From the NCBI GenBank assembly GCA_023485685.1, contig JAMCZK010000049.1, forward strand, positions 1,778 through 65,777: 64,000 nucleotides of DNA, in the 5' to 3' direction. The translations under genes were made by a program, and so were the position numbers. The stretch is from Chloroflexota bacterium (lineage in GTDB: Bacteria; Chloroflexota; Anaerolineae; Anaerolineales; UBA11579). Shown here one piece after another: positions 1 through 64,000 of the stretch; the stretch's first letter is position 1; each line of letters opens with the position of its first letter. Below the pieces are notes generated by a model. The model was given only the letters and a program-made list of their open reading frames with translations, searched no databases and was not told the origin of the DNA.

Positions 1-408
1 GATCAGGCGTCTGTTTATTGCTACTCCAGGGAAAATAATAGAAATACGTAGACGGGTTAGGCGGGGGTGTTGTTTGAGTGTATATACAATTATTGTTAGC
101 GCATTCCAGCGCTTCAGAAAGCATCCAGTTACCAGTATATGACCATTTGGTTGCTCTGGACCAAAATGAGTAACAAGTACTTGATCTTCGCAATTCAGTC
201 TTCACTTCTCCGCCAGGAGAGAAGACCGTTAAATAGGTAGAGTACCCTCCGCAGCCTTGCTGATCGGCATCTTTTCCGCGACAAGTAAGGTTATAACACC
301 CTGCAATAGCTCGCTGGCATGTCCGTTTTCGATGCCAAATGAAAAGGCAAAGAGCACGGCTGCAATGACCACTCCTATCCATCGAAAGCCGTTTCTTGGG
401 TTTTTCAT
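1..408 (-). pseudogene. Secreted DUF2690-like Cys-containing protein, frameshifted near 310, runs off the window's left edge
   Basis: GGAGG then ATG at 408 gives signal peptide MKNPRNGFRWIGVVIAAVLFAFSFGIENGHAS. A shifted frame continues AIAGCYNLTCRGKDADQQGC...TELRRSSTCYSFWSRA, matching my recollection of the DUF2690 pattern (CxxxxCxGxDxxxxGC...ELRxSxxCxxxWxR), and stays open to base 1. Confidence 0.55.
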
Positions 409-486
409 AAGTTCCTCCCAGCGAAATTTCAACGGTTCGTCCATAAAAATCGTGCTAACATTATCTGTTAATTATCGTTGCGTCAA

Positions 487-696
487 TTAGGGATTCCTGC
501 TACTGTCAGATCTGTAACGTAACGTTGCTTCAGTTCGGTTTCGAACCCCCAATTTTGCATAAATGCTGGTTAAGTGTTTTTCAACTGTGCTCTGCGATAT
601 CCCTAATAGATCGGAGACCTCTGTGTTCAATTTGCCTTGCACTACAAGGTTCATGACCTCCTTTTCTCGATTCGTTAGACCCTTCTGTTCTTCCAT
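487..696 (-). CDS. Stand-alone LuxR/GerE-type HTH regulator
   Basis: LTNREKEVMNLVVQGKLNTEVSDLLGISQSTVEKHLTSIYAKLGVRNRTEA is a LuxR HTH. ATG at 696 follows GGGAGG, so the longer track ORF start (906) is unlikely. Confidence 0.85.
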   Translation of the reverse strand: MEEQKGLTNREKEVMNLVVQGKLNTEVSDLLGISQSTVEKHLTSIYAKLGVRNRTEATLRYRSDSSRNP

Positions 697-1384
697 CTTC
701 CTCCCGTTTGCAGCACCAGCATTGAAAAAAGCAGGAGAGTAAACTTGAATCTGTGTTATCTCAACATAGAACCTTATCTTTTTCCTATGAACGATGTTAT
801 GAACACCTAATGAACCTGCATATGGGATCCGTTTCCGCAGGCGGCCACTAAAAAGGCGAACACAAGGCAGGCGCTTGAAGCCAATTTGTTTCATTTGTTC
901 CTCCAAAAGAGTTGATTTAGGCGGTTATTACCTACATCGATAATACGTCTACTTTTCGGGATTCGGATTAACAAAGACAGGAGAACTAAACCGCCACGCC
1001 GAATACCCGCGGACCCATGGGCAGATCACTGCCGCCGGCAGTTTTAGACAGCTACACTGCCGATTTCCAGCAGTACCACTGCTGGAATAACTCTAGGGAC
1101 GCAATGATGAAAGGGGGTAAAACCATGACAACTACCCCCGTCAGTGAACGCAGCTATTTCACCGACGATTAGACGATGGAAGTTATAAGTTACTTCCGGC
1201 TAGCAGATAGCCACGCCATGCTTGCAGAGTTACACTGAGGTACCTTATGCTGAGGAAGATATACCTTTGTGTTCTTTTGTGTCTTCGTGGTTAGTCGTGT
1301 ATTTGAAAAGCTGCACTGGGAACGTTGATCCCTCGTGGCTCGTTAATCCAAATAACTGGCTTGAAAATTGCATCCGGTTGCCTT

Positions 1385-2416
1385 ATGAAACTGCGCCCGT
1401 TTCTTTTTCTCATTGTTTTCATCTCCCCTGCACTAACAGCCTGCTTCCCTGCCAGCGGCCCGGCCTTTTCCACAGCGGGTACCCCCACGCCCACCCCCTT
1501 CCTGCCAAACTTTTCCGGTGATAATCCGATAGACCAACCCATTTCGTCGGGGTCTGCCCAAGGTGGAAGCCAACCTTCTACCTATGTGGCCAACTTCCCA
1601 CCTCCCAGCGCTGCATCCGACGTTCCCATTCCAAATCCCATTGGTCGTCTTGCACAACCCGAAGGACAGGTGAATATCCTTCTGATGGGATCGGACCAAC
1701 GGCCTAATGATGGCGGTTTTCGTACCGACGTCGTTTTGCTGCTCACGCTCAATCCGGGCGGGGGCAGCGCCAGCCTGACGTCTTTCCCACGTGACCTGTA
1801 TGTCTACGAACCCGGCTGGCGGGTAGATAGGATCAATAGCGCCTTTGCCCGCGGTGGGTTCCAAATGATGGCCGATACGATGGAATACAACTTCGGCGTG
1901 CGGCCCGACCATTACGTGCTGGTCAATTTCGAGGGTTTCAAGACCATCATCGACGCGTTGGGCGGCATTACCGTGCAGGTAGCCCAGCCGCTCACCGATG
2001 AGCGCGACGGCCCTGGAGATTTCAGCGTGCCTGCCGGCTCGGTGACTATGGATGGGGACACGGCGCTATGGTACGTTCGCTCGCGCGGCACCTCCAGCGA
2101 TTTCGACCGCACCCGCCGCGAGCAGGAAGTGCTGGAAGGAATCTTCTGGCGCCTGCTCAGTCTGGATGCGATTACCAAGGCCCCCGAGCTTTACGAACAA
2201 TATAAACAGACCGTAATCACAGACTTGGGTTTCGAAGATATTTTGCCGCTGCTGCCGCTGGCTGCGGATCTAGGAAGCTCAGGCAATATCCATGGATACG
2301 CAATTGGTCCCGAACAGGTAGAGTCGTTCACGACATCCGGTGGCGGCGCGGTGTTGTTGCCTATTTATGATGCTATTTTGCAGATAATGCGCCAAACATT
2401 GAATACGCCAGAATAG
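1385..2416 (+). CDS. LytR-CpsA-Psr (LCP) family protein, probable lipoprotein
   Basis: NILLMGSDQR, RTDVVLL, SFPRDLYV, RINSA, YVRSR..SDFDRTRR motifs; lipobox-like LTAC. Confidence 0.9.
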   Translation: MKLRPFLFLIVFISPALTACFPASGPAFSTAGTPTPTPFLPNFSGDNPIDQPISSGSAQGGSQPSTYVANFPPPSAASDVPIPNPIGRLAQPEGQVNILLMGSDQRPNDGGFRTDVVLLLTLNPGGGSASLTSFPRDLYVYEPGWRVDRINSAFARGGFQMMADTMEYNFGVRPDHYVLVNFEGFKTIIDALGGITVQVAQPLTDERDGPGDFSVPAGSVTMDGDTALWYVRSRGTSSDFDRTRREQEVLEGIFWRLLSLDAITKAPELYEQYKQTVITDLGFEDILPLLPLAADLGSSGNIHGYAIGPEQVESFTTSGGGAVLLPIYDAILQIMRQTLNTPE

Positions 2417-2421
2417 TAGGT

Positions 2422-2482
2422 GTAAGGGCGGGTCTAAGACCCGCCCTTGCTTCATTGGAAGGTCAGAGAACCTCCCCTACGG
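2422..2482. repeat. REP-like palindromes (GTAGGGGCG...CGCCCCTAC family)
   Basis: gtaagggcgggtctaagacccgcccttgc then aggtcagagaacctcccctacgg; related copies near 22602, 35433 and 52023. Confidence 0.7.
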
Positions 2483-2561
2483 ATTAACCAATAGAGGTTC
2501 TCCCAATCCAAGAAAAAGACAGTCTAACGAATCCAGATAACCCCATCTTATAATCTCCATT

Positions 2562-4766
2562 ATGGATTCCTTATCCGGTTCGGTGGTACGCGTCACCTAT
2601 TACAGCGCGGAGAACGGATACAGCGTTCTGCGCATCCGGCCGGAAGGCGAGGCGCCTCACCGAGACACTGAGGGTTTGGTCACCATCACCGGCAACCTGC
2701 CGGAATTAGCGCCGGGGGAGTATTTGCAATTGCACGGTGCATGGGCACGCCACCCCAAATTCGGCATGCAATTCCAGGTGGAGCAAATGGAACAAGCGTT
2801 CCCCGTCACTCTAGAAGGCCTCCGCGGTTACCTGGGCTCCGGGCTTCTTAAAGGCATCGGCCCAGCTTACGCCGAGCGCATTGTCAATCATTTCGGTCTT
2901 GAGACAATCGACATCATCGACAAGCAGCCTGAAAGATTGCGCGAAGTAGCGGACATCGGCCCCAAGCGCAGCCAGCAAATCCTGAAAGCCTGGGAAGAAC
3001 AAAAGCAGATCCGCGGGGTGATGATCTTCTTGCACGGACACGGGGTAAGCACCAACCTGGCCACCAAGATTTACAAACAATATGGCGACCGCTCGCTGGA
3101 GGTTGTTCAGCGCGACCCCTACCAACTTGCCCGCGATATTTACGGCGTGGGATTCAAGACCGCCGACCGCATCGCGCAATCGCTCGGTCTGCCAGCCGAC
3201 CATCCATCTCGGCTGGAGGCGGGCTTGGTATACACGTTGGATGAAATCAGTTCAGATGGCCATGTGTATGCGCCGGAATCTGAATTGGTGAACCGCGCGG
3301 CCGAATTGCTCGGTGGAAGATCTGAAGCAATACGGTCTGCGGTTTTTCGCCTGGCAACTCAGGGGCAGGTCATTGTTGAAGAGCTCGATGCAAGCTCTGG
3401 CGAACCGAAAAAGGAACGACGCGTATATCTAGCCGCATTGCACGCCTGCGAGGTCGGCGTTGCGGAAAGATTGCGCGCTCTGGCGGGCACAAAAGAGAGC
3501 AGGCTGCAAGATATGCCGCTCTACCGGCATGGCCTGGGCCTGCTTGCCTTGGACCGGCGCCTCAGTTCCGTGCAGCAAGAAGCCATCGTGCAAGCCCTGA
3601 ACAACCCCGTCTGCGTGCTGACCGGCGGGCCAGGGACAGGCAAGACCACGACTATCAAGGCATTGATTGCCGCACTGGAAGCGGACAACAAGAAGTATGC
3701 ACTAGCCTCCTCCACAGGGCGCGCGGCTAAACGCCTGGCACAAGCCAGCGACCGGCCCGCCAGCACCATTCATCGCCTGCTGGGTTTCTCGCCGCAGGAA
3801 GGCGCCAAGTACAACGAGGAAAATCCATTACGCGCTGATCTTGTGGTGGTCGACGAAGCCTCCATGCTGGATCTGCAATTGGCGCACAGCCTGCTGAAGG
3901 CGCTAAGACCCGGGACGCATTTGCTGCTAGTTGGTGACGTGGACCAGCTGCCCTCGGTAGGCGCGGGGGACGTGTTGCGCGAGGTGATTGCCAGCGGTGT
4001 CGCCGCGGTCACGCGGCTGAACGTGATCTACCGACAAGCCGAGGGATCTCACATCATTGCCAATGCACACCGCATCAATCAAGGAGAACTGCCACACACG
4101 CCAAAGGTCAGCGATGATTTCTTTCTCTTCCCCGCGCAAAACACAGAGGAAGCCGCCAAATGGGTGGTTGAGCTGGTTACAGAACGGATACCCAGGCGCT
4201 TCCATTTGGATCCCTTGAAGGATATCCAGGTGCTGGGGCCGTTGTACCGTGGTCCAGCGGGCGTCAGCGCCCTGAATGCCGAGCTGCAGCATGCGCTGAA
4301 CCCCGCTTCGCCGTTGAAAACCGAGCGCGCCTTCTTTGGCCAGTTGCTGCGTTCCAGCGACCGCGTGATGCAGGTGTGCAATGATTACGAAAAGGGCGTA
4401 TTCAATGGAGATATTGGGCAGCTGATCGAGATCAGCAATGAGCAGCAAACGCTGACTGTAGATTTCGAAGGCCGATTGGTGATTTACGATTGGAGCGAAG
4501 CGGACGAATTAACGCTCGCCTACGCAGTGACCGTTCACAAATCCCAGGGCTCAGAATTCCCCGCGGTGGTGCTACCGGTGCTCACCCAACATTTCGTGAT
4601 GCTACAGCGGAATCTGCTGTATACAGGGGTCACGCGTGCCAGGCAACTCTGTGTGCTCGTCGGCAACAAGAAGGCCATCGCCATCGCGGTGAAAAACAAC
4701 AAAGTGGCAGAACGCTGGTCGGGATTGGCGCGCAGGCTGAAATCAAGCACAGATAAACACAAATGA
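2562..4766 (+). CDS. recD2: ATP-dependent RecD-like DNA helicase RecD2
   Basis: N-terminal HhH region, Walker A GGPGTGKTT, DEASM, VGDVDQLPSVG, YAVTVHKSQGSE, LLYTGVTRAR. Confidence 0.95.
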   Translation: MDSLSGSVVRVTYYSAENGYSVLRIRPEGEAPHRDTEGLVTITGNLPELAPGEYLQLHGAWARHPKFGMQFQVEQMEQAFPVTLEGLRGYLGSGLLKGIGPAYAERIVNHFGLETIDIIDKQPERLREVADIGPKRSQQILKAWEEQKQIRGVMIFLHGHGVSTNLATKIYKQYGDRSLEVVQRDPYQLARDIYGVGFKTADRIAQSLGLPADHPSRLEAGLVYTLDEISSDGHVYAPESELVNRAAELLGGRSEAIRSAVFRLATQGQVIVEELDASSGEPKKERRVYLAALHACEVGVAERLRALAGTKESRLQDMPLYRHGLGLLALDRRLSSVQQEAIVQALNNPVCVLTGGPGTGKTTTIKALIAALEADNKKYALASSTGRAAKRLAQASDRPASTIHRLLGFSPQEGAKYNEENPLRADLVVVDEASMLDLQLAHSLLKALRPGTHLLLVGDVDQLPSVGAGDVLREVIASGVAAVTRLNVIYRQAEGSHIIANAHRINQGELPHTPKVSDDFFLFPAQNTEEAAKWVVELVTERIPRRFHLDPLKDIQVLGPLYRGPAGVSALNAELQHALNPASPLKTERAFFGQLLRSSDRVMQVCNDYEKGVFNGDIGQLIEISNEQQTLTVDFEGRLVIYDWSEADELTLAYAVTVHKSQGSEFPAVVLPVLTQHFVMLQRNLLYTGVTRARQLCVLVGNKKAIAIAVKNNKVAERWSGLARRLKSSTDKHK

Positions 4767-5258
4767 ACACAGATGATCTGCGTGCGGACCGAAAAAATTC
4801 GCCCAAAGAGGCGCCAACCGTCGAAGCCGCTAACCGTGAACCGTAGGGACAGATTTAGATTTCAAATGACCTTTGCCCGCAAAGCCCTTTGGCTGTAAGT
4901 CAAGATCGTAAAGAAGTAACGCGAAACCTGTCCCAGTCAACCGCGAACCCGCAAGATATAAGGACAGGTTTCAATACTCTTCACCGCCATCACAATTTTT
5001 CCAACCCAGTTGCGTGGCTAAACTTGATTCCTCAAGCAGAAACCTCCCTACGAAACCAACGGCCACTGGTCACCGCACGGAGATACAGAGAAATCTAGGT
5101 AAAAACTCAGTGCTTCCGTGGTTTGATTCTGCTTTTTTGAAAGGAAGGCACTATTACAAGGGTTCAATGGGTAGATTGCTTCGTGCGGCCTCATTTTCAT
5201 TCGGCCCTCCTCGCAATGGCGAAAGAGCGAAGCTAAACCTCGCTCATTCTTAAATAGC

Positions 5259-5284
5259 AAAACGACCCCATCGGGGGCCGTTTT
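5259..5284 (-). terminator. Intrinsic terminator downstream of tmRNA
   Basis: Hairpin aaacgacccc-atc-gggggccgttt with A/T runs on both sides. Confidence 0.7.
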
Positions 5285-5292
5285 ACTATTTG

Positions 5293-5674
5293 TGGAGATG
5301 GCGGGAATCGAACCCGCGTCCGAACGATTAGGTGCATGCACATCTACGAGCGTAGTCGGTTGTGCTTGTCGCCGCATGGCCCACAATCGACAAGGGGGTC
5401 CGCGCGGCCATCCGTTGTGTCTTTCACGTACTAAACGGAGTCGTACGCGGCACTCCGGCATTGTCTCGCCCGTTCTCTCCCAGCCGGAGGGAGGGAGAGG
5501 CGGACGCGGCTCACAGGGAGCCGGGCAACTCTTAGCTAGCCGGTTTTACGCGGCGAGCGGGAGAGCTGCGTAGTCAGTGCTTTTGGCACTTGATTGTTGC
5601 GCTGAGTTAACGAGGTCGGCGCCTCTCGGCTCGCAATGCATGACCAGCCTCATCCGTCGAAGCCAGTCATCCCC
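5293..5674 (-). ncRNA. ssrA: tmRNA; tag peptide (A)AKSTDYAALPLAA*
   Basis: 5' GGGGATG pairs with 3' CATCTCC-A including the G3.U alanine identity pair. T-arm GCGGGTTCGATTCCCGC is present. Tag ORF 5587..5546 ends LAA-stop. TATAAT lies just upstream; CCA is not encoded. Confidence 0.95.
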
Positions 5675-5826
5675 ATGGGGAAATTATAGCAGGCTCCCGT
5701 AAGTGAAGTATTAGAGGGCAGCCACCAGGGGGAAAGAAAAGTCTCCACAATCCCTGACCCAGCTATCCATATTTCCTCCACATTATCCCGTTACTGTTTA
5801 TACAAACCGAAATACGGAGGAACATA

Positions 5827-6792
5827 ATGAAAGCAATAGTGCACTACAAATATGGTTCACCCGATGTCCTCGAACTACGAGACATCGATAAACCGGTGCC
5901 GGCAGACGATGAGGTCCTAGTTAGGGTTCATGCGTCTTCTGTAAACCCAGTAGAGTGGTATGGCATGACAGGATTGCTCCTTGCACGCCCGTCAGCCGGG
6001 TGGCTCAAACCAAAAGACCCCAGACTAGGGACCGATTACGCTGGAGTGGTAGAAGAGGTTGGCGAGAACGTCAAGGATTTTCAACCAGGAGACGAAGTTT
6101 ACGGCGGGAGACATGGGGCTTACGCAGACTATGTGTGTGTTCGCGATGCAGTGGCTCCCAAACCTAAGAGTATTACGTTTGAGCAGGCCGCGGCCATACC
6201 TATTGCGGGCCTTACTGCGCTTCAAGGCCTTCGGGATCACGGGAAGATTCAACCGGGACAAAAGGTTCTGATCAATGGCGCGTCGGGAGGCGTAGGGACG
6301 TTTGCCGTGCAGGTGGCCAAAGCTTTAGGGGCGGAGGTAACCGCAGTTTGCAGTAGCCAAAATGTGGAAAAGGCCCGTTCGCTCGGCGCAGATCACGTAG
6401 TCGACTACCCTAAGGAGGACTTCACCCGAAGCGAGCATCGTTATGACTTGTTGTTCGACATCGCAGGCAGCCGGTCGTGGCGAGAATACAAACGCGTCCT
6501 AGCTCCCAATGCGACTTTCGTCCTTGTCGGAGGCCCAAAAACGCCGTTGATCGGTCCTGTAGGTCACATAATTAGGATAAAACTGGTTTCGCTGAGAGCG
6601 AGTCAAAAAGTGGTTTTCTTCATAGCAAACTTCAATCGAGCTGATTTTGCCGTCATGAATGAACTAATCGCGGCCGGAAAGGTCACACCTGTCATTGATC
6701 GCCAATACAAGCTGAAGGATCTTCCTGAGGCTATGCGTTACTTTGGAGAAGGTCATGCCCGCGGAAAAATTGCCATCACAATGAACGCCTAG
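5827..6792 (+). CDS. NAD(P)-dependent medium-chain dehydrogenase/quinone reductase (MDR)
   Basis: YGSPDVL, ASSVNPV, VLINGASGGVG Rossmann motif, GHARGKI. Confidence 0.9.
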   Translation: MKAIVHYKYGSPDVLELRDIDKPVPADDEVLVRVHASSVNPVEWYGMTGLLLARPSAGWLKPKDPRLGTDYAGVVEEVGENVKDFQPGDEVYGGRHGAYADYVCVRDAVAPKPKSITFEQAAAIPIAGLTALQGLRDHGKIQPGQKVLINGASGGVGTFAVQVAKALGAEVTAVCSSQNVEKARSLGADHVVDYPKEDFTRSEHRYDLLFDIAGSRSWREYKRVLAPNATFVLVGGPKTPLIGPVGHIIRIKLVSLRASQKVVFFIANFNRADFAVMNELIAAGKVTPVIDRQYKLKDLPEAMRYFGEGHARGKIAITMNA

Positions 6793-6898
6793 ATGATACG
6801 CACGCAAGGAAATCAAGAGGGAAGCAAAATATGTATTGATACTTGCATTCTGCTTCCCTCCTCACTATCCTATATCGCTTTTCCCTTATACTCTTCCT

Positions 6899-7573
6899 AT
6901 GCCCGAACTCATCCTCGTCGTCGATGACGAACCCAAGATCCTTCACCTAACGCGCGACTATCTGGTGAAGCAAGGCTTCCGCGTCACCACTGCTGCCGAC
7001 GGTCAATCAGCGCTGGGCGCTGCCCGCAGAGAAAAACCTGATCTGATCATCCTCGACCTCATGCTGCCGAAGTTGGATGGCCGGGATGTGTGCAAAATCC
7101 TGCGGCGGGAAAGCGACGTGCCCATCATCATGCTCACCGCGTTAGGGGAAGAAATTGACCAGGTCACCGGCCTCGAAATCGGCGCGGACGATTACATCAC
7201 CAAACCGTTCTCCCCGCGCGCGTTGGTGGCGAGGGTTCGCGCCCTTCTGCGACGCACGCGCGGAGAAGTCAGAGTCCCAAGCATGATTCGCGTCGCTGGA
7301 CTTGAGATCGACTCCCACAGATATAGCGTGACATTCAAAGGAAAACCAATCAAACTAACTCGCAATGAATTCAAATTGTTGCAATTGCTTGCCAGCCGGC
7401 CGGGGCAAACTCTCAACCGCAGCCAATTACTGGAAGACCTGCATGGCACCGCCTCCAGCTTCGACCGCAGCGTAGATTCGCACATCAAGAATCTGCGTAA
7501 AAAACTCGAGAGCGCTACTGGAACTGGGATGATCGAAACGGTGTATGGGATCGGTTACCGCTTCAATAGATAA
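6899..7573 (+). CDS. OmpR-family response regulator
   Basis: ILVVDD, ILDLMLP, GADDYITKPF, winged helix ending IETVYGIGY; probably leaderless (TATACT 6 nt before ATG 6899). Confidence 0.93.
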   Translation: MPELILVVDDEPKILHLTRDYLVKQGFRVTTAADGQSALGAARREKPDLIILDLMLPKLDGRDVCKILRRESDVPIIMLTALGEEIDQVTGLEIGADDYITKPFSPRALVARVRALLRRTRGEVRVPSMIRVAGLEIDSHRYSVTFKGKPIKLTRNEFKLLQLLASRPGQTLNRSQLLEDLHGTASSFDRSVDSHIKNLRKKLESATGTGMIETVYGIGYRFNR

Positions 7574-7584
7574 ACAGCGACGAA

Positions 7585-8664
7585 ATGACTCAGATTCCAG
7601 ACGAAACCTCCCAAACGACCCCCGAAAGGGAATGGCAAGGAGGAATGCGATTCTTGCCAGTAGCCCTTTTTTTCATTGCCGTCATCCTAATTTTTATTGG
7701 CGGTTCGGCAGCGCTCCTATATAACCTTTTCTCCGAATACTCCGGGATAAGAAATATATGGCTCCTGGTGTGCGGCGTTCCCTTTGCCCTGGTTATCGCC
7801 GTAATCATCATTATTTTTAATCTTTACACCCGCTTTGGTAAACCATTGAGACAAATCTTCGGCGCCATCGATTCTGTCGCCGAAGGAGATCTCAGCGTGC
7901 GTGTACCCGAAGATAGTTCCCCTCAGTTTGGTGAATTGATCAAACGTTTCAATAAGATGGTCATAGAACTCGAACGCGCCGATCAGCAACGCCGCAACCT
8001 CACTGCGGACATCGCCCACGAACTGCGTACGCCGCTGCATATTATCCAGGGGAAATTAGAAGGCATCACGGATGGAGTTTATGAGGCAACGCCCCAACAC
8101 ATCAACGATGCTCTGGAAGAAACCAAATTACTGGGGCGCCTGGTGAACGACCTGCAAACGCTTTCGCTCGCCGAAACGGGTCAACTCCCGCTACACAAAA
8201 CCCGCTTCTTGCTCGGCGACCTCATTCGAGACATCAGCTCAAATTTTTCCTCTCAAGCCGCGTCTCTTGGCGTCCAACTGGAAACAAGAATCGGCGACCC
8301 AAGCCGGCAAATCGCGGCCGATTATGTCAGGTTGACTCAGGTCTTTTCCAACTTAATTTCAAATGCACTTCGTCACACACCCAAAGGCGGGACGATTTCG
8401 CTTGAGACCGAATCCATTGCTGGCGAGCGAAGACTTACTCGTATCCGGGTCAAAGACACGGGCGAAGGCATACCAGCCGAAGACCTCCCATTCATTTTCG
8501 ACAGATTTTGGCGTGCTGAAAAATCTCGCACCCGCGATGGTCACGCCAACAGCGGGTTGGGGCTGGCGATCGCCAAGCAACTTATCCACGCGCACGGCGG
8601 GACGATCGATGTGGAAAGTGAAGTGAGCAAGGGCACAAGCTTTGTAATTGAGTTGCCAGAATAA
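7585..8664 (+). CDS. HAMP-domain sensor histidine kinase (BaeS-like)
   Basis: Two TM segments, HAMP, H-box AHELRTPL, N-box NLISNALRH, G-boxes DTGEGI and GLGLAI. Confidence 0.93.
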   Translation: MTQIPDETSQTTPEREWQGGMRFLPVALFFIAVILIFIGGSAALLYNLFSEYSGIRNIWLLVCGVPFALVIAVIIIIFNLYTRFGKPLRQIFGAIDSVAEGDLSVRVPEDSSPQFGELIKRFNKMVIELERADQQRRNLTADIAHELRTPLHIIQGKLEGITDGVYEATPQHINDALEETKLLGRLVNDLQTLSLAETGQLPLHKTRFLLGDLIRDISSNFSSQAASLGVQLETRIGDPSRQIAADYVRLTQVFSNLISNALRHTPKGGTISLETESIAGERRLTRIRVKDTGEGIPAEDLPFIFDRFWRAEKSRTRDGHANSGLGLAIAKQLIHAHGGTIDVESEVSKGTSFVIELPE

Positions 8665-8695
8665 TACGCTGATCGCTGGCCAAAGAAGAAAACGC

Positions 8696-9629
8696 TCAGA
8701 CCGAGGTGGTGTTTAGCGAGGCCAGGCCCTTTCGCACCGCTTCCGTTTCCGATGTCATGAGTTCAACGACGATTCCATCCTGATCTTCAAGGGCAACTCC
8801 CCACAATCCGTCACGTTCAATAGTTTTTGTTTCTTTATCCTTCACGCGCTCGAAGACAGAGAGCCAACCAGCTTCGTCGGGAATGAGGAAAGCGTAGGAG
8901 TTGAGGCCGGTGAGATCTTTTTCGCGGCGCGGCGCGTTGAGGCTGTGCCAGGTATTGGCGCCCACATGGTGGTGGTAGCCGCCCGCGGCGAAGAAAAGCG
9001 CGGTCGGCATCGCCATCATTACGTCCAGACCCAAACGGTGACGATAGAAGGCCTCCGTGGTTGCCAGGTCGGTTACCTGAAGGTGGATGTGGCCGATATC
9101 CACGCCGGGATCCACCTTTCCAGCTTGGGCTGCAGCCTGGTCGGCTTCTTCCAGCAGCTTGCGCAAATCCAGCGGCAGGTTGCCGGTTTGAAGGACCTCG
9201 TGCAGCTTGGGCCACTCCTCCCGCGGTCGATCGCGGTAGAGCTCGATGCCGTTGCCTTCGGGGTCAGCCAAATAGATGGCTTCGCTGAACTGATGATCCG
9301 CGGCGCCTTGTAACGGATAGCGGGCCGCCACGATTCGGAGCAAGGTGCTGGCTAGCAGCACACGCCCAGAGAAGCGAAAGGCGGTGTGATAGAGGCCAGC
9401 ATGGTGTGAGGTTGAAGGCGCAGGGCGAGCCTCTTTGCTTTCGATTAAGGTCAACAAGGCAGGCGGCTGGCCTGTAGAAGATAACCTGGCGTAGGCAGCA
9501 GTCTTTTCGATCACCTGCATGCCCATCAGGTCACCGTAGAATGCCCACCAAGTCCGCCAGATTGAGCACGTTATATTCGACGTGGGCAATGTGGGTGGAG
9601 GGATGAATTTGGAAGGAGTTATTTGTCAT
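8696..9629 (-). CDS. VOC-family CatE-like ring-cleavage dioxygenase/glyoxalase, with +1 frameshift at about 9545
   Basis: GLYHTAF, DHQFSEAIYLADPEGNGIELYRDRP, IGHIHLQV, GGYHHHVGANTW. The natural N-terminus MTNNSFQIHPSTHIAHVEYNV (ATG 9629) joins in frame if one G is removed from gtGGGcattc. Confidence 0.8.
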
Positions 9630-9630
9630 A

Positions 9631-9686
9631 TTGACACATAGACGATTACCTATTATTATCTATTACATAGATAGCTATCTATGTAA
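9631..9686 (+). promoter_or_regulatory. Sigma70 promoter plus ArsR-type operators
   Basis: TTGACA (9631)-17 bp-TATTAT (9654); perfect palindrome TTACATAGATAGCTATCTATGTAA at 9663-9686; degenerate copy at 9636-9655. Confidence 0.75.
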
Positions 9687-9709
9687 GCCATCCAGCGAAA
9701 GGAGCCAAC

Positions 9710-9781
9710 ATGTTCGCAAAGGACGAAGAACTGGCCGTCATTGGTGACGGCGGTTGTTGCGGCGGCACCGGCTGCTGCTAA
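9710..9781 (+). CDS. Unannotated 23-aa Cys-rich micropeptide MFAKDEELAVIGDGGCCGGTGCC
   Basis: AAGGAG SD shortly before the ATG, own promoter and operator, two vicinal CC pairs; below the ORF-track cutoff. Confidence 0.75.
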   Translation: MFAKDEELAVIGDGGCCGGTGCC

Positions 9782-9856
9782 CAGTTGACAGTAGACTGTT
9801 GACAGTAAACAGCCAATGAATAACAGTTCGCTTCTCACTATTTAACTCGCCCGTTG

Positions 9857-10186
9857 TTATTTAACTTGGTCCAGGTGGACGAACTGCTCCGCGGCCGCAG
9901 ATTCCGGCGCGAAGGTGGTAATCAGCTGGCCGCAGCAAAAGGCAACTTTTTCCTGGTTTAGCAAGTAATAGGTATTCTTGCCTTTCTCTTCAGCCTTCAC
10001 CAGGCCAGCTTCCCGAAGGACGGCCAGATGGTGTGACACCGTGGGCTGGCTGACGTTTACCGCTGCGACGATCTGATTCACGTTGCGCCATTCACAACAG
10101 CAGCTTTCCATGATCTGCTGCCGCGTCGGGTCTGCCAAAACCTTGGCAAAAGCAACCGGATCCAGAGAGTTTGCTTTCATTTTCAT
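9857..10186 (-). CDS. ArsR/SmtB family metalloregulator with CCC and C-terminal CC motifs
   Basis: AKVLADPTRQQI, SQPTVSHHLAVLREAGLV; ESCCCEW and FCCGQL; TTGACA-17-TAAACT promoter and operator ATATTGACAGCTTTCGATAT adjoining the start. Confidence 0.9.
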   Translation of the reverse strand: MKMKANSLDPVAFAKVLADPTRQQIMESCCCEWRNVNQIVAAVNVSQPTVSHHLAVLREAGLVKAEEKGKNTYYLLNQEKVAFCCGQLITTFAPESAAAEQFVHLDQVK

Positions 10187-10272
10187 ATTGACAGCTTTCG
10201 ATATAAGTTTAATGCCGGGGAGGGAGCTTGTCAATGTCTTGAGACATATTTCACCATGTTATATTCCCAACG

Positions 10273-10953
10273 ATGAAACTCCTTTCCCTCAGCGATCAGG
10301 TCCTCGAATTCATCTACAGCCCCTCCGTAAAAGAACGGTTCGCCGATATAGATCTGGTGCTGGGCTGCGGGGACCTGCCCTACTACTATCTCGAATATCT
10401 GGTGGACCAACTCGGCAAGCCTGTCTACTACGTCCGCGGCAACCACGCTGCAACGGTGGAATACTCTGAAGGCGCCAGCCGCAAGGGACCTTGGGGTGCT
10501 GTGGACTTGCACAGGCAAGTAGTGAATTACCAAGGTCTCCTGATGGCGGGGTACGAGGGCAGCGTGCGTTACCGAAAAGGTCCCTTTATGTACACTCAAT
10601 CGGAAATGTGGAGCATGGTGCTGGGTTTGGCGCCGCGGCTGGTGGCCAACGCGGCGCGCCATGGGCGCGCTTTAGACCTTCTGGCCACTCACGCACCACC
10701 CTGGGGCATACAAGACCAGCAAGATCCGGCGCATCAAGGATTCAAGGCCATACGCTGGCTGCTCAGAGTTTTCAAGCCGCGCTATCATTTCCACGGGCAT
10801 ATTCATGTATACAACCATGAGACTCCCGTGCTTACTCGCTTTCACGACACATTGGTAGTCAATACCTATGGTTACCGCGAAACGAATTTGCATCTACACC
10901 CGATGCCAAAGCCCGGCCGGGTAACCACCCCGCAGGGTAACCATGGACGATAA
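10273..10953 (+). CDS. Calcineurin-like metallophosphoesterase
   Basis: LSD, GCGDL, VRGNH, THAPP, HGHIH motifs. Confidence 0.9.
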   Translation: MKLLSLSDQVLEFIYSPSVKERFADIDLVLGCGDLPYYYLEYLVDQLGKPVYYVRGNHAATVEYSEGASRKGPWGAVDLHRQVVNYQGLLMAGYEGSVRYRKGPFMYTQSEMWSMVLGLAPRLVANAARHGRALDLLATHAPPWGIQDQQDPAHQGFKAIRWLLRVFKPRYHFHGHIHVYNHETPVLTRFHDTLVVNTYGYRETNLHLHPMPKPGRVTTPQGNHGR

Positions 10954-12679
10954 CGGCACCAGTTTCTCCTCAGCGGTAACGGATTTCAGGCGCGCCAGGC
11001 GCCGCGCGGACATGCAAGAGATCTTGGCGCGCCTGGGGGGAGGCAAGCGCAGCCGATTGTTGTCATTCGAAAAGGTGCGACGCTCGATAGCCGAGGAAAG
11101 ATTGCTGCCGCGGGTGCTGTGCAATATTCCCATGGACGCCATCGTGGGGTCCGTAGGCCGCTACGAAGATTTCAATCGCCAGTTCCTGCCGCGGCAAGAA
11201 GCACAGTTGGGGCGCTGGGCGCGGGTACGCACAGCTTTCGAATACTCGGGCTTGCCGCCTATCGAGGTGTACAAAATCGGCGAAGTGTACTTCGTGCTGG
11301 ACGGCCATCATCGGGTTTCAGTAGCGCGGCAATTGGGCGCCAAGGAAATCGAGGCTTACGTTACGGAGATCCCCAGCAAGGTGCCACTGTCTCCCGAAGA
11401 TGACGCTGACGATTTAATTATTAAGACCGAACAGGCTCGCTTTTTGGAGGACACACGACTGGCCGAATTACATCCCGAGGTAGACCTTAGCGTCACGACG
11501 CCGGGCCGCTATGAGCAGTTGCGCGAACATATCGCCGCGCATCGCTACTTCATGGGCTTAGATCAAAAGCGGGAAGTTGGCTATGAAGAAGCCGTGCAGC
11601 ATTGGCTGAACGAGGTGTATTTTCCGGCAATCGCCGTTATCCGCAGACTGGATCTGCTGCGCGATTTCCCCAAACGCACCGAGACGGACATTTATTTGTG
11701 GCTTATGAAGCATCGCGCTGAACTAACCAAGCAGCTTGGTTGGGACCTGGGCACTGAGGAGGCCGCTGCCCATTTGTGGAATCGCCTGTATACCAAACCG
11801 CGCCGGCTCTGGGAGCGCTTTAGGCGTTTTTTGAGTCGAGTGTTTCCAATCAAAGCGCTGCAGATGAGCCCAGTACCTACCGAGTGGCGGCTTAGCCGCG
11901 GCATGTTACGCGCGGGAGAGCGTTTGTTCCCGCGCATCCTGGTGCCCATCAGCGGCGAGGATGTGAGCTGGATGGCAGTGGACATGGCCACCCTAGTGGG
12001 GCAGCGCGAGCAAAGCGAGTTGCGCGGCGTGCATGTGGTGAACTCGGACGATAAGAAAGACAGCGCCAAGGTAGAAGGCATCCGCGAGGAATTCAAAAAA
12101 CGGCTGGCGAAGGCCGGCATCCGCGGGCGGTTGGTACTCGAGCAGGGAAACATTTCGCGCCGGGTTGAGGCGCGGTCGCATTGGAGTGATCTTGTTGTGC
12201 TGCACCTCAAGCACCCGCCCGGTGACCAACCCATGCAGCGCCTGCTCTCGGGGCTGCGCGCTTTCTTGCAGCGCAGCCCGCGTCCGGCCTTGGTGGTTGG
12301 GCAAACCTCGCCAATGAAACATGCCCTGCTGGCCTACGATGGCAGCCACAAGGCTAACGAGGCGTTGTACCTGGCCGCCTACCTTGCCGGTGGTTGGGGA
12401 ACCCAAATCACAGTTGTAACCTCCGTAGAAAAGAGCCTAAGAGAGGGCTTAAATCTACAAAAGGCAAAGGGTTATCTTGTCTCACAAAAGGTTGAGGCCA
12501 ACTACATCCAGCGCCGCGGCCCAGCCGGGCCCGCCGTTGTCTCCGAGGCCACCCAGAACGGTTGCGATTTTGTGTTAATAGGCGGCTATGGTCAAGCGCC
12601 ATTGATTGAGCTTATGCGGGGCAGCACGCTGGATTACGTATTGCGTGAGTTCCGCGGACCGGTTTGGGTATGTAGCTAG
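10943..12679 (+). CDS. ParB/Srx-like N-terminal domain fused to two universal stress protein (USP) domains
   Basis: LPPIEVYKIGEVYFVLDGHHRVSVA (ParB/Srx); RILVPISG and HALLAYDGS...IGGYG...GSTLDYVLR (USP). Confidence 0.8.
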   Translation: MDDNGTSFSSAVTDFRRARRRADMQEILARLGGGKRSRLLSFEKVRRSIAEERLLPRVLCNIPMDAIVGSVGRYEDFNRQFLPRQEAQLGRWARVRTAFEYSGLPPIEVYKIGEVYFVLDGHHRVSVARQLGAKEIEAYVTEIPSKVPLSPEDDADDLIIKTEQARFLEDTRLAELHPEVDLSVTTPGRYEQLREHIAAHRYFMGLDQKREVGYEEAVQHWLNEVYFPAIAVIRRLDLLRDFPKRTETDIYLWLMKHRAELTKQLGWDLGTEEAAAHLWNRLYTKPRRLWERFRRFLSRVFPIKALQMSPVPTEWRLSRGMLRAGERLFPRILVPISGEDVSWMAVDMATLVGQREQSELRGVHVVNSDDKKDSAKVEGIREEFKKRLAKAGIRGRLVLEQGNISRRVEARSHWSDLVVLHLKHPPGDQPMQRLLSGLRAFLQRSPRPALVVGQTSPMKHALLAYDGSHKANEALYLAAYLAGGWGTQITVVTSVEKSLREGLNLQKAKGYLVSQKVEANYIQRRGPAGPAVVSEATQNGCDFVLIGGYGQAPLIELMRGSTLDYVLREFRGPVWVCS

Positions 12680-12845
12680 CAAGTTAGTCTTTAGTCTGTC
12701 CATTTTCCGTTTGGATCACAGATTAAATTTAGATGGGACGGGACTGAACCCATCCTGTGTTTTCGTTCCTGGATTTGATTGACATCGACTCAGTGCTCGT
12801 CTAAACTTCAAGTTATGGCTATACGCACTATTTACGGGAGTAGCA

Positions 12846-13754
12846 ATGCCTATTGAACTTGCCACTGCCATCCATGCCCGCTCAACGTTGCCTCCAGCCA
12901 TTCAGGGCTGGGAAATCTACCTCCAGGATCAGGGAAACTCCATCCATACGGTTAAGGCGTTCACTGCCGACCTGCGCCTGTTGGCCTCCTACCTGCCTGC
13001 CGACCAGCTGGTGGGATCGATTACTACCAAGGACCTCGACTCATTCCTGGATTGGATGCAAAACGAACGCGGGGTGCCCTGCAGCCCTAAGACTTTTGCG
13101 CGGCGCGTCACTTCCATCAAATCGTTCTTCCGCTGGCTGCAAGCCGCGGGGGCCGTGCTGGCCGATCCTGCGGAGCGCGTGCTGCAAAAGAGCGTGCTCA
13201 GCCCTCTGCCCGATATCCTTACGCCCGAAGAAATAGAAAAGGTCTTGAAGGTGGCTGACCGCCAGCGCCGCGGTCGCAAACCGGATGCGCGCACTTACAC
13301 GCTGGTCTCGCTGCTGCTACACACGGGGGTCAAGAAAGGGGAATGCCTAGCGCTGAAAACTAACCACATCGACCTGGAAGCGCCAGGAGGCCCGCTCCTC
13401 TTCGTGCGCTACTCTAGCCCAAAGAACCGGTACAAAGAACGCAAGATCCTATTGCCCGAAGAGTGGGTGGACGCCTACGAAGAATACAGCGAACAATACG
13501 ACCTCGGCGAGGCGCTGTTCCCGTGGTCACCGCGGCGGCTCGAATATTTGCTTGAAGATTTGGGCAGGGAAGCCGGATTGAAAAAGCAACTCTCGTTCCT
13601 GATGTGCCGCTGGTCGTGTGCGCTGCATGACATGCTCAACGGCATGGACGAAAACGCGTTGCGGCAGAAAATGGGTGTTTCGGAAATTCAGTGGCGCGAA
13701 TTGGGCATGAAATTGCACCAATTGCGGGGCGACGAGCAGTTAGCCCTATTCTAG
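12846..13754 (+). CDS. Tyrosine recombinase/XerD-fold protein with degenerate catalytic residues
   Basis: SAM-like N-domain (SIHTVKAFTADL, TFARRVTSIKSFFRWL), LPDILT, HTGVKKGECL; no HxxR His and no C-terminal Tyr. Confidence 0.8.
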   Translation: MPIELATAIHARSTLPPAIQGWEIYLQDQGNSIHTVKAFTADLRLLASYLPADQLVGSITTKDLDSFLDWMQNERGVPCSPKTFARRVTSIKSFFRWLQAAGAVLADPAERVLQKSVLSPLPDILTPEEIEKVLKVADRQRRGRKPDARTYTLVSLLLHTGVKKGECLALKTNHIDLEAPGGPLLFVRYSSPKNRYKERKILLPEEWVDAYEEYSEQYDLGEALFPWSPRRLEYLLEDLGREAGLKKQLSFLMCRWSCALHDMLNGMDENALRQKMGVSEIQWRELGMKLHQLRGDEQLALF

Positions 13755-13755
13755 G

Positions 13756-14379
13756 TTACAACCATTTCACGACAATATCCCCAATCACGTCAGCGGCCTC
13801 GTCGCCTTGGTCGGCCGCGTTGGAAAGATGGCGGTAAATTTCGCGCAGCTTCAGAATTTGCATCATCCCGTCGATATCTTTTGGCGTCTTGAATAAATCC
13901 GCCAACGCTTCGCGATAGACATGTTCGACGCGGTTCTCCAGCGCCTTGGCGCGTACGGCGTGGTCGCTGGCCACATTAGGATGATCCTGCAATTGCTGTA
14001 CGGCTCGATAAATTTCCATGGCGGCGTCAGCCAGCAATGAAACAATTCTTTCGATATACGGGTTTCCCTCGACTTCAAACAACTTGATTTCGTCCATGGT
14101 GGTGTCGGCGTAATCGAGGATATCGTCGATATTCAGCGACAGGGCAAAAATGTCTTCGCGGTCGAAAGGGGTAACGAAGGTGTCGTTCAATTCATCCACC
14201 AGTACCCGGCGAACTTCGTCGCCCTCTTTTTCGGCGCGATTTAGTTCTTCGATCAGTTTCGGGTTGGGTTCGCGCAGGTAGCGGCGCAACGCGTCCAGGC
14301 CCTGGACCGTGAGCTCGGCTTGCTTGATCAGCAATTCCAGGAAGCGGTTCTTCTTGCGATTGCGCGCGAACAATTTCAT
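13756..14379 (-). CDS. DUF47 (PhoU-like phosphate transport regulator) protein
   Basis: EKEGDEVRR...LNDTFVTPFDREDI...DDILD, ENRVE, LSNAAD. Confidence 0.88.
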   Translation of the reverse strand: MKLFARNRKKNRFLELLIKQAELTVQGLDALRRYLREPNPKLIEELNRAEKEGDEVRRVLVDELNDTFVTPFDREDIFALSLNIDDILDYADTTMDEIKLFEVEGNPYIERIVSLLADAAMEIYRAVQQLQDHPNVASDHAVRAKALENRVEHVYREALADLFKTPKDIDGMMQILKLREIYRHLSNAADQGDEAADVIGDIVVKWL

Positions 14380-15797
14380 TTCACTCTCCCATTAGACTGC
14401 AACAATTTCACCTGCAGAACCCGCCGGCTCTCTTTACGCAAACGATATGCATGCGCCAGCCGATACCCCGGTACCCAAACAATATCTTCGCCCTTGCACA
14501 GCAATGGCCAGGTCGCACGCGCACGCTTGGGCAGCTTTTCGTTGATCATGAACTCCGCTAATTTTTGGGAACCACTCTCCATACCCAATGGTTGGAATCG
14601 GTCGCCGGGGCGCCGGCGTCGAAGAACCAACTCGCCACCAATGCTGTCCGGGTCCAGCCAAGCTTGGAACGGATCGGAATTGTTGATTGGCCTACGGTCA
14701 CCCGCTTCGTGAAGTTCAAATCGCCAGCCCCGATTTAGTTCGAGGCTCGCGGGCGCCTCGATGTGAAGTTCGCTGGCAGGCGCCTGTGGCCAGTCGACAG
14801 GCAGCTCCGCTTCCCAGTCGGCGATCCAAAGATGGTCGCCTTCAACCAGCAGGCATAGGCCGGCGACCCAATCCCGGGGCGCGGAAGCGGAATTCTGGGC
14901 GAGGTCCAAGGCGCGTTGAATAGCCTCGTAATCCAGGTCGCGTAAGCCAGGTCGCAATTCTTGGGCAGCACGACGCAAGAGGAATCGCCGCAGAGCCAGG
15001 GGCTCGACCATGAAAGTTGGCCGATTCAACTGAATGTAATCTTTGCTGCGCTGGCCAAGGCAGCGCTTCCACGCTCCTTCAGCCAATTCTTCCAGCACTT
15101 CGGTTTCGGCAGTCAACAAGTCGGCGGTTCGGTGCAAGCGTTGCATGATACCAGGGGAAATTTGTTCCAATGTGGGGAGTAACTCATGGCGAAGACGATT
15201 ACGGAAATAGGTGGTGTCCAGGTTGGACTGGTCCTGGACAGGCTGCAGACCATTTTCCCGGCAGTAATCCAGGATTTCCTGGCGCCAGAAACCTAGCAGC
15301 GGGCGCACCAGCGGGATAGTGGCGCTCCAGGGGTTAGGCAGGGAACGCAGGGCCATGCCGTGCAACCCGCGAGGACCGGCACCCCTAAGCAAATGCATCA
15401 GCACCGTTTCGACCTGGTCATCGGCATTGTGCGCCACGGTAACCGCCTGAGTGCCCTGGCTGCTCGCCACCCCGAAAAGGTACTCGTAACGCAGCTCACG
15501 GGCGGCCTCCTCGATGGACATCGAATGCTGGCGGGCATGGGCGGCAACATCGCCGCGCTCAGTAAAAAAAGGGAGACTGTAGCCCGCTACTATTTCTTCG
15601 GCTTGGTGGGCCTCCTCGGCGGATTCGGGGCGCAGTCCGTGGTCGAAGTGCGCGACCAAAACGGGTACTCTTTCGGCGTGTAATGCATGCAGCAAGGCAA
15701 GCGAATCGGGACCGCCGGAAAAACCCAGCACCAGCGGCGCGTCAAGCACGAGCGCGCACTCTCCCTGCAGGATTTTTGCCAGACTATCAAACTTCAC
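14376..15797 (-). CDS. tilS: tRNA(Ile)-lysidine synthetase
   Basis: PP-loop SGGPDS, HFDHGLR, AARELRY, AHNADDQVET, DQSN, RNRLR; C-terminal GDRFQPLGM. Confidence 0.96.
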   Translation of the reverse strand: MKFDSLAKILQGECALVLDAPLVLGFSGGPDSLALLHALHAERVPVLVAHFDHGLRPESAEEAHQAEEIVAGYSLPFFTERGDVAAHARQHSMSIEEAARELRYEYLFGVASSQGTQAVTVAHNADDQVETVLMHLLRGAGPRGLHGMALRSLPNPWSATIPLVRPLLGFWRQEILDYCRENGLQPVQDQSNLDTTYFRNRLRHELLPTLEQISPGIMQRLHRTADLLTAETEVLEELAEGAWKRCLGQRSKDYIQLNRPTFMVEPLALRRFLLRRAAQELRPGLRDLDYEAIQRALDLAQNSASAPRDWVAGLCLLVEGDHLWIADWEAELPVDWPQAPASELHIEAPASLELNRGWRFELHEAGDRRPINNSDPFQAWLDPDSIGGELVLRRRRPGDRFQPLGMESGSQKLAEFMINEKLPKRARATWPLLCKGEDIVWVPGYRLAHAYRLRKESRRVLQVKLLQSNGRVK

Positions 15798-15898
15798 AAG
15801 CGAATTATAGCCCTCGTACCCGCATCATTTTCTCGACCTATTTGTATACTTAATTCCCCTGTAAACTCTTTTGCATCTATGCTAGACTGAATCCCGAA

Positions 15899-17080
15899 AT
15901 GCCCGCTCCCCGACAAACCCCGGCACAAAAAATCCTGGTCGTTGACGACGACCTGGACACACTGAAGCTGGTAGGCACGACGCTGGAAAAACAAGGCTAC
16001 ATAATCGTCGCTGCTAAAGACGGGGTGGAAGCATTGGAAAAAGTCGCCGAGCACATGCCCGATCTCATTCTGCTGGATATCATGATGCCCAGGATGGATG
16101 GCTACGAGGTCACCCGCCAACTGCGCTCCGACCCATCCACGGCCAGCATTCCTATCGTTTTATTCACCGCCAAAGGCCAGGTTGAAGACAAGGTGGCTGG
16201 CCTTGAGGTGGGCGCCGACGAATATCTCACCAAGCCCACCCACCCCGCTGAATTGATCGCTCGGGTGCGCAACCTACTCAAGCGCCCAACTTCCATACAG
16301 TCCCAAGTGCCGGAAAGCCGCACGACAACCCTGGGTATGGTTGTGGGCATTATAGCAGGCAAAGGCGGTCAGGGCGTATCTACACTGGCTGTGAATCTAG
16401 CTGCCGGCTTCCATCTGCGCTTTGAAGGATCGCAGGTATTGTTGGCAGAACTGCGGCCGGGATACGGGGACATCAGTATCCACTTTGGCTACAAGAATCC
16501 CCAGGGACTAAACACCTTATTGAAGAAAAATGCCCAAGAAATCCATCGCGGCGCGGTGGAGAATGCCCTGGTTACCCACAAATCGGGCATCAGGATGCTG
16601 CTCAGCTCTCATCAACCAACGGATGTATCCCTGTCTTCGTCTGCCGAACAGATGGTTTCCATCGTACGAGAATTGGCGCGTATCGCCCCATACACGGTAC
16701 TCGATCTCGGAGTAGGATTGCATGCAAGCACCCAGCGTGCCTTGGAGCAATGCACCAGGCTGCTCCTGGTGGTCGAACCAGATCCCATCACGATGACACA
16801 TACGAAAAGTTTGCTGGATGATTTGAAAAAAATCGGTTTTTCATCCGAAAATATCGTGGCCGCGATGGTGCATCGAGTGCGAACGGAACAGGCGATGAGC
16901 GCAGCAGATATCCAACGCACTCTCGGCTTGGAAATCAGCGCCGTCTTTACTCCGGCGCCAGAACTGGCTCATCAAGCGGCTCAAGCCCACCAATCCATGC
17001 TGGCGGTCGATCCGAATAGCTACACGGCTCAGCAAACCCTGAAATTGGTAGACCTGATAACGGAACCGGTCGCCGATTAG
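15899..17080 (+). CDS. Receiver domain fused to MinD/ParA-like (CpaE-type) ATPase
   Basis: N-terminal REC (LVVDDD, LLDIMMP, KP); deviant Walker A KGGQGVST. Confidence 0.8.
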   Translation: MPAPRQTPAQKILVVDDDLDTLKLVGTTLEKQGYIIVAAKDGVEALEKVAEHMPDLILLDIMMPRMDGYEVTRQLRSDPSTASIPIVLFTAKGQVEDKVAGLEVGADEYLTKPTHPAELIARVRNLLKRPTSIQSQVPESRTTTLGMVVGIIAGKGGQGVSTLAVNLAAGFHLRFEGSQVLLAELRPGYGDISIHFGYKNPQGLNTLLKKNAQEIHRGAVENALVTHKSGIRMLLSSHQPTDVSLSSSAEQMVSIVRELARIAPYTVLDLGVGLHASTQRALEQCTRLLLVVEPDPITMTHTKSLLDDLKKIGFSSENIVAAMVHRVRTEQAMSAADIQRTLGLEISAVFTPAPELAHQAAQAHQSMLAVDPNSYTAQQTLKLVDLITEPVAD

Positions 17081-18789
17081 CGCGCCCCGCGTCGCCCGAA
17101 CTGCTTTTCCAACAAATCGATCGATAAGTGAATCATCGTCGGCCGCCCATGAGGACAGGTGCGCGGCGCCGCGCAGGCTTCGAGGTCGCGCAATAAGGCG
17201 CGCTGCTCTTCAACGGATAGGAACTGACCAGCTTTGACGGCGACCCGTTTACAGATACGGGCAATCAGCTTTGCCTGGATTTCTTTCTCCAGCGGAGCCT
17301 CGTCTTCTTCGAAATCTTCGACGACGGCGCGCAGCGCGTCTTCTGGGTTTATGCCCAGTAGCAACGAGGGGATTGATCGGACTTTGTAAGTTTGCGGACC
17401 AAACGATTCAATTTCAAAGCCAAGCGCTTGAAGCACAGGAATTTGGCCTTCAAGTAAATCTGCTTGCGCGGAAGGCAACTCGACCGTAACCGGCTCGAGC
17501 AGGATCTGAGAAGCCGGTTTGCTGCGTTGTGACTGGAAGCGCTCAAAGAGCACGCGCTCATGTGCGGCGTGCTGGTCGACCAGGTACAAACCGTCGGGAC
17601 CTTCGGCGACCAGGTAAGCTGAACCAACTTGGCCCACCAGCCTAAGCAAGGGCACCCCGCTACCGGGCAGGCCAGGTTGAGGCGCGGACATTACCGCTAG
17701 TGGTCCTTCGCCTTCGGATTGCTGTTCAATTTGTTCGGTCGGTGGCACCGGCATGGGCCGCCAAGCCAATCCTGGCTGGACAGGTTCAAGTGTCGGTAAA
17801 GAGGAATTGGCCAGCAACGCGCGGCGGATGGCACGCTGCACGGCGCTGAACACTTTGTCCCGGTCAGCAAAGCGCACTTCGGCCTTGGCAGGATGCACGT
17901 TCACGTCCACCGCGTCCAGCGGCAACTGGATGAACAGGACGACTATAGGGAAGCGACCTACCATCAGCATGCCGTGATATGCCTGCAAGACAGCGGCTGC
18001 CAGCGCCGGGTCCTGCACCCAGCGGCCATTCACAAAAAAGGTGAGTTCGGAGCGGTTGGCGCGGGTCAGGTCCATTGGGCTGATAAAACCTGTGACACCG
18101 ATTTCTTCGTTGGCTGCATCTACTTCGATCATGCGGCGCGCCAACGAGGCATCGTAGAGTGCCGCCAGCACTTCGCGGCGGTCACCGCGGCCGCTGGTGT
18201 GCAAGCTTGGCCGGCCTTCGATTTCCAGCGAGAAGCGAACGATTGGATACGCGAGCGCGTAGCGGGCTACCAGTTGACTTACCTGTCGGCGCTCGGTGGC
18301 CTCGCTCTTGAGGAATTTGCGGCGCGCGGGAATGTTGTAGAACAAGTCGTCCACGCGCACCGAGGTGCCCGGCGGTGCGCCAAGCTCCTCAACCTTGCCC
18401 GGATGCCCCGCATCCGCCTGGACGCGGGCAGCAGCTTTTACCGCGTGCGGGCGCGAAATCAACGTAAGCCGCGCCACAGAGGCCATGGCGGCCAGCGCTT
18501 CGCCGCGGAAGCCTAATGTGCGGATGCGCGCCAAATCTTCGGCTGTACTGATCTTGCTGGTAGCGTGGCGCTGAAGGGCTAGCCAGATCTCCTCAGCGGG
18601 GATGCCTTGCCCGTCATCGCTCACTTCGATCAGACGCTGGCCTGCGCCTTCCACGCGAATCCGTACCTGCGTGGCACCCGCATCCAGCGCGTTCTCGATG
18701 AGTTCCTTCACGACGGAGGCAGGCCGTTCGACCACTTCGCCCGCGGCAATTTGGGAAGCCAAAGCCTCGGGTAACACTTTAATAGGCAC
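17077..18789 (-). CDS. mutL: DNA mismatch repair endonuclease MutL
   Basis: IAAGEVVERP, GFRGEAL, DVNVHPAK, DQHAAHER, CPHGRP. Confidence 0.97.
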   Translation of the reverse strand: MPIKVLPEALASQIAAGEVVERPASVVKELIENALDAGATQVRIRVEGAGQRLIEVSDDGQGIPAEEIWLALQRHATSKISTAEDLARIRTLGFRGEALAAMASVARLTLISRPHAVKAAARVQADAGHPGKVEELGAPPGTSVRVDDLFYNIPARRKFLKSEATERRQVSQLVARYALAYPIVRFSLEIEGRPSLHTSGRGDRREVLAALYDASLARRMIEVDAANEEIGVTGFISPMDLTRANRSELTFFVNGRWVQDPALAAAVLQAYHGMLMVGRFPIVVLFIQLPLDAVDVNVHPAKAEVRFADRDKVFSAVQRAIRRALLANSSLPTLEPVQPGLAWRPMPVPPTEQIEQQSEGEGPLAVMSAPQPGLPGSGVPLLRLVGQVGSAYLVAEGPDGLYLVDQHAAHERVLFERFQSQRSKPASQILLEPVTVELPSAQADLLEGQIPVLQALGFEIESFGPQTYKVRSIPSLLLGINPEDALRAVVEDFEEDEAPLEKEIQAKLIARICKRVAVKAGQFLSVEEQRALLRDLEACAAPRTCPHGRPTMIHLSIDLLEKQFGRRGAR

Positions 18790-18917
18790 AGGGCAAGCGT
18801 AAAACGGAAGGAGTGCTGCGTCAAGGATTACTGATCAGCTTATTATTGGATACAATTTAATGATTCTCACGCCATTCAAAGTTGAGGATTATTCCAACCA
18901 AATAGGAGAGCAAAAAG

Positions 18918-19760
18918 ATGTTCGTCAAACCAATCTCGTTTTCTCGCAAATGGCTAGTTCCAATACTTTTGGGATCTACCTTGCTGCTGGCAGCTTGCGG
19001 CGGCGGATCACCGACGGATGAAACGGGTGAAGAGGCTACCACGGCTCCAGACTCTGGGGGCGCGGATTCAGGGGCTGAGCCAACGGCCGCCGCAAATGAA
19101 GGCGCTGTTATCGGTGCCTGCGCCAATCCTTATTTCCCAGTTGTTAACGGTGCAACATGGACTTACTCTGTAACTGGTGGAATTCAGGACTTTAGCTACA
19201 CTGACACGATCACCAACGTAAGTGCGGAAGGGTTTACCCTGAACAGTTCATTCGATCTTGAAGGTGGACTGCAACGCACCCAAGCTTGGGGCTGCCAGGC
19301 AAATGGATTAGTAGCTTTGGAATATAACGGCGGCCCGTCGGCAGCTTTATCAACGGAAGCTTTGAATGCCGAGTTCCATACTACCGGGGTCACCGGTGTC
19401 ACGATTCCAACTAACTTGTCCGTTGGGTCAAGCTGGACTCAAGCCATGGATATCGAGGGTGACATGACCATCGGTGAGGGCTTGACCGGTGCAGCCACCG
19501 GCAATGTTTCCTTTGCAGCCAATGCAGTTGGTACCGAATCTGTTTCCACGGCTGCGGGGACCTTCGATGCCATTAAAGTTGAGATACAACAAGATTTCAG
19601 CCTAACGGCCAATATCGGAGGGGTGAGCATGCCTGTTACTTTCACAGGAACGACAACTGCCTGGTACGCGTCCGGGGTGGGAATGGTCAAGTCAGTGGTA
19701 ACTGAAGACCTGATGGGTAGCACTACAACCATCGAGTTGCAAAGTTACTCAATTCCATAG
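18918..19760 (+). CDS. Lipoprotein of unknown function
   Basis: Lipobox LAAC; CANPYFPV..GATWTY, ESVSTAAGTFDAIKV, WYASGVGMVKS (beta-rich family). Confidence 0.75.
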   Translation: MFVKPISFSRKWLVPILLGSTLLLAACGGGSPTDETGEEATTAPDSGGADSGAEPTAAANEGAVIGACANPYFPVVNGATWTYSVTGGIQDFSYTDTITNVSAEGFTLNSSFDLEGGLQRTQAWGCQANGLVALEYNGGPSAALSTEALNAEFHTTGVTGVTIPTNLSVGSSWTQAMDIEGDMTIGEGLTGAATGNVSFAANAVGTESVSTAAGTFDAIKVEIQQDFSLTANIGGVSMPVTFTGTTTAWYASGVGMVKSVVTEDLMGSTTTIELQSYSIP

Positions 19761-19770
19761 ATTAGCTGAC

Positions 19771-19810
19771 AAATCAAAAGCGCCCGCCAAATGGCGGGCG
19801 CTTTTGATTT
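19771..19810. terminator. Bidirectional intrinsic terminator
   Basis: aaatcaaaagcgcccgcca-aa-tggcgggcgcttttgattt between convergent genes. Confidence 0.85.
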
Positions 19811-19813
19811 GCC

Positions 19814-20332
19814 TCAATTGGTTTTTGGTAGCCGGTCAAACCAGCGCGGGCTGGGGGTTGCCATCCCTTTATTCCATAATTGGTAGGTTAGCTGCATGTG
19901 TCCAATGTGGAGTGAATAATGGTAAATGACATGGTGAATTGCCCAACGAACGGCGACGGCATGATCATCTTTCATAAAGCTGTCGTCGAGTTGTTCCGGT
20001 TTCAGCGCGCCCAGAACCTCTTGTGTTTCTTCTCCCACTCGGCGCAGGCGGGCCAACGGTTCCTCGGCCGAGGTAGCTATATAGCGGAATTCAGCATCCC
20101 GATCACGTGTTTGCGGGTATCGACCGATGCATTCGGCAATCCAGAAATGCTCAGCGCCGGCAACGTGAACAGCCAACACCGCCAGCGAATTCGTGGGGTC
20201 AGCGCCAGCCGGAAGGCTGGGGCGCCAATTCAACCCCGTTTGCGGAACATCTTTGATAATGCCAGCCACCTGGGCGCGTAGGTCTTCGAGGGATGCAATG
20301 TATTGTTGGATTTCGGCGAGCATTGCATCCAT
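19814..20332 (-). CDS. DinB/DUF664 family protein
   Basis: LNWRP, NSLAVLAVHVAGAEHFW, RDRDAEF, HYSLHIGHMQL. Confidence 0.85.
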   Translation of the reverse strand: MDAMLAEIQQYIASLEDLRAQVAGIIKDVPQTGLNWRPSLPAGADPTNSLAVLAVHVAGAEHFWIAECIGRYPQTRDRDAEFRYIATSAEEPLARLRRVGEETQEVLGALKPEQLDDSFMKDDHAVAVRWAIHHVIYHYSLHIGHMQLTYQLWNKGMATPSPRWFDRLPKTN

Positions 20333-20401
20333 ATTGTAGTCGACACTTCAGGCAGGCAATTTTTCTTGACCTAGCATGCTTTCCGTGCTATCATGCTAGC
20401 A

Positions 20402-20695
20402 GTGATCGTTTCCTTCAAAAACGACGGTACGGAAGATATTTACAATGGTCAGAATACAAATTCAGCACGCCGAGTACTCCCCAGAGATTTATGGAGGATT
20501 GCCGCAAGAAAACTTGACTTATTGGATGCGGCACACGCCTTGAGCGACTTGCGGATCCCGCCCGCGAACCGGCTTGAAGCTCTAAAAGGTGATCGCCAGG
20601 GACAATACAGCATCCGAATCAACCAACAATACCGGGTCAGCTTTGTGTGGACAAATCTGGGGCCTGATCAGGTTGAAATTACGGATTATCACTAG
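20402..20695 (+). CDS. higB: HigB (RelE-like) toxin
   Basis: IVSFK, ARKLDLL, DLRIPPANRLEALKGDRQGQYSIRINQQYRV, EITDYH. TTGACC-17-TATCAT promoter carries an inverted repeat ctagcatg/catgctag; GTG start is probably leaderless. Confidence 0.92.
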   Translation: MIVSFKNDGTEDIYNGQNTNSARRVLPRDLWRIAARKLDLLDAAHALSDLRIPPANRLEALKGDRQGQYSIRINQQYRVSFVWTNLGPDQVEITDYH

Positions 20696-20704
20696 GAGTT
20701 GCAA

Positions 20705-21010
20705 ATGACTATTCGGATCCCAACTAACAGATCCCCGACTCATCCAGGCGAAATGCTGCTGGCAGAATTCCTGGAACCCCTGAAGATCAGCCAGCAAACT
20801 CTTGCTTCGCGCATCCATGTGCCATATCAGCGCATCAATGAGATTGTGAACGGGCGGCGTGGAGTTTCTCCCAGCACAGCGCTTCGCTTAGCCAAATTCC
20901 TCAGAACCACACCCCAGCTTTGGCTCAATCTGCAATTGCGCTGGGACTTATACAAGGCGAATCAATCCGAGGAGAAGGCTCTCAAAGAGATCCGCCCTGT
21001 AGGCAAATAA
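20705..21010 (+). CDS. higA: HigA antitoxin (HTH)
   Basis: PTHPGEMLLAEFL, RINEIVNGRRGVS, ALRLAK, WLNLQ. Confidence 0.92.
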   Translation: MTIRIPTNRSPTHPGEMLLAEFLEPLKISQQTLASRIHVPYQRINEIVNGRRGVSPSTALRLAKFLRTTPQLWLNLQLRWDLYKANQSEEKALKEIRPVGK

Positions 21011-21135
21011 GGCGCGTCAGCCGAAGCCCTCGGAACTGAAAATCGTCTTCCTCACGCTTCCATGGCAGGCTATGAGCTAGCTCAGCAAGCCTCCTGCATG
21101 GCGATCAAAAAATAACGCCATTAGGCGCTATTCTT

Positions 21136-22572
21136 TCACTTCACAATCCCACCTTCAGTGAGTTTGCGTAAATCACCCAGGGCTTTTTTGATCTCGTCGG
21201 CGCTAACTTTGCGATCCTGGCTTACATGCTTGAGCTCGCCGGCATCCGCTTTTTCCACGGCAACTTCTCCAACTGTGCGCTCTTCCTTTAGGGCCTGCTT
21301 CACCAAGGCCGCGCCTGCCTGGTAACCGATCAGCGGGTTAAGCGCCGTGATGATGATGGCGTTGCGAGCCAGCCAGCCTTCGGCTTTCTCTTTATTAGCA
21401 GTCAGCCCAACCACACATTTATCAGTGAAGGCACGCAGCGATCCTATCATTACTTGCATCATCTCAAACAAATTGTGAGCGATGATTGGCATCATCACGT
21501 TCAACTCGAGTTGACCTGCCTGGACGGCCAACGCCACCGTGGTGTCGCAGCCGATCACATGGAACATGGCCATATCGGTCATCTCGGCCATTACCGGGTT
21601 CACCTTGCCGGGCATGATGCTGGATCCAGGCTGCAGAATTGGCAGCCGCAGCTCATCCAATCCGGTAGACGGCCCTGAAGCCAGCAAGCGGAAGTCATTA
21701 GCAATGCGAATCATGGTGAGCGCCAACGTGCGCATGGCAGCCGAAAAGTCGGCGGCATCTGCCAGGGATTGCATGCTCTCAAATAAATTATCGGAGGTGT
21801 GCAATTCGAGACCCGTGATCTCCGAGAGTCGCTTGACCATGCGCGCGTGGTATTCAGGGTGCGCGTTGAGACCGGTGCCGGTGGCGGTGCCGCCAATCGG
21901 CATACGGCGCAGCATGTCACCGGCCCGCCGAATGCGTTCGCCGTCGCGCGTTACCGCCTTGGCGTAGCCGCCGAATTCCTGTCCCAGGCGCACGGGCACC
22001 GCATCTTGCAGATGGGTGCGTCCTGATTTCACAATCGGGTCGAATTCCTTGGCTTTGGTGGCCAACGCGGCCGCCAAACCATCCACGACATCGAGCAATT
22101 CATCCAGGCGCCAGAGGCAGCCCAGACGGATGGCCGTCGGTATGGTGTCGTTAGTCGATTGGGCCATGTTCACGTGATCGTTTGGATTCACGAGGCTCTT
22201 GCCGACTTCACCGCCAAGCAATTGTGTGGCACGACTGGCGACTACCTCGTTGACGTTCATGTTGTGGCTGGTGCCCGCGCCGGCCTGGAATGGGTCGACC
22301 ACAAACTGGTCATCCCACTTACCCTCCATAACTTCGGCTGCCGCTTTCGAGATTGCCTCGGCTTTTTCCTTGTCAAGCAAGCCGAGCGCGTGGTTCACGT
22401 CGGCAGCCGCGCGCTTGATAGCCGCCATGGACCAGATGAACGCGCGCCAGGGCCTGAGGCCTGAAATGGGGAAATTTTCCACAGCCCGCTGCGTTTGCGC
22501 TCCGTAGAGCGCGTTCCGGGGTACGCGGACTTCGCCAAGGGAGTCTTTTTCGATACGAACCAAATCTGCCAT
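21136..22572 (-). CDS. Class II fumarate hydratase / aspartate ammonia-lyase
   Basis: RIEKDSLG, YGAQTQRA, QSTND, GRTHLQDA, GSSIMPGKVNP; ATG 22572 after AGGAGG; fumC versus aspA not resolved. Confidence 0.92.
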   Translation of the reverse strand: MADLVRIEKDSLGEVRVPRNALYGAQTQRAVENFPISGLRPWRAFIWSMAAIKRAAADVNHALGLLDKEKAEAISKAAAEVMEGKWDDQFVVDPFQAGAGTSHNMNVNEVVASRATQLLGGEVGKSLVNPNDHVNMAQSTNDTIPTAIRLGCLWRLDELLDVVDGLAAALATKAKEFDPIVKSGRTHLQDAVPVRLGQEFGGYAKAVTRDGERIRRAGDMLRRMPIGGTATGTGLNAHPEYHARMVKRLSEITGLELHTSDNLFESMQSLADAADFSAAMRTLALTMIRIANDFRLLASGPSTGLDELRLPILQPGSSIMPGKVNPVMAEMTDMAMFHVIGCDTTVALAVQAGQLELNVMMPIIAHNLFEMMQVMIGSLRAFTDKCVVGLTANKEKAEGWLARNAIIITALNPLIGYQAGAALVKQALKEERTVGEVAVEKADAGELKHVSQDRKVSADEIKKALGDLRKLTEGGIVK

Positions 22573-22601
22573 TTCTCCTCCTTTAACTGCATTAACCGCG
22601 T

Positions 22602-22658
22602 GGTAGGGGCGGGGTGACCCCGCCCTCACTGATCAGGGCGAGGGAACCTCGCCCCTAC
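22602..22658. repeat. REP doublet
   Basis: gtaggggcggggtgaccccgccct...agggcgagggaacctcgcccctac. Confidence 0.75.
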
Positions 22659-22793
22659 CAAAGCACCAAAGTCAATTTGGGGTTCAATTTTATTCTAGCC
22701 GATAAACCATGTTCCTTATCGAGCCCGAAGAAAAAGAGGAAGCTTCTGCTTCCTCTTCATTCTTCGGCGAAAGACTATGCAATTTGCCTGCGG

Positions 22794-23219
22794 CTATTTG
22801 GCGTGTTGCTGCCAGCCTTCCCAATACCCGGGCCCGTTCTGGAAGTAATCGTAATTGGGCTGGATATCGGGGCGCAGGTTCACGGTTTCGCCGGCCTGTA
22901 ACACCTTGGTGCTATCCATCTTCACGGCGTGGCCGTGGTGGTTGCTGCCTTCGTATACCTGGTCGAAGCCAGGGGTGCCTACCGGCTGCGCAATGCGTTC
23001 GCCGCCCTTGGCCGCATACGCTTCCGGGACCTCGTCCTCGGTGAAGATGGCCTCGAACGGGCACTCCGGGATGCAAGCGCCGCAGTCGATGCAGGTGGCT
23101 GGGTCGATGTAGTACCAGGGATATTTATCCTGGGGCATACCAGGAACGATGCATTCCACCGGGCAAACATCCACGCAGCCGCCGTCTCGCAGGCACAAAC
23201 TGGTAATGATATGGGTCAT
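22794..23219 (-). CDS. Dicluster (7Fe/8Fe) ferredoxin with C-terminal extension
   Basis: CLRDGGCVDVCPVECI and CIDCGACIPECP. Confidence 0.88.
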   Translation of the reverse strand: MTHIITSLCLRDGGCVDVCPVECIVPGMPQDKYPWYYIDPATCIDCGACIPECPFEAIFTEDEVPEAYAAKGGERIAQPVGTPGFDQVYEGSNHHGHAVKMDSTKVLQAGETVNLRPDIQPNYDYFQNGPGYWEGWQQHAK

Positions 23220-23265
23220 ACTGGTGGTCCTCCGTTAGACCGAAAATTATCCGCCGGTTTGGTCG

Positions 23266-23871
23266 TTAGCCGGCGAAGCGTTTACTCACTTCGTCCCAAT
23301 TTACCACGTTCCACCATGCCGCGATGTAATCCGGGCGGCGGTTCTGGTAATTGAGGTAATAGGCGTGCTCCCAAACATCGATACCCAAAATCGGAGAGAG
23401 TCCGTTGGACATGGGATTGTCCTGATTGGGTGTAGCCACTACACTGAGCGCGCCATTCTTATCCTTGACAAGCCAGCCCCATCCGCTGCCGAACTGGCCC
23501 ACAGCTGCGGCGGCGAGCTTCTCTTTGAATGTCTTGAAATCCCCAAATGCTTTCTTGATTGCATCTGCCAGCGCGCCAGAGGGTTCGCCCCCGCCTTTGG
23601 GCGACATGATGACCCAGAACATGCTGTGGTTCCAGTGACCGCCGCCGTTGTTGCGCACTGCAGTGCGGATGTCTTCGGGGACAGCGTTCAAATCTTTGAG
23701 CAGATCTTCGACTGATTTGTTGCCGAGTTCAGCATGTTTCTCGATAGCCGCGTTGAGATTGTTGATATAAGCCTGGTGATGCTTGTCGTGATGGATTTCC
23801 ATCGTGCGCGCATCGATGTGCGGTTCCAAAGCGTTGAATTCATAGGGGAGTTTGGGAAGGGTGAATACCAT
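23266..23871 (-). CDS. sodA: Superoxide dismutase, probably Mn
   Basis: [32 protein letters not shown]. Confidence 0.93.
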
Positions 23872-23954
23872 GGTTGCTCCTTTTGCACAGGTTACTGGAA
23901 AAAACGACCAGTAAATTGTTGCGTTACAATTCGTGGCGAACGAATCGATTGTAA

Positions 23955-24980
23955 TTGCGCCCCACCCCTTTGTCAAGAAAATCACAAATTAATCACTTGG
24001 ACGCGCCCTCAACCCCAAAATTTCCACCGGATTTCATCCGAACATATCTGGTGCTGCTCCTCGGCATCTTTGCCGTCGCTTCAGCTTCATTGCTCATACG
24101 ATTCGCTCAACGCGAAGTCGCTTCTCTGGTGATTGCCGCTTACCGCATGGGCCTCTCGGGACTAATCCTCATACCATTCACTATTCCCCGCTACAACCCC
24201 GAATTGCGTCGGCTTTCCGGGCGCGAGTTGCTGCTTGCCGCGCTCGCCGGATTGCTCCTGGCGCTACATTTCGCCACCTGGATCCTGTCGTTGGAGTACA
24301 CTTCCGTGGCCAGCTCAGTGGTGCTGGTGACCACGAACCCGTTATGGGTTGCGCTGCTTGCGCCGTTCGTGCTCAAGGAACGACTGTCGCCGCTCATCGT
24401 GATTGGTCTGCTGGTGGCTCTGGCCGGCACGGTGGTCATCGGCCTCAGCGATGCCTGCGAGCAAACAGTCGTAGGCCTGGCTTGCCCACCGCTTAGCCAG
24501 TTCGTCCAGGGCAAAGCCTTCTGGGGCGATCTGCTGGCACTAGCCGGCGCCTGGACTGGGGCAGGTTACATCCTTATTGGTCGCAGCCTGCGCCCCACGT
24601 TGTCCTTGACCCCCTACATCTTCCTGGTTTATGGCATGGCTGGATTGATTTTGATCGGTATGGTAGCCGTTTCCGGGCAACCTGCCTTCGGCTTCTCTCC
24701 CATCATTTACATTTATCTGTTGCTTCTAGCCCTGCTGCCCCAATTGCTAGGCCACTCCAGCTTCAACTGGGCCTTGGCACACCTGCCCGCTTCCTACGTA
24801 TCCATTGCTTTGCTTGGCGAGCCAGTAGGTGCCAGCATATTGGCAGCCGTGCTCCTCGGGGAGATGCCAGGCGGACTGAAACTGGTGGGCATAGCTTTGA
24901 TCCTGGCCGGGATCGTAATTGCCACACTTAGAGCCAACAGCCAGCCTGCCACTGTGTATAATAAAAATCTCAACGCATAA
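23955..24980 (+). CDS. DMT/EamA family transporter (start uncertain, possibly TTG 23997)
   Basis: About ten TM segments; [38 protein letters not shown]. Confidence 0.9.
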
Positions 24981-24995
24981 GGAAGGAGACGACCA

Positions 24996-25463
24996 ATGCT
25001 CATCCGTTGCATCCATTGTTTCACTCCCTTCACGATGACTGAGGAGGCCATGTATGCCGCCCTCGACGAGGTGGAGGCCAAGGGTTACAAGCACTACAAC
25101 GCTTATTGCCCGCGCTGCGGCCGCCCCAACATGGTGGCCCGCGCCCAGCTGGAGCGCGAAGCCCCCGGCTGGGCACCAAGGCATCCAGCTGGCGCCACGA
25201 CCCCTGCACCCGGCGCTATGCCTCCCATGCGCCCGGCGCCGGTGACCACACCTCCAGCCCCCCATCCGGCTAGTTCACCCACAACCGCCGCAAAGGTAGG
25301 CACCGCCGGCGCAGCCAAACCCAAGCCTGCCACTAAGCAAAAGGCTGCGCCCAGGAAAGCGGCTGCCAAGAAACCAGCAACAAAGAAGGCGGCCAAAGCA
25401 AAGGCAACCAAGGCCAAGAGCATCGCCAAGAAAAAGAAGACTGGCGGGAAGAAAAAGAAGTGA
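24996..25463 (+). CDS. Zn-ribbon protein with Pro-rich linker and histone-H1-like Lys/Ala tail
   Basis: CIHC...CPRC, then AAPRKAAAKKPATKKAAKAK...; GGAAGGAG SD. Confidence 0.8.
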   Translation: MLIRCIHCFTPFTMTEEAMYAALDEVEAKGYKHYNAYCPRCGRPNMVARAQLEREAPGWAPRHPAGATTPAPGAMPPMRPAPVTTPPAPHPASSPTTAAKVGTAGAAKPKPATKQKAAPRKAAAKKPATKKAAKAKATKAKSIAKKKKTGGKKKK

Positions 25464-25469
25464 TAAACG

Positions 25470-25494
25470 AAAACGACCCCGCAAGGGGTCGTTT
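25470..25494 (+). terminator. Intrinsic terminator
   Basis: aaacgacccc-gcaa-ggggtcgttt. Confidence 0.75.
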
Positions 25495-25555
25495 GGGACT
25501 CATGAGTTCATGTAGAAGACCGCGTGCATGTAGGTATTGGTAACAAAGGAGGGCC

Positions 25556-26077
25556 ATGATGTCCACGCAATCCCTAAAATCTAGCGCTTGGCTGGACATA
25601 GTCCTTTGATGCGTCGGGTTGCTGCTGGCCGCAGCGTTTCAGATTTGGTCGCGCCATTGGCATTTACTATTCACCCAACAGTTGAATATCACTGCGGGGC
25701 AGTTTGACGCGGCTGCTCTCTGGTTTTCCACGTTTGATATCGTGTTAGGCATCGTGAGTGGCGCTCTTTTGGCAGCGGCCATCATTCCAAAAGCGACAGG
25801 GCCGAGGATTCCGCGGGCCGTAATCGCTTTGGGCGTCTTGCTGCCGGCCATCGGCTTGGCCATCAAATTGGGTACAGCAACCGGTATTTATTACCCACCT
25901 TTAACATATTTGATGGTATGTGAATGGGCAGTAAATTCCGGGTTGCCGCCTTTTTGGCTGGGTTTTACTCTCGGGGTGCTTGTCAAGCAACTTCGGACGC
26001 GAGGGGAGGCGGTGGAACCCGTTTTCAAGGCTAAGAGTATCGCAAAGAAGAAGGCTAGCGCCAAAAAGAAGAAGTAA
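25556..26077 (+). pseudogene. Membrane protein with in-frame TGA at 25607 and a Lys-rich tail duplicated from the upstream gene
   Basis: AAGGAGG then ATG at 25556, in frame with track ORF 25619; reads ...DIVL*CVGLLL. Confidence 0.6.
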
Positions 26078-26141
26078 AAGCTAAAACGACCCCTAAATCA
26101 AGACGGCCTTTCGGCCGTCTTGATTTTTAAGGGGTCGTTCT

Positions 26142-26927
26142 TTACAGTTGGGACGCTCTACCTATTTGTTTCTCAACAAACCGAATGAACTCCAATACTC
26201 CCTCTTGATACGAGAATTCATTCCCGTATTTCCAGTTGTCAGCAGCCTGTATCAGTTCAGCCCAATCAGGGAATTTCGAGATCACCCATGATGTTGCTAC
26301 TTTCTTCGATCTTACGTCCGAATTAGCAACGGTATATAAAATTCGACAAAGATTTAGGACAACGTAAGATTGATAATGGCTATCGTCAAGCCAATCCTTG
26401 TTACGCAATATCGGTTCCCATTCTTCGTGGAAATCTTTGATGCAAGCCGTTTTGACTTGATCAATGCTCGGTGCGGTTAAAAGAGACTTAACATCGGGTC
26501 CGAATAAAACCAAGCCGTGTTTATACAATAGATAATTATTGATTATCCATTCATTGCCATACTGAGCATCAGGCCAAAACCTGCCATCCCCAAAATAAGG
26601 ACGCTTTCCAGGAGGTTCAGTTTTCTCAAACATTTCTTTTGGTGTGTAAGATACTTCAACTCGATTAGCCCACTTTGGATGTTTTTCTTTCAGTTGAGAA
26701 AGAATTTCTTGGAGATCGTCTATTTCACTGGAGGTTGCGGGCTTTTCCAAAACCGCTACCAGATCTATGTCGCTGCGTTTAGGGTCGAAGTCGTCATAGG
26801 TGAGGGAACCGAAAAGATACAAACCAACTAAAGAACTTCCTAGAGAAGCGGAAATCTGATCGGTTACGAACGCCAAGACCTCATTTACATCGCTATAAGG
26901 GGTTATTTGTTCTACAACGGGTTTCAT
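26142..26927 (-). CDS. Nucleotidyltransferase, aminoglycoside adenylyltransferase-like (DUF4111 type)
   Basis: GLYLFGSL...SDIDL, VEVSY, YVVLNLCRILYT, SKKVA; substrate not inferable. Confidence 0.82.
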   Translation of the reverse strand: MKPVVEQITPYSDVNEVLAFVTDQISASLGSSLVGLYLFGSLTYDDFDPKRSDIDLVAVLEKPATSSEIDDLQEILSQLKEKHPKWANRVEVSYTPKEMFEKTEPPGKRPYFGDGRFWPDAQYGNEWIINNYLLYKHGLVLFGPDVKSLLTAPSIDQVKTACIKDFHEEWEPILRNKDWLDDSHYQSYVVLNLCRILYTVANSDVRSKKVATSWVISKFPDWAELIQAADNWKYGNEFSYQEGVLEFIRFVEKQIGRASQL

Positions 26928-27355
26928 CCCTGATTAGTTTTTCCAAACCACAGCCTGGCAACAGCAACCCACATCATTACCAAAAATGAAATTCCAGAAT
27001 AGGTTTCTGGAACGGGCGTGAGGGCTTTGCGAATGATGTAGGGGATGAAAAAGATAAAGTCTGCGCGAGCGATCCATTGAAGTGTGAAGAGAATTATGTA
27101 AATGAGAGAAATGACAAGAAGGACGAAGTAAACCCACCGATCTGGCTTGAGATGGACAAGCGCGAGGAACACAAATGCAACGATCAACAGGGCAAAGACC
27201 ATTGCCATTCCTAGATGGCCAACAATGGGGAGTTCAAAGTCAAAAGTGCTGCCAGCATATTTTCTGAGCAATTCGGCCCAATAGTCGAATAGGTTTGAGA
27301 TGAACACCAATGCAAAAGCGGCGATCAGAATAATTATGTTGGGGTTGGCTTTCGT
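26924..27355 (-). CDS. Membrane protein (about 4 TM); SD-positioned start codon is ACG
   Basis: Hydrophobic ORF; GAGGAGGAG followed by in-frame ACG at 27355; ATGA overlap with the downstream gene. Confidence 0.6.
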   Translation of the reverse strand, partial: TKANPNIIILIAAFALVFISNLFDYWAELLRKYAGSTFDFELPIVGHLGMAMVFALLIVAFVFLALVHLKPDRWVYFVLLVISLIYIILFTLQWIARADFIFFIPYIIRKALTPVPETYSGISFLVMMWVAVARLWFGKTNQG

Positions 27356-27388
27356 AGCTCCTCCTCTTTTAGCCGTTACACCTACATA

Positions 27389-28903
27389 TTACACCCGCCC
27401 AGCCTCACGATTCAATTTCACAATCTTTTCGGCCAGCTCATCCGTCAATGCGCTGGCCCCCACGCGCCAGCCCCAGTTGCCCAGCGGACGGCCGGGGTAG
27501 TTCATGCGCGCTTCGGCACCCACCTCCAGGAAATCCTGGAGCGGCGCCACCACTAAGCTGGCACGCGAATCCCAGAGCACGCGGATCATGTCCCAGGCGA
27601 TGTGCTTGCCATCACTGCCGAGATATTCCATGGCGAACTTGCGCTCGGCTTCGGGCGCCTTGGCAAACCAGCCCACCGCCGTGTCGTTGTCGTGGGTCCC
27701 CGTGTAGGCCACGCAATTCTCCGGATAATTGTGGGGCAGGAACTTGTGATCAAGCCCGGCGTCGAAGCCAAATTGAAAAACCTTCATTCCGGGCAGCCCA
27801 AAATCATCGCGCAGCTTGATCACCAGCGGTGAGCTTTCGCCGCCCAGGTCTTCGGCGATCACGGGCAAGCTGCCCAGTTTGTCGCGCACCGTCTGCAGGA
27901 AATCGGCGCCAGGCCCCGGTTCCCACTTTCCGTTCTCGGCCGTAGGCTCATCAGCGGGTATCGCATAGTAATCCGCGAAGCCGCGAAAATGATCCAGGCG
28001 CAGCACATCCACCAGGTCCAGGTTGGCATGCAGGCGCTCAAGCCACCACGCGTAGCCATGCTTCTTCATCACGTCCCAGCGATACAGCGGGTTGCCCCAG
28101 AGTTGGCCGGTGGCCGAGAACATGTCGGGCGGCACGCCGGCCACGCGATAGGGCTTGCCATGTACATCCATCTCGAAGAGATGGCGATGCACCCAGACGT
28201 CAGCGCTGTCGCGCGCCGCATAGATAGGGAGATCGCCGATCAAACGGATATTCAACTCAGCCATGCGGCGGCGAAGCCGCGCCCATTGACGGAAGAAGAG
28301 AAATTGCTGAAACGCGTAATACGATTGCGTGGAAGCGAATTGCTGGCGGGCTTTCTTCATCGCCTCGGGACCCCGGTCGCGCAAATCTCCCGGCCAGGCC
28401 GTCCAGGCGCGCAATTCCTGCTGAGCCTTGATAGTCATGTAGAGACTGTAATCTTCAAGCCACCCATTCGCTCCGCTCAGGGCATGCTTTTCATTCTTCT
28501 CACGGAACTCTTCAAATTCGGCGCGCAGTTTTGGCAGTTCGCCGAGGCGCATGAAAGCGACCTGAAACAGGCCGCGCTTCCATTCAATCATTGTGGAGAA
28601 ATCCACGCGCTGGGTCGGGAACTCGGGACGATTCTGCAGATGTTCTTCGTCAATCAATCCGTCTTCGAGCATCAGGGCAGGACTGATCATGACCGGATTG
28701 CCGGCGAAGGACGAGAATGATTGATAGGGAGAATCGCCGTAGCCGGTGGGGCCAAGCGGCAATACCTGCCACCAGCGGCAGCCGGCCGCGGCCAGGAAAT
28801 CGAGCCAATCGTAAGCTCCCTGCCCCAGATCTCCGATTCCGTAGGGGCCGGGGAGACTGGTGACGTGCAGCAAGATTCCGGATTTGTGTCGGAAGTCCAT
28901 CAA
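27389..28903 (-). CDS. malQ: 4-alpha-glucanotransferase (amylomaltase, GH77)
   Basis: SGILLHVTSLP, WQVLPL, GDLPIY, GVPPD, GQLWGNP, RLDHFRGF, AEDLG, THDNDT. Confidence 0.96.
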   Translation of the reverse strand: MMDFRHKSGILLHVTSLPGPYGIGDLGQGAYDWLDFLAAAGCRWWQVLPLGPTGYGDSPYQSFSSFAGNPVMISPALMLEDGLIDEEHLQNRPEFPTQRVDFSTMIEWKRGLFQVAFMRLGELPKLRAEFEEFREKNEKHALSGANGWLEDYSLYMTIKAQQELRAWTAWPGDLRDRGPEAMKKARQQFASTQSYYAFQQFLFFRQWARLRRRMAELNIRLIGDLPIYAARDSADVWVHRHLFEMDVHGKPYRVAGVPPDMFSATGQLWGNPLYRWDVMKKHGYAWWLERLHANLDLVDVLRLDHFRGFADYYAIPADEPTAENGKWEPGPGADFLQTVRDKLGSLPVIAEDLGGESSPLVIKLRDDFGLPGMKVFQFGFDAGLDHKFLPHNYPENCVAYTGTHDNDTAVGWFAKAPEAERKFAMEYLGSDGKHIAWDMIRVLWDSRASLVVAPLQDFLEVGAEARMNYPGRPLGNWGWRVGASALTDELAEKIVKLNREAGRV

Positions 28904-28951
28904 GCGGGCATTCTACCTTGATTAAACCGAAGGGTCAGAATTAATAGGCGC

Positions 28952-28999
28952 GATTAACTGATTAACGGATTAATCGATTAATCTGTTAATCGGTTAATC
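28952..28999. repeat. Palindromic array of six 8-bp units (GATTAACn/nGTTAATC)
   Basis: gattaact gattaacg gattaatc gattaatc tgttaatc ggttaatc; second array at 48747-48809. Confidence 0.85.
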
Positions 29000-29008
29000 A
29001 AAAAGGAG

Positions 29009-29644
29009 TTATTCGTCGACCCGTTTATCCGGCACGATGTATATCAGCGGCAAACTGACCAGGGTCACCGCATACTTGACCAGCAGATTCACGATAAAGA
29101 TTCCCCACACCGATTCCCAGGGCAGGACGCCAGCGAACGCACCAATAGAAAAAATGAGATTGTCCACCGGTACGCTGAAGCTGTTGCTGATCAAGACCCG
29201 CAGCCACTGGTAACGGTGAGTGATGCGTGTGACGACCAGGTGATAGATTTCAGTATCCATCAGTTCGCTGGCGACCTCGGCGACGATGGAGGCTAATACG
29301 ATGCGCCAAACTGGGGCCAGCACGGCGCTGAATTCAGCCCCCAGCCCCCAACCCGGGTCGCTGGGAAAGGCCGCCGCCCACATCAGGTAGGCGGCCATAA
29401 AAAGATTGATGACCCCCGCGCTGATAATGAGCACGCGGGCGTTGTGGCGACCCAGGACTTTGTGCACCACGTCGCGTAAGGTGAATGTGATCGGATAGAT
29501 AAAGGTACCCATGTCTACGGCTAAACCAGCAATCAGGCCGATCTTGATACTGGCGACGTCCGCCAGCATTTGAGCGGCGATATAGGCGGCCACCACGATC
29601 ACGGCGATGGCTGGGATAAGTTGGCGGACCTGTTTTGCGCTCAT
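29009..29644 (-). CDS. Queuosine precursor transporter (VUT/YhhQ family)
   Basis: YPITFTLRDVV, RIVLASIVA, RVLISN...VDNLIF; preceded by a preQ1 riboswitch. Confidence 0.9.
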   Translation of the reverse strand: MSAKQVRQLIPAIAVIVVAAYIAAQMLADVASIKIGLIAGLAVDMGTFIYPITFTLRDVVHKVLGRHNARVLIISAGVINLFMAAYLMWAAAFPSDPGWGLGAEFSAVLAPVWRIVLASIVAEVASELMDTEIYHLVVTRITHRYQWLRVLISNSFSVPVDNLIFSIGAFAGVLPWESVWGIFIVNLLVKYAVTLVSLPLIYIVPDKRVDE

Positions 29645-29667
29645 TTAATGCCTTCCTTTTAGCAATG

Positions 29668-29727
29668 AAAAAAGAACGGCCAGCGTTCTCACCACAGTTT
29701 TGATAAGCCGGGTGGGCTGTAACCGGC
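29668..29727 (-). promoter_or_regulatory. preQ1 class I riboswitch with terminator expression platform
   Basis: Stem GCCGG/CCGGC, loop TTACAGCCCAC, A-rich tail TTATCAAAACTG able to pair with loop CAG, then GAGAACG-CTGGC-CGTTCTTTTTT. Confidence 0.85.
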
Positions 29728-29812
29728 AAACGCCATAAAGTGGCGATTGAAAATCGTCACTTGATGAAAGTACATCACATTATAATCACTGTGTTCGTTC
29801 GTCATATTAGCT

Positions 29813-30169
29813 ATGAGCGCGATGGAACAACTTACCGAGAAGCCCTGTGTCCCTTGCAGGGGAGACGAACCTGCCTTCACGCCCGCTCAAATTAAGGAAT
29901 ACAAGCCACAGGTGCCCGACTGGGAATTGGTGGAGGAAAATGACGTCCCGCGCCTGCGGCGCGCCTTCAAGTTCAAGAATTTTTCCGAAGCGCTAACCTT
30001 CACCCAAAAAGTGGGGGAACTAGCCGAAGAGCAAGGTCATCATCCGGCCATCATCACCGAATGGGGCAAAGTGACGGTGACTTGGTGGACGCACAAGATC
30101 AAAGGCTTGCACCAAAACGACTTCATCATGGCCGCCAAGACCGATAAGCTCTACGCCAACTTGGGCTAG
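29813..30169 (+). CDS. phhB: Pterin-4-alpha-carbinolamine dehydratase
   Basis: CVPC, FKFKNF, AEEQGHHP, WWTHKIKGLHQNDFIMAAK. Confidence 0.92.
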   Translation: MSAMEQLTEKPCVPCRGDEPAFTPAQIKEYKPQVPDWELVEENDVPRLRRAFKFKNFSEALTFTQKVGELAEEQGHHPAIITEWGKVTVTWWTHKIKGLHQNDFIMAAKTDKLYANLG

Positions 30170-30201
30170 TTGCAGCCTTGCAAAGAGCCTGCCCTGAGCG
30201 A

Positions 30202-31539
30202 ATGGGTAGGACTAAGATCATCTTGATTTCGACATCAACCGTCGCGAGATCCCTGGTCAGTTCATTCATTGCCTTGCAGTTGTTGGCGTGCAGTGTTCCG
30301 CCTGACGCGACGAATCAGCCTGGGGCAGGAAGCCAGGTGCCAGGACAAACACAGGCGTCCGCTTCCGAAACGGCAGCAGTGGTTCCCACCGCGACCGCAT
30401 CCTCGACCCCGGAAAATATTCCCGACCTATCGCGGGAGACCATCATCCTCGCCGCATTCTGCGACCAGTCCAGTCTGCTGGCGAGTGACAACTCGGGCCG
30501 CATCCGAGCCTTACAGGACGCGGTGGCCGCCATCAATGAAAGTGGCGGTATCTTCGGGGCAGAGCTGGATTTACGCTTAATAGACACTCAAGGGAATTCA
30601 GATGAATCCCAACGGGCATTGGCGCGAACAGTGCGCCAAATCGGTGAGGGTTCATTAGTGTTGATTTGCGACCCGCAGACCGAAGCCGCCTTGCGCGCGA
30701 TGCTGAACGAAGACGAAATTCCGGCGCTTGGCCCCGGCGATTTTGCTATTCGCGGCGAATTTATCTTCGGCGTGGACGCCGATCCTAAGGAGCATCTCGG
30801 CTTCTTCCTCGATGATTTGGCTTCCCATTGGGCCAAACGCAAACCCGAAGGGGCGGGCGATGAGATCCGGCTGGCGTTGATAGCGTGGCCTGCAGAGGTC
30901 AGCGGTCCATTGACCAACGAGGAATTCCTATCGGACCTCGAAGACCTAAGTATACAGATTGTCTATCAGGTCGAGTTACCTGCAGAGTTGAATGCGAATA
31001 TCTTCGACCTCATCTACCAACTCCGCGACGCGAATGCCAACGTTATTTACACCAACGCGCGCGGTTTTGGGCTGGCAGCCTTGCTGAATGCGCTGGACGC
31101 GTTGGGGTTGCGCGACCGTTTCATCGTGGGTACTCCGGCCTCAGGATACAACAGCCAACTCTTCGAGTACCTGGCCAATCCCACAAACTCACAGGGCTTG
31201 TACCTCTCCTCAGCCTGGGCTTGGTGGAGCGAAGAGGAACATCCAGGAATTCAGCTGGCAAAGGTAATAGGCGCCGGCGAAGAGATGAGCGACTGGGGCT
31301 ACATCCAGATGGCGGGCGCAGTTGCGCTGGCGCAGCGCGTGCTGGAGAATGCGATCCTCGATGTCGGATTCGAAGCGCTGAGCCCTGAAGCAGTCGCCCG
31401 TGCACTGAACGCTCTGGTGGATTATCCTGTGATGTCGGGTTTGTTCACGGTGGATTATTCGGGTGGATCGCGATCGCTGGATCAGTTGCACATCTGGGCG
31501 GCGGGAGTTACGCCCGGTGAATTGGAACTTGTAGAATGA
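30202..31539 (+). CDS. Type I periplasmic-binding (branched-chain amino acid ABC-like) lipoprotein; start uncertain
   Basis: Lipobox LLAC; AVAAINESGGIFGAELDLRLIDT; no cognate permease nearby. Confidence 0.75.
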   Translation: MGRTKIILISTSTVARSLVSSFIALQLLACSVPPDATNQPGAGSQVPGQTQASASETAAVVPTATASSTPENIPDLSRETIILAAFCDQSSLLASDNSGRIRALQDAVAAINESGGIFGAELDLRLIDTQGNSDESQRALARTVRQIGEGSLVLICDPQTEAALRAMLNEDEIPALGPGDFAIRGEFIFGVDADPKEHLGFFLDDLASHWAKRKPEGAGDEIRLALIAWPAEVSGPLTNEEFLSDLEDLSIQIVYQVELPAELNANIFDLIYQLRDANANVIYTNARGFGLAALLNALDALGLRDRFIVGTPASGYNSQLFEYLANPTNSQGLYLSSAWAWWSEEEHPGIQLAKVIGAGEEMSDWGYIQMAGAVALAQRVLENAILDVGFEALSPEAVARALNALVDYPVMSGLFTVDYSGGSRSLDQLHIWAAGVTPGELELVE

Positions 31540-31638
31540 CAATTCACACTAGATGCACAACGGGACGTCCTGATCAGATGCCCGGCAGTCGCACTGATGG
31601 GCGGGGCGTAGTGCAACTGCGTCCCATCTTTAAGTTTT

Positions 31639-31692
31639 CGGAGTCAAGGCTTCAGCCGGTTCTCAGGTAATCCGGCTAAAGCCTCGACTCCT
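31639..31692. repeat. REP-like imperfect palindrome
   Basis: ggagtcaaggcttcagccgg...ccggctaaagcctcgactcc. Confidence 0.65.
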
Positions 31693-31721
31693 GACTACTT
31701 AACCGAGTCCCATCGGATAAC

Positions 31722-32987
31722 TTAGTAGGTTGTCTCTGCCACTTTTTTCAGCAAACGATCGCGTTTGATCGCGTCGCCCAGTTTCACTTCACGCGCCCCC
31801 AAGTATTTACAAAACGCCTTCACGCAATCCTGCAGCGCAGAGAGCATGGCCTCATCCTTTTTATCCACTCCAGATTGCCACCACCAATTCTGGATCGTGA
31901 ATGTCCCGCTGGCGCGGTCGAAAGCCGGATCCAGGCGGGCGACGAGGCGGTCGCCATAGAGAACGGGCAACACGTAGTAGCCATATTGGCGCTTGGAGGC
32001 AGGCACATACACCTCCCAGCGGTAAAAGAAATCAAAGAGCTGCTCCAATAGGTCGCGATCCCACATCAAGTTGTCCAATGGCGCCAGGAAAGCTGCACTC
32101 AGTTTGCTGCTGCCGCGTTTTGCTGCTTTTTCCAATTCCGGAAGGTCCGCTCGTCGAATAAAAAAATCTTGTCCTGAGACTCCCTCTACATCCACGCGGG
32201 CCACTTCACCGCGCCCTTGAAGGCGGGCAAGCGAAACAGGAAAGCTGCCTCCTTTGGAACGCAGGATGCCTACCCACTGGTTGCTGCTGCCTCCCGGGCG
32301 GATCATTCCCATCGCGGCGATGCGCCGCATTACATGCCAGTCCTTATAGCTTTCAGGCGAGGAATGAGGATGGGTTTCTTCTTTTGGGCGCCCATTCAGC
32401 CAACGTTTGGACAAATCGAAATATCTGCGTGTTCCCACCCGGTGATGGACAACGACCTCGCCCGAAATGAACATAATATCCAGCGCAATGCGGGCGGCGC
32501 GGGCATTGTTTCCCCACCACCATTGCATGCGCGTATCCTCTTCGAGCTCCAGGGATGAAAGGGGGCCGCGCTCTTCCAATTCCTTACGCACCCATTCGAG
32601 AAGTTTTGTGGCCTTGGCTGTGCTTGTGTGCCCCATGTATTCCTTGCCCATGACTTCACGATAGCCGGCAAAATAAGGCCAGTCCTCCACAGGGTAGATC
32701 GACATCACTTTGTCGAAACCATCCACGAGTTTGCGGTCGCTATAGAGAGCCTCGTCGAGCATCGCGGGCCGATAGCCCTTCACGCGGGATTGCAGCACCA
32801 GGTGTGGGTTTTGGCCGACGACATTAATTGGATCGTACTGGATGCAATTCACGTGTCGGACATAATCCAGCACGCCCTGCTTGCCGACCAGCCTGCGCGG
32901 GGGCAGCAAACAATGATGGGACAGCAGAAATCGACGCGCCTGATCTTTGCTGATAGTGATTTCGGCCGGAGGTACTTTAGGCGGCAT
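31722..32987 (-). CDS. YcaQ/AlkZ-like (HTH_42) DNA glycosylase / crosslink repair protein
   Basis: IQYDPINVV (QxD motif), HLVLQSRV, LAPLDNLMWDR, FYRWEVYVP..KRQYGYYVLPVL. Confidence 0.88.
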   Translation of the reverse strand: MPPKVPPAEITISKDQARRFLLSHHCLLPPRRLVGKQGVLDYVRHVNCIQYDPINVVGQNPHLVLQSRVKGYRPAMLDEALYSDRKLVDGFDKVMSIYPVEDWPYFAGYREVMGKEYMGHTSTAKATKLLEWVRKELEERGPLSSLELEEDTRMQWWWGNNARAARIALDIMFISGEVVVHHRVGTRRYFDLSKRWLNGRPKEETHPHSSPESYKDWHVMRRIAAMGMIRPGGSSNQWVGILRSKGGSFPVSLARLQGRGEVARVDVEGVSGQDFFIRRADLPELEKAAKRGSSKLSAAFLAPLDNLMWDRDLLEQLFDFFYRWEVYVPASKRQYGYYVLPVLYGDRLVARLDPAFDRASGTFTIQNWWWQSGVDKKDEAMLSALQDCVKAFCKYLGAREVKLGDAIKRDRLLKKVAETTY

Positions 32988-33067
32988 AACGGACAGCATT
33001 ATCAGGCAAGCTGCCGCCCGCGGCAAGAGGCACTCTTCAGCCTTGAGCGGAGGGCTATAATCGCCGA

Positions 33068-33448
33068 GTGATCGAAGCAATTGTTTTAGCTTTGATATCC
33101 GACTTGTACTTCGTGTCCAGAGTAAGGAACGCAGCCAAGCATGCCGGGCTTGCACTTGAAACATTGGATGCTTATAAAACAGTTCTCGAATTCCTCGAAC
33201 TCCTGCATCGCCACCCACCTAAGCTCATCGTACTCGACCTCAACTCGGCGTTGCCGTGGCCCGAATGGTTGCCGGCTGCCAAGGCCGACCCGCGGCTAGC
33301 ATCCATTCCCTGGTTAGCTTTTGGCTCGCATATGAATCCGCGGCGGCTTGCCGCCGCGCGGCATGCGGCCGCCGACAAGGTGGTGCCGAAATCACAGTTC
33401 ATCGCAGAACTGAATGAATCTTTACGTTCATTAAATAAAAGTGGATAA
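33068..33448 (+). CDS. Single-domain receiver-like protein
   Basis: SDLYFVSRV, PKLIVLDL, AFGSHM, AADKVVPKS; TATAAT 6 nt before GTG. Confidence 0.75.
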   Translation: MIEAIVLALISDLYFVSRVRNAAKHAGLALETLDAYKTVLEFLELLHRHPPKLIVLDLNSALPWPEWLPAAKADPRLASIPWLAFGSHMNPRRLAAARHAAADKVVPKSQFIAELNESLRSLNKSG

Positions 33449-33458
33449 GTTTTAAACA

Positions 33459-33489
33459 AAAAGGAGACGCGCTTTGCGCGTCTCCTTTT
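33459..33489. terminator. Bidirectional terminator
   Basis: aaaaggagacgcgc-ttt-gcgcgtctcctttt. Confidence 0.85.
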
Positions 33490-33513
33490 CTTTTGATACA
33501 AAATTAGCCCGTT

Positions 33514-34134
33514 TTACAGCGCACCCATAAAGGCGAAACCAGCCACCACGGAGCCGAGAATAGCTGTGACGATGAAGATCGCGATCCAGGCGATAACAAT
33601 CGTGACGATTGTCTGCGTCCAATCCAGGCCGATAGCTTCCTTGATCGCGATGGCTGAAGCGACCGCGCTCAGCACGGCAGCCGCCAGACCCAGGATGCCA
33701 GTCAGGCAAAGGAAGGCGGGACTGATAATAGCCAGCACAACCAGAACGCCGACGATCTGCCACACGTAAGCCAACCCGACGGTGCGGACAACTTCGTCAA
33801 ATTTCACGGTTGCCTTGAACACAGAATTGGCCACAAACATGATCGCATAGGCGCCAACCGCAAAGGCGACGACGCCGATTACCATGCTAACAATGGAGCC
33901 CACCAGTGATGCGCTGGTAGCGGCTCCCACAGCACCCAGGTCGCCAAACTCGCCAAGCGCACCCAAAGTTGCGACGGCAATGGCCCCAGCAGCCAGATAC
34001 CCGGCCAACTGGTTGATCACGTTCACTACGACCACAATGCCCCAAGCGGTGGGCGTGAAGGAGGTATCCTTCTTCACGTCGGCATACACTTCACGTTTGA
34101 ACGTGAAGGCCCCGATAATGCGATCCAATAACAT
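33514..34134 (-). CDS. Yip1-family membrane protein
   Basis: RIIGAFTFKREVYADV, FDEVVRTVGLA, about 5 TM; AAGGAG SD. Confidence 0.75.
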   Translation of the reverse strand: MLLDRIIGAFTFKREVYADVKKDTSFTPTAWGIVVVVNVINQLAGYLAAGAIAVATLGALGEFGDLGAVGAATSASLVGSIVSMVIGVVAFAVGAYAIMFVANSVFKATVKFDEVVRTVGLAYVWQIVGVLVVLAIISPAFLCLTGILGLAAAVLSAVASAIAIKEAIGLDWTQTIVTIVIAWIAIFIVTAILGSVVAGFAFMGAL

Positions 34135-34208
34135 AGCTATCTCCTTTGATAGGACGGATAAGAACTTCTACCTTACATTAACCCCAAATTAGCATAAAGT
34201 TTCTTGGG

Positions 34209-35228
34209 CTACAAGTCCTGAATTCCAGGAATTCCCCCGGCGCCTTTGGCGGCGCGTACCGCACGCACTACGGCCTCGGCGACCACCTCAGCGGCGAAGG
34301 CGCCCACGATGTTGATGTCGGCTTTGCGCTTGCCGGTGGCCAGCGTAAAGAGCGTATCCCCGTCCAGCATGGTGTTGGCGGGACGAATGCTGCGGGCGAT
34401 ACCGTTGGTGGCCATGCGCGCCACCTTGGTGGCGCCTTGCTTGTCAAGCTTCGCATTGGTAGCCACCACGCCGATGACGGTGTTGCCGCGCTGGGCGAAG
34501 CCCAGAATGCTACGCCCCACCAGACTTTTCATCACCCGCAATGTATCGGCAAAAGAGTCTTTGCCAATCTTGATAGGCCCTTTCTTCAAGCTACGCGCCC
34601 CGGCAATGATCTTTCCCGTTTCGGGATCAATTATGTCGCCAAAAGCGTTGACAGCCACGAGGGCACCCACCTGCACTCCGGCGCCGATCTCCATGGCAGC
34701 CGTACCGATACCGCCCTTCATGGCTTGGCCCATACCTAGGATTTTTCCCACAGTAGCCCCAGCGCCAGCGCCAACAGACCCTTCAGCAGGAGCGGAACTG
34801 CTGGCATTCAGGCAAGCCTGGTAACCCATCTCTGCATCCGGCCGACGTTTGCTGGAACCAATGCCGAGATCAAACAGGATCGCGGCGGGCACAATGGGCA
34901 CGCGAGCCACACCGACGTTGAAACCAACTTTCTTTTCTTCCAGATAACGGACGGCACCGCTGGCGGCGTCCAAGCCAAAGGCCGAGCCGCCTGCCAGCAT
35001 GACGGCGTGCACTTTGTCCACCAGGTGTACGGGCTGCAAGGCATCTGTCTCGCGCGTACCAGGTGCTCCGCCTCGCTGGTCCACGCCGCCGACGGCGCCT
35101 TTTCCGCAAAGGATGACGGTGCAACCAGTGATGGACTCTTTATCTTGGGCGTGGCCGACGCGGATGCCATCGATGAGAGTTATCGAAGCATTCGATTTAC
35201 CACTTTTCGCTGACTTAACGTTAGTCAT
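34209..35228 (-). CDS. Peptidase S58 (DmpA/P1 family)
   Basis: GIRVGH, TGCTV, RGGAPGTRET, GGSAFGL, VNAFGD, NTVIGVVATN, DGDTLF. Confidence 0.92.
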   Translation of the reverse strand: MTNVKSAKSGKSNASITLIDGIRVGHAQDKESITGCTVILCGKGAVGGVDQRGGAPGTRETDALQPVHLVDKVHAVMLAGGSAFGLDAASGAVRYLEEKKVGFNVGVARVPIVPAAILFDLGIGSSKRRPDAEMGYQACLNASSSAPAEGSVGAGAGATVGKILGMGQAMKGGIGTAAMEIGAGVQVGALVAVNAFGDIIDPETGKIIAGARSLKKGPIKIGKDSFADTLRVMKSLVGRSILGFAQRGNTVIGVVATNAKLDKQGATKVARMATNGIARSIRPANTMLDGDTLFTLATGKRKADINIVGAFAAEVVAEAVVRAVRAAKGAGGIPGIQDL

Positions 35229-35257
35229 CAGGGCACCTCTTCAAGTCATAAACGAAT

Positions 35258-35356
35258 GACCACAAAGTCACAAAGGACACGAAGATACTTAATATAATTA
35301 ATTCTTTGTGCTCCCATTCGCTTCGCTCAGGACATGCTTTGTGTCTTTGTGGTTAA
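35258..35356. repeat. CACAAAG-type palindromic repeat interrupted by a second repeat at 35313-35337
   Basis: accacaaagtcacaaaggacacgaaga ... tctttgtgct[cccattcgcttcgctcaggacatgc]tttgtgtctttgtggt; related arm near 1264-1292. Confidence 0.7.
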
Positions 35357-35482
35357 CCTTTACGAATCTTGGGCCCGCGTTTCGAGCAAGCGGCGACCGA
35401 AATCTTTAGACGCCCAGCAGTTGCACTGCTGGGCAGGGCGGGTCCTAGACCCGCCCCTACGGTTTTTCAAATATTGCTCACT

Positions 35483-35950
35483 CTAATCTTCTTCATCTTC
35501 GCGCTTCTCCCGCAAGCGACGTGTGAAATCCGGCATGCGGCGGCGGTATTCCACGTCCATCAGCGGCGAGGTGATCAGGAAATCCGCCGTGGCGCGATTG
35601 GAAGCCGTGGGGATGTTGTGCAGCACGGCCAGACGCAGCAGCGCCTTCACATCGGGATCATGCGGTTGCGGCTCCAGCGGATCCCAGAAGAAGACCAACA
35701 TGTCGATCTCGCGGGTGGCGATAGCCGCGCCGATCTGCTGGTCGCCGCCCAGCGGACCGCTCATAAAGCGGTTGAAGGGCAAACCAGTTTCGGCAGCAAT
35801 CAACGCGCCCGTGCCGCCAGTACCATATAAATCATGCTTCGCAAGCTCATCACGATTATGTTTGACCCACTCGACCAAGTCGCCTTTGCGACCGTCGTGG
35901 GCCACGAGGGCGATGCGTTTTTTTGCCGGTAGTTTTTCAGTGTTGGGCAT
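35483..35950 (-). CDS. mgsA: Methylglyoxal synthase
   Basis: IALVAHD, GTGGTG, SGPLGGDQQIG, FFWDPL...HDPDVKALLR. Confidence 0.96.
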   Translation of the reverse strand: MPNTEKLPAKKRIALVAHDGRKGDLVEWVKHNRDELAKHDLYGTGGTGALIAAETGLPFNRFMSGPLGGDQQIGAAIATREIDMLVFFWDPLEPQPHDPDVKALLRLAVLHNIPTASNRATADFLITSPLMDVEYRRRMPDFTRRLREKREDEED

Positions 35951-36026
35951 GGAGCATCCTTTCCACACGATAACTATAAGCGAAAATCGAATAGAATGAC
36001 CAGCCCCACCGCTTATAATCGCCCGC

Positions 36027-37750
36027 ATGACCAACAAAGAACTGGCCGATACCTTCGCCTTAGTCGCCGATCTGTTGGAAATCAAGGGGGAGATCATCTA
36101 CAAGACCCTGGCTTACCGCAAAGCGGCCGAGAGTCTCACCAGCCTGGGACGTGACGTGAAAGACATCTGGAAAGAGGGCGGACAAAAAGCCCTGCTGGAT
36201 ATCCCCGGTGTAGGGAAAGCCATCGCCGAAAAAATCGAAGAATTGCTGAAAACAGGCAAGCTCGAATATCTGGAGAAAGTCAAAAAGGAAGTACCTCCCG
36301 AGTTGGCGACCCTGCTGCAAATCCCGGACCTTGGCCCTAAGAAAGTCGGGATGTTCTACAAGAAACTGGGCATCCTGACCATTGACCAATTAAAAGAAGC
36401 GGCCCAGCAGCAGAAATTGCGCGAGTTGCCGGGCATGGGCGAGAAATCTGAGGCGAAAATATTGGCGGGCATCGAGTCGCTGGGTCGCCGCAGCGGGCGC
36501 TTGCTGCTTGGCCATTTGCTGCCGTTTGCCCAGGAATTGCTGGCCAGCGTGCGCATAATGCCAGGGGTAAAAGCCGCCGAGTTGGCTGGCAGCCTGCGGC
36601 GCATGTGCCACACCGTGGGTGACATCGCTTATTGGTGGCTGCCAGAAAACCGGAAGATGTCATTGCTGGTTTCACGGCTGCCCCCAACGTGGCACGCGTC
36701 ACGAGCCAAGGCCCAGTGAAAGCTGGAGTGGAATACCACAATGGCATGCGCGCTCAAATCTGGGTACATCAGCCGAAGCGGTTCGGCACCGCGTTGCAAT
36801 ACGCCACCGGCTCCAAAAACCACAACGTGCGCCTGCGCGAAATGGCGCTCGATAAAGGTCTCTCGCTTTCCGACCAGGCATTCCTGCGCGAAGACCAGAC
36901 CGAGATCCTCTGCTCCACCGAGGAGGAGGTCTATCAGCAATTGGACCTGCCCTGGATTCCCCCGGAGTTGCGCGAAGACCGCGGTGAGATCCAGGCGGCC
37001 CTCAAAGGGGAGCTGCCTAAGCTCATCGAAGTAAAAAATATCCGCGCCGAGCTACATTGCCACACCAGCTGGAGTGATGGGCAATCTAGTATCCGAGAGG
37101 TGGCCGAAGGCGCCAGGAAGCGCGGCTACAAAACCCTAGCCGTCACAGACCACTCGCCCAGCATCGGGTTGGTCAATGGTCTTTCCATCGAACGGCTGCA
37201 GGCGCAGCGCAAAGAAATCGAAAAATTACGCAAGAAGATGGGTGATACCTTGCTCATCCTCCACGGGGTTGAAGTGGAAATCAAAGCCGATGGCAGCTTG
37301 GATTATCCGGACGATATCCTCGAATGGCTCGACATCGTCATTGCCTCCTTGCACGTCAGCATCCGGCAACCCCGTTCCCAGGTGACCGAGCGCCTTTTGG
37401 CCGCCATGCGCAATCCCCACGTGGATATCATCGGGCATCCCAGCAACCGCATGCTGCCCGATCGTGAAGGGGCCGACCTCGATTGGGATGCCGTACTTAA
37501 GGTGGCCGCCGAGACGGGCACCGCCCTGGAGATCAACGCCAACCCGCGGCGCCTGGATCTCGATGACGCCCAAGCCCGCCGGGCCATCGAGATGGGCGTC
37601 CGGCTGGCGATCAATACCGACGCACATCACCCTGATCATATGGATTTCCTGCCCTTCGGCGTGGCTACCGCCCGTCGCGGCTGGGTCACCGCCGCGGACG
37701 TCATCAACGCCTGGACGCCGAAGCAGATCAAGGAGTGGCTCAAAAACTAA
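36027..37750 (+). CDS. polX: DNA polymerase X / PHP exonuclease, frameshifted at about 36627
   Basis: AYRKAA, IPGVGKAIA, AGSLRR...TVGDI[D]LL (one A missing), ATGSKNHN, IPPELRE, PHP motifs HCHT..SDG, TDH, NTDAH. Confidence 0.9.
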
Positions 37751-37920
37751 AAGTGCAAGGAAATAAAGAAGGGGGAAATGGCGTATTTTGCAAACCAGGG
37801 GTCAAATGCCACTACTTATTTGGGGCAAGGACTCCTTCCTTTCCTGACCACGCTTTTCTAAAATAAAGCATTAGCTTAAGTAAGCCAGGCTCTGTCACCA
37901 GTTTCAAAAGGAGAGATGAA

Positions 37921-38394
37921 ATGAAGAGATTAGTCTTGTTCAGCAGCATCCTGTTAATTCTGCTGACGGCCTGCCAGGCGGCGCCCACCTCTACGCCAAC
38001 GCCTGCGCCTCCCACAGACACGCCGATCCCTCCCACTGCCACGCCGCTACCTTTTGGCATCATCGGATCCGTGCAATACACTGGGAACTCGCAGGGTGGC
38101 CTCTTTGTGCAGGTCATGGATCAGCCTCCAGCCGAAGGTGAAAACCCAAATCCTGCCCAGGTCAGTGTGTTCGATACCACCTCGGGGGAATTCATGTGGG
38201 AACTGCCCCCCGGCACCTACTACATTGTCGCCTTCCTGACCATTGATCGCGAACCACAAGGTCCTCCGCTGCCCAATGAACCCGTGGTCTCGTGCGATCC
38301 CATTCAACTTGGCGCTGATCAGACCTTGACTGTACAGATTGACCTAAATGACTCGGACATGGGCGGTCAGACCAAATCGTGTGTAGTTCCCTAG
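37921..38394 (+). CDS. Lipoprotein with PT-rich linker and a beta-sandwich-like domain
   Basis: Lipobox LTAC; PTSTPTPAPPTDTP; LPPGTYYIVAF; terminator at about 38400-38432. Confidence 0.8.
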   Translation: MKRLVLFSSILLILLTACQAAPTSTPTPAPPTDTPIPPTATPLPFGIIGSVQYTGNSQGGLFVQVMDQPPAEGENPNPAQVSVFDTTSGEFMWELPPGTYYIVAFLTIDREPQGPPLPNEPVVSCDPIQLGADQTLTVQIDLNDSDMGGQTKSCVVP

Positions 38395-38789
38395 GGAGCA
38401 AAGAAGAGAGCCCGGTGGCTCTCTTTTTTTTATTGAAGAGAATTGGGGAGTGACTTATTTCTGGACGACCCTTGTGGTCTGAAAATACCGAGTATTTGCA
38501 TTTTAGCCTAATTTGAGCCGTCGCAATAATGAGGATCTTTTTTGCAACACTTCTGGCTGCAAAAGTTCTATATATCACAAATACGTATCCTAAATATTTA
38601 CAGCAACGCGCTTCTTTTGCATGGTTACCTATTCGCATCGAACTAAACACTTACACTTGAAACGATATAAATACACCGGGAGCCCGCTTTTTTGCTCAAA
38701 CATTTGCCCCCCCCTTTTTTAGGGCATTTGCCCCTATCTTGTAACTAGTATCCTAGTATTAATATAAATAGCCTAATAAGGAGGTACTA

Positions 38790-39056
38790 ATGAAGGTTTA
38801 CATGGACCGCACAAACTGCACTTGCTGGCAAGCAGCCTGTGAAAGTTCATTCGGCTGGCGTCTTATGCACTTACTTAAGGGCGAAGTATTGCCCGGGGGT
38901 TGCATGTATGCATTCGAAGAGGACGGCAAAAGGCCTATCACCTTTTTTATCCATGACCACGACGGCGACAAGGTTTTGTCGGTCAACGATCAAAACTGGC
39001 CAGATGCGTACGACTCCTGGCTGTATCTGTGGCAAAGACAGAAAGAAACGATTTAG
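38790..39056 (+). CDS. Small Cys-containing protein, paralog A
   Basis: AAGGAGGT SD; aligns end to end with 39199..39462. Confidence 0.75.
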   Translation: MKVYMDRTNCTCWQAACESSFGWRLMHLLKGEVLPGGCMYAFEEDGKRPITFFIHDHDGDKVLSVNDQNWPDAYDSWLYLWQRQKETI

Positions 39057-39198
39057 TCGAATCTAATTTACTTTGACCAACGACGCATGGTATCCATATC
39101 TTGGGGATGAAGGCCCTCCATGCGCCCGTCGATTATCCAATAATAAGACTGCTAATTCAGTATTTACCGTTAGGGCTTTGTTCAATTAGAAAGGTACC

Positions 39199-39462
39199 AT
39201 GCAAGTCATTTTGGATCGCTGCTTATGTAACCGCCGGGATTTTTCTTGCGAAACCTGTTTTGCTAGCCACCTGGTGCAAAACGATTTCTCACAAGCTGCC
39301 TGCTGGCTGAGCACCGCCGATACGCAACGCCCGGAATTTTTATTCAAGATATATGACCGCGACCAGAGCATTAAGACCCTGGTTGTGAAACAAGAAAATT
39401 TGCTCCCTGCACTGGTATCGTGGATTAATTTGTGGGAACAGCAGGCTGGGCCTGTCATCTGA
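39199..39462 (+). CDS. Small Cys-containing protein, paralog B
   Basis: AAGGT SD; shares M.V..DR..C......CE..F and SW..LW..Q with paralog A. Confidence 0.75.
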   Translation: MQVILDRCLCNRRDFSCETCFASHLVQNDFSQAACWLSTADTQRPEFLFKIYDRDQSIKTLVVKQENLLPALVSWINLWEQQAGPVI

Positions 39463-39481
39463 ATACTGCACATGCATTTCA

Positions 39482-39682
39482 ATGGCAAGAGAATTGATGA
39501 TTGACCGGGCTATTTATTTGGTAGATGACGAAAAAAAGAGTTATCGATACCTACGCAGAAATCCGGGTTGGGAAAAGCTAGACCCCGGCCAGAACGAAAC
39601 TAATAAGAAGCACATAGACGGATACACACGAACTTTCAAAGATGGCTGAACGAAAACATTTCACTTCAAGGACTCGCGATGA
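39482..39682 (+). pseudogene. Small ORF with internal TGA at 39647
   Basis: MARELMIDRAIYLVDDEKKSYRYLRRNP...RTFKDG*TKTFHFKDSR*; the second stop overlaps the next start (ATGA). Confidence 0.55.
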
Positions 39683-40158
39683 ATAACGTCGACCGCCTCA
39701 TCGTCACGGTTGAGCGGTTTTGCGCATTCATTACCGGTCTTCCCGACGCGGCTCTAGAAGAAGAGGATTGGGGACCCAGGGAAGTGCTGGCTCACCTTGT
39801 GTTCCATCATGAACTTTACGTTACTTTAGTTGAAGCAAAAATATCGGGCAAACAAGTCGGACTGTATCGAGGACGCTTCAGTGATATGAACGCTCTCGCT
39901 GTCTCGGCAAACAGAGGAGTTCTTCCAGACCAACTAGTGGAGAGATTTATTAAAGCCAATCAACGTTTAGTAGTACTCTACAAGGAACACGACCCAAGGA
40001 AAATCTGCTTCCAAATCAAAGCGGATTCTAAGCCGCGTTCGCTGGCAGCCCTAATTCCGGAAGTTGAAGCTCATATTCGCAATCATTTCGAAAAGTTGCG
40101 GAAAGAATACCGTGTCGATGTCCCCAACAAAACCAAACGTCGAGAAAAGGTGACCTGA
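39679..40158 (+). CDS. DinB-superfamily four-helix protein
   Basis: WGPREVLAHLVFHH, EAHIRNH. Confidence 0.75.
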   Translation: MNNVDRLIVTVERFCAFITGLPDAALEEEDWGPREVLAHLVFHHELYVTLVEAKISGKQVGLYRGRFSDMNALAVSANRGVLPDQLVERFIKANQRLVVLYKEHDPRKICFQIKADSKPRSLAALIPEVEAHIRNHFEKLRKEYRVDVPNKTKRREKVT

Positions 40159-40159
40159 T

Positions 40160-40405
40160 ATGCCCGCCAAAGGTTGGATCGAAGTCAACGAACTGCACTG
40201 CAAAGGCTGCGAACTCTGCGTGCAGGCTTGTCCCCAGGAAGTGATGAGCTTGGATAAAACCCGGCTGACTCCCAAGGGTTACCACCCCGTCCAATTGCAC
40301 GCCGAAGGTTGCACAGGCTGCGCCATCTGCGCGGTGGTGTGCCCAGAGGCCGCGCTGACCGTGTATCGTCAAATCGAATCGCGGCCTGTAGCTGCCGCAG
40401 CGTAG
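40160..40405 (+). CDS. 2-oxoacid:ferredoxin oxidoreductase delta subunit (2[4Fe-4S] ferredoxin)
   Basis: [12 protein letters not shown] and [12 protein letters not shown]. Confidence 0.92.
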
Positions 40406-40413
40406 GAGACAGC

Positions 40414-41538
40414 ATGGCAAAAGAACTGCTCAAAGGCAACAACGCCATTGCAGAGGCCGCTATCCGCGCCGGCGTGGAGGCATATTTTGGATACCCCATC
40501 ACGCCGCAAACCGAGCTGCTTGAACATATGGCAGCCCGCATGCCAGCCCTGGGTCGCACTTTCGTGCAAGCCGAGAGCGAGGTCGCCGCAATCAATATGG
40601 TGTACGGCGCCGCATGCACGGGCAAGCGCGTGATGACCACCTCGTCCAGCCCTGGCGTAAGCTTAATGATGGAAGGTCTTTCTTATATCGCGGGCACCGA
40701 GGTGCCCATGGTATTGGTGAACGTGATGCGCGGTGGGCCTGGCCTTGGCAACATTGCCCCTTCGCAGGCAGACTATCACCAAATGGTGCACGGTGGCGGG
40801 CACGGAGATTACCATCCCATCGTGCTGGCACCCGCCAGTGTGCAGGAGGCTATTGACATCACTGTATTAGCCTTCGACCTGGCCGAGAAATATCGCACCA
40901 TTGCCGTAGTCTTGGCAGATGGCAGCATTGGCCAGATGATGGAGCCCGCCGAGCTGCCGCCGATGGCCGAACTCAAGAAACATCTGCCACATTGGGCGGT
41001 GACCGGCGAACCAGGCCGCGCCCGCCGGTTGCTGACTTCGATTTATTTGAACCCGGATGATGAAGAGGTCACAAACATGCGACTGTTGAATCGTTGGATG
41101 AGTATTCGCGAGAATGAAGTGCGCTGGAAGGAATATTTCCTCGAGGACGCCGAATACGTCGTCGTGGGTTTCGGCACCGCAGGCCGTGTAGCGCTGAGCG
41201 CCGTGCGCGCCGCTCGCGCCGAGGGCATCAAGGTCGGCCTCTTCCGACCCATTACCCTGAGCCCCTTCCCCGAGGCGCAGCTCAAAGAAATCGCCGCAGT
41301 ATCCGAAGGGATGCTTGTTGTCGAGATGAACGCCGGACAAATGCTGGACGATGTGAAGCTGGCCACAGAGGGATTGCTTCCTGTGGAATTCTACGGGCGG
41401 CTTGGAGGTGTGGTGCCATTCCCAGATGAAATCCTGGGCGAAATAAAACGCTTAGCAGCCGGACCCATCCCTAATCAAAACGGCCACGCGCGCCAGCGCT
41501 GGCTGGAACGCCTGGCGCTAATCAAAGAGCGAGACTGA
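40414..41538 (+). CDS. 2-oxoacid:ferredoxin oxidoreductase alpha subunit (VorB-like)
   Basis: [47 protein letters not shown]. Confidence 0.93.
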
Positions 41539-41539
41539 C

Positions 41540-42325
41540 ATGATCAATCCATTACCTAACACCCATACTCAGGTTGTCTACCAGCGGCCCAAATCATTGA
41601 CCACCGCGGTAACCCATTACTGCCCCGGCTGCACCCATGGAGTCTCACAGCGCTTAGTGGCCGAAGTTCTGGATGAGATGGGTTTGCGCGAAAAGGCCAT
41701 CGGCGTCGCTTCGGTGGGCTGCTCGGTGTTTGCTTACAACTATTTCGACGTGGATTTCGTGGAAGCTGCCCATGGTCGCGCCCCCGCGATGGCTACCGGT
41801 ATCAAGCGCGTGTTCCCCGATCGAACCGTGTTCACATATCAAGGGGATGGGGACCTGGCCTCCATTGGGATGGCCGAAGTCATGCATGCTGCTGCTCGCG
41901 GGGAGAATATCACCATTATATTCATCAATAACGCCATCTACGGCATGACGGGTGGACAAATGGCTCCCACTACGCTGCCAGGCATGAAAACCACGTCCAG
42001 CCCCTTGGGACGGGACATCGAGATGACCGGGATGCCGATCCGCATGGCGGAGCTGCTGTCCAAGATGGATGGCTCAAGCTTCGTGGTACGCCGCAGCCTG
42101 CATGACGCTACCAATATCCGCAAGGCGAAGAAGGCGATCCGCACCGCGTTTGAGGTGCAGCAACAGGGCTTGGGCTTCTCGCTGGTTGAGCTGCTCTCCA
42201 CCTGCCCGACCAATTGGGACCTGACGCCCAATGAGGCTCTTTCCTTTGTAGAAGAAAAAATGATCCCGTATTTCGAACTTGGTGATTACAAAGTTGCCGA
42301 TGCAGTAAAAGCGTTGAAGCTCTAG
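41540..42325 (+). CDS. 2-oxoacid:ferredoxin oxidoreductase beta (TPP-binding) subunit
   Basis: YCPGC, GCS, HGRAP, GDGD...NN..YGMTGGQ, CPTNW. Confidence 0.94.
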
Positions 42326-42333
42326 GAGGCAGA

Positions 42334-42894
42334 GTGCAAACCGAAATCGTTATTGCTGGATTTGGCGGCCAGGGCGTTCTCTTTGCCGGGCAAGTATTGG
42401 CTTACGCCGCCATGGACAGCGGCAAGCACGTCACATGGTTTCCCTCCTACGGACCGGAGATGCGTGGCGGCACAGCGAACTGTACGGTCATTGTGGCCGA
42501 TGAAGACATTGGCTCGCTCACAGTGCGGAACCCGCAGGCCGTCATCTGCCTTAACCTGCCCTCGCTGGATAAATACGAGCCGCTGGTCGTTAAAGGCGGC
42601 GTGTTGGTGTTGAACCGCTCGCTAATCAACCGGTCGGCAAATCGCACCGACTTGCGCGTGGTGGAAGCGCCTGCCAACGAGCTGGCCGAGGAACTGGGGG
42701 ACAAACGCCTGGTGAATGCGGTGATGTTAGGTGCGTTGGTTGAGGCTACCGGAGTGCTAACCATGGCAGCCATCCAGAAGGCGCTAAAAGATCATCTACC
42801 TGCGAAGCACCACGATTTGCTTCCTGCGAATTTCACCGCGCTGGAAAAGGGCGCGGAAGCCGCTCGCCGCACTCTGGCGGCGCAGTCGGCCTAA
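42334..42894 (+). CDS. 2-oxoacid:ferredoxin oxidoreductase gamma subunit
   Basis: AGFGGQG, SYGPEMRGG, NAVMLGA. Confidence 0.94.
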   Translation: MQTEIVIAGFGGQGVLFAGQVLAYAAMDSGKHVTWFPSYGPEMRGGTANCTVIVADEDIGSLTVRNPQAVICLNLPSLDKYEPLVVKGGVLVLNRSLINRSANRTDLRVVEAPANELAEELGDKRLVNAVMLGALVEATGVLTMAAIQKALKDHLPAKHHDLLPANFTALEKGAEAARRTLAAQSA

Positions 42895-42980
42895 ACCCAC
42901 GGGTTCTGAGTTATGGAAACAGTAATGGGGGCTTCCTTATGCTAACTCGGTGAGGAGGTAGGGAGATACAACCTACAACA

Positions 42981-43868
42981 ATGAACTCTCTGCAGATCCT
43001 TGCCTGGGGCGGTACTTTATTGTTTTCCATTCTGCCAAACGTCCTATTCCAGGAAATCACGGGCAACGTGCCCGAATGGTTGTTTGGCGCCAAGCTGGCG
43101 ATCCTGGCTGTCTTTTTATTGCTCAGTTTGTTTTGGGGGCCTGCAAGAAAGCTGCAACGATATTTTTTGGTCTTCCTGGCTATCTTACTCACCGCGCGCG
43201 GGTGGCAGGCGGTTGCCGAATCTACACAATGGCGGACCTGGTTCCCAAGCGATGGCACAGGATTCCTTTTTCAAATGTTCAGCATCCAGTTAGGGCGGTT
43301 GGCAATAGCCTTCTCGATGATTGCCGCACTGTTCCTCATCGGATTCCGCCGCAAGGAATTCTTCCTCGATTTCGGCGACCTGTATGCGCCCGCTTCACCC
43401 TTGCCATTGGTGGGGGTGAACAAGCCCACCAACTGGCGTTCGCTTGGCCTGCGGCTTAGCGCGTACATTTTCTTCGCCATTCTCATTACCCTGCTTTGGT
43501 CCTTCGGCGGCAGCCTAAAGATAGATATCCTGGCAACCGCGCTTCCAGCCCTTCCTATGGTCCTGCTATTGGCGGGGATGAATTCCTTAAGCGACGAAAT
43601 AACTTATCGGGCGGCACTTCTAGCGCCCACCCACCGGATTCTTGGCGCCGGTCAGGCTGTGTGGCTGGCGGCCATCTTCTTTGGCATCGGTCATTACTAC
43701 GACTATGGAATCATCGGTGCGTTAATTACCAGCCTCTTTGGCTGGATCCTTGGGTGCAGTATGGTGGAAACAAAAGGTTTGTTTTGGCCCTGGTTCCTCC
43801 ATTTCGTGGCCGCCCTGGTCATCTTTAGCTTCATGGCGGTGGGGGCCCTGCAAATAAGAGGGGTTTGA
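42981..43868 (+). CDS. CPBP (Abi/CAAX type II) intramembrane metalloprotease
   Basis: DEITYRA (EExxxR variant), FFGIGH, WFLHF; multi-TM. Confidence 0.82.
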   Translation: MNSLQILAWGGTLLFSILPNVLFQEITGNVPEWLFGAKLAILAVFLLLSLFWGPARKLQRYFLVFLAILLTARGWQAVAESTQWRTWFPSDGTGFLFQMFSIQLGRLAIAFSMIAALFLIGFRRKEFFLDFGDLYAPASPLPLVGVNKPTNWRSLGLRLSAYIFFAILITLLWSFGGSLKIDILATALPALPMVLLLAGMNSLSDEITYRAALLAPTHRILGAGQAVWLAAIFFGIGHYYDYGIIGALITSLFGWILGCSMVETKGLFWPWFLHFVAALVIFSFMAVGALQIRGV

Positions 43869-43933
43869 TCACTAATAGCGCTCTCTGCAGAACGTAAAAA
43901 GGCCTAGGGGATTGAAGAATTGGAGGAGCTGGC

Positions 43934-44374
43934 CTAGATTTTTTGCCCTGCAATCCAACGGTCCAGGTCGCGCAAGAATAGATTGATGCTGGAGGGTGGT
44001 AAATCCATCACTTCCGCGTTGTTCTGCACCAGGAACACGTGCACGTTCATGTCCTCGAAGAGGATCGAATTCGAATATTTCTTGAGCGCCCGCCGGTAAG
44101 AAGGATTTTGCCCAGCGGCCGCTGACCCAAAGGCGATGCCAAGGCCCAAGCGCAAACTGGTCTCAGTCGCTTGGTGCGCGTCGACTATTTTCTGCATGGC
44201 AGCCTCGAAAGCGCCCAGGTAGGCCATTCCTTCTTCGCGGTCCGGGCAAAGAGCGAAGCCCCAGCGCTCAGTGTCCTTAATCAACACCAAATCGAGGCCG
44301 TCAGATTCTATTTCGGTAAAACCGTCCGCCTGGAAGTGTTTGGACAGTGCACTACGCAGTTCAGAAATATCCAT
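43934..44374 (-). CDS. Hypothetical protein, possibly restriction-endonuclease-like fold
   Basis: Clean 146-aa ORF with TATAAT 5 nt before ATG; DLVLIKDTERW resembles a degenerate PD-(D/E)xK core (weak). Confidence 0.6.
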   Translation of the reverse strand: MDISELRSALSKHFQADGFTEIESDGLDLVLIKDTERWGFALCPDREEGMAYLGAFEAAMQKIVDAHQATETSLRLGLGIAFGSAAAGQNPSYRRALKKYSNSILFEDMNVHVFLVQNNAEVMDLPPSSINLFLRDLDRWIAGQKI

Positions 44375-44477
44375 TTGTCATTATAGCTAGCGACATCCTT
44401 ATTATCCTTGAGGTAATCGGCTACATGGGAAATGGTTCTCTAGCTCCGTATGCCGGACCCTCACCTGAGCGGATCTG

Positions 44478-44615
44478 ATGACCTCTTTCTCTTTGGCGCG
44501 CTTCAAACCGCATAAAGCATCTCGACCGCAGCGCAGTGCGCTGCGGATTTGCCTGCTGCTGATCGCGCCATGGTTCATCGGCTTATTTGTTCTTCAAGCT
44601 CCTGTTCTAGGTTAA
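44478..44615 (+). pseudogene. Possible remnant of a sugar ABC permease N-terminus
   Basis: LLLIAPWFIGL followed by out-of-frame LFFKLL; truncated. Confidence 0.3.
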
Positions 44616-44772
44616 GAGGAGGATGTGACGAATGCATTGAACTATCGCAAGGATCCCACAGAATGGTAACCGTTCGTTAGTCTGATTGTCCTTAGGGAAA
44701 TGGGACATCTGCCCGTACCAAGGTCCGATGTCGTGATTTAGCATGGGGTCATATGAGGAGAAGTAAAAAATC

Positions 44773-45246
44773 ATGGCAACAACGACAAAGAAAAAAGATA
44801 GCCTCAACGGACTGGAACGCTGGCTCCAGGTGGTCTTCATTACTTTTGCGATGCTGGTGGTATTTTGGTTCTTTAGCGCACACGAACAAAGTCACACGGG
44901 ATTCTTCACTAACGAGTTCGGCATACCTGAAAGGCTAGCACTGTACGGGCCAATCTTTCTGTCGATGATTCCGCCGGTAGTCAGAGCTTCTGTAGGTAGC
45001 CGGAATGCGGGACGACCCTGGGAGGCAATCGCGAATATCGGTCTTGCAATTGGCTCACTGTGGCTATTTTTTGTGTTCCCGTTCAACTTCGCCCATCTCG
45101 CCGACGTGCTGCCTGCGTTTATGCAGATCATCTTCTCTTGGATCAGTGACGGGGTTGCCCGCATTGTGTTGCTCTTGCAGATCTTGATTGCAATACTGAC
45201 GGCTGGGGGAGCGATGTGGAAGTACGCTTCTTTCGTGCGCGAATAA
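44773..45246 (+). CDS. Membrane protein of unknown function
   Basis: GAGGAG SD, about 4 TM, terminator at about 45262-45289. Confidence 0.75.
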   Translation: MATTTKKKDSLNGLERWLQVVFITFAMLVVFWFFSAHEQSHTGFFTNEFGIPERLALYGPIFLSMIPPVVRASVGSRNAGRPWEAIANIGLAIGSLWLFFVFPFNFAHLADVLPAFMQIIFSWISDGVARIVLLLQILIAILTAGGAMWKYASFVRE

Positions 45247-45320
45247 AGGAATACCATGACCAAAAAGACGGCGCGTTAGCGCCGTTTTTGCTTCTCCTGC
45301 ACCCCCTCCGTTGCTCACAG

Positions 45321-48300
45321 CTATCTCCTCTCCACGCTTAGCACTAACATTTGCCCACCCACCTTCTGCTCCTCGTTGAACGCGCCTTCGGGTGCCGCGC
45401 CCGCAGTGAGCTGCTCGCTGAGCGTCTCGGCCTTGATGTAATCGGCCCAGGCGCTGAAAACGGCTGCCAGCTCAACGTCGGCCTGGTAATAGGTGTTGAT
45501 GCGATCTTCAATGTTGAAGTTTGCTTTCTTGCGCAGGTCCTGGATGCGGCGCACGATCTCCCTAGCCATGCCTTCGGCTTTGAGCTCCGGAGTGATGGCG
45601 GTGTCCAGTCCTACGGTCACGCCCTTCTCGGCGGCCACAGCTAGGCCAGCGGCCGGATGGCTGGTGACCTTGAGATCCATGGCAGTTAACTCCACGGTCT
45701 CTTTGCCTATGTTTACGCTAACCACTTCGCCGGAATCCAGGGTCGCTTTGGCCTGGGCCGCGTCCAGCTCCTCGATAACTTTGCGCAAGTTGGGGAAATC
45801 CTGCCCAAATTGTGGGCCCAGCCTGGCATTATTCGGTTGAAGGTTGAATGTTACAAGTTCACCGGCTTGCGCGACGAATTCCAGTTCTTTGACATTGAGC
45901 TCATCTTTGATGATATCGGTCAAGAAGTCTGGAAGCCTCGATGTCTCCGAGGAATGAACCAATACTTTCGCCAGCGGCTGGCGTACCTTGAGGTTGGCGT
46001 TGCCGCGGGCGCCGAGGCCCAGGCTGGCGATTTGCCGTGCCAGTCCCATCTCAGCGACCAAAGCCTCGTCGACGGCTTTGGTATCTGCTTTCGGCCACAA
46101 GGCGTGATGCACGCTGCTGTATGCCCGATCGAACTGCCCGGCAACCAAATTCTGGTAGACCTCTTCGGCGACGAAGGGAGTCAACGGCGCCAAAATGCGC
46201 ACCAGTTTCACCAGCACGTGATACAGCGTGTTATAAGCCAACTTCTTGTCGGCATCCTGCTCGCTGCGCCAGAAGCGGCGTCGGCTGCGGCGCACGTACC
46301 AGTTAGTGAGATCATCGATCAACGCTTCGATAGCCAGCGTCACCGAGAACGCATCCCAATCATCTAGTCCTTTGGTTGCCTGGTCCATCGTTTGATTGAG
46401 GCGCGCAAGGATCCATTTATCCAGAGGGTTGTCCGATTTCGGCGTTGCCCCTTCAGGATGATTCGGGTCAAATCCTGTCGCATCCGGCGCCCATCCATCC
46501 AGGCGGGCGTAGGTGGCAAAGAAACTATACACATTCCATAAAGGGATGAGGAAGCGGCGGCGCACGTCGTCGGCGCGGTGGTACCCGAAGAGCAGATTGT
46601 TCTCGGGCTTCTGCGCGCAATACATCCAGCGCATCACGTCCACGCCCATGCGGTCCGCGGCTTCGTTGAACTCGATGGCATTGCCGGTACTCTTGTGCAT
46701 CGGGCGGCCCTGCTCATCCAGCAGAGTCGAGTAACTGAATAAGTTTTTGAACGGGGCAGTCTCCGCCACTACAGTGCCCATGGCCAACAAGCTGTAGAAC
46801 CAGTTGCGGAATTGGCCGGGGAAACTTTCGCTGATCCAATCGGCGGGGAACCATTTTTGCCAATAGGCGGGATCCTGGCGATAGCTCAGTGTACTGAACG
46901 GCACGATGCCCGCGTCCAGCCAGGGATTACCTACGTCCGGGATGCGACTCATCGTCCCGCCGCAATGATCGCACTTGAGCTTGACCGCATCGATGTACGG
47001 GCGATGGGGCGTGTGGCCTGCGAAGGTTTCCCAACCGGCAACAGCTCGCTCTTTTAATTCCAACTCGTCGCCGATCACGGTGTGTTGTTTGCATTCCTCG
47101 CAGACCCAAATGGGCAGTGCCAGCCCCCAGTAGCGCTTCTTGCTGATCATCCAATCATGCATATTGCGCAGCCAATCCATCTCGCGGGCGTAACCGAATT
47201 CAGGCACCCAGCGAATCTGGTCGACCACATCCATGATCTGGTAACGCAGGCTGGCATCCTTCTCCGCTTTAGTCAATTCTTCGCGTGGCTTATCGTAAGT
47301 GGCGCCCATGCTGATGAACCATTCGTCCACCACGCGCCAAACCAGCTCGGTCTTGCAGCGCCAGCAAGTAGGGTAGCGGTGTGTGTAATCCGAAAGGGCA
47401 TAGAGCAAACCTTTGCGCTCCAGTTCTTTCAGAATTGGCTCGCGGGCTTCGTTGGTATCTTTGCCCGCCAGCCAATCGGCAACGCCAGGCGCGAAGCGCC
47501 CTTCCTCGTCGATGCCGACCAGCACTGGCAGCTTGAGTTCGCGGCCAAGCCGGTAGTCGTCGGCGCCGGCGCCCGGCGCGATGTGCACGATGCCGGTGCC
47601 TTCTTCCTCGCCTACTCCATCCCAGAGGATAACGCGGTGCGCTTGCACGGCGGATTGCGTGATCCCTTGCCTGACTTCATCCACTTCAACAAAGCCGCCC
47701 ACGGCATGCGCAATGGCCAGATCATCGAAGGGGCCATCGTAGGTCCAGCCCTCCATCTCGCGACCGGGCAACTCGCCGAGCAATTCGTACTCGCCCTTCA
47801 ACATGTGCAGCGTTCCCTTGGAGAGGTAATAGATCTGGTTACCTTGACGAACTTTGGCATAAGTGAGATTGGGGCCGACAGCCGCGGCCACGTTGCTGGG
47901 CAGCGTCCAGGGAGTGGTGGTCCAAATCAGCAGGCTCTCATTCGGCCGCTCGCGCAGCGGAAAACGCAGCGTCACTGTGCGATGCGTGACTTCTTTGTAG
48001 CCATCCGATTCGATCTCGTGCTGGCTGATGCCGGTGGCGCAGCGTGGGCACCAAGGCATCGAGTCGGCGCCGCGGTACAGCCAGCCCTTTTCCCAGCATT
48101 TCTTGAGGAAGGCCCAGATCATGTAGTTGTTCTCGTCGCTGAAAGTGAAATAACTGCCGCCCAATTCGGGCAGGCCGAGGCGGCCGGCAATCTGCTCGGC
48201 GGTTCCCTCGGAGCCGCCCGCCGGGCCTTCGTACTCGATCACCTTCTGCGAGTCGGCCGCCAACTGCTCGCCGAGCCAGCGCAATTTGTCCGGATCATCC

Positions 48301-48734
48301 CATTCCATCCAGTAGCCAAGACGGATGGATTGCTCGGTTTGCACCGCGGCGTAGCGCAGCACGCGCTCTTTGCAGCGCAGCACGAATTTATCCAGGCCGT
48401 AGGCTTCGATGTCGCGCTTGCTTTTGAACTTGAGTTCCTTTTCGACCTCGACCTCGACCCACAGGCCCTGGCAATCGAAGCCCTGCTGGTAGCGCAGTTG
48501 GTGGCCCTTCATGGCGTGGTAGCGGTTGTAAACGTCCTTGTAGGTGCGCCCCCAGCCGTGATGCACTCCCATTGGATTATTGGCGGTGATAGGGCCGTCG
48601 ACGAAAGACCACTTGGGCGCGCCCTTGCGCAATTGGCGCAATTTGTCCAGCGCCTTGGTTTCCTTCCAGAATTTGAGGATGGCGTATTCCTGCGCCACGA
48701 AATCTACTTTGTTGGGCACCTCTTTAAACGTCAC
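45321..48734 (-). CDS. ileS: Isoleucine-tRNA ligase, type 2, with GVHH and PMHKS motif variants
   Basis: DGPITANNPMGVHH, GFDCQGL, WTTTPWTL, GTGIVHIAP, DWMISKKRYWG, NWYVRRSRRRFW; upstream Ile T-box. Confidence 0.95.
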   Translation of the reverse strand: MTFKEVPNKVDFVAQEYAILKFWKETKALDKLRQLRKGAPKWSFVDGPITANNPMGVHHGWGRTYKDVYNRYHAMKGHQLRYQQGFDCQGLWVEVEVEKELKFKSKRDIEAYGLDKFVLRCKERVLRYAAVQTEQSIRLGYWMEWDDPDKLRWLGEQLAADSQKVIEYEGPAGGSEGTAEQIAGRLGLPELGGSYFTFSDENNYMIWAFLKKCWEKGWLYRGADSMPWCPRCATGISQHEIESDGYKEVTHRTVTLRFPLRERPNESLLIWTTTPWTLPSNVAAAVGPNLTYAKVRQGNQIYYLSKGTLHMLKGEYELLGELPGREMEGWTYDGPFDDLAIAHAVGGFVEVDEVRQGITQSAVQAHRVILWDGVGEEEGTGIVHIAPGAGADDYRLGRELKLPVLVGIDEEGRFAPGVADWLAGKDTNEAREPILKELERKGLLYALSDYTHRYPTCWRCKTELVWRVVDEWFISMGATYDKPREELTKAEKDASLRYQIMDVVDQIRWVPEFGYAREMDWLRNMHDWMISKKRYWGLALPIWVCEECKQHTVIGDELELKERAVAGWETFAGHTPHRPYIDAVKLKCDHCGGTMSRIPDVGNPWLDAGIVPFSTLSYRQDPAYWQKWFPADWISESFPGQFRNWFYSLLAMGTVVAETAPFKNLFSYSTLLDEQGRPMHKSTGNAIEFNEAADRMGVDVMRWMYCAQKPENNLLFGYHRADDVRRRFLIPLWNVYSFFATYARLDGWAPDATGFDPNHPEGATPKSDNPLDKWILARLNQTMDQATKGLDDWDAFSVTLAIEALIDDLTNWYVRRSRRRFWRSEQDADKKLAYNTLYHVLVKLVRILAPLTPFVAEEVYQNLVAGQFDRAYSSVHHALWPKADTKAVDEALVAEMGLARQIASLGLGARGNANLKVRQPLAKVLVHSSETSRLPDFLTDIIKDELNVKELEFVAQAGELVTFNLQPNNARLGPQFGQDFPNLRKVIEELDAAQAKATLDSGEVVSVNIGKETVELTAMDLKVTSHPAAGLAVAAEKGVTVGLDTAITPELKAEGMAREIVRRIQDLRKKANFNIEDRINTYYQADVELAAVFSAWADYIKAETLSEQLTAGAAPEGAFNEEQKVGGQMLVLSVERR

Positions 48735-48746
48735 TTATCCTCCAGG

Positions 48747-48809
48747 ATTTAATCCGTTAATCAGTTAATCGGTTAATCAGATTCTGATTAACGGATTAAC
48801 CGATTAATT
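48747..48809. repeat. Second palindromic 8-bp GATTAAC array
   Basis: atttaatc cgttaatc agttaatc ggttaatc agattct gattaacg gattaacc gattaatt. Confidence 0.85.
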
Positions 48810-48819
48810 GATTTATTAA

Positions 48820-49145
48820 ACGAAAAACCCTCGTCTGCGATGTTCTTCATCGCACGGGACGAAGGTTCGTAACCTCCGCGGTACCACCCGGGTTCTCGCC
48901 TGTCAAAGCGCAAGCACTCATCGGCTGCCATCACAGCCCCGCCCCGTTAACGGGGACGAACCCGGCATCACTTACTAAGTTTCTGGAGAACGGCGGTTTG
49001 CCGTTCTCCTGCGATGGCGAAGCCATCGCACCGTTCGGCTTGCGGCTCAAGAGGGATTTTCGGTTCGCTTGGCTCGCCCGGCTTCCATCGTCCCGGGCTT
49101 GCTGGAGAGTGCAGCCAACCTACTCGTCTCTGTCAACGCCTTTGA
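48820..49145 (-). promoter_or_regulatory. T-box riboswitch (Ile)
   Basis: Specifier loop GAAAATCCCTC with ATC at 49057-49055; T-box GGGTGGTACCGCG near 48877-48889; terminator ending GACGAGGGTTTTTT. Confidence 0.92.
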
Positions 49146-49275
49146 GACGAGATTATGCCACATAGCCCAAGACCTAGTCAACAAAACTGTAAAGGCGGTT
49201 TAGTACCAAAGTATGTACCATCTGCATGTCGCCAGAATCTATACTTTCACAAAGAAGAAGATTAGGAGGCAGTTC

Positions 49276-50181
49276 ATGAAGAAAGCAACCTGGGGTTTGG
49301 GGATTGCATTGGTTTTGGCTTTGGTATCAGTTTTCCCGGCATTCGCCGAAGCTGTAACCGTATCAGGCACCATCACATCGATCGACGAAGTCGGTGGCAC
49401 TTTCACGCTAACCTTGGCGGACGCAACAGTCTACGTTGTTACCCCTCCCGCGGGTTTCGACTGGACCAGCATCGCACTTGGCGATGCGGTTGACGTCGCT
49501 GGCGACAGCGATGGCGCCGGCAATCTGGCTGCCACCAGCGTGGCGCCAGCGGTTGTCGTAAGCACAGTCACCGGAGTCGTCCAATCCGTCGATGCCGCAA
49601 CCTGCTCCTTTACCATCCTTACTTCGGAAGGCACGACCCTGACCGTGACGCTGCCCGAGGGCAGCGATTGCAGCGGGCTGGCCGTGGGCGACACGGTGGA
49701 AGTCACCGGAACGCTTAGTGATGATGGAAGCTTTGCAGCCAGCGGCGTGGTCCTCGTCCCCGCCGACGACGATGGCGATGAGCAGACCAACTTTGGCTTT
49801 TACTGCTCCAATCCCGAAGTGCCCCACCCCGCGTTGAATACCGTGGCTGCTGCTCACGAAGCTGATTACGCCACAGCGTTGGGTTGGTTCTGTAACGGCG
49901 GCGTGGGTGTTGGCGGCGTGGATAAAGTGCTGGACCTGAGCGAAGAGACTGGCAAAACCCCCGAAGAGATTTTGGAAATGCGCAAGGGCATGGGTTGGGG
50001 CAAGATCAAGAAGACACTGGCCGAACAAGCTGCGACCGAAGAGGCTAGCGGCGATGAAATCGGCACCGAATCCCTGGACAACAGCGATGACAAACCGGGC
50101 GGACCACCCCCGTGGGCCAATGGCGGTAACGGTAATGGAAACGGCAATGGGAACGGAAAGGGGCACGGAAAAAATAAGTAA
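49276..50181 (+). CDS. Secreted protein with OB-fold-like (DUF5666-type) repeats and GN-rich tail
   Basis: Signal peptide ..PAFA; two GxIxSxD...LAVGDTVEVTG repeats; GMGWGKI; PPPWA-(NG)n. Confidence 0.75.
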   Translation: MKKATWGLGIALVLALVSVFPAFAEAVTVSGTITSIDEVGGTFTLTLADATVYVVTPPAGFDWTSIALGDAVDVAGDSDGAGNLAATSVAPAVVVSTVTGVVQSVDAATCSFTILTSEGTTLTVTLPEGSDCSGLAVGDTVEVTGTLSDDGSFAASGVVLVPADDDGDEQTNFGFYCSNPEVPHPALNTVAAAHEADYATALGWFCNGGVGVGGVDKVLDLSEETGKTPEEILEMRKGMGWGKIKKTLAEQAATEEASGDEIGTESLDNSDDKPGGPPPWANGGNGNGNGNGNGKGHGKNK

Positions 50182-50198
50182 TTGATTTTCTCGAAAGC

Positions 50199-50233
50199 AA
50201 AAAAAGATCCTCTCGAACGAGAGGATCTTTTTT
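50199..50233 (+). terminator. Intrinsic terminator
   Basis: aaaaaagatcctctcg-aa-cgagaggatctttttt. Confidence 0.85.
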
Positions 50234-50382
50234 GTTAAATAGAAAAATCTCTTCTCAACACCAACAAAGCTGTAAGGCGCGCAAGTACTAATTTCCTGGC
50301 AATTCCAATCTTCTTCCAATGTTGAATCCCTATACTTCTGCGCATCGACCAGATAAAAAAGAAGAATGATTGGAGGAACGTA

Positions 50383-50889
50383 ATGTTGAAGAAAGTATTT
50401 ATGGGGTTGGGGGCGGTGATGGTGATGGTCTTTGCTACCGTGATGCCTGCCTTTGCATCCATTCCCGCGGAAGAGGTAAAGGTGGAAGGCATCGTGCAAA
50501 GCATTGACTTCGTCGCCCGAACCTTTACCCTTCTGACAGAAGACGGCACGGAATTCACTGTCGACGCGCCGGATGGTTTTGATCTGGCTTTGCTGACCCT
50601 CGGCGCCAAAGTGGAAGCCCAGGGAAGCAGCAACTTCGATACCGTGATCAGTGCCAGTGAGATCGAGCTGCAAGACGGTACCGAGTTCGAAGTCGAAGAC
50701 GAAACTGAAGACGTCGGTGATGACGACTCCGGCGAGGTTGAGGACGAAAGCCAGGACGACGTCGATGACGACGACCAGGACGAGGTCGACGAGGACCATG
50801 ACGACGACTCCGACGATGACGAGGATCGCAGCGGCAGCAACAGCGGCAGCGACCATGAGGATGATTCGCACGATGGTGAAGACGACTAA
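50383..50889 (+). CDS. Secreted DUF5666-like protein with Asp/Glu/His-rich tail
   Basis: Signal ..PAFA, VEGIVQSID...LGAKVEAQG, acidic tail; terminator at 50908-50940. Confidence 0.75.
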   Translation: MLKKVFMGLGAVMVMVFATVMPAFASIPAEEVKVEGIVQSIDFVARTFTLLTEDGTEFTVDAPDGFDLALLTLGAKVEAQGSSNFDTVISASEIELQDGTEFEVEDETEDVGDDDSGEVEDESQDDVDDDDQDEVDEDHDDDSDDDEDRSGSNSGSDHEDDSHDGEDD

Positions 50890-50956
50890 GGTTTGTTCTC
50901 CCTTTCATCAAAAAACCCGCCTGACTGGCGGGTTTTTTGATCCTTCATTCACGGCT

Positions 50957-51312
50957 TTACAAACCCAATATGCCGCCCAGGAAACGCTGCACCAAGTAGA
51001 CGAGGATCGGGATTAATAACGGGGTGAACAGATTGCGCAGCGTGTCCGGCTGCCAGGGCCAGGTGGGGATTTTGTGGACGATTTCTATTTCGTCCTTGAG
51101 CGCCCCCATGGCGTTCCTCAGGTCGGATATCTTGGACAGGTCTTTGCGCGCCAAGGATTTATGCACGCGTTGCTGCAAGTCCTTCATATCCCGGTTGATT
51201 TCGGAAAGCAATTCTTCCTTGGCCTCGCGCATCGCCTGGTTGATGTCGATCAGCGGGACAAAAAACACAGCTAAAACCAGGGCCAGGGTGGCGATCTGGA
51301 GGAAAATTCCTA
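50957..51312 (-). pseudogene. 5'-truncated membrane protein fragment
   Basis: FFVPLIDINQAMREAKEELL...IPTWPW C-terminal half with no plausible start or SD. Confidence 0.45.
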
Positions 51313-51351
51313 AGCGGCCTGTCTTTCGACAGGCCGCTTATGCGCACCGCC

Positions 51352-51828
51352 TCACTGTCGATTGATGGGAATGTTTGGGGCAAGTAGCAAGGTCCAGGCG
51401 GCGACGCCGATCTGCCCGTAAATAGGCTGGAAACCCGGGATGTCGCGGAATGGGCCGCCATCGTCTAACCCGGCGACCCAAAAAACAAATGAAAATACGG
51501 TCAATGCGAGTTGCCAGCCTATCTTGTCCTTTTTAGGATTGTAATCCGGCGAATCTCTAAGGTTTTTATTCTCTATCAAATACGTCCCAATCAGGCCCAA
51601 AAGGAAAACGAACCACAGCAAGGTCGAAGGCGAGTCTCCCGCCTGGGCTTCGATCAGCGCGCTGACAAAGATCCAAAAAGAGACAACCGCGGCTGGAACC
51701 AGCGCCTTGGCCTTATCCACATATTCGGTGGGTTTTGATCCTGCCGGCGGCTTGCGGCTGGCTACCCGGAACCTCCGATCTTTCCCCGGACCCTTGTCGA
51801 CTTTCGAATATCGAATGATGGTGCCCAT
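51352..51828 (-). CDS. Membrane protein of unknown function
   Basis: AAGGAGG SD; YVDKAKALVPA; 4 hydrophobic segments. Confidence 0.7.
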   Translation of the reverse strand: MGTIIRYSKVDKGPGKDRRFRVASRKPPAGSKPTEYVDKAKALVPAAVVSFWIFVSALIEAQAGDSPSTLLWFVFLLGLIGTYLIENKNLRDSPDYNPKKDKIGWQLALTVFSFVFWVAGLDDGGPFRDIPGFQPIYGQIGVAAWTLLLAPNIPINRQ

Positions 51829-52213
51829 GATTCCTCCTTTTTGGTTTCGTCAAACAAAATGCTATATATCTCACATTATCCATCAATACGCGAATTTCAC
51901 GAATAGACAAATATAACGATTTGATTGGAAGTCATCTCATAAATAGTTCTGGATAGCTTACCGATATGATTGAACGGACGGGTTTAGTCGAGTCTGGGGT
52001 TCAATGGGAAGACCAAGGAACCAAACCCGCCCCTACGATTGAATTATGGATCGAAGGAAATTTGTTTGAATCTCAAGTTGAAGTCCCGCACACCAGGAGA
52101 AGCTTTTGCTTCAATTGGTCCTCGGTTGAATCCTCGTCCCGTCCGCTGTATACTGTTCTTGCCGATCCGCACGCGCAAGGAGGAGTAACCGCAGCGAGTC
52201 TCGGGGTGGAGAA

Positions 52214-52642
52214 ATGAAAGGCCTTTCCGAACAGCGCAAGAGCCAACTGCTTCAATATCGCGACGTCTTGCGCCAGGAGTACCAGAAGAACTCTGAGGAT
52301 TTCGACAAGACCATCCTCTCGCTGGCCAGCGGCTCGCTGGGCATCTCTGCCGGCTTTCTCAACCAGATCGTCCCCGATCCACAACCAGGCACCATGCCGC
52401 TGCTGGTCATCGCTTGGGCGCTGATGGCGGCCAGCCTGATAGCCATCGTGCTGTCGTATCTCCAGGCCATCGATTGCCGCAAGAAACTGATCGAGCAGAT
52501 CGACCAGGCCGTGCAATCCCACCACGAACCGAAATGGAAAATCTCCCCTGCCGCTACGCGGCTCAGCCTGGCCTCGGCCGCGTGCCTGATCCTGGGCATC
52601 GGCTTCTATCTGGCCTTTGCCGCCTGGAATCTGTTCATTTAG
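52214..52642 (+). CDS. Membrane protein of unknown function
   Basis: GGAG SD; FDKTILSLASGSLGIS; 3 TM. Confidence 0.7.
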   Translation: MKGLSEQRKSQLLQYRDVLRQEYQKNSEDFDKTILSLASGSLGISAGFLNQIVPDPQPGTMPLLVIAWALMAASLIAIVLSYLQAIDCRKKLIEQIDQAVQSHHEPKWKISPAATRLSLASAACLILGIGFYLAFAAWNLFI

Positions 52643-52650
52643 GAGGTAAT

Positions 52651-52821
52651 ATGCCTATTCGAAAAAGATCGATCAGAAGGGCTAGGCGAATTTTCCGGGC
52701 GAAGCCAAAACCGCGCATCCACTGGGCCTTTTCCCCCATCGCCCCGCCGCCGAGTGACCGATATACCGAAGAATCTCGAAGACCGATTCGCGCGCCCAGC
52801 AAGAAGACCGACAAGGATTAG
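52651..52821 (+). CDS. Small basic protein (56 aa)
   Basis: AGGAGGT SD; MPIRKRSIRRARRIFRAKPKPR... Confidence 0.45.
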   Translation: MPIRKRSIRRARRIFRAKPKPRIHWAFSPIAPPPSDRYTEESRRPIRAPSKKTDKD

Positions 52822-52856
52822 CAAACACCCTTAGAACCGGCTTATTTTTTCGCGAC

Positions 52857-54434
52857 CTAGGGCGCACCGCGATGCGCAGAACTCAACACGTCAGGCACGA
52901 CAGGGACAATGCCTTCGACAACAGCTTTTTTAGGATAGAGCATAACTCGATTGATTATTAAGTTGGCGATGCTCTCACGAGTGGCAAAGTCAGCTTTGCT
53001 CATGGCCCGCCTATAAACTGCCGAAAGGTCTACTAACTCGGTATAGCTTATTTTCTGCTGTCCTGGCCTTTCCAGTGCGTTCTGAGCGGCTTTCTGCTTG
53101 GCCTTCAGGACATGCAATCTCTTTGAGACTTTGGCCTTTTGTTCTCGTAGTTCATCCAGTTCAATCACGCCTTCCCGATAAGCATCCAGAAGACGCTTAT
53201 CTTCGAGAGATAACTTCTGTAATTCCTGCTCAATCTTTGGCAATACACTCGATTCAAAGGTGATCGGTTGTTTCATGCGTTCAACTTTGCGATCTAATTG
53301 CTCTTTGAGCTTATCGGGATCATCTAACAACGAAACTAGGCCTGCCCATACTTTTTCATCCAGGTTAGTGTGCCTGGTGGCTACGCGTTCTTCATGTGGT
53401 TTGGTAGTCACGTTCTTATTCCGTTTAGCGGCACAGCTATAGTAGGTATTGTGGTTACTTACGTGGCCAGGGGCCATGCTGCCGCACAAGCCACAGACAA
53501 CTAAACTCCTCAACAGGTAATTATTCTTCTTGTTGTTCCGGACGGAAAGCGTCGCATTTTTCTTGAACAGTTTTTGCGCCTTATCCCAAGTCTTTTTGTC
53601 AATAAGGGGTGGCACTGGAATCCCAATCCAATCTTCTCTAGGGCGATCTGCTTTGCTGGACTTCCGGCGCTGTCGATAGTGTTTGAGCTTTGGATGCTTA
53701 CTTGGCTCAACACTACGCGTCTTGTACATATAAGCTGTGCCGATGTAGGTTTCGTTTTTCAGAATATCGTGCACACTGCTTGACCACCATTTGCCATATT
53801 TGGAGCGACTTGGAATTGCTTCTTGCTCTAGCCGCCTAGCCACTGCCGAACACTTCAACCCTTGGTTCACGTACCAGTCGAATATGGTTCGGACGATCTC
53901 TGCTTCTGGATCATCGATAACATAGGTTCCGGGGCCATCTTTGCCCTTATGGATATAACGATAGCCATAGGGCGGGTTGCCTGCCAATACCTGACCGTTC
54001 TTTACTGCGTGAATTTTTCCTCGTCTGGTGCGATCAATGATCTTGGTGCGCTCATATTCAGACACAGCCCCTTGGATTTGTAAAAGCAACTGATCCTCGG
54101 CGCTGTCACTTATGGGTTGATTTGCGAAAATCACCTGGATATTTTGTTTCTTAAAATCTTCTAATAGGATGATCTGATGTGCTTGCTTGCGAGATAGACG
54201 GTCAGGTGAGAGAACCAGGAGCGCTTCAATCAATCCTTCTGCCGCAATATCTCTTAGCTGGTCTAATCCGGGCCGATTGAGTTCAGCGCCCGAATAGCCA
54301 TCATCTAAACATTCCGTGATGACAGCATAGTTATTTGTTTTGGCGTACTCGCGCAAAGCCTCAAGCTGGGACTGGATCGTGCCTTCCCTGGCCTGGGTCT
54401 CAGAACTAACACGCGCATAAATAGCAATGTTCAT
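52857..54434 (-). CDS. Large serine recombinase (integrase)
   Basis: AIYARVSS (catalytic Ser), DDGYSG, RPGL, DRLSR, PPYGY recombinase domain, Zn ribbon CGLCG...YYSC, coiled coil. Confidence 0.95.
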   Translation of the reverse strand: MNIAIYARVSSETQAREGTIQSQLEALREYAKTNNYAVITECLDDGYSGAELNRPGLDQLRDIAAEGLIEALLVLSPDRLSRKQAHQIILLEDFKKQNIQVIFANQPISDSAEDQLLLQIQGAVSEYERTKIIDRTRRGKIHAVKNGQVLAGNPPYGYRYIHKGKDGPGTYVIDDPEAEIVRTIFDWYVNQGLKCSAVARRLEQEAIPSRSKYGKWWSSSVHDILKNETYIGTAYMYKTRSVEPSKHPKLKHYRQRRKSSKADRPREDWIGIPVPPLIDKKTWDKAQKLFKKNATLSVRNNKKNNYLLRSLVVCGLCGSMAPGHVSNHNTYYSCAAKRNKNVTTKPHEERVATRHTNLDEKVWAGLVSLLDDPDKLKEQLDRKVERMKQPITFESSVLPKIEQELQKLSLEDKRLLDAYREGVIELDELREQKAKVSKRLHVLKAKQKAAQNALERPGQQKISYTELVDLSAVYRRAMSKADFATRESIANLIINRVMLYPKKAVVEGIVPVVPDVLSSAHRGAP

Positions 54435-54705
54435 CAGAGCATCCCTTTTCTGAAAAATTTTGCGCGCATTCTAACACCATCCGATTTACCTACACCTTTG
54501 GCGGCCGTACTCCTCACGTCCGTGCGGCCGCCAAAGGCAGTTAGTTATTCGAAAAACCAACTTGATTGATCAGTAGACCCAGCTCTGCCGTCTAGTGAAA
54601 GTGGCAGAGCTGGGCTTTCACTGCATAACGAATATTCGTTTTCTGGCTAGGCCGGTTACTCCGTAATCCTAACTAGACGCCAACAGACTTAATCTATTGA
54701 CTTCC

Positions 54706-55242
54706 CTATTTCCACCAAAGAGGTAGAGGTTTGGGCACTCGCTCAGTCCTGGCCGCATAGATCTTTAATTCCCCACCTTTAGTCACATATTTGGTGACAT
54801 AGTAGAGCGCTTTGTCATAGTGCTCGATCTGATCGATCCAAGCAAAGCCCGCAGCGCGATTCCACCATCTATGAACCAGGTCGAAATTGAGCGGCTTATC
54901 TACCAGGGCATGAAAATGCACGACATCCCGTCGTTGCAATTCAATGCCCAAGACATAAGAGAAATAAGAGTGATGCACGATGCGCGTATAGTGGGACCCG
55001 AAACTTCGATCATTGAGAAGTCGCACTAAACGTCGCCAGATGTTGAACGCTGGCTCAGGCGGGATCGGGTTCTTGAACGTCAAAGTTAGGAATAATTTCC
55101 ATATCTTCACGCCGGCCAGCCAATCCCGCATTGCCTGGTGAGTTGCGATCCGACCCAAGCGGGAAGCCCACACGTCCGCCGGACTATCCGATTGCTCCAG
55201 AAGTTCTTGAAATTCATGGCTCAGGTCAGCTTCTTGTGTCAT
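54706..55242 (-). CDS. Minimal HUH rolling-circle replication initiator/relaxase
   Basis: Motif I FLTLTF, motif II ELQRRDVVHFHALV, motif III YVTKYVTK (two Tyr). Confidence 0.85.
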   Translation of the reverse strand: MTQEADLSHEFQELLEQSDSPADVWASRLGRIATHQAMRDWLAGVKIWKLFLTLTFKNPIPPEPAFNIWRRLVRLLNDRSFGSHYTRIVHHSYFSYVLGIELQRRDVVHFHALVDKPLNFDLVHRWWNRAAGFAWIDQIEHYDKALYYVTKYVTKGGELKIYAARTERVPKPLPLWWK

Positions 55243-55254
55243 GCTGCTAACACC

Positions 55255-55473
55255 TCAGCATTTTGCTGGAACAGCCTCAGCCTGGGAGCTACCCAGTTTG
55301 GCCCCTGCGTCAGCCACATTAGGGAAAGCACCTACTGCGTCCTCCTCGGGGCACTGGATAGCTGAAAGCACTAGATCAAGGATCAAGTCGTATGCACGCG
55401 CTGACCGTTCTTCTGCATCCGCAGAGGGCGTGTAGACATACTCAATGGTGAATCCCTGTTGCTCAGAGTCCAT
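55255..55473 (-). CDS. Small acidic protein upstream of Rep
   Basis: AGGAG SD; FTIEYVYTPSADAEERSARAYDLIL. Confidence 0.6.
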   Translation of the reverse strand: MDSEQQGFTIEYVYTPSADAEERSARAYDLILDLVLSAIQCPEEDAVGAFPNVADAGAKLGSSQAEAVPAKC

Positions 55474-56058
55474 TGTCCAAACTCGCTCCTAAAAGAAATC
55501 CGACTAAATTGAGCGAGAGGAAAATGGAATTTGGATCACTCGGTGGGACTGGGCACCCTCCCCGCTTCGGGGCGGGGGCCCCTCCCAGTCGCCACCAGGT
55601 AACGCAAAGTTATCCAGTGGACCAAACCCATTACGCCACTGTGAAAATGTGGCGTGTCCGCCTCGCTCCTGCGATAGGAAAATAAAAACTCTTATCGTAC
55701 GCCGCTCACCGGAATCGGTAGGGCGTGGCCGAGATAGCCAAAACTATCTATCTCCGTCGGTTAGGCAGCTATTCAATTGTGTTTGGTCTCTGAATTTTTA
55801 CGGGCTCATCCGCCTGACCAACTAGGCTGCCCGCTTGGTCGTATCGTTTGTCAGTGCACGCCCGACCTAGTAACGTGCCCGGGGTCTATATGCCCAATGT
55901 TCAGTGCGCAGATAGTAGCACAATTACTGTTTCGGAGTCAATATGTTGTCAAGGTATTGCACCCCGGAGGTTCAGAGTAGCGTTGCACAAACTCCTTGAT
56001 TGTATAATGGTGTGCATGTAAGCAGAAGGTTCTATGGCATCGCTTCGAACTATTTTTT

Positions 56059-58890
56059 CTATTTCTCCATCACAATTGTTCGAGATAAATTTTTCCGACG
56101 CAATTTCAAATAAGTCAATTCCCTCTCCGGGTCTCTGTACCCCGTAGTCTCAGTTGACATTCTAAGCTCCCCTAAGTCTTTGGATATCAAGATACCCTTA
56201 TCATCCATCAATATCGTGGAACAACTGGGGTGAACAACTATCAAAGTTATGTCGTGAGGAATAGGAGGAAGCTCGATGTGGATACTTTCATCAGCTAACA
56301 CCTTCCATTCAACTCGGTAATACTGCCTACTGACAAAATCAAACCAAGCACTGGTGAAGACGCCTTCATGTCCTGGATAAAATCTAAGCGCAAGATTCTT
56401 ATAATGATCTGTTGCATTGCCAACGCTGTTTCCCAATTCGTAAGTTTCATTGAGGTTTAAAGGCAAAGCAGCACCAGCACGAACAAATACAGGAATTGTG
56501 TCTTTCGTCGTCGGGTAGTTAACTAGCAAAGGCCCGCTGTAACACCGATTTGTCCAAAAATCGTACCAATCCCCCAAAGGTATGTATATCTTTTGTGATT
56601 GGGCTCCTTCACTAATCACTGGCGCAACGAGCAAGGAGTCGCCAAAAAGATACTGGTATGGGTGATTTTCACATTCGCGGTCATTTCCGAATTCCAGCGG
56701 TAAAGCACGCATCAAGGGGAACCCTGTCATGCTGGATTCCTTAGCCTGGCTATATATGTAAGGCAATAAGTTCATTCGCAGGTTGGCGTATTTCCTGTAC
56801 ACAGGAATCACCTCTTTATCGCCAGTGCGTTCTTGAATGTTCCATGGCGTGCGATCATTACTGGGCTCGCGGTGATCGTTATATTCAGAGTGATATTGCA
56901 TAATGGGACAGAATGTAGCCATTGCGGTTGCTCTCAAATAAAGCTCAGCAGAAGGTACCTCCCCGCTAAAACCTGCTATGTCCCAACCCCAAAAGGGAAT
57001 CCCCGAGAGGCCGGCGTTCAGGCCAGCCAAAATCGAGGAACGAAACGCCTCCCAAGTGGAATCAGCATCACCAGCCCAATGACAAGGGAACTGTTGAGCT
57101 CCGGTAAAGCCAGAGCGACTGAAAGTGATTGCGTCATCGCCCTTCTTGTCTTTTAATATTTGATGATAAGCCTGCGCGTACAGATTGGGATACAGATTCC
57201 AAATCTCAGCGCCGCGGCGCCCATCGGAAAAATGAAGATCCCTTCCCCATAGGTGCTCGCCTCCATCTGTTTTAAAACCATCGATATTCAATTCGTCGAG
57301 CAAGTAGGTGCGCTTATTCAACCACCATTGAGTTGCTTCTGGGTTGATAAAGTCCAACACCAAACCGCCCTTGAACCATGGTGGCCTCACCCGATATGGC
57401 TGGTTGGTTTCATCTTTTACACAATATCCTTTTTCAATCATATAGGTTTCATCGGTTTTATTTTGAGGGTGCACCGGGTCCACTTTTCTCAAGACGGGTA
57501 TCTGCCAAAGCAGGACTTTCAGCCCTTTTTTGTGCAATTCATGCGTCATCCCCTTGGGGTCAGGCCATTTCCCCTTTGCTGGAAAGATAAAATCCGAGTA
57601 AGAAAAATGACGATCGGAAGATTTTGGAATATATTGAGCATCATTCCATATGTAAAATGTAGCTTCATCGCTCCAAGCCTCAATTACCAATACGGTTACC
57701 GGAATGCCGAGTTCTAGTGACTGTTTCACCTGTTCTAGAACAAGTGCTTGGTTATCCCATTCATTGCTGCTCATCCATGGACCAAAAACCCAAGCTGGAG
57801 GAAGGACGGGAAGGCTAGTCAGGTTAGCAAAGGTTTCAATGATTGCCTTGGGGTCCCGATTACAAATCAGTTCATATTCCAAGCCATTGGAGTTATCCAA
57901 CTCAGCTTGAAAAGACCAGCGTCGTTTATCGGAAGATGCCAGATCATAGATGACGTTGCGAGGAGTGTCGAAATAGATCCCGTACCCATGATTTGAGATA
58001 AAGAAAGGGATTGGCAAGTAGGTATGTAATCCTTGATTCTTGTATTGCTCATAAACCCTTGTGTCGAGCACGTTACCGCGCTGATTGATAGCATTGAAAC
58101 GCTCACCAAATCCATAGAAAGCCTCATCATCTAAACATTCAAAAACCTGCTGAACCTGATAAACACCACCCCGCGCTCCTGCCAACCATTTAGCTGGCTC
58201 CTTCTCAACGAGAATAGGTTCTCCATCCAGATGACGAACCTCCAAATGATAAGGGCTACGGTAAACGATTACCTTCAGCTTGGTACTTTCAAAGAGGACG
58301 CGGTCCTTGTTTTCCTGGATGACATGAAAATCTACTCCAGCTGAGATGGAATTTAATGCGGGTTGAGTCTTAAATGCGGGGTCGTCCTTGGTCCCCGTGC
58401 CAACTTGAAAGCGCATCCTGTGCTCATCTACAACTTCAATAAGCATCTGTGCGTTCAAACCATTGTTTTTCATTGCGCAGGTCAGTTGAATAGACGAAGA
58501 TCCCAGCTTATAAGTGATCAGGTCGCCGGTTTCTTCCCAATTGAATACCTCAAACTCAAACGTTTCCGATGTGATCTTGTTTTGGGAACCAAGAGCTGAT
58601 AGCCGATATGAAATTTCACTTTTCGCATCAAATGCTGGAAGTTGAATCTTCCAATAGTCATTATCGGCTTCAGACTTATGCCAGACCCCTTTTGCTATTC
58701 CCTCTTTTCCGGTAGTTTTCACTCGCCAACTGGCTGTTACCGAATCCACACCCCCCACCGGGGTCGTAGCAACACCAAGAGTAATTCTCTCACCTGCCAC
58801 GGGGAAACGCGGAAAACGTTCTGTCAGGTTCTGTTCGTAGGGGTGTTCCAGCCCCAACGGTGTATGGGTTAAAGTTAACGCCCTGACCAC
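56059..58890 (-). CDS. GH31 glycosidase, 1,3-alpha-isomaltosidase (cycloalternan-degrading)-like
   Basis: N-terminal HTPLGLEHPY, GFGERF, FGPWMSSNEW, IEAWSDE, DGFKTDGGEH (nucleophile), HWAGD, MQYHSE. Confidence 0.85.
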   Translation of the reverse strand: MVRALTLTHTPLGLEHPYEQNLTERFPRFPVAGERITLGVATTPVGGVDSVTASWRVKTTGKEGIAKGVWHKSEADNDYWKIQLPAFDAKSEISYRLSALGSQNKITSETFEFEVFNWEETGDLITYKLGSSSIQLTCAMKNNGLNAQMLIEVVDEHRMRFQVGTGTKDDPAFKTQPALNSISAGVDFHVIQENKDRVLFESTKLKVIVYRSPYHLEVRHLDGEPILVEKEPAKWLAGARGGVYQVQQVFECLDDEAFYGFGERFNAINQRGNVLDTRVYEQYKNQGLHTYLPIPFFISNHGYGIYFDTPRNVIYDLASSDKRRWSFQAELDNSNGLEYELICNRDPKAIIETFANLTSLPVLPPAWVFGPWMSSNEWDNQALVLEQVKQSLELGIPVTVLVIEAWSDEATFYIWNDAQYIPKSSDRHFSYSDFIFPAKGKWPDPKGMTHELHKKGLKVLLWQIPVLRKVDPVHPQNKTDETYMIEKGYCVKDETNQPYRVRPPWFKGGLVLDFINPEATQWWLNKRTYLLDELNIDGFKTDGGEHLWGRDLHFSDGRRGAEIWNLYPNLYAQAYHQILKDKKGDDAITFSRSGFTGAQQFPCHWAGDADSTWEAFRSSILAGLNAGLSGIPFWGWDIAGFSGEVPSAELYLRATAMATFCPIMQYHSEYNDHREPSNDRTPWNIQERTGDKEVIPVYRKYANLRMNLLPYIYSQAKESSMTGFPLMRALPLEFGNDRECENHPYQYLFGDSLLVAPVISEGAQSQKIYIPLGDWYDFWTNRCYSGPLLVNYPTTKDTIPVFVRAGAALPLNLNETYELGNSVGNATDHYKNLALRFYPGHEGVFTSAWFDFVSRQYYRVEWKVLADESIHIELPPIPHDITLIVVHPSCSTILMDDKGILISKDLGELRMSTETTGYRDPERELTYLKLRRKNLSRTIVMEK

Positions 58891-60047
58891 GAGACTGATA
58901 TTTTATTGGTCTGTGAATTCTGACGAATAACGTCATGCAAGATTAAGTACATTGCATGCGACCAAAGCAGCGGATTGGCCACTGGACCCCACCGTTTTTC
59001 CCACATTTCATAATAGGAGGGTGATAGCAGATGATTGGAAACCTGTTCGGGTAAGTGACCAGGCTGGTCGGCCTGAGCTTCAATCCATTGTTGAAGCCCG
59101 ACCGCACGTTGCATGTCCCCTGTTTCCGCATAAAACCAACCCAACCAAGCCGCAAGCAAGAGCCACTCTCCACCGCCGTAATAAGTGTCAGCCAAATAAC
59201 GATACACTCCCCCGTGACTTCGATGCAGGTCTGATTCGACACGAGCAACCGTATCACGCATAAGCGGGTCGGAAGGTTTAAACATACGATAGGGGAGCGC
59301 GACGCCTAGTAAACTTGAATCGACTCCATCAGATGCAACAGGTATCTCCTTTTGAGTTTCCTTGCCCAGTGGCAGGAAACTTTTAACCAGGTGACCATTC
59401 TTTACCCCATGATCGATGGTGAATTGGCGAATCCTCAACAACACATCGCTCGAAGGGCCGACAAAATTAATCTTGTCTGAAATGTTTGCAATTTTTTGCG
59501 CCGAGGCAAGTCCCGAATAGATCGCGGCTAAAGTATAAGGGTGAAGATGATATGGGTTTTCTTCCCAACAGTCGTAATTGGGATAATCCCAAAAGGCCAA
59601 GAGGTATTGAACCGTTTTTTTAATACTTGAGGCAAAATCTTCGAGCAGAGATATTTCGTTGGTTCTTTGTACATGTTCGGACAAAGCCCAAAGCCATGTA
59701 CCATAACCGTCCAATTGGAAATTTAACCACTCGCCTTCCGCCTCATCACCAGACAAGGTATAGCGTGTATGTAAAAAGTCACTTTCCAGAAGTTGTTCTT
59801 TTTTATTCTGTTTCTCTAAGAGACGGTCGACTTTCCAAGCGTATTTTTGAATTGCTCTATCAATCCAATGGAAAAATGCCAGGGCACTTTGATGCTCGCC
59901 CACCAAATCCATGCTATAGGCAATGAAACTGCCATCCCGCAGCCAGCAATAATGATAGGTGGGGAAGTTTGGACTGGCTATGTAGGCTCCAGATTCAGCC
60001 TGGTTGCTCAGGATAATCTGAACGCTGCGTTGCACTAGACTATTCAT
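58875..60047 (-). CDS. GH15 glycosidase, isomaltose glucohydrolase-like
   Basis: NQAESGAYIASP, WLRDGSF, QLDGYG, DCWEE, RYLADTYYGGGEW, LPEQV, PLLWSHAM. Confidence 0.88.
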   Translation of the reverse strand: MNSLVQRSVQIILSNQAESGAYIASPNFPTYHYCWLRDGSFIAYSMDLVGEHQSALAFFHWIDRAIQKYAWKVDRLLEKQNKKEQLLESDFLHTRYTLSGDEAEGEWLNFQLDGYGTWLWALSEHVQRTNEISLLEDFASSIKKTVQYLLAFWDYPNYDCWEENPYHLHPYTLAAIYSGLASAQKIANISDKINFVGPSSDVLLRIRQFTIDHGVKNGHLVKSFLPLGKETQKEIPVASDGVDSSLLGVALPYRMFKPSDPLMRDTVARVESDLHRSHGGVYRYLADTYYGGGEWLLLAAWLGWFYAETGDMQRAVGLQQWIEAQADQPGHLPEQVSNHLLSPSYYEMWEKRWGPVANPLLWSHAMYLILHDVIRQNSQTNKISVSWSGR

Positions 60048-60054
60048 TTAGAAC

Positions 60055-61843
60055 CTATTCCTCCCATTCGATGACAATCAAATCCCAATAGTTTAAAGAG
60101 GGTATACTGAAGACCAGAGATCCCTTTTTTTGTTTAAACTGAAGAGGGCGCATTGATAAATCGTCGCTATCCGGTGAAGCCAACCAGATTTGAGAAGCCA
60201 CCCGATCCAAACTTTCAATCCGAACTTCCATCGCGCCTAGGATACTTGGCGCGTCGGTAATCGGCTCTTTCCAATCGGCGGCATCCAATCCTAGCAGATT
60301 GATCAAGCTAATCGCGGAGAAATTTTCACCCGTGCGGATGATTGGCCAAACTTTATTTTTCACTGCATTGGCGGCCGTGTTTATAACTTCACCAGTATCC
60401 AAAACCTTTATTTCAATATTCCCGCTGAATTCTGGGGTAGCCTCCTGTGTGCGAGGTCCGATGACATCCTGGTAACGAACCGTGAAATCATAGTAACGCT
60501 GCAGAGCGATAGATAGCTCCTCACCAACAGCCCCATATTTAGGAAAATAGGCATCAGCCAATATAGCATTTGCCTCGCCCAGTTCTATGTGACCGCCCCC
60601 GCTTGCGAAGATGACTGCATCGGCCAAGCGAACATTATGAACATTTTGGGGATCGATATAAGCCGCCAGTACCACTGCTTTTCCATGGCCTAATTTTTGC
60701 GCTTGAATGATTAAGTTGTGCAAGTCATCAAACCACCTATAGGGAGGCCAAACTTCGATATATACGATATCCTGTTCAGCAGGCGCCACGCTTTCAATAG
60801 GCCAGTTCGTAACCGCATTGAAAACCACCGCGCCATCTTCACGCTGGGCTAACACGTGCACTTTTGTCTCGTTGATAAACTCGGCCAGCGGGTCAGCCAA
60901 GCTGTACTTGTTCCCATCCGAATCAAAACCTTCTTTCGGGTCCCCATATTGATCCAAATGAATCCCATCAAAAGCAGTTTGCGCCAGTATTTGATCAAAT
61001 TCACTCATCATGTGCTCAACCCAAGGAGAACCAGGGCGTATATCCATTATGACCAAATAATCCTCGCCAAAATAAAACGGCTCCCCATTAGACTTAAGCA
61101 TGGCCCAATTCGGATGCTGCCGATAAAAATCCAAGGAGGCGCCATAAACTGCCGTATAGGGCATGGCGGCCATATTACGCTCCTGGGCAGAGGCAATAAA
61201 ACGATTGACCGTGGTCAAAGAAAGTTGGCGATTTAGAAGATCAATATAAGGTTCTTCTTTCGTAAGTGATTGTTCGTGTCGATACATCCAATCATAAAAC
61301 TGCAGGGCATTGATGTGATAACGATTCAGAGTCGTGATCGTTTCTTCGATATCCAAACGGTCTGGCGGGAAGTCACTTAGAAAACCATAGCGTGGAGATT
61401 GGGTCCAGTGAGCCAACACATCAAAGGCAGTGGAAGTCGAATCGAGCACCTCCTCACTCGCGCTCTCCAGGCGTAGCTCCACGCCGTAGCCTCGCGGGGC
61501 TACATCAGGGGGCATAAAAGTAATGCTGATGGGATTTTCGCCGTCCACCAGGGAAAATTCGGTGCTGAACTGCTCGATAATTTCAGTCAAATGGGTGATG
61601 ATCACCTTTAATTTGACAGGACTTACAATTTGGATCTGGCTGAGCACGTGCACGGTTAAATGCACTTCCTGGCCTGGTTTATAAAAGCTCTTATCGAATT
61701 CGATTGTGGTTATTTGGGGCATTTTCTCCTCGGTGGGGCTGGATATCAGCGATAAACCATTTGAAAGGTCGGGGGGGCGTTGGATTGCAGGCTGCCAGTC
61801 CGATAAGCACAGTCAGAAAAATTTGCAGCCTCAACCGACGCAC
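60055..61843 (-). CDS. GH66 dextranase / cycloisomaltooligosaccharide glucanotransferase family; lipoprotein signal out of frame at a C7 tract
   Basis: DKSFYKPG, WTQSPRYGFLSDF, QFYDWMYRH, FDGIHLDQYG, YIEVW, GGGHIELG, YFP; GTG 61843 gives MRRLRLQIFLTVLIGLAAC. Confidence 0.85.
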
Positions 61844-61846
61844 CTC

Positions 61847-62686
61847 TCACCCTTTTATTGCTCCGGTCAATCCGGCCGTGAAATAACGTTGCAGGACGAT
61901 ATAGAGCGCTACGATTGGAATCATGGCAATTAGCGAGGCAGCAAAAACCAAACCCCAGTCTGTTCCATGCTGGCCGTGAAACGAAGCGATTGCTATGGGC
62001 AAAGTGCGCTTTGTCTGGTCATCGATAAAAGTAAGAGCCAATATGTACTCATCCCAAAAACCAAGTAACGAAAAAATAGAGACCGTAGCCAGCGCGGGTT
62101 TGGAGAGTGGCAAAACCATACGGGTAAAGATGGTGAAATAATTAGCACCGTCAATTAACATCGCATCTTCCAGCTCCCTTGGCAGAGTCTCGAAAAAACC
62201 GCGAAGGAGAAAAGTATTTAAAGGCAGGCTGGTTGCAACGTAGAACAAAATCAATCCGAACAAACTATTTCGCAAACCCAAGGCTTTTGCAAGCAAAAAT
62301 TGAGGGATGATTCCAATGATGTTAGGCACCATCAAGAGTAGCAGGATACTGAAAAACAGTATTTCTTTTCCAGGGAAACGGAAGCGGGCAAAGGCATAAG
62401 CCATCATCGCCGAAATTAGGACGGCTAGCACTACAGAAATTACAGCGACAATCATGCTGTTTTTGAAATAGACTTGAAATTGCCCTGTTGTCCAGGCCTC
62501 AACAAAATTATTAAGAGTTGGAGCCTCAGGAATCAATTTGGGCGGGAATTCAATCACATAGGCGTATTCCTTGAAAGAAGTGGATACCATCCACAAGAAG
62601 GGAACGACCATAATGATTGCCCCGCCGATGAGGATCAAATATCGGAACATAGTCGCGGCACCCATGCTTGATGTTTTTTGTCCCAT
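61847..62686 (-). CDS. Carbohydrate ABC transporter permease (MalG-like)
   Basis: PFLWMVSTSFK, EAA-loop LPRELEDAMLIDGA, FTAGLTGAIKG. Confidence 0.93.
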   Translation of the reverse strand: MGQKTSSMGAATMFRYLILIGGAIIMVVPFLWMVSTSFKEYAYVIEFPPKLIPEAPTLNNFVEAWTTGQFQVYFKNSMIVAVISVVLAVLISAMMAYAFARFRFPGKEILFFSILLLLMVPNIIGIIPQFLLAKALGLRNSLFGLILFYVATSLPLNTFLLRGFFETLPRELEDAMLIDGANYFTIFTRMVLPLSKPALATVSIFSLLGFWDEYILALTFIDDQTKRTLPIAIASFHGQHGTDWGLVFAASLIAMIPIVALYIVLQRYFTAGLTGAIKG

Positions 62687-63630
62687 TAGAAAATTTCCTC
62701 GGGTTGCCTGAAGAATCTTAATTGGATAAAGCTCAAGGAAACAATAAAAATAGCCATCATGAAAGCCAATGCTGAACCATAGCCAAACTCCAAGAAATCA
62801 AAAGCCTGATGATACATGTAAGTCAAAACTACTTCTGTTTGTTGCAAAGGGCCACCATTAGTAACAAGGGCAACAGGCAAAAATACATTTAACCCACCAA
62901 TTATCAGCATGACTACAACAAAGACGAGTGTCGGACGGATCAATGGAAGGGTTATCCTCATCAATTTATGAAAATTCCCGGCACCATCTATGTCAGCCGC
63001 TTCGTAAATCTCGGCTGGTATTGTTTGCAGAGCTGCCAGGAATATAACCATTGACCAGCCAATTCCCTTCCATATCCCTAATAGCCAAACTGGAATCATT
63101 GCAGTAGAGGCCGATTGCAACCAGCCAATGGGCGACTCAACCAAATGCAGAACATTAACCAAAAGATAATTAATAAATCCATTCGGGCTTTGAAACATAT
63201 ACCTAAATAAGAGGGACACTATCACCCAGGAGGTAATGACGGGCAAATAGTAAAGTGTGCGTAAGAAAACCTTTCCACGAACAATGCTGTTGAGCAATAA
63301 AGCGGCTGCCAGTGCCAGAACGATCTGGCCTGGCACTGTAATCATTGTGTAAAGAACCGTGTTGCGAAAGGCCAGTCTGGCAATTGGATCAGCCAACGCT
63401 TGTGCATAGTTATCAAGGCCTACAAAGGTACTGGGGTTAGTGGGTACGATGCTCCAATCGTAGAAGCTAATTTGGAAAGCCTTAAGCAGAGGATAAATGT
63501 TAAAAACCAAAAATAAAAAGATTCCTGGTAACAAAAACACAAACACGATTGGTAATTGGCGCGACCCCGGGCCTTTTTTTACAACTCCCATGCCCACAGG
63601 TTTATTTACCCAGCGGGAAAGAAAATCCAT
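62686..63630 (-). CDS. Carbohydrate ABC transporter permease (MalF-like)
   Basis: FVGLDNY, LAALQTIPAEIYEAADIDGA, FGYGSA. Confidence 0.93.
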   Translation of the reverse strand: MDFLSRWVNKPVGMGVVKKGPGSRQLPIVFVFLLPGIFLFLVFNIYPLLKAFQISFYDWSIVPTNPSTFVGLDNYAQALADPIARLAFRNTVLYTMITVPGQIVLALAAALLLNSIVRGKVFLRTLYYLPVITSWVIVSLLFRYMFQSPNGFINYLLVNVLHLVESPIGWLQSASTAMIPVWLLGIWKGIGWSMVIFLAALQTIPAEIYEAADIDGAGNFHKLMRITLPLIRPTLVFVVVMLIIGGLNVFLPVALVTNGGPLQQTEVVLTYMYHQAFDFLEFGYGSALAFMMAIFIVSLSFIQLRFFRQPEEIF

Positions 63631-63711
63631 AATTAATCCCTTGCTTCATTCGGTACCAAGAATCTGGAAGGCCTTCTCACATGGCAAGGCCTCCCAGATT
63701 TGGATAGGAAA

Positions 63712-64000
63712 CTATTGACCTAACAAACCATCAATAGTAATCGCCGCCCCTCCTAAAGCTTCTTCAAAACTCGCAGAACCCGCTAGATAACTACCACCTG
63801 CCAGGTTGTAGGTTTCCTCTATCTTAGTCCATGCGGGATGTGGAGTTCTGGCTTTAGCCGTCTTTAGCTGTTCCAGGAAAATGCCAAAGAAGGGGTGATT
63901 TTGTATCGTGTCACTCTCAATGGCGCTTGCCAGTACTGTGAGCTGGCCAACTTCTGACCATCGGAGCTGGACGTCTTCAGAAAGCATGAAGCGGATGAAC
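63712..64000 (-). CDS. Carbohydrate ABC substrate-binding protein, C-terminal part (runs off the window)
   Basis: FLEQLKTAKARTPHPAWTKIE; followed by a stem-loop at 63661-63700 before the permease. Confidence 0.8.
   Translation of the reverse strand, partial: FIRFMLSEDVQLRWSEVGQLTVLASAIESDTIQNHPFFGIFLEQLKTAKARTPHPAWTKIEETYNLAGGSYLAGSASFEEALGGAAITIDGLLGQ

Follow-up and report, generated by a model that had tools for sequence, protein, structure and literature searches.

A conserved Cys-pair micropeptide gene beside arsR in Anaerolineales, a candidate sink for trivalent arsenic

The window, by which we mean the whole 64,000-nucleotide stretch of Anaerolineales DNA analyzed here, contains a short ORF that lies between a divergent VOC gene and a convergent arsR gene. 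The features of this locus are as follows.

8696..9629, minus strand: two-domain VOC (glyoxalase/extradiol dioxygenase-like) gene, frameshifted near 9544 here and open in relatives
9631..9659, plus strand: sigma-70-type promoter of the peptide gene, TTGACA at 9631-9636 and TATTAT at 9654-9659, 11/12
9636..9655, no strand: putative operator 1, degenerate ATAGA-N6-TCTAT within the -35/-10 spacer, 16.7 bits
9652..9681, minus strand: candidate VOC promoter, TAGATA-18-AATAAT, weak (9/12), overlapping operators 1 and 2
9663..9686, no strand: putative operator 2, perfect 24-bp palindrome (12+12) 3′ of the -10 box, core ATAGA-N6-TCTAT, 28.9 bits
9698..9704, plus strand: Shine-Dalgarno (SD) sequence AAAGGAG, with the ATG 5 nt downstream
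9710..9781, plus strand: micropeptide ORF, 23 aa, product MFAKDEELAVIGDGGCCGGTGCC-stop, a Cys-pair peptide
9782..9862, no strand: convergent intergenic space between the peptide gene and arsR, with a strong hairpin in most relatives and a weak one in the window letters
9857..10186, minus strand: arsR, ArsR/SmtB-family repressor, 109 aa, Pfam HTH_5, CCC at residues 29-31 and CC at 84-85
10185..10204, no strand: putative operator 3, overlapping the arsR start codon, 17.0 bits
10206..10234, minus strand: arsR promoter, TTGACA-17-TAAACT, 10/12

The first-pass annotation of this DNA had described the ORF at 9710-9781, its SD sequence, a TTGACA-17-TATTAT promoter and a perfect palindrome, and each of them was found in place. 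The CCC and CC motifs that it had noticed in the ArsR are those at residues 29-31 and 84-85, and, as it had also reported, no pump, reductase or methyltransferase gene adjoins the peptide/arsR locus. Elsewhere in the window, a tmRNA gene (5290-5674, minus strand) scores 171 bits with Rfam and was missed by ARAGORN.

The product, MFAKDEELAVIGDGGCCGGTGCC, has 4 Cys among 23 residues, a net charge of -3 and no hydrophobic signal-like stretch. When the window ArsR was searched in 61 genomes, a close orthologue was found in 20 of the 23 genomes of the genus; the three others are 74-88% complete. Together with G025, which belongs to another genus, these 20 genomes provide 21 loci with a common layout: VOC gene (minus), promoter, two operators, SD, peptide gene, hairpin (at most loci) and convergent arsR. 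Homologue conservation, one of the checks proposed by the annotation, held throughout the genus, with the ORF, SD, promoter and both operators present in 20/20 genomes that have a close ArsR orthologue. AGGAG precedes the ATG at 21/21 loci, its presence being part of the search rule itself. The ORF is found at all 21 loci, where its length ranges from 19 to 25 aa and differs by whole codons only, and all three kinds of stop codon are in use. Selenocysteine read-through of the stop was rejected, since TGA occurs at only 3/21 stops. The C-terminal CC is present in 21/21 peptides and the inner CC in 20/21; the last two Cys are invariant, and the last Cys codon is TGC at every locus (21/21). The N-terminal part drifts yet stays acidic, with a net charge of -2 to -5 at the syntenic loci listed.

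Codon-level conservation, the other check, was assessed in 9 disjoint, hand-chosen close pairs, which comprise 18 of the 21 loci. These pairs differ by 36.7 synonymous changes over 126.5 sites and 27.3 non-synonymous changes over 476.5 sites (pN/pS 0.20), and the differences fall 14/13/37 by codon position. When all pairs are taken together, the whole ORF has a pN/pS of 0.45 and its last 11 columns one of 0.22. This comparison indicates that the micropeptide ORF is a real, conserved gene under purifying selection on its amino acids. We rejected a C-terminal remnant of a longer ars gene as its present state because the ORF has its own promoter and SD and is under selection; an evolutionary origin from the tail of such a gene is possible. 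The micropeptide matched nothing in Pfam (E<=0.1), NCBIfam or PDB (chain, E<=10), and 0/10 family members were present in an exact look-up in a 15-billion-protein collection. Its size is below gene-calling limits, which is why arsenic-gene surveys and databases miss it. A plasmid blastn search with the peptide gene returned nothing beyond 5 short chance matches, and the RNA evidence consists of one run (6% of words), with a contig over part of a relative's arsR only.

Four promoter-like sites were found, compared with 1.3 expected. The letters TTGACA, ACATAGA and TCTAT form invariant columns across 12/12 aligned loci, which places the 9663-9686 palindrome above chance. Perfect 24-bp palindromes are not rare in the window's 1.71-Mb genome (13 zero-gap palindromes with arms of at least 12), and therefore the case for an operator rests on comparison. 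We trained a weight matrix with 94 operator-like sites from relatives and applied it to this genome, where it ranked the site at 9665 first, that at 10185 third and that at 9636 fourth genome-wide; the second-ranked site is at C15, with no recognizable ars gene 3′ of it. The palindrome had been said to resemble a site beside the arsR start, and operators 2 and 3 are indeed identical at 14/20 bases; we infer that ArsR regulates its own gene via operator 3. The proposal that the palindrome is an ArsR operator gains comparative support from its conservation and from the arsM context described below. Across five near-complete genomes, exact copies of the operator core lie at the peptide locus and 3 other sites, compared with 4 control sites, and additional regulon sites in these genomes were rejected on this count.

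A TTGAC-led spacing is also found 5′ of arsR in relatives. The arsR (10186-10206) and VOC (9629-9631) starts have no SD and are immediately preceded by an operator half-site or a -35 box; this arrangement suggests very short or leaderless mRNAs. The hairpin z in 9782-9862 is 0.4 in the window, compared with a range of -1.8 to -8.5 among 16 further loci in synteny. Run X1 differs from the window at 9827-9840 by 8 letters and 2 gaps, and, judged by eye, its letters would pair with 9848-9861 into the terminator-like hairpin of relatives. Since the X1 letters would restore this hairpin, those of the window at 9827-9840 possibly result from misassembly.

Compared with its relatives, the VOC gene carries one additional base near 9544, which splits it into 32-aa and 297-aa frames; this frameshift had escaped the first-pass annotation. 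The base is shared by the contig of run X1, which is possibly the source of the assembly and not independent, and is absent from X2 and X3. The first-pass annotation had suggested that the VOC gene is co-regulated with the peptide. This is plausible, since a 45%-identical VOC gene belongs to an arsR-arsM-methyltransferase-VOC run on one strand in G030, with flanking genes as in the genus. The further step of taking the second operator as proof does not hold, because paired operators also occur without a VOC gene (L116, L078, L112, L124). With the ArsI/CadI model NF041414, the VOC protein scores 32 bits against a cut-off of 116, which places it outside that family. The ArsI C-As lyase has a vicinal Cys pair; no CC pair occurs in the VOC sequences checked (0/15). 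A split ArsI made of VOC protein and peptide was rejected for want of obligate co-occurrence: VOC occurs without the peptide in G030, and the peptide without VOC in G028 and in the other families read.

Among 14 aligned ArsR orthologues, C30, C84 and C85 are invariant and C31 is nearly so. Five Cys, arranged in two groups, are present in the window ArsR, and the clade alignment places the conserved CC(C) immediately N-terminal to helix 3 and a CCG in helix 5. The available text of PMC13236881 describes Cys-only ligand sets for EcArsR, AfArsR, CgArsR and SpArsR. The As(III) sites defined in the available text of PMC13236881 and PMC11672702 are CVC in helix 3 (EcArsR), CCx5C in helix 5 (AfArsR) and an N-terminal CC plus a helix-3 Cys (CgArsR); SpArsR has an MAs(III)-selective two-Cys site, a C-terminal CC without a third Cys. 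Compared with these descriptions, the window ArsR resembles AfArsR and SpArsR in the CC pair of its C-terminal helix. However, its alignment contains none of the CVC, CCx5C and N-terminal CC patterns that distinguish EcArsR, AfArsR and CgArsR, and the match to SpArsR is not exact: no Cys follows CC 84-85, yet there are extra Cys at 29-31. The AfArsR match to the window ArsR stops short of helix 5, and the BigR model scores 46 against a cut-off of 155. The window ArsR may represent a further type of arsenic-sensing site. As it has no published As(III) pattern, its inducer has to be deduced from the genes that its clade heads. In G028 (83% complete), the peptide and operators are kept with no arsR beside them, and the best ArsR match is weak; at this locus (L116 5794-5933) a three-Cys peptide with both operators has a NUDIX-like gene replacing arsR, and no VOC gene.

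The same operator and ArsR clade recur at arsM loci of relatives. In 401 genomes of Anaerolineales, the pattern CATAGA-N6-TCTAT followed by an SD was found in 39, compared with 5 control matches. The gene 3′ of the 21 such sites outside the genus is arsM at 8, a multi-Cys peptide at 8, a two-Cys variant of the peptide at 2, and an ArsO-like flavoprotein, arsR and nothing clear at 1 each; the ArsO-like gene faces an aquaporin gene and an ArsR-ArsC fusion, with ArsO and ArsC scores below the cut-offs. From 21 non-genus genomes with a close ArsR match, 17 loci were read. Here arsM stands beside arsR at 15/17, a Cys peptide is present at 5/17 (one with only two Cys), and arsM occurs without the peptide at 12/17, which makes the peptide dispensable at such loci. 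All eight ArsM proteins tested exceed the NF008823 cut-off, and the rest were identified by a local profile. The order arsR-operator-peptide-(hairpin, often a further operator)-arsM is found at L069, L073, L074, L075, L115, L138, L153, L170, L177 and L209, and arsR-arsM-peptide at L078, L129 and L139; arsR and the peptide occur without arsM at L070, L071, L118, L156, L165, L191 and L193. At L072, L074, L075 and L115, arsM has its own operator 3′ of the peptide gene. By comparison, then, the peptide gene would be part of an ars regulon, with the operator and repressor clade of arsM/arsC genes and a co-oriented place in ars operons. The annotation had proposed a metal(loid) ligand in general. 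Because this ArsR clade adjoins arsM at so many loci outside the genus and the peptide lies within arsR-arsM operons, we narrow that claim to arsenic-type metalloids.

Two further small proteins were observed at these loci. A protein of 109-118 aa recurs beside this arsR clade (L111 4108-4461, L191 3450-3776, L209 2283-2612); it has one Cys near its N-terminus and no Pfam match (L111 and L191 tested), and is a candidate unnamed ars gene. In one peptide sub-type (L117 5960-6130, L118 5440-5645, L119 3295-3460, L125 4330-4480) the start is rich in Arg and the core reads AHC(C/S)EG; 3 of its 4 members have only two Cys. It shares a downstream CCTG(A/G)GCACG..AAA element and hairpin, possibly a repeat or regulatory RNA, with no Rfam match. 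At 8 loci, Rfam likewise gave no match.

The window's own genus lacks arsM (0/23 genomes, single-contig ones included), whereas 14/24 other genomes of the family have it. The genus has probably lost arsM and inverted the promoter-peptide cassette, and its peptide would be what remains of an arsR-arsM operon. The annotation's suggestion that the micropeptide is the main output of its ArsR is, within this genus, supported by the comparison. Arsenic-type defence in the genus extends beyond the peptide: acr3 is present in 6/23 genomes, and LMWP/ArsC-like, ArsP-like and MIP genes in 5/5 genomes tested, none of which has ArsB (0/5). The operator pattern is missing at 15/16 other arsenic-type loci read, and the single locus that bears it had been picked for its operator match. 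The window's genome (G000, 76% complete) has an ArsC-like gene following a phosphate ABC transporter and gave no acr3, MIP, ArsP or ArsD match. A position directly 3′ of the transporter ATPase gene is genus-wide for this ArsC-like gene (L257, L259, L260, L261; G000 C11 20365-21578).

A scan of GTDB with the pattern SD..CCGG..GCC-stop extended the family. Its 120 listed matches are counts and not prevalence, and include kin that are not independent and some rows that duplicate genus genomes. They contain at least 59 SD-led open ORFs of 13-27 aa. Among the matches listed, arsR lies within 300 bp of 48/59 SD-led CC..CC ORFs, compared with 0/61 other matches; the ArsR profile used was partly trained on GTDB hits, and the figure among untrained loci is 16/19. 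In Actinomycetota (Gaiellales/Thermoleophilia, Acidimicrobiia and Microbacteriaceae among the matches listed), 20/26 listed peptides are divergent from arsR, the partner ArsRs are mostly of the N-terminal-CC/CVC, CgArsR-like type, and an ATYGA-N6-TCRAT-like repeat lies between arsR and the peptide gene. Of the 11 listed peptides without a near arsR, arsM precedes 1, an arsC-like gene precedes 2 (L161, L239), 2 overlap the end of a MerR-family gene, 1 is at a contig edge and 5 are doubtful. The two that overlap a Cys-rich-tailed MerR-family gene (L174 2624-3078 and L192 2625-3061, both Limnocylindria) point to a second sensor family with the same output, and because of them the ligand need not be arsenic everywhere. 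At L148 (2637-4831), an ArsR is divergent from the peptide gene, a DUF47 gene and a PiT phosphate transporter gene on one strand, a possible link to arsenate.

Homologous peptides have 4-7 Cys in 13-27 aa, apart from the three-Cys case in G028. Their leader is not conserved, and the shortest is one residue (MCCDPDCCGGGCC). Full-length proteins with a CC-G..-CC tail also appear among the matches listed, namely the ArsDs L208 and L221 (PF06953) and the ArsM-like L206 and L173. L136, L155, L157, L185, L210, L212, L216 and L238 belong to a different Clostridia small-protein family that matches the pattern, with Gly/Cys-rich ends flanking a hydrophobic core and no arsR nearby. The phylum-wide pattern found 3/401 compared with 10 control matches, which is background; its gap limit is too short for the window's own gene, and the result therefore speaks only for a scarcity of short-leader forms in the sample. 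A first order-wide CC pattern had hit 111/401 genomes, mostly through out-of-frame Leu-Leu signal peptides, and only in-frame Cys peptides were followed. The peptide gene is found within or next to ars genes of two phyla, Chloroflexota and Actinomycetota, and its distribution is probably patchy.

Overall, after comparing these loci, we consider it probable that the peptide is a cytoplasmic sink, derepressed through ArsR, whose two Cys pairs would hold As(III), methylarsenite or Sb(III). In this putative mechanism, apo-ArsR would bind operators 1 and 2, over the peptide promoter and probably the VOC promoter too, and operator 3 at its own start. Binding of As(III), methylarsenite or Sb(III) to the ArsR cysteines would release the repressor, and the near-consensus promoter and strong SD would then yield large amounts of peptide. 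With three thiolates the Gly-spaced CC..CC tail could hold one As(III); with two thiolates per ligand it could take up to two methylarsenites. For metal ions, the four Cys present in the window peptide permit a small complex at most. As capture lowered the free metalloid, ArsR would rebind. The CC..CC tail in which ArsD and some ArsM-like proteins end would here exist as a separate peptide. A role as a stoichiometric sink agrees best with the observations, because the peptide persists without a partner enzyme and has neither an export signal nor a conserved leader, because Cys number and linker length vary freely, and because promoter and SD are near-consensus. Arsenite binds strongly to vicinal thiols (available text of PMC6205960), and methylarsenite is made by ArsM and persists without oxygen (available text of PMC11653729). 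Since a CC pair also suits a two-coordinate species, methylarsenite is a possible ligand; As(III) and Sb(III) would fit as well.

Other roles have to be weighed against such a sink. It is unlikely that the peptide is a general soft-metal mini-metallothionein for Cu(I), Cd, Hg or Zn, under an ArsR that responds mainly to such metals. Up to 7 Cys are found in homologues of 24-27 aa, a number sufficient for a metal-thiolate cluster, two peptides follow MerR-family genes, and SmtB-SmtA is a precedent (for SmtA, available text of PMC7558416), but the window's ArsR clade and operator go together with arsM and other ars genes, and by eye no heavy-metal ATPase or CDF gene was recognized beside the loci read. 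A metallochaperone or dithiol relay could deliver As(III) to ArsM in the way that ArsD supplies ArsA, re-reduce ArsM, or supply the Cys pair with which the Cys-poor VOC protein would act as an ArsI-like C-As lyase. The position of the peptide directly before or after arsM at many loci agrees with this role, as do the lack of a CC pair in 15/15 VOC proteins and the VOC gene within the ars cluster of G030. We nevertheless regard it as unlikely, for the peptide remains under selection where arsM is absent (0/23) and is found at Actinomycetota loci with arsR only, arsM usually lacks the peptide (12/17), VOC and peptide occur apart (G030; G028 and the other families read), and the ArsI/CadI score is far below its cut-off (32 vs 116 bits).

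The five Cys of the ArsR, in two groups and with no published As(III) pattern, would also suit a redox-sensing repressor of a thiol-redox or persulfide buffer. The co-located VOC gene, CatE-like and of a family linked to thiol stress, would then encode a thiol/quinone-stress enzyme. This is very unlikely given that the regulon elsewhere consists of arsM, arsC, ArsO-like and ArsP-like genes and that the BigR score is 46 against 155. We give still less credence to a cis-acting leader peptide or small RNA that attenuates arsM by sensing Cys or arsenite and is no free chelator. The hairpin 3′ of the ORF at most arsR-peptide-arsM loci and the uniform last Cys codon (TGC, 21/21) speak for it, but selection acts on the amino acids and a separate operator often lies between the peptide gene and arsM; in the genus and at several Gaiellales loci a convergent gene comes next, which leaves no target for attenuation. 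The annotation had also offered a RiPP-like precursor, here with its modifying enzyme encoded elsewhere, as an alternative. It is the least probable of these readings and found no support: the acidic N-terminal and Cys-rich C-terminal parts recall a leader and core, but no modifying enzyme, protease or exporter was recognized beside the peptide loci read, the leader lacks conservation and is down to one residue in the shortest case (MCCDPDCCGGGCC), no MNIO/DUF692 protein was found in G000 (76% complete), and the one SPASM protein per genome is encoded elsewhere.

Beyond the sink itself, we tentatively suggest that ars operons include an overlooked, dedicated arsenic-sequestration gene. It would encode a CC-G(n)-CC peptide of 13-27 residues, below the described bacterial metallothioneins in size, in Chloroflexota and Actinomycetota. 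It could replace ArsM as the chief product under an ArsR whose CC(C)+CC sensing site is undescribed, and may in anoxic communities be tuned to methylarsenite. The available text of a 2025 paper (PMC12093948) states that no intracellular arsenic sequestration gene was found within an ars operon, and the peptide is a direct candidate for one. If it binds As(III) or methylarsenite, the mechanisms encoded by ars genes, so far efflux, redox and methylation, would gain sequestration as a further one. That would have consequences for arsenic retention and for methylation yield among Chloroflexota of sediment and groundwater, and the peptide would be a minimal natural arsenic-binding tag. In the available text of a 2018 review (PMC6205960), the peptide is not among the ars genes, and the words "peptide" and "metallothionein" occur 0 times. 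We found no description of such an arsenic-operon peptide in the open-access literature, subscription papers and bioRxiv supplements being outside this scope. Intracellular holding of metalloid has been reported for AntC, an Sb(III) chaperone of Comamonas that serves an efflux ATPase (PMC12641948), and, outside the ars operon, for QueF/QueE of Lysinibacillus (PMC12093948); neither is described as a micropeptide in the available text.

SmtB is the ArsR-family repressor of smtA. The available text of PMC7558416 describes SmtA as a bacterial metallothionein and MymT of M. tuberculosis as a 4.9-kDa product of a formerly unannotated ORF. As in SmtB-SmtA of Synechococcus PCC 7942 and in MymT, so described, the product is small and Cys-rich with a metal-sensing repressor alongside, and MymT was likewise once unannotated. 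The window peptide is small, Cys-rich (4 Cys/23 residues) and, judging from coding selection, gene-encoded, as metallothioneins are. However, at 13-27 aa the family is far below the 4.9 kDa of MymT, has no His or Pfam match, lacks the zinc-finger fold and family match of SmtA/BmtA, and lies in an arsM/arsC context, whereas that of SmtA and MymT is Zn or Cu. R773 ArsD has C-terminal vicinal pairs at Cys112-113 and Cys119-120 (available text of PMC4562236), and the peptide likewise has two vicinal Cys pairs at its extreme C-terminus; the listed ArsDs L208 and L221 end in CCGGxGCC or CCGGNTGCC. Unlike ArsD, the peptide has no PF06953 domain and no Cys12/13/18 chaperone site, and has a separate gene, provided with a promoter, operators and an SD of its own; no arsA was seen beside it at the peptide loci read. 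The arsR-arsM operons (NF008823) have the ArsR clade and operator in common with the window locus and include the peptide as a member in relatives, whereas the window's genus has probably lost arsM.
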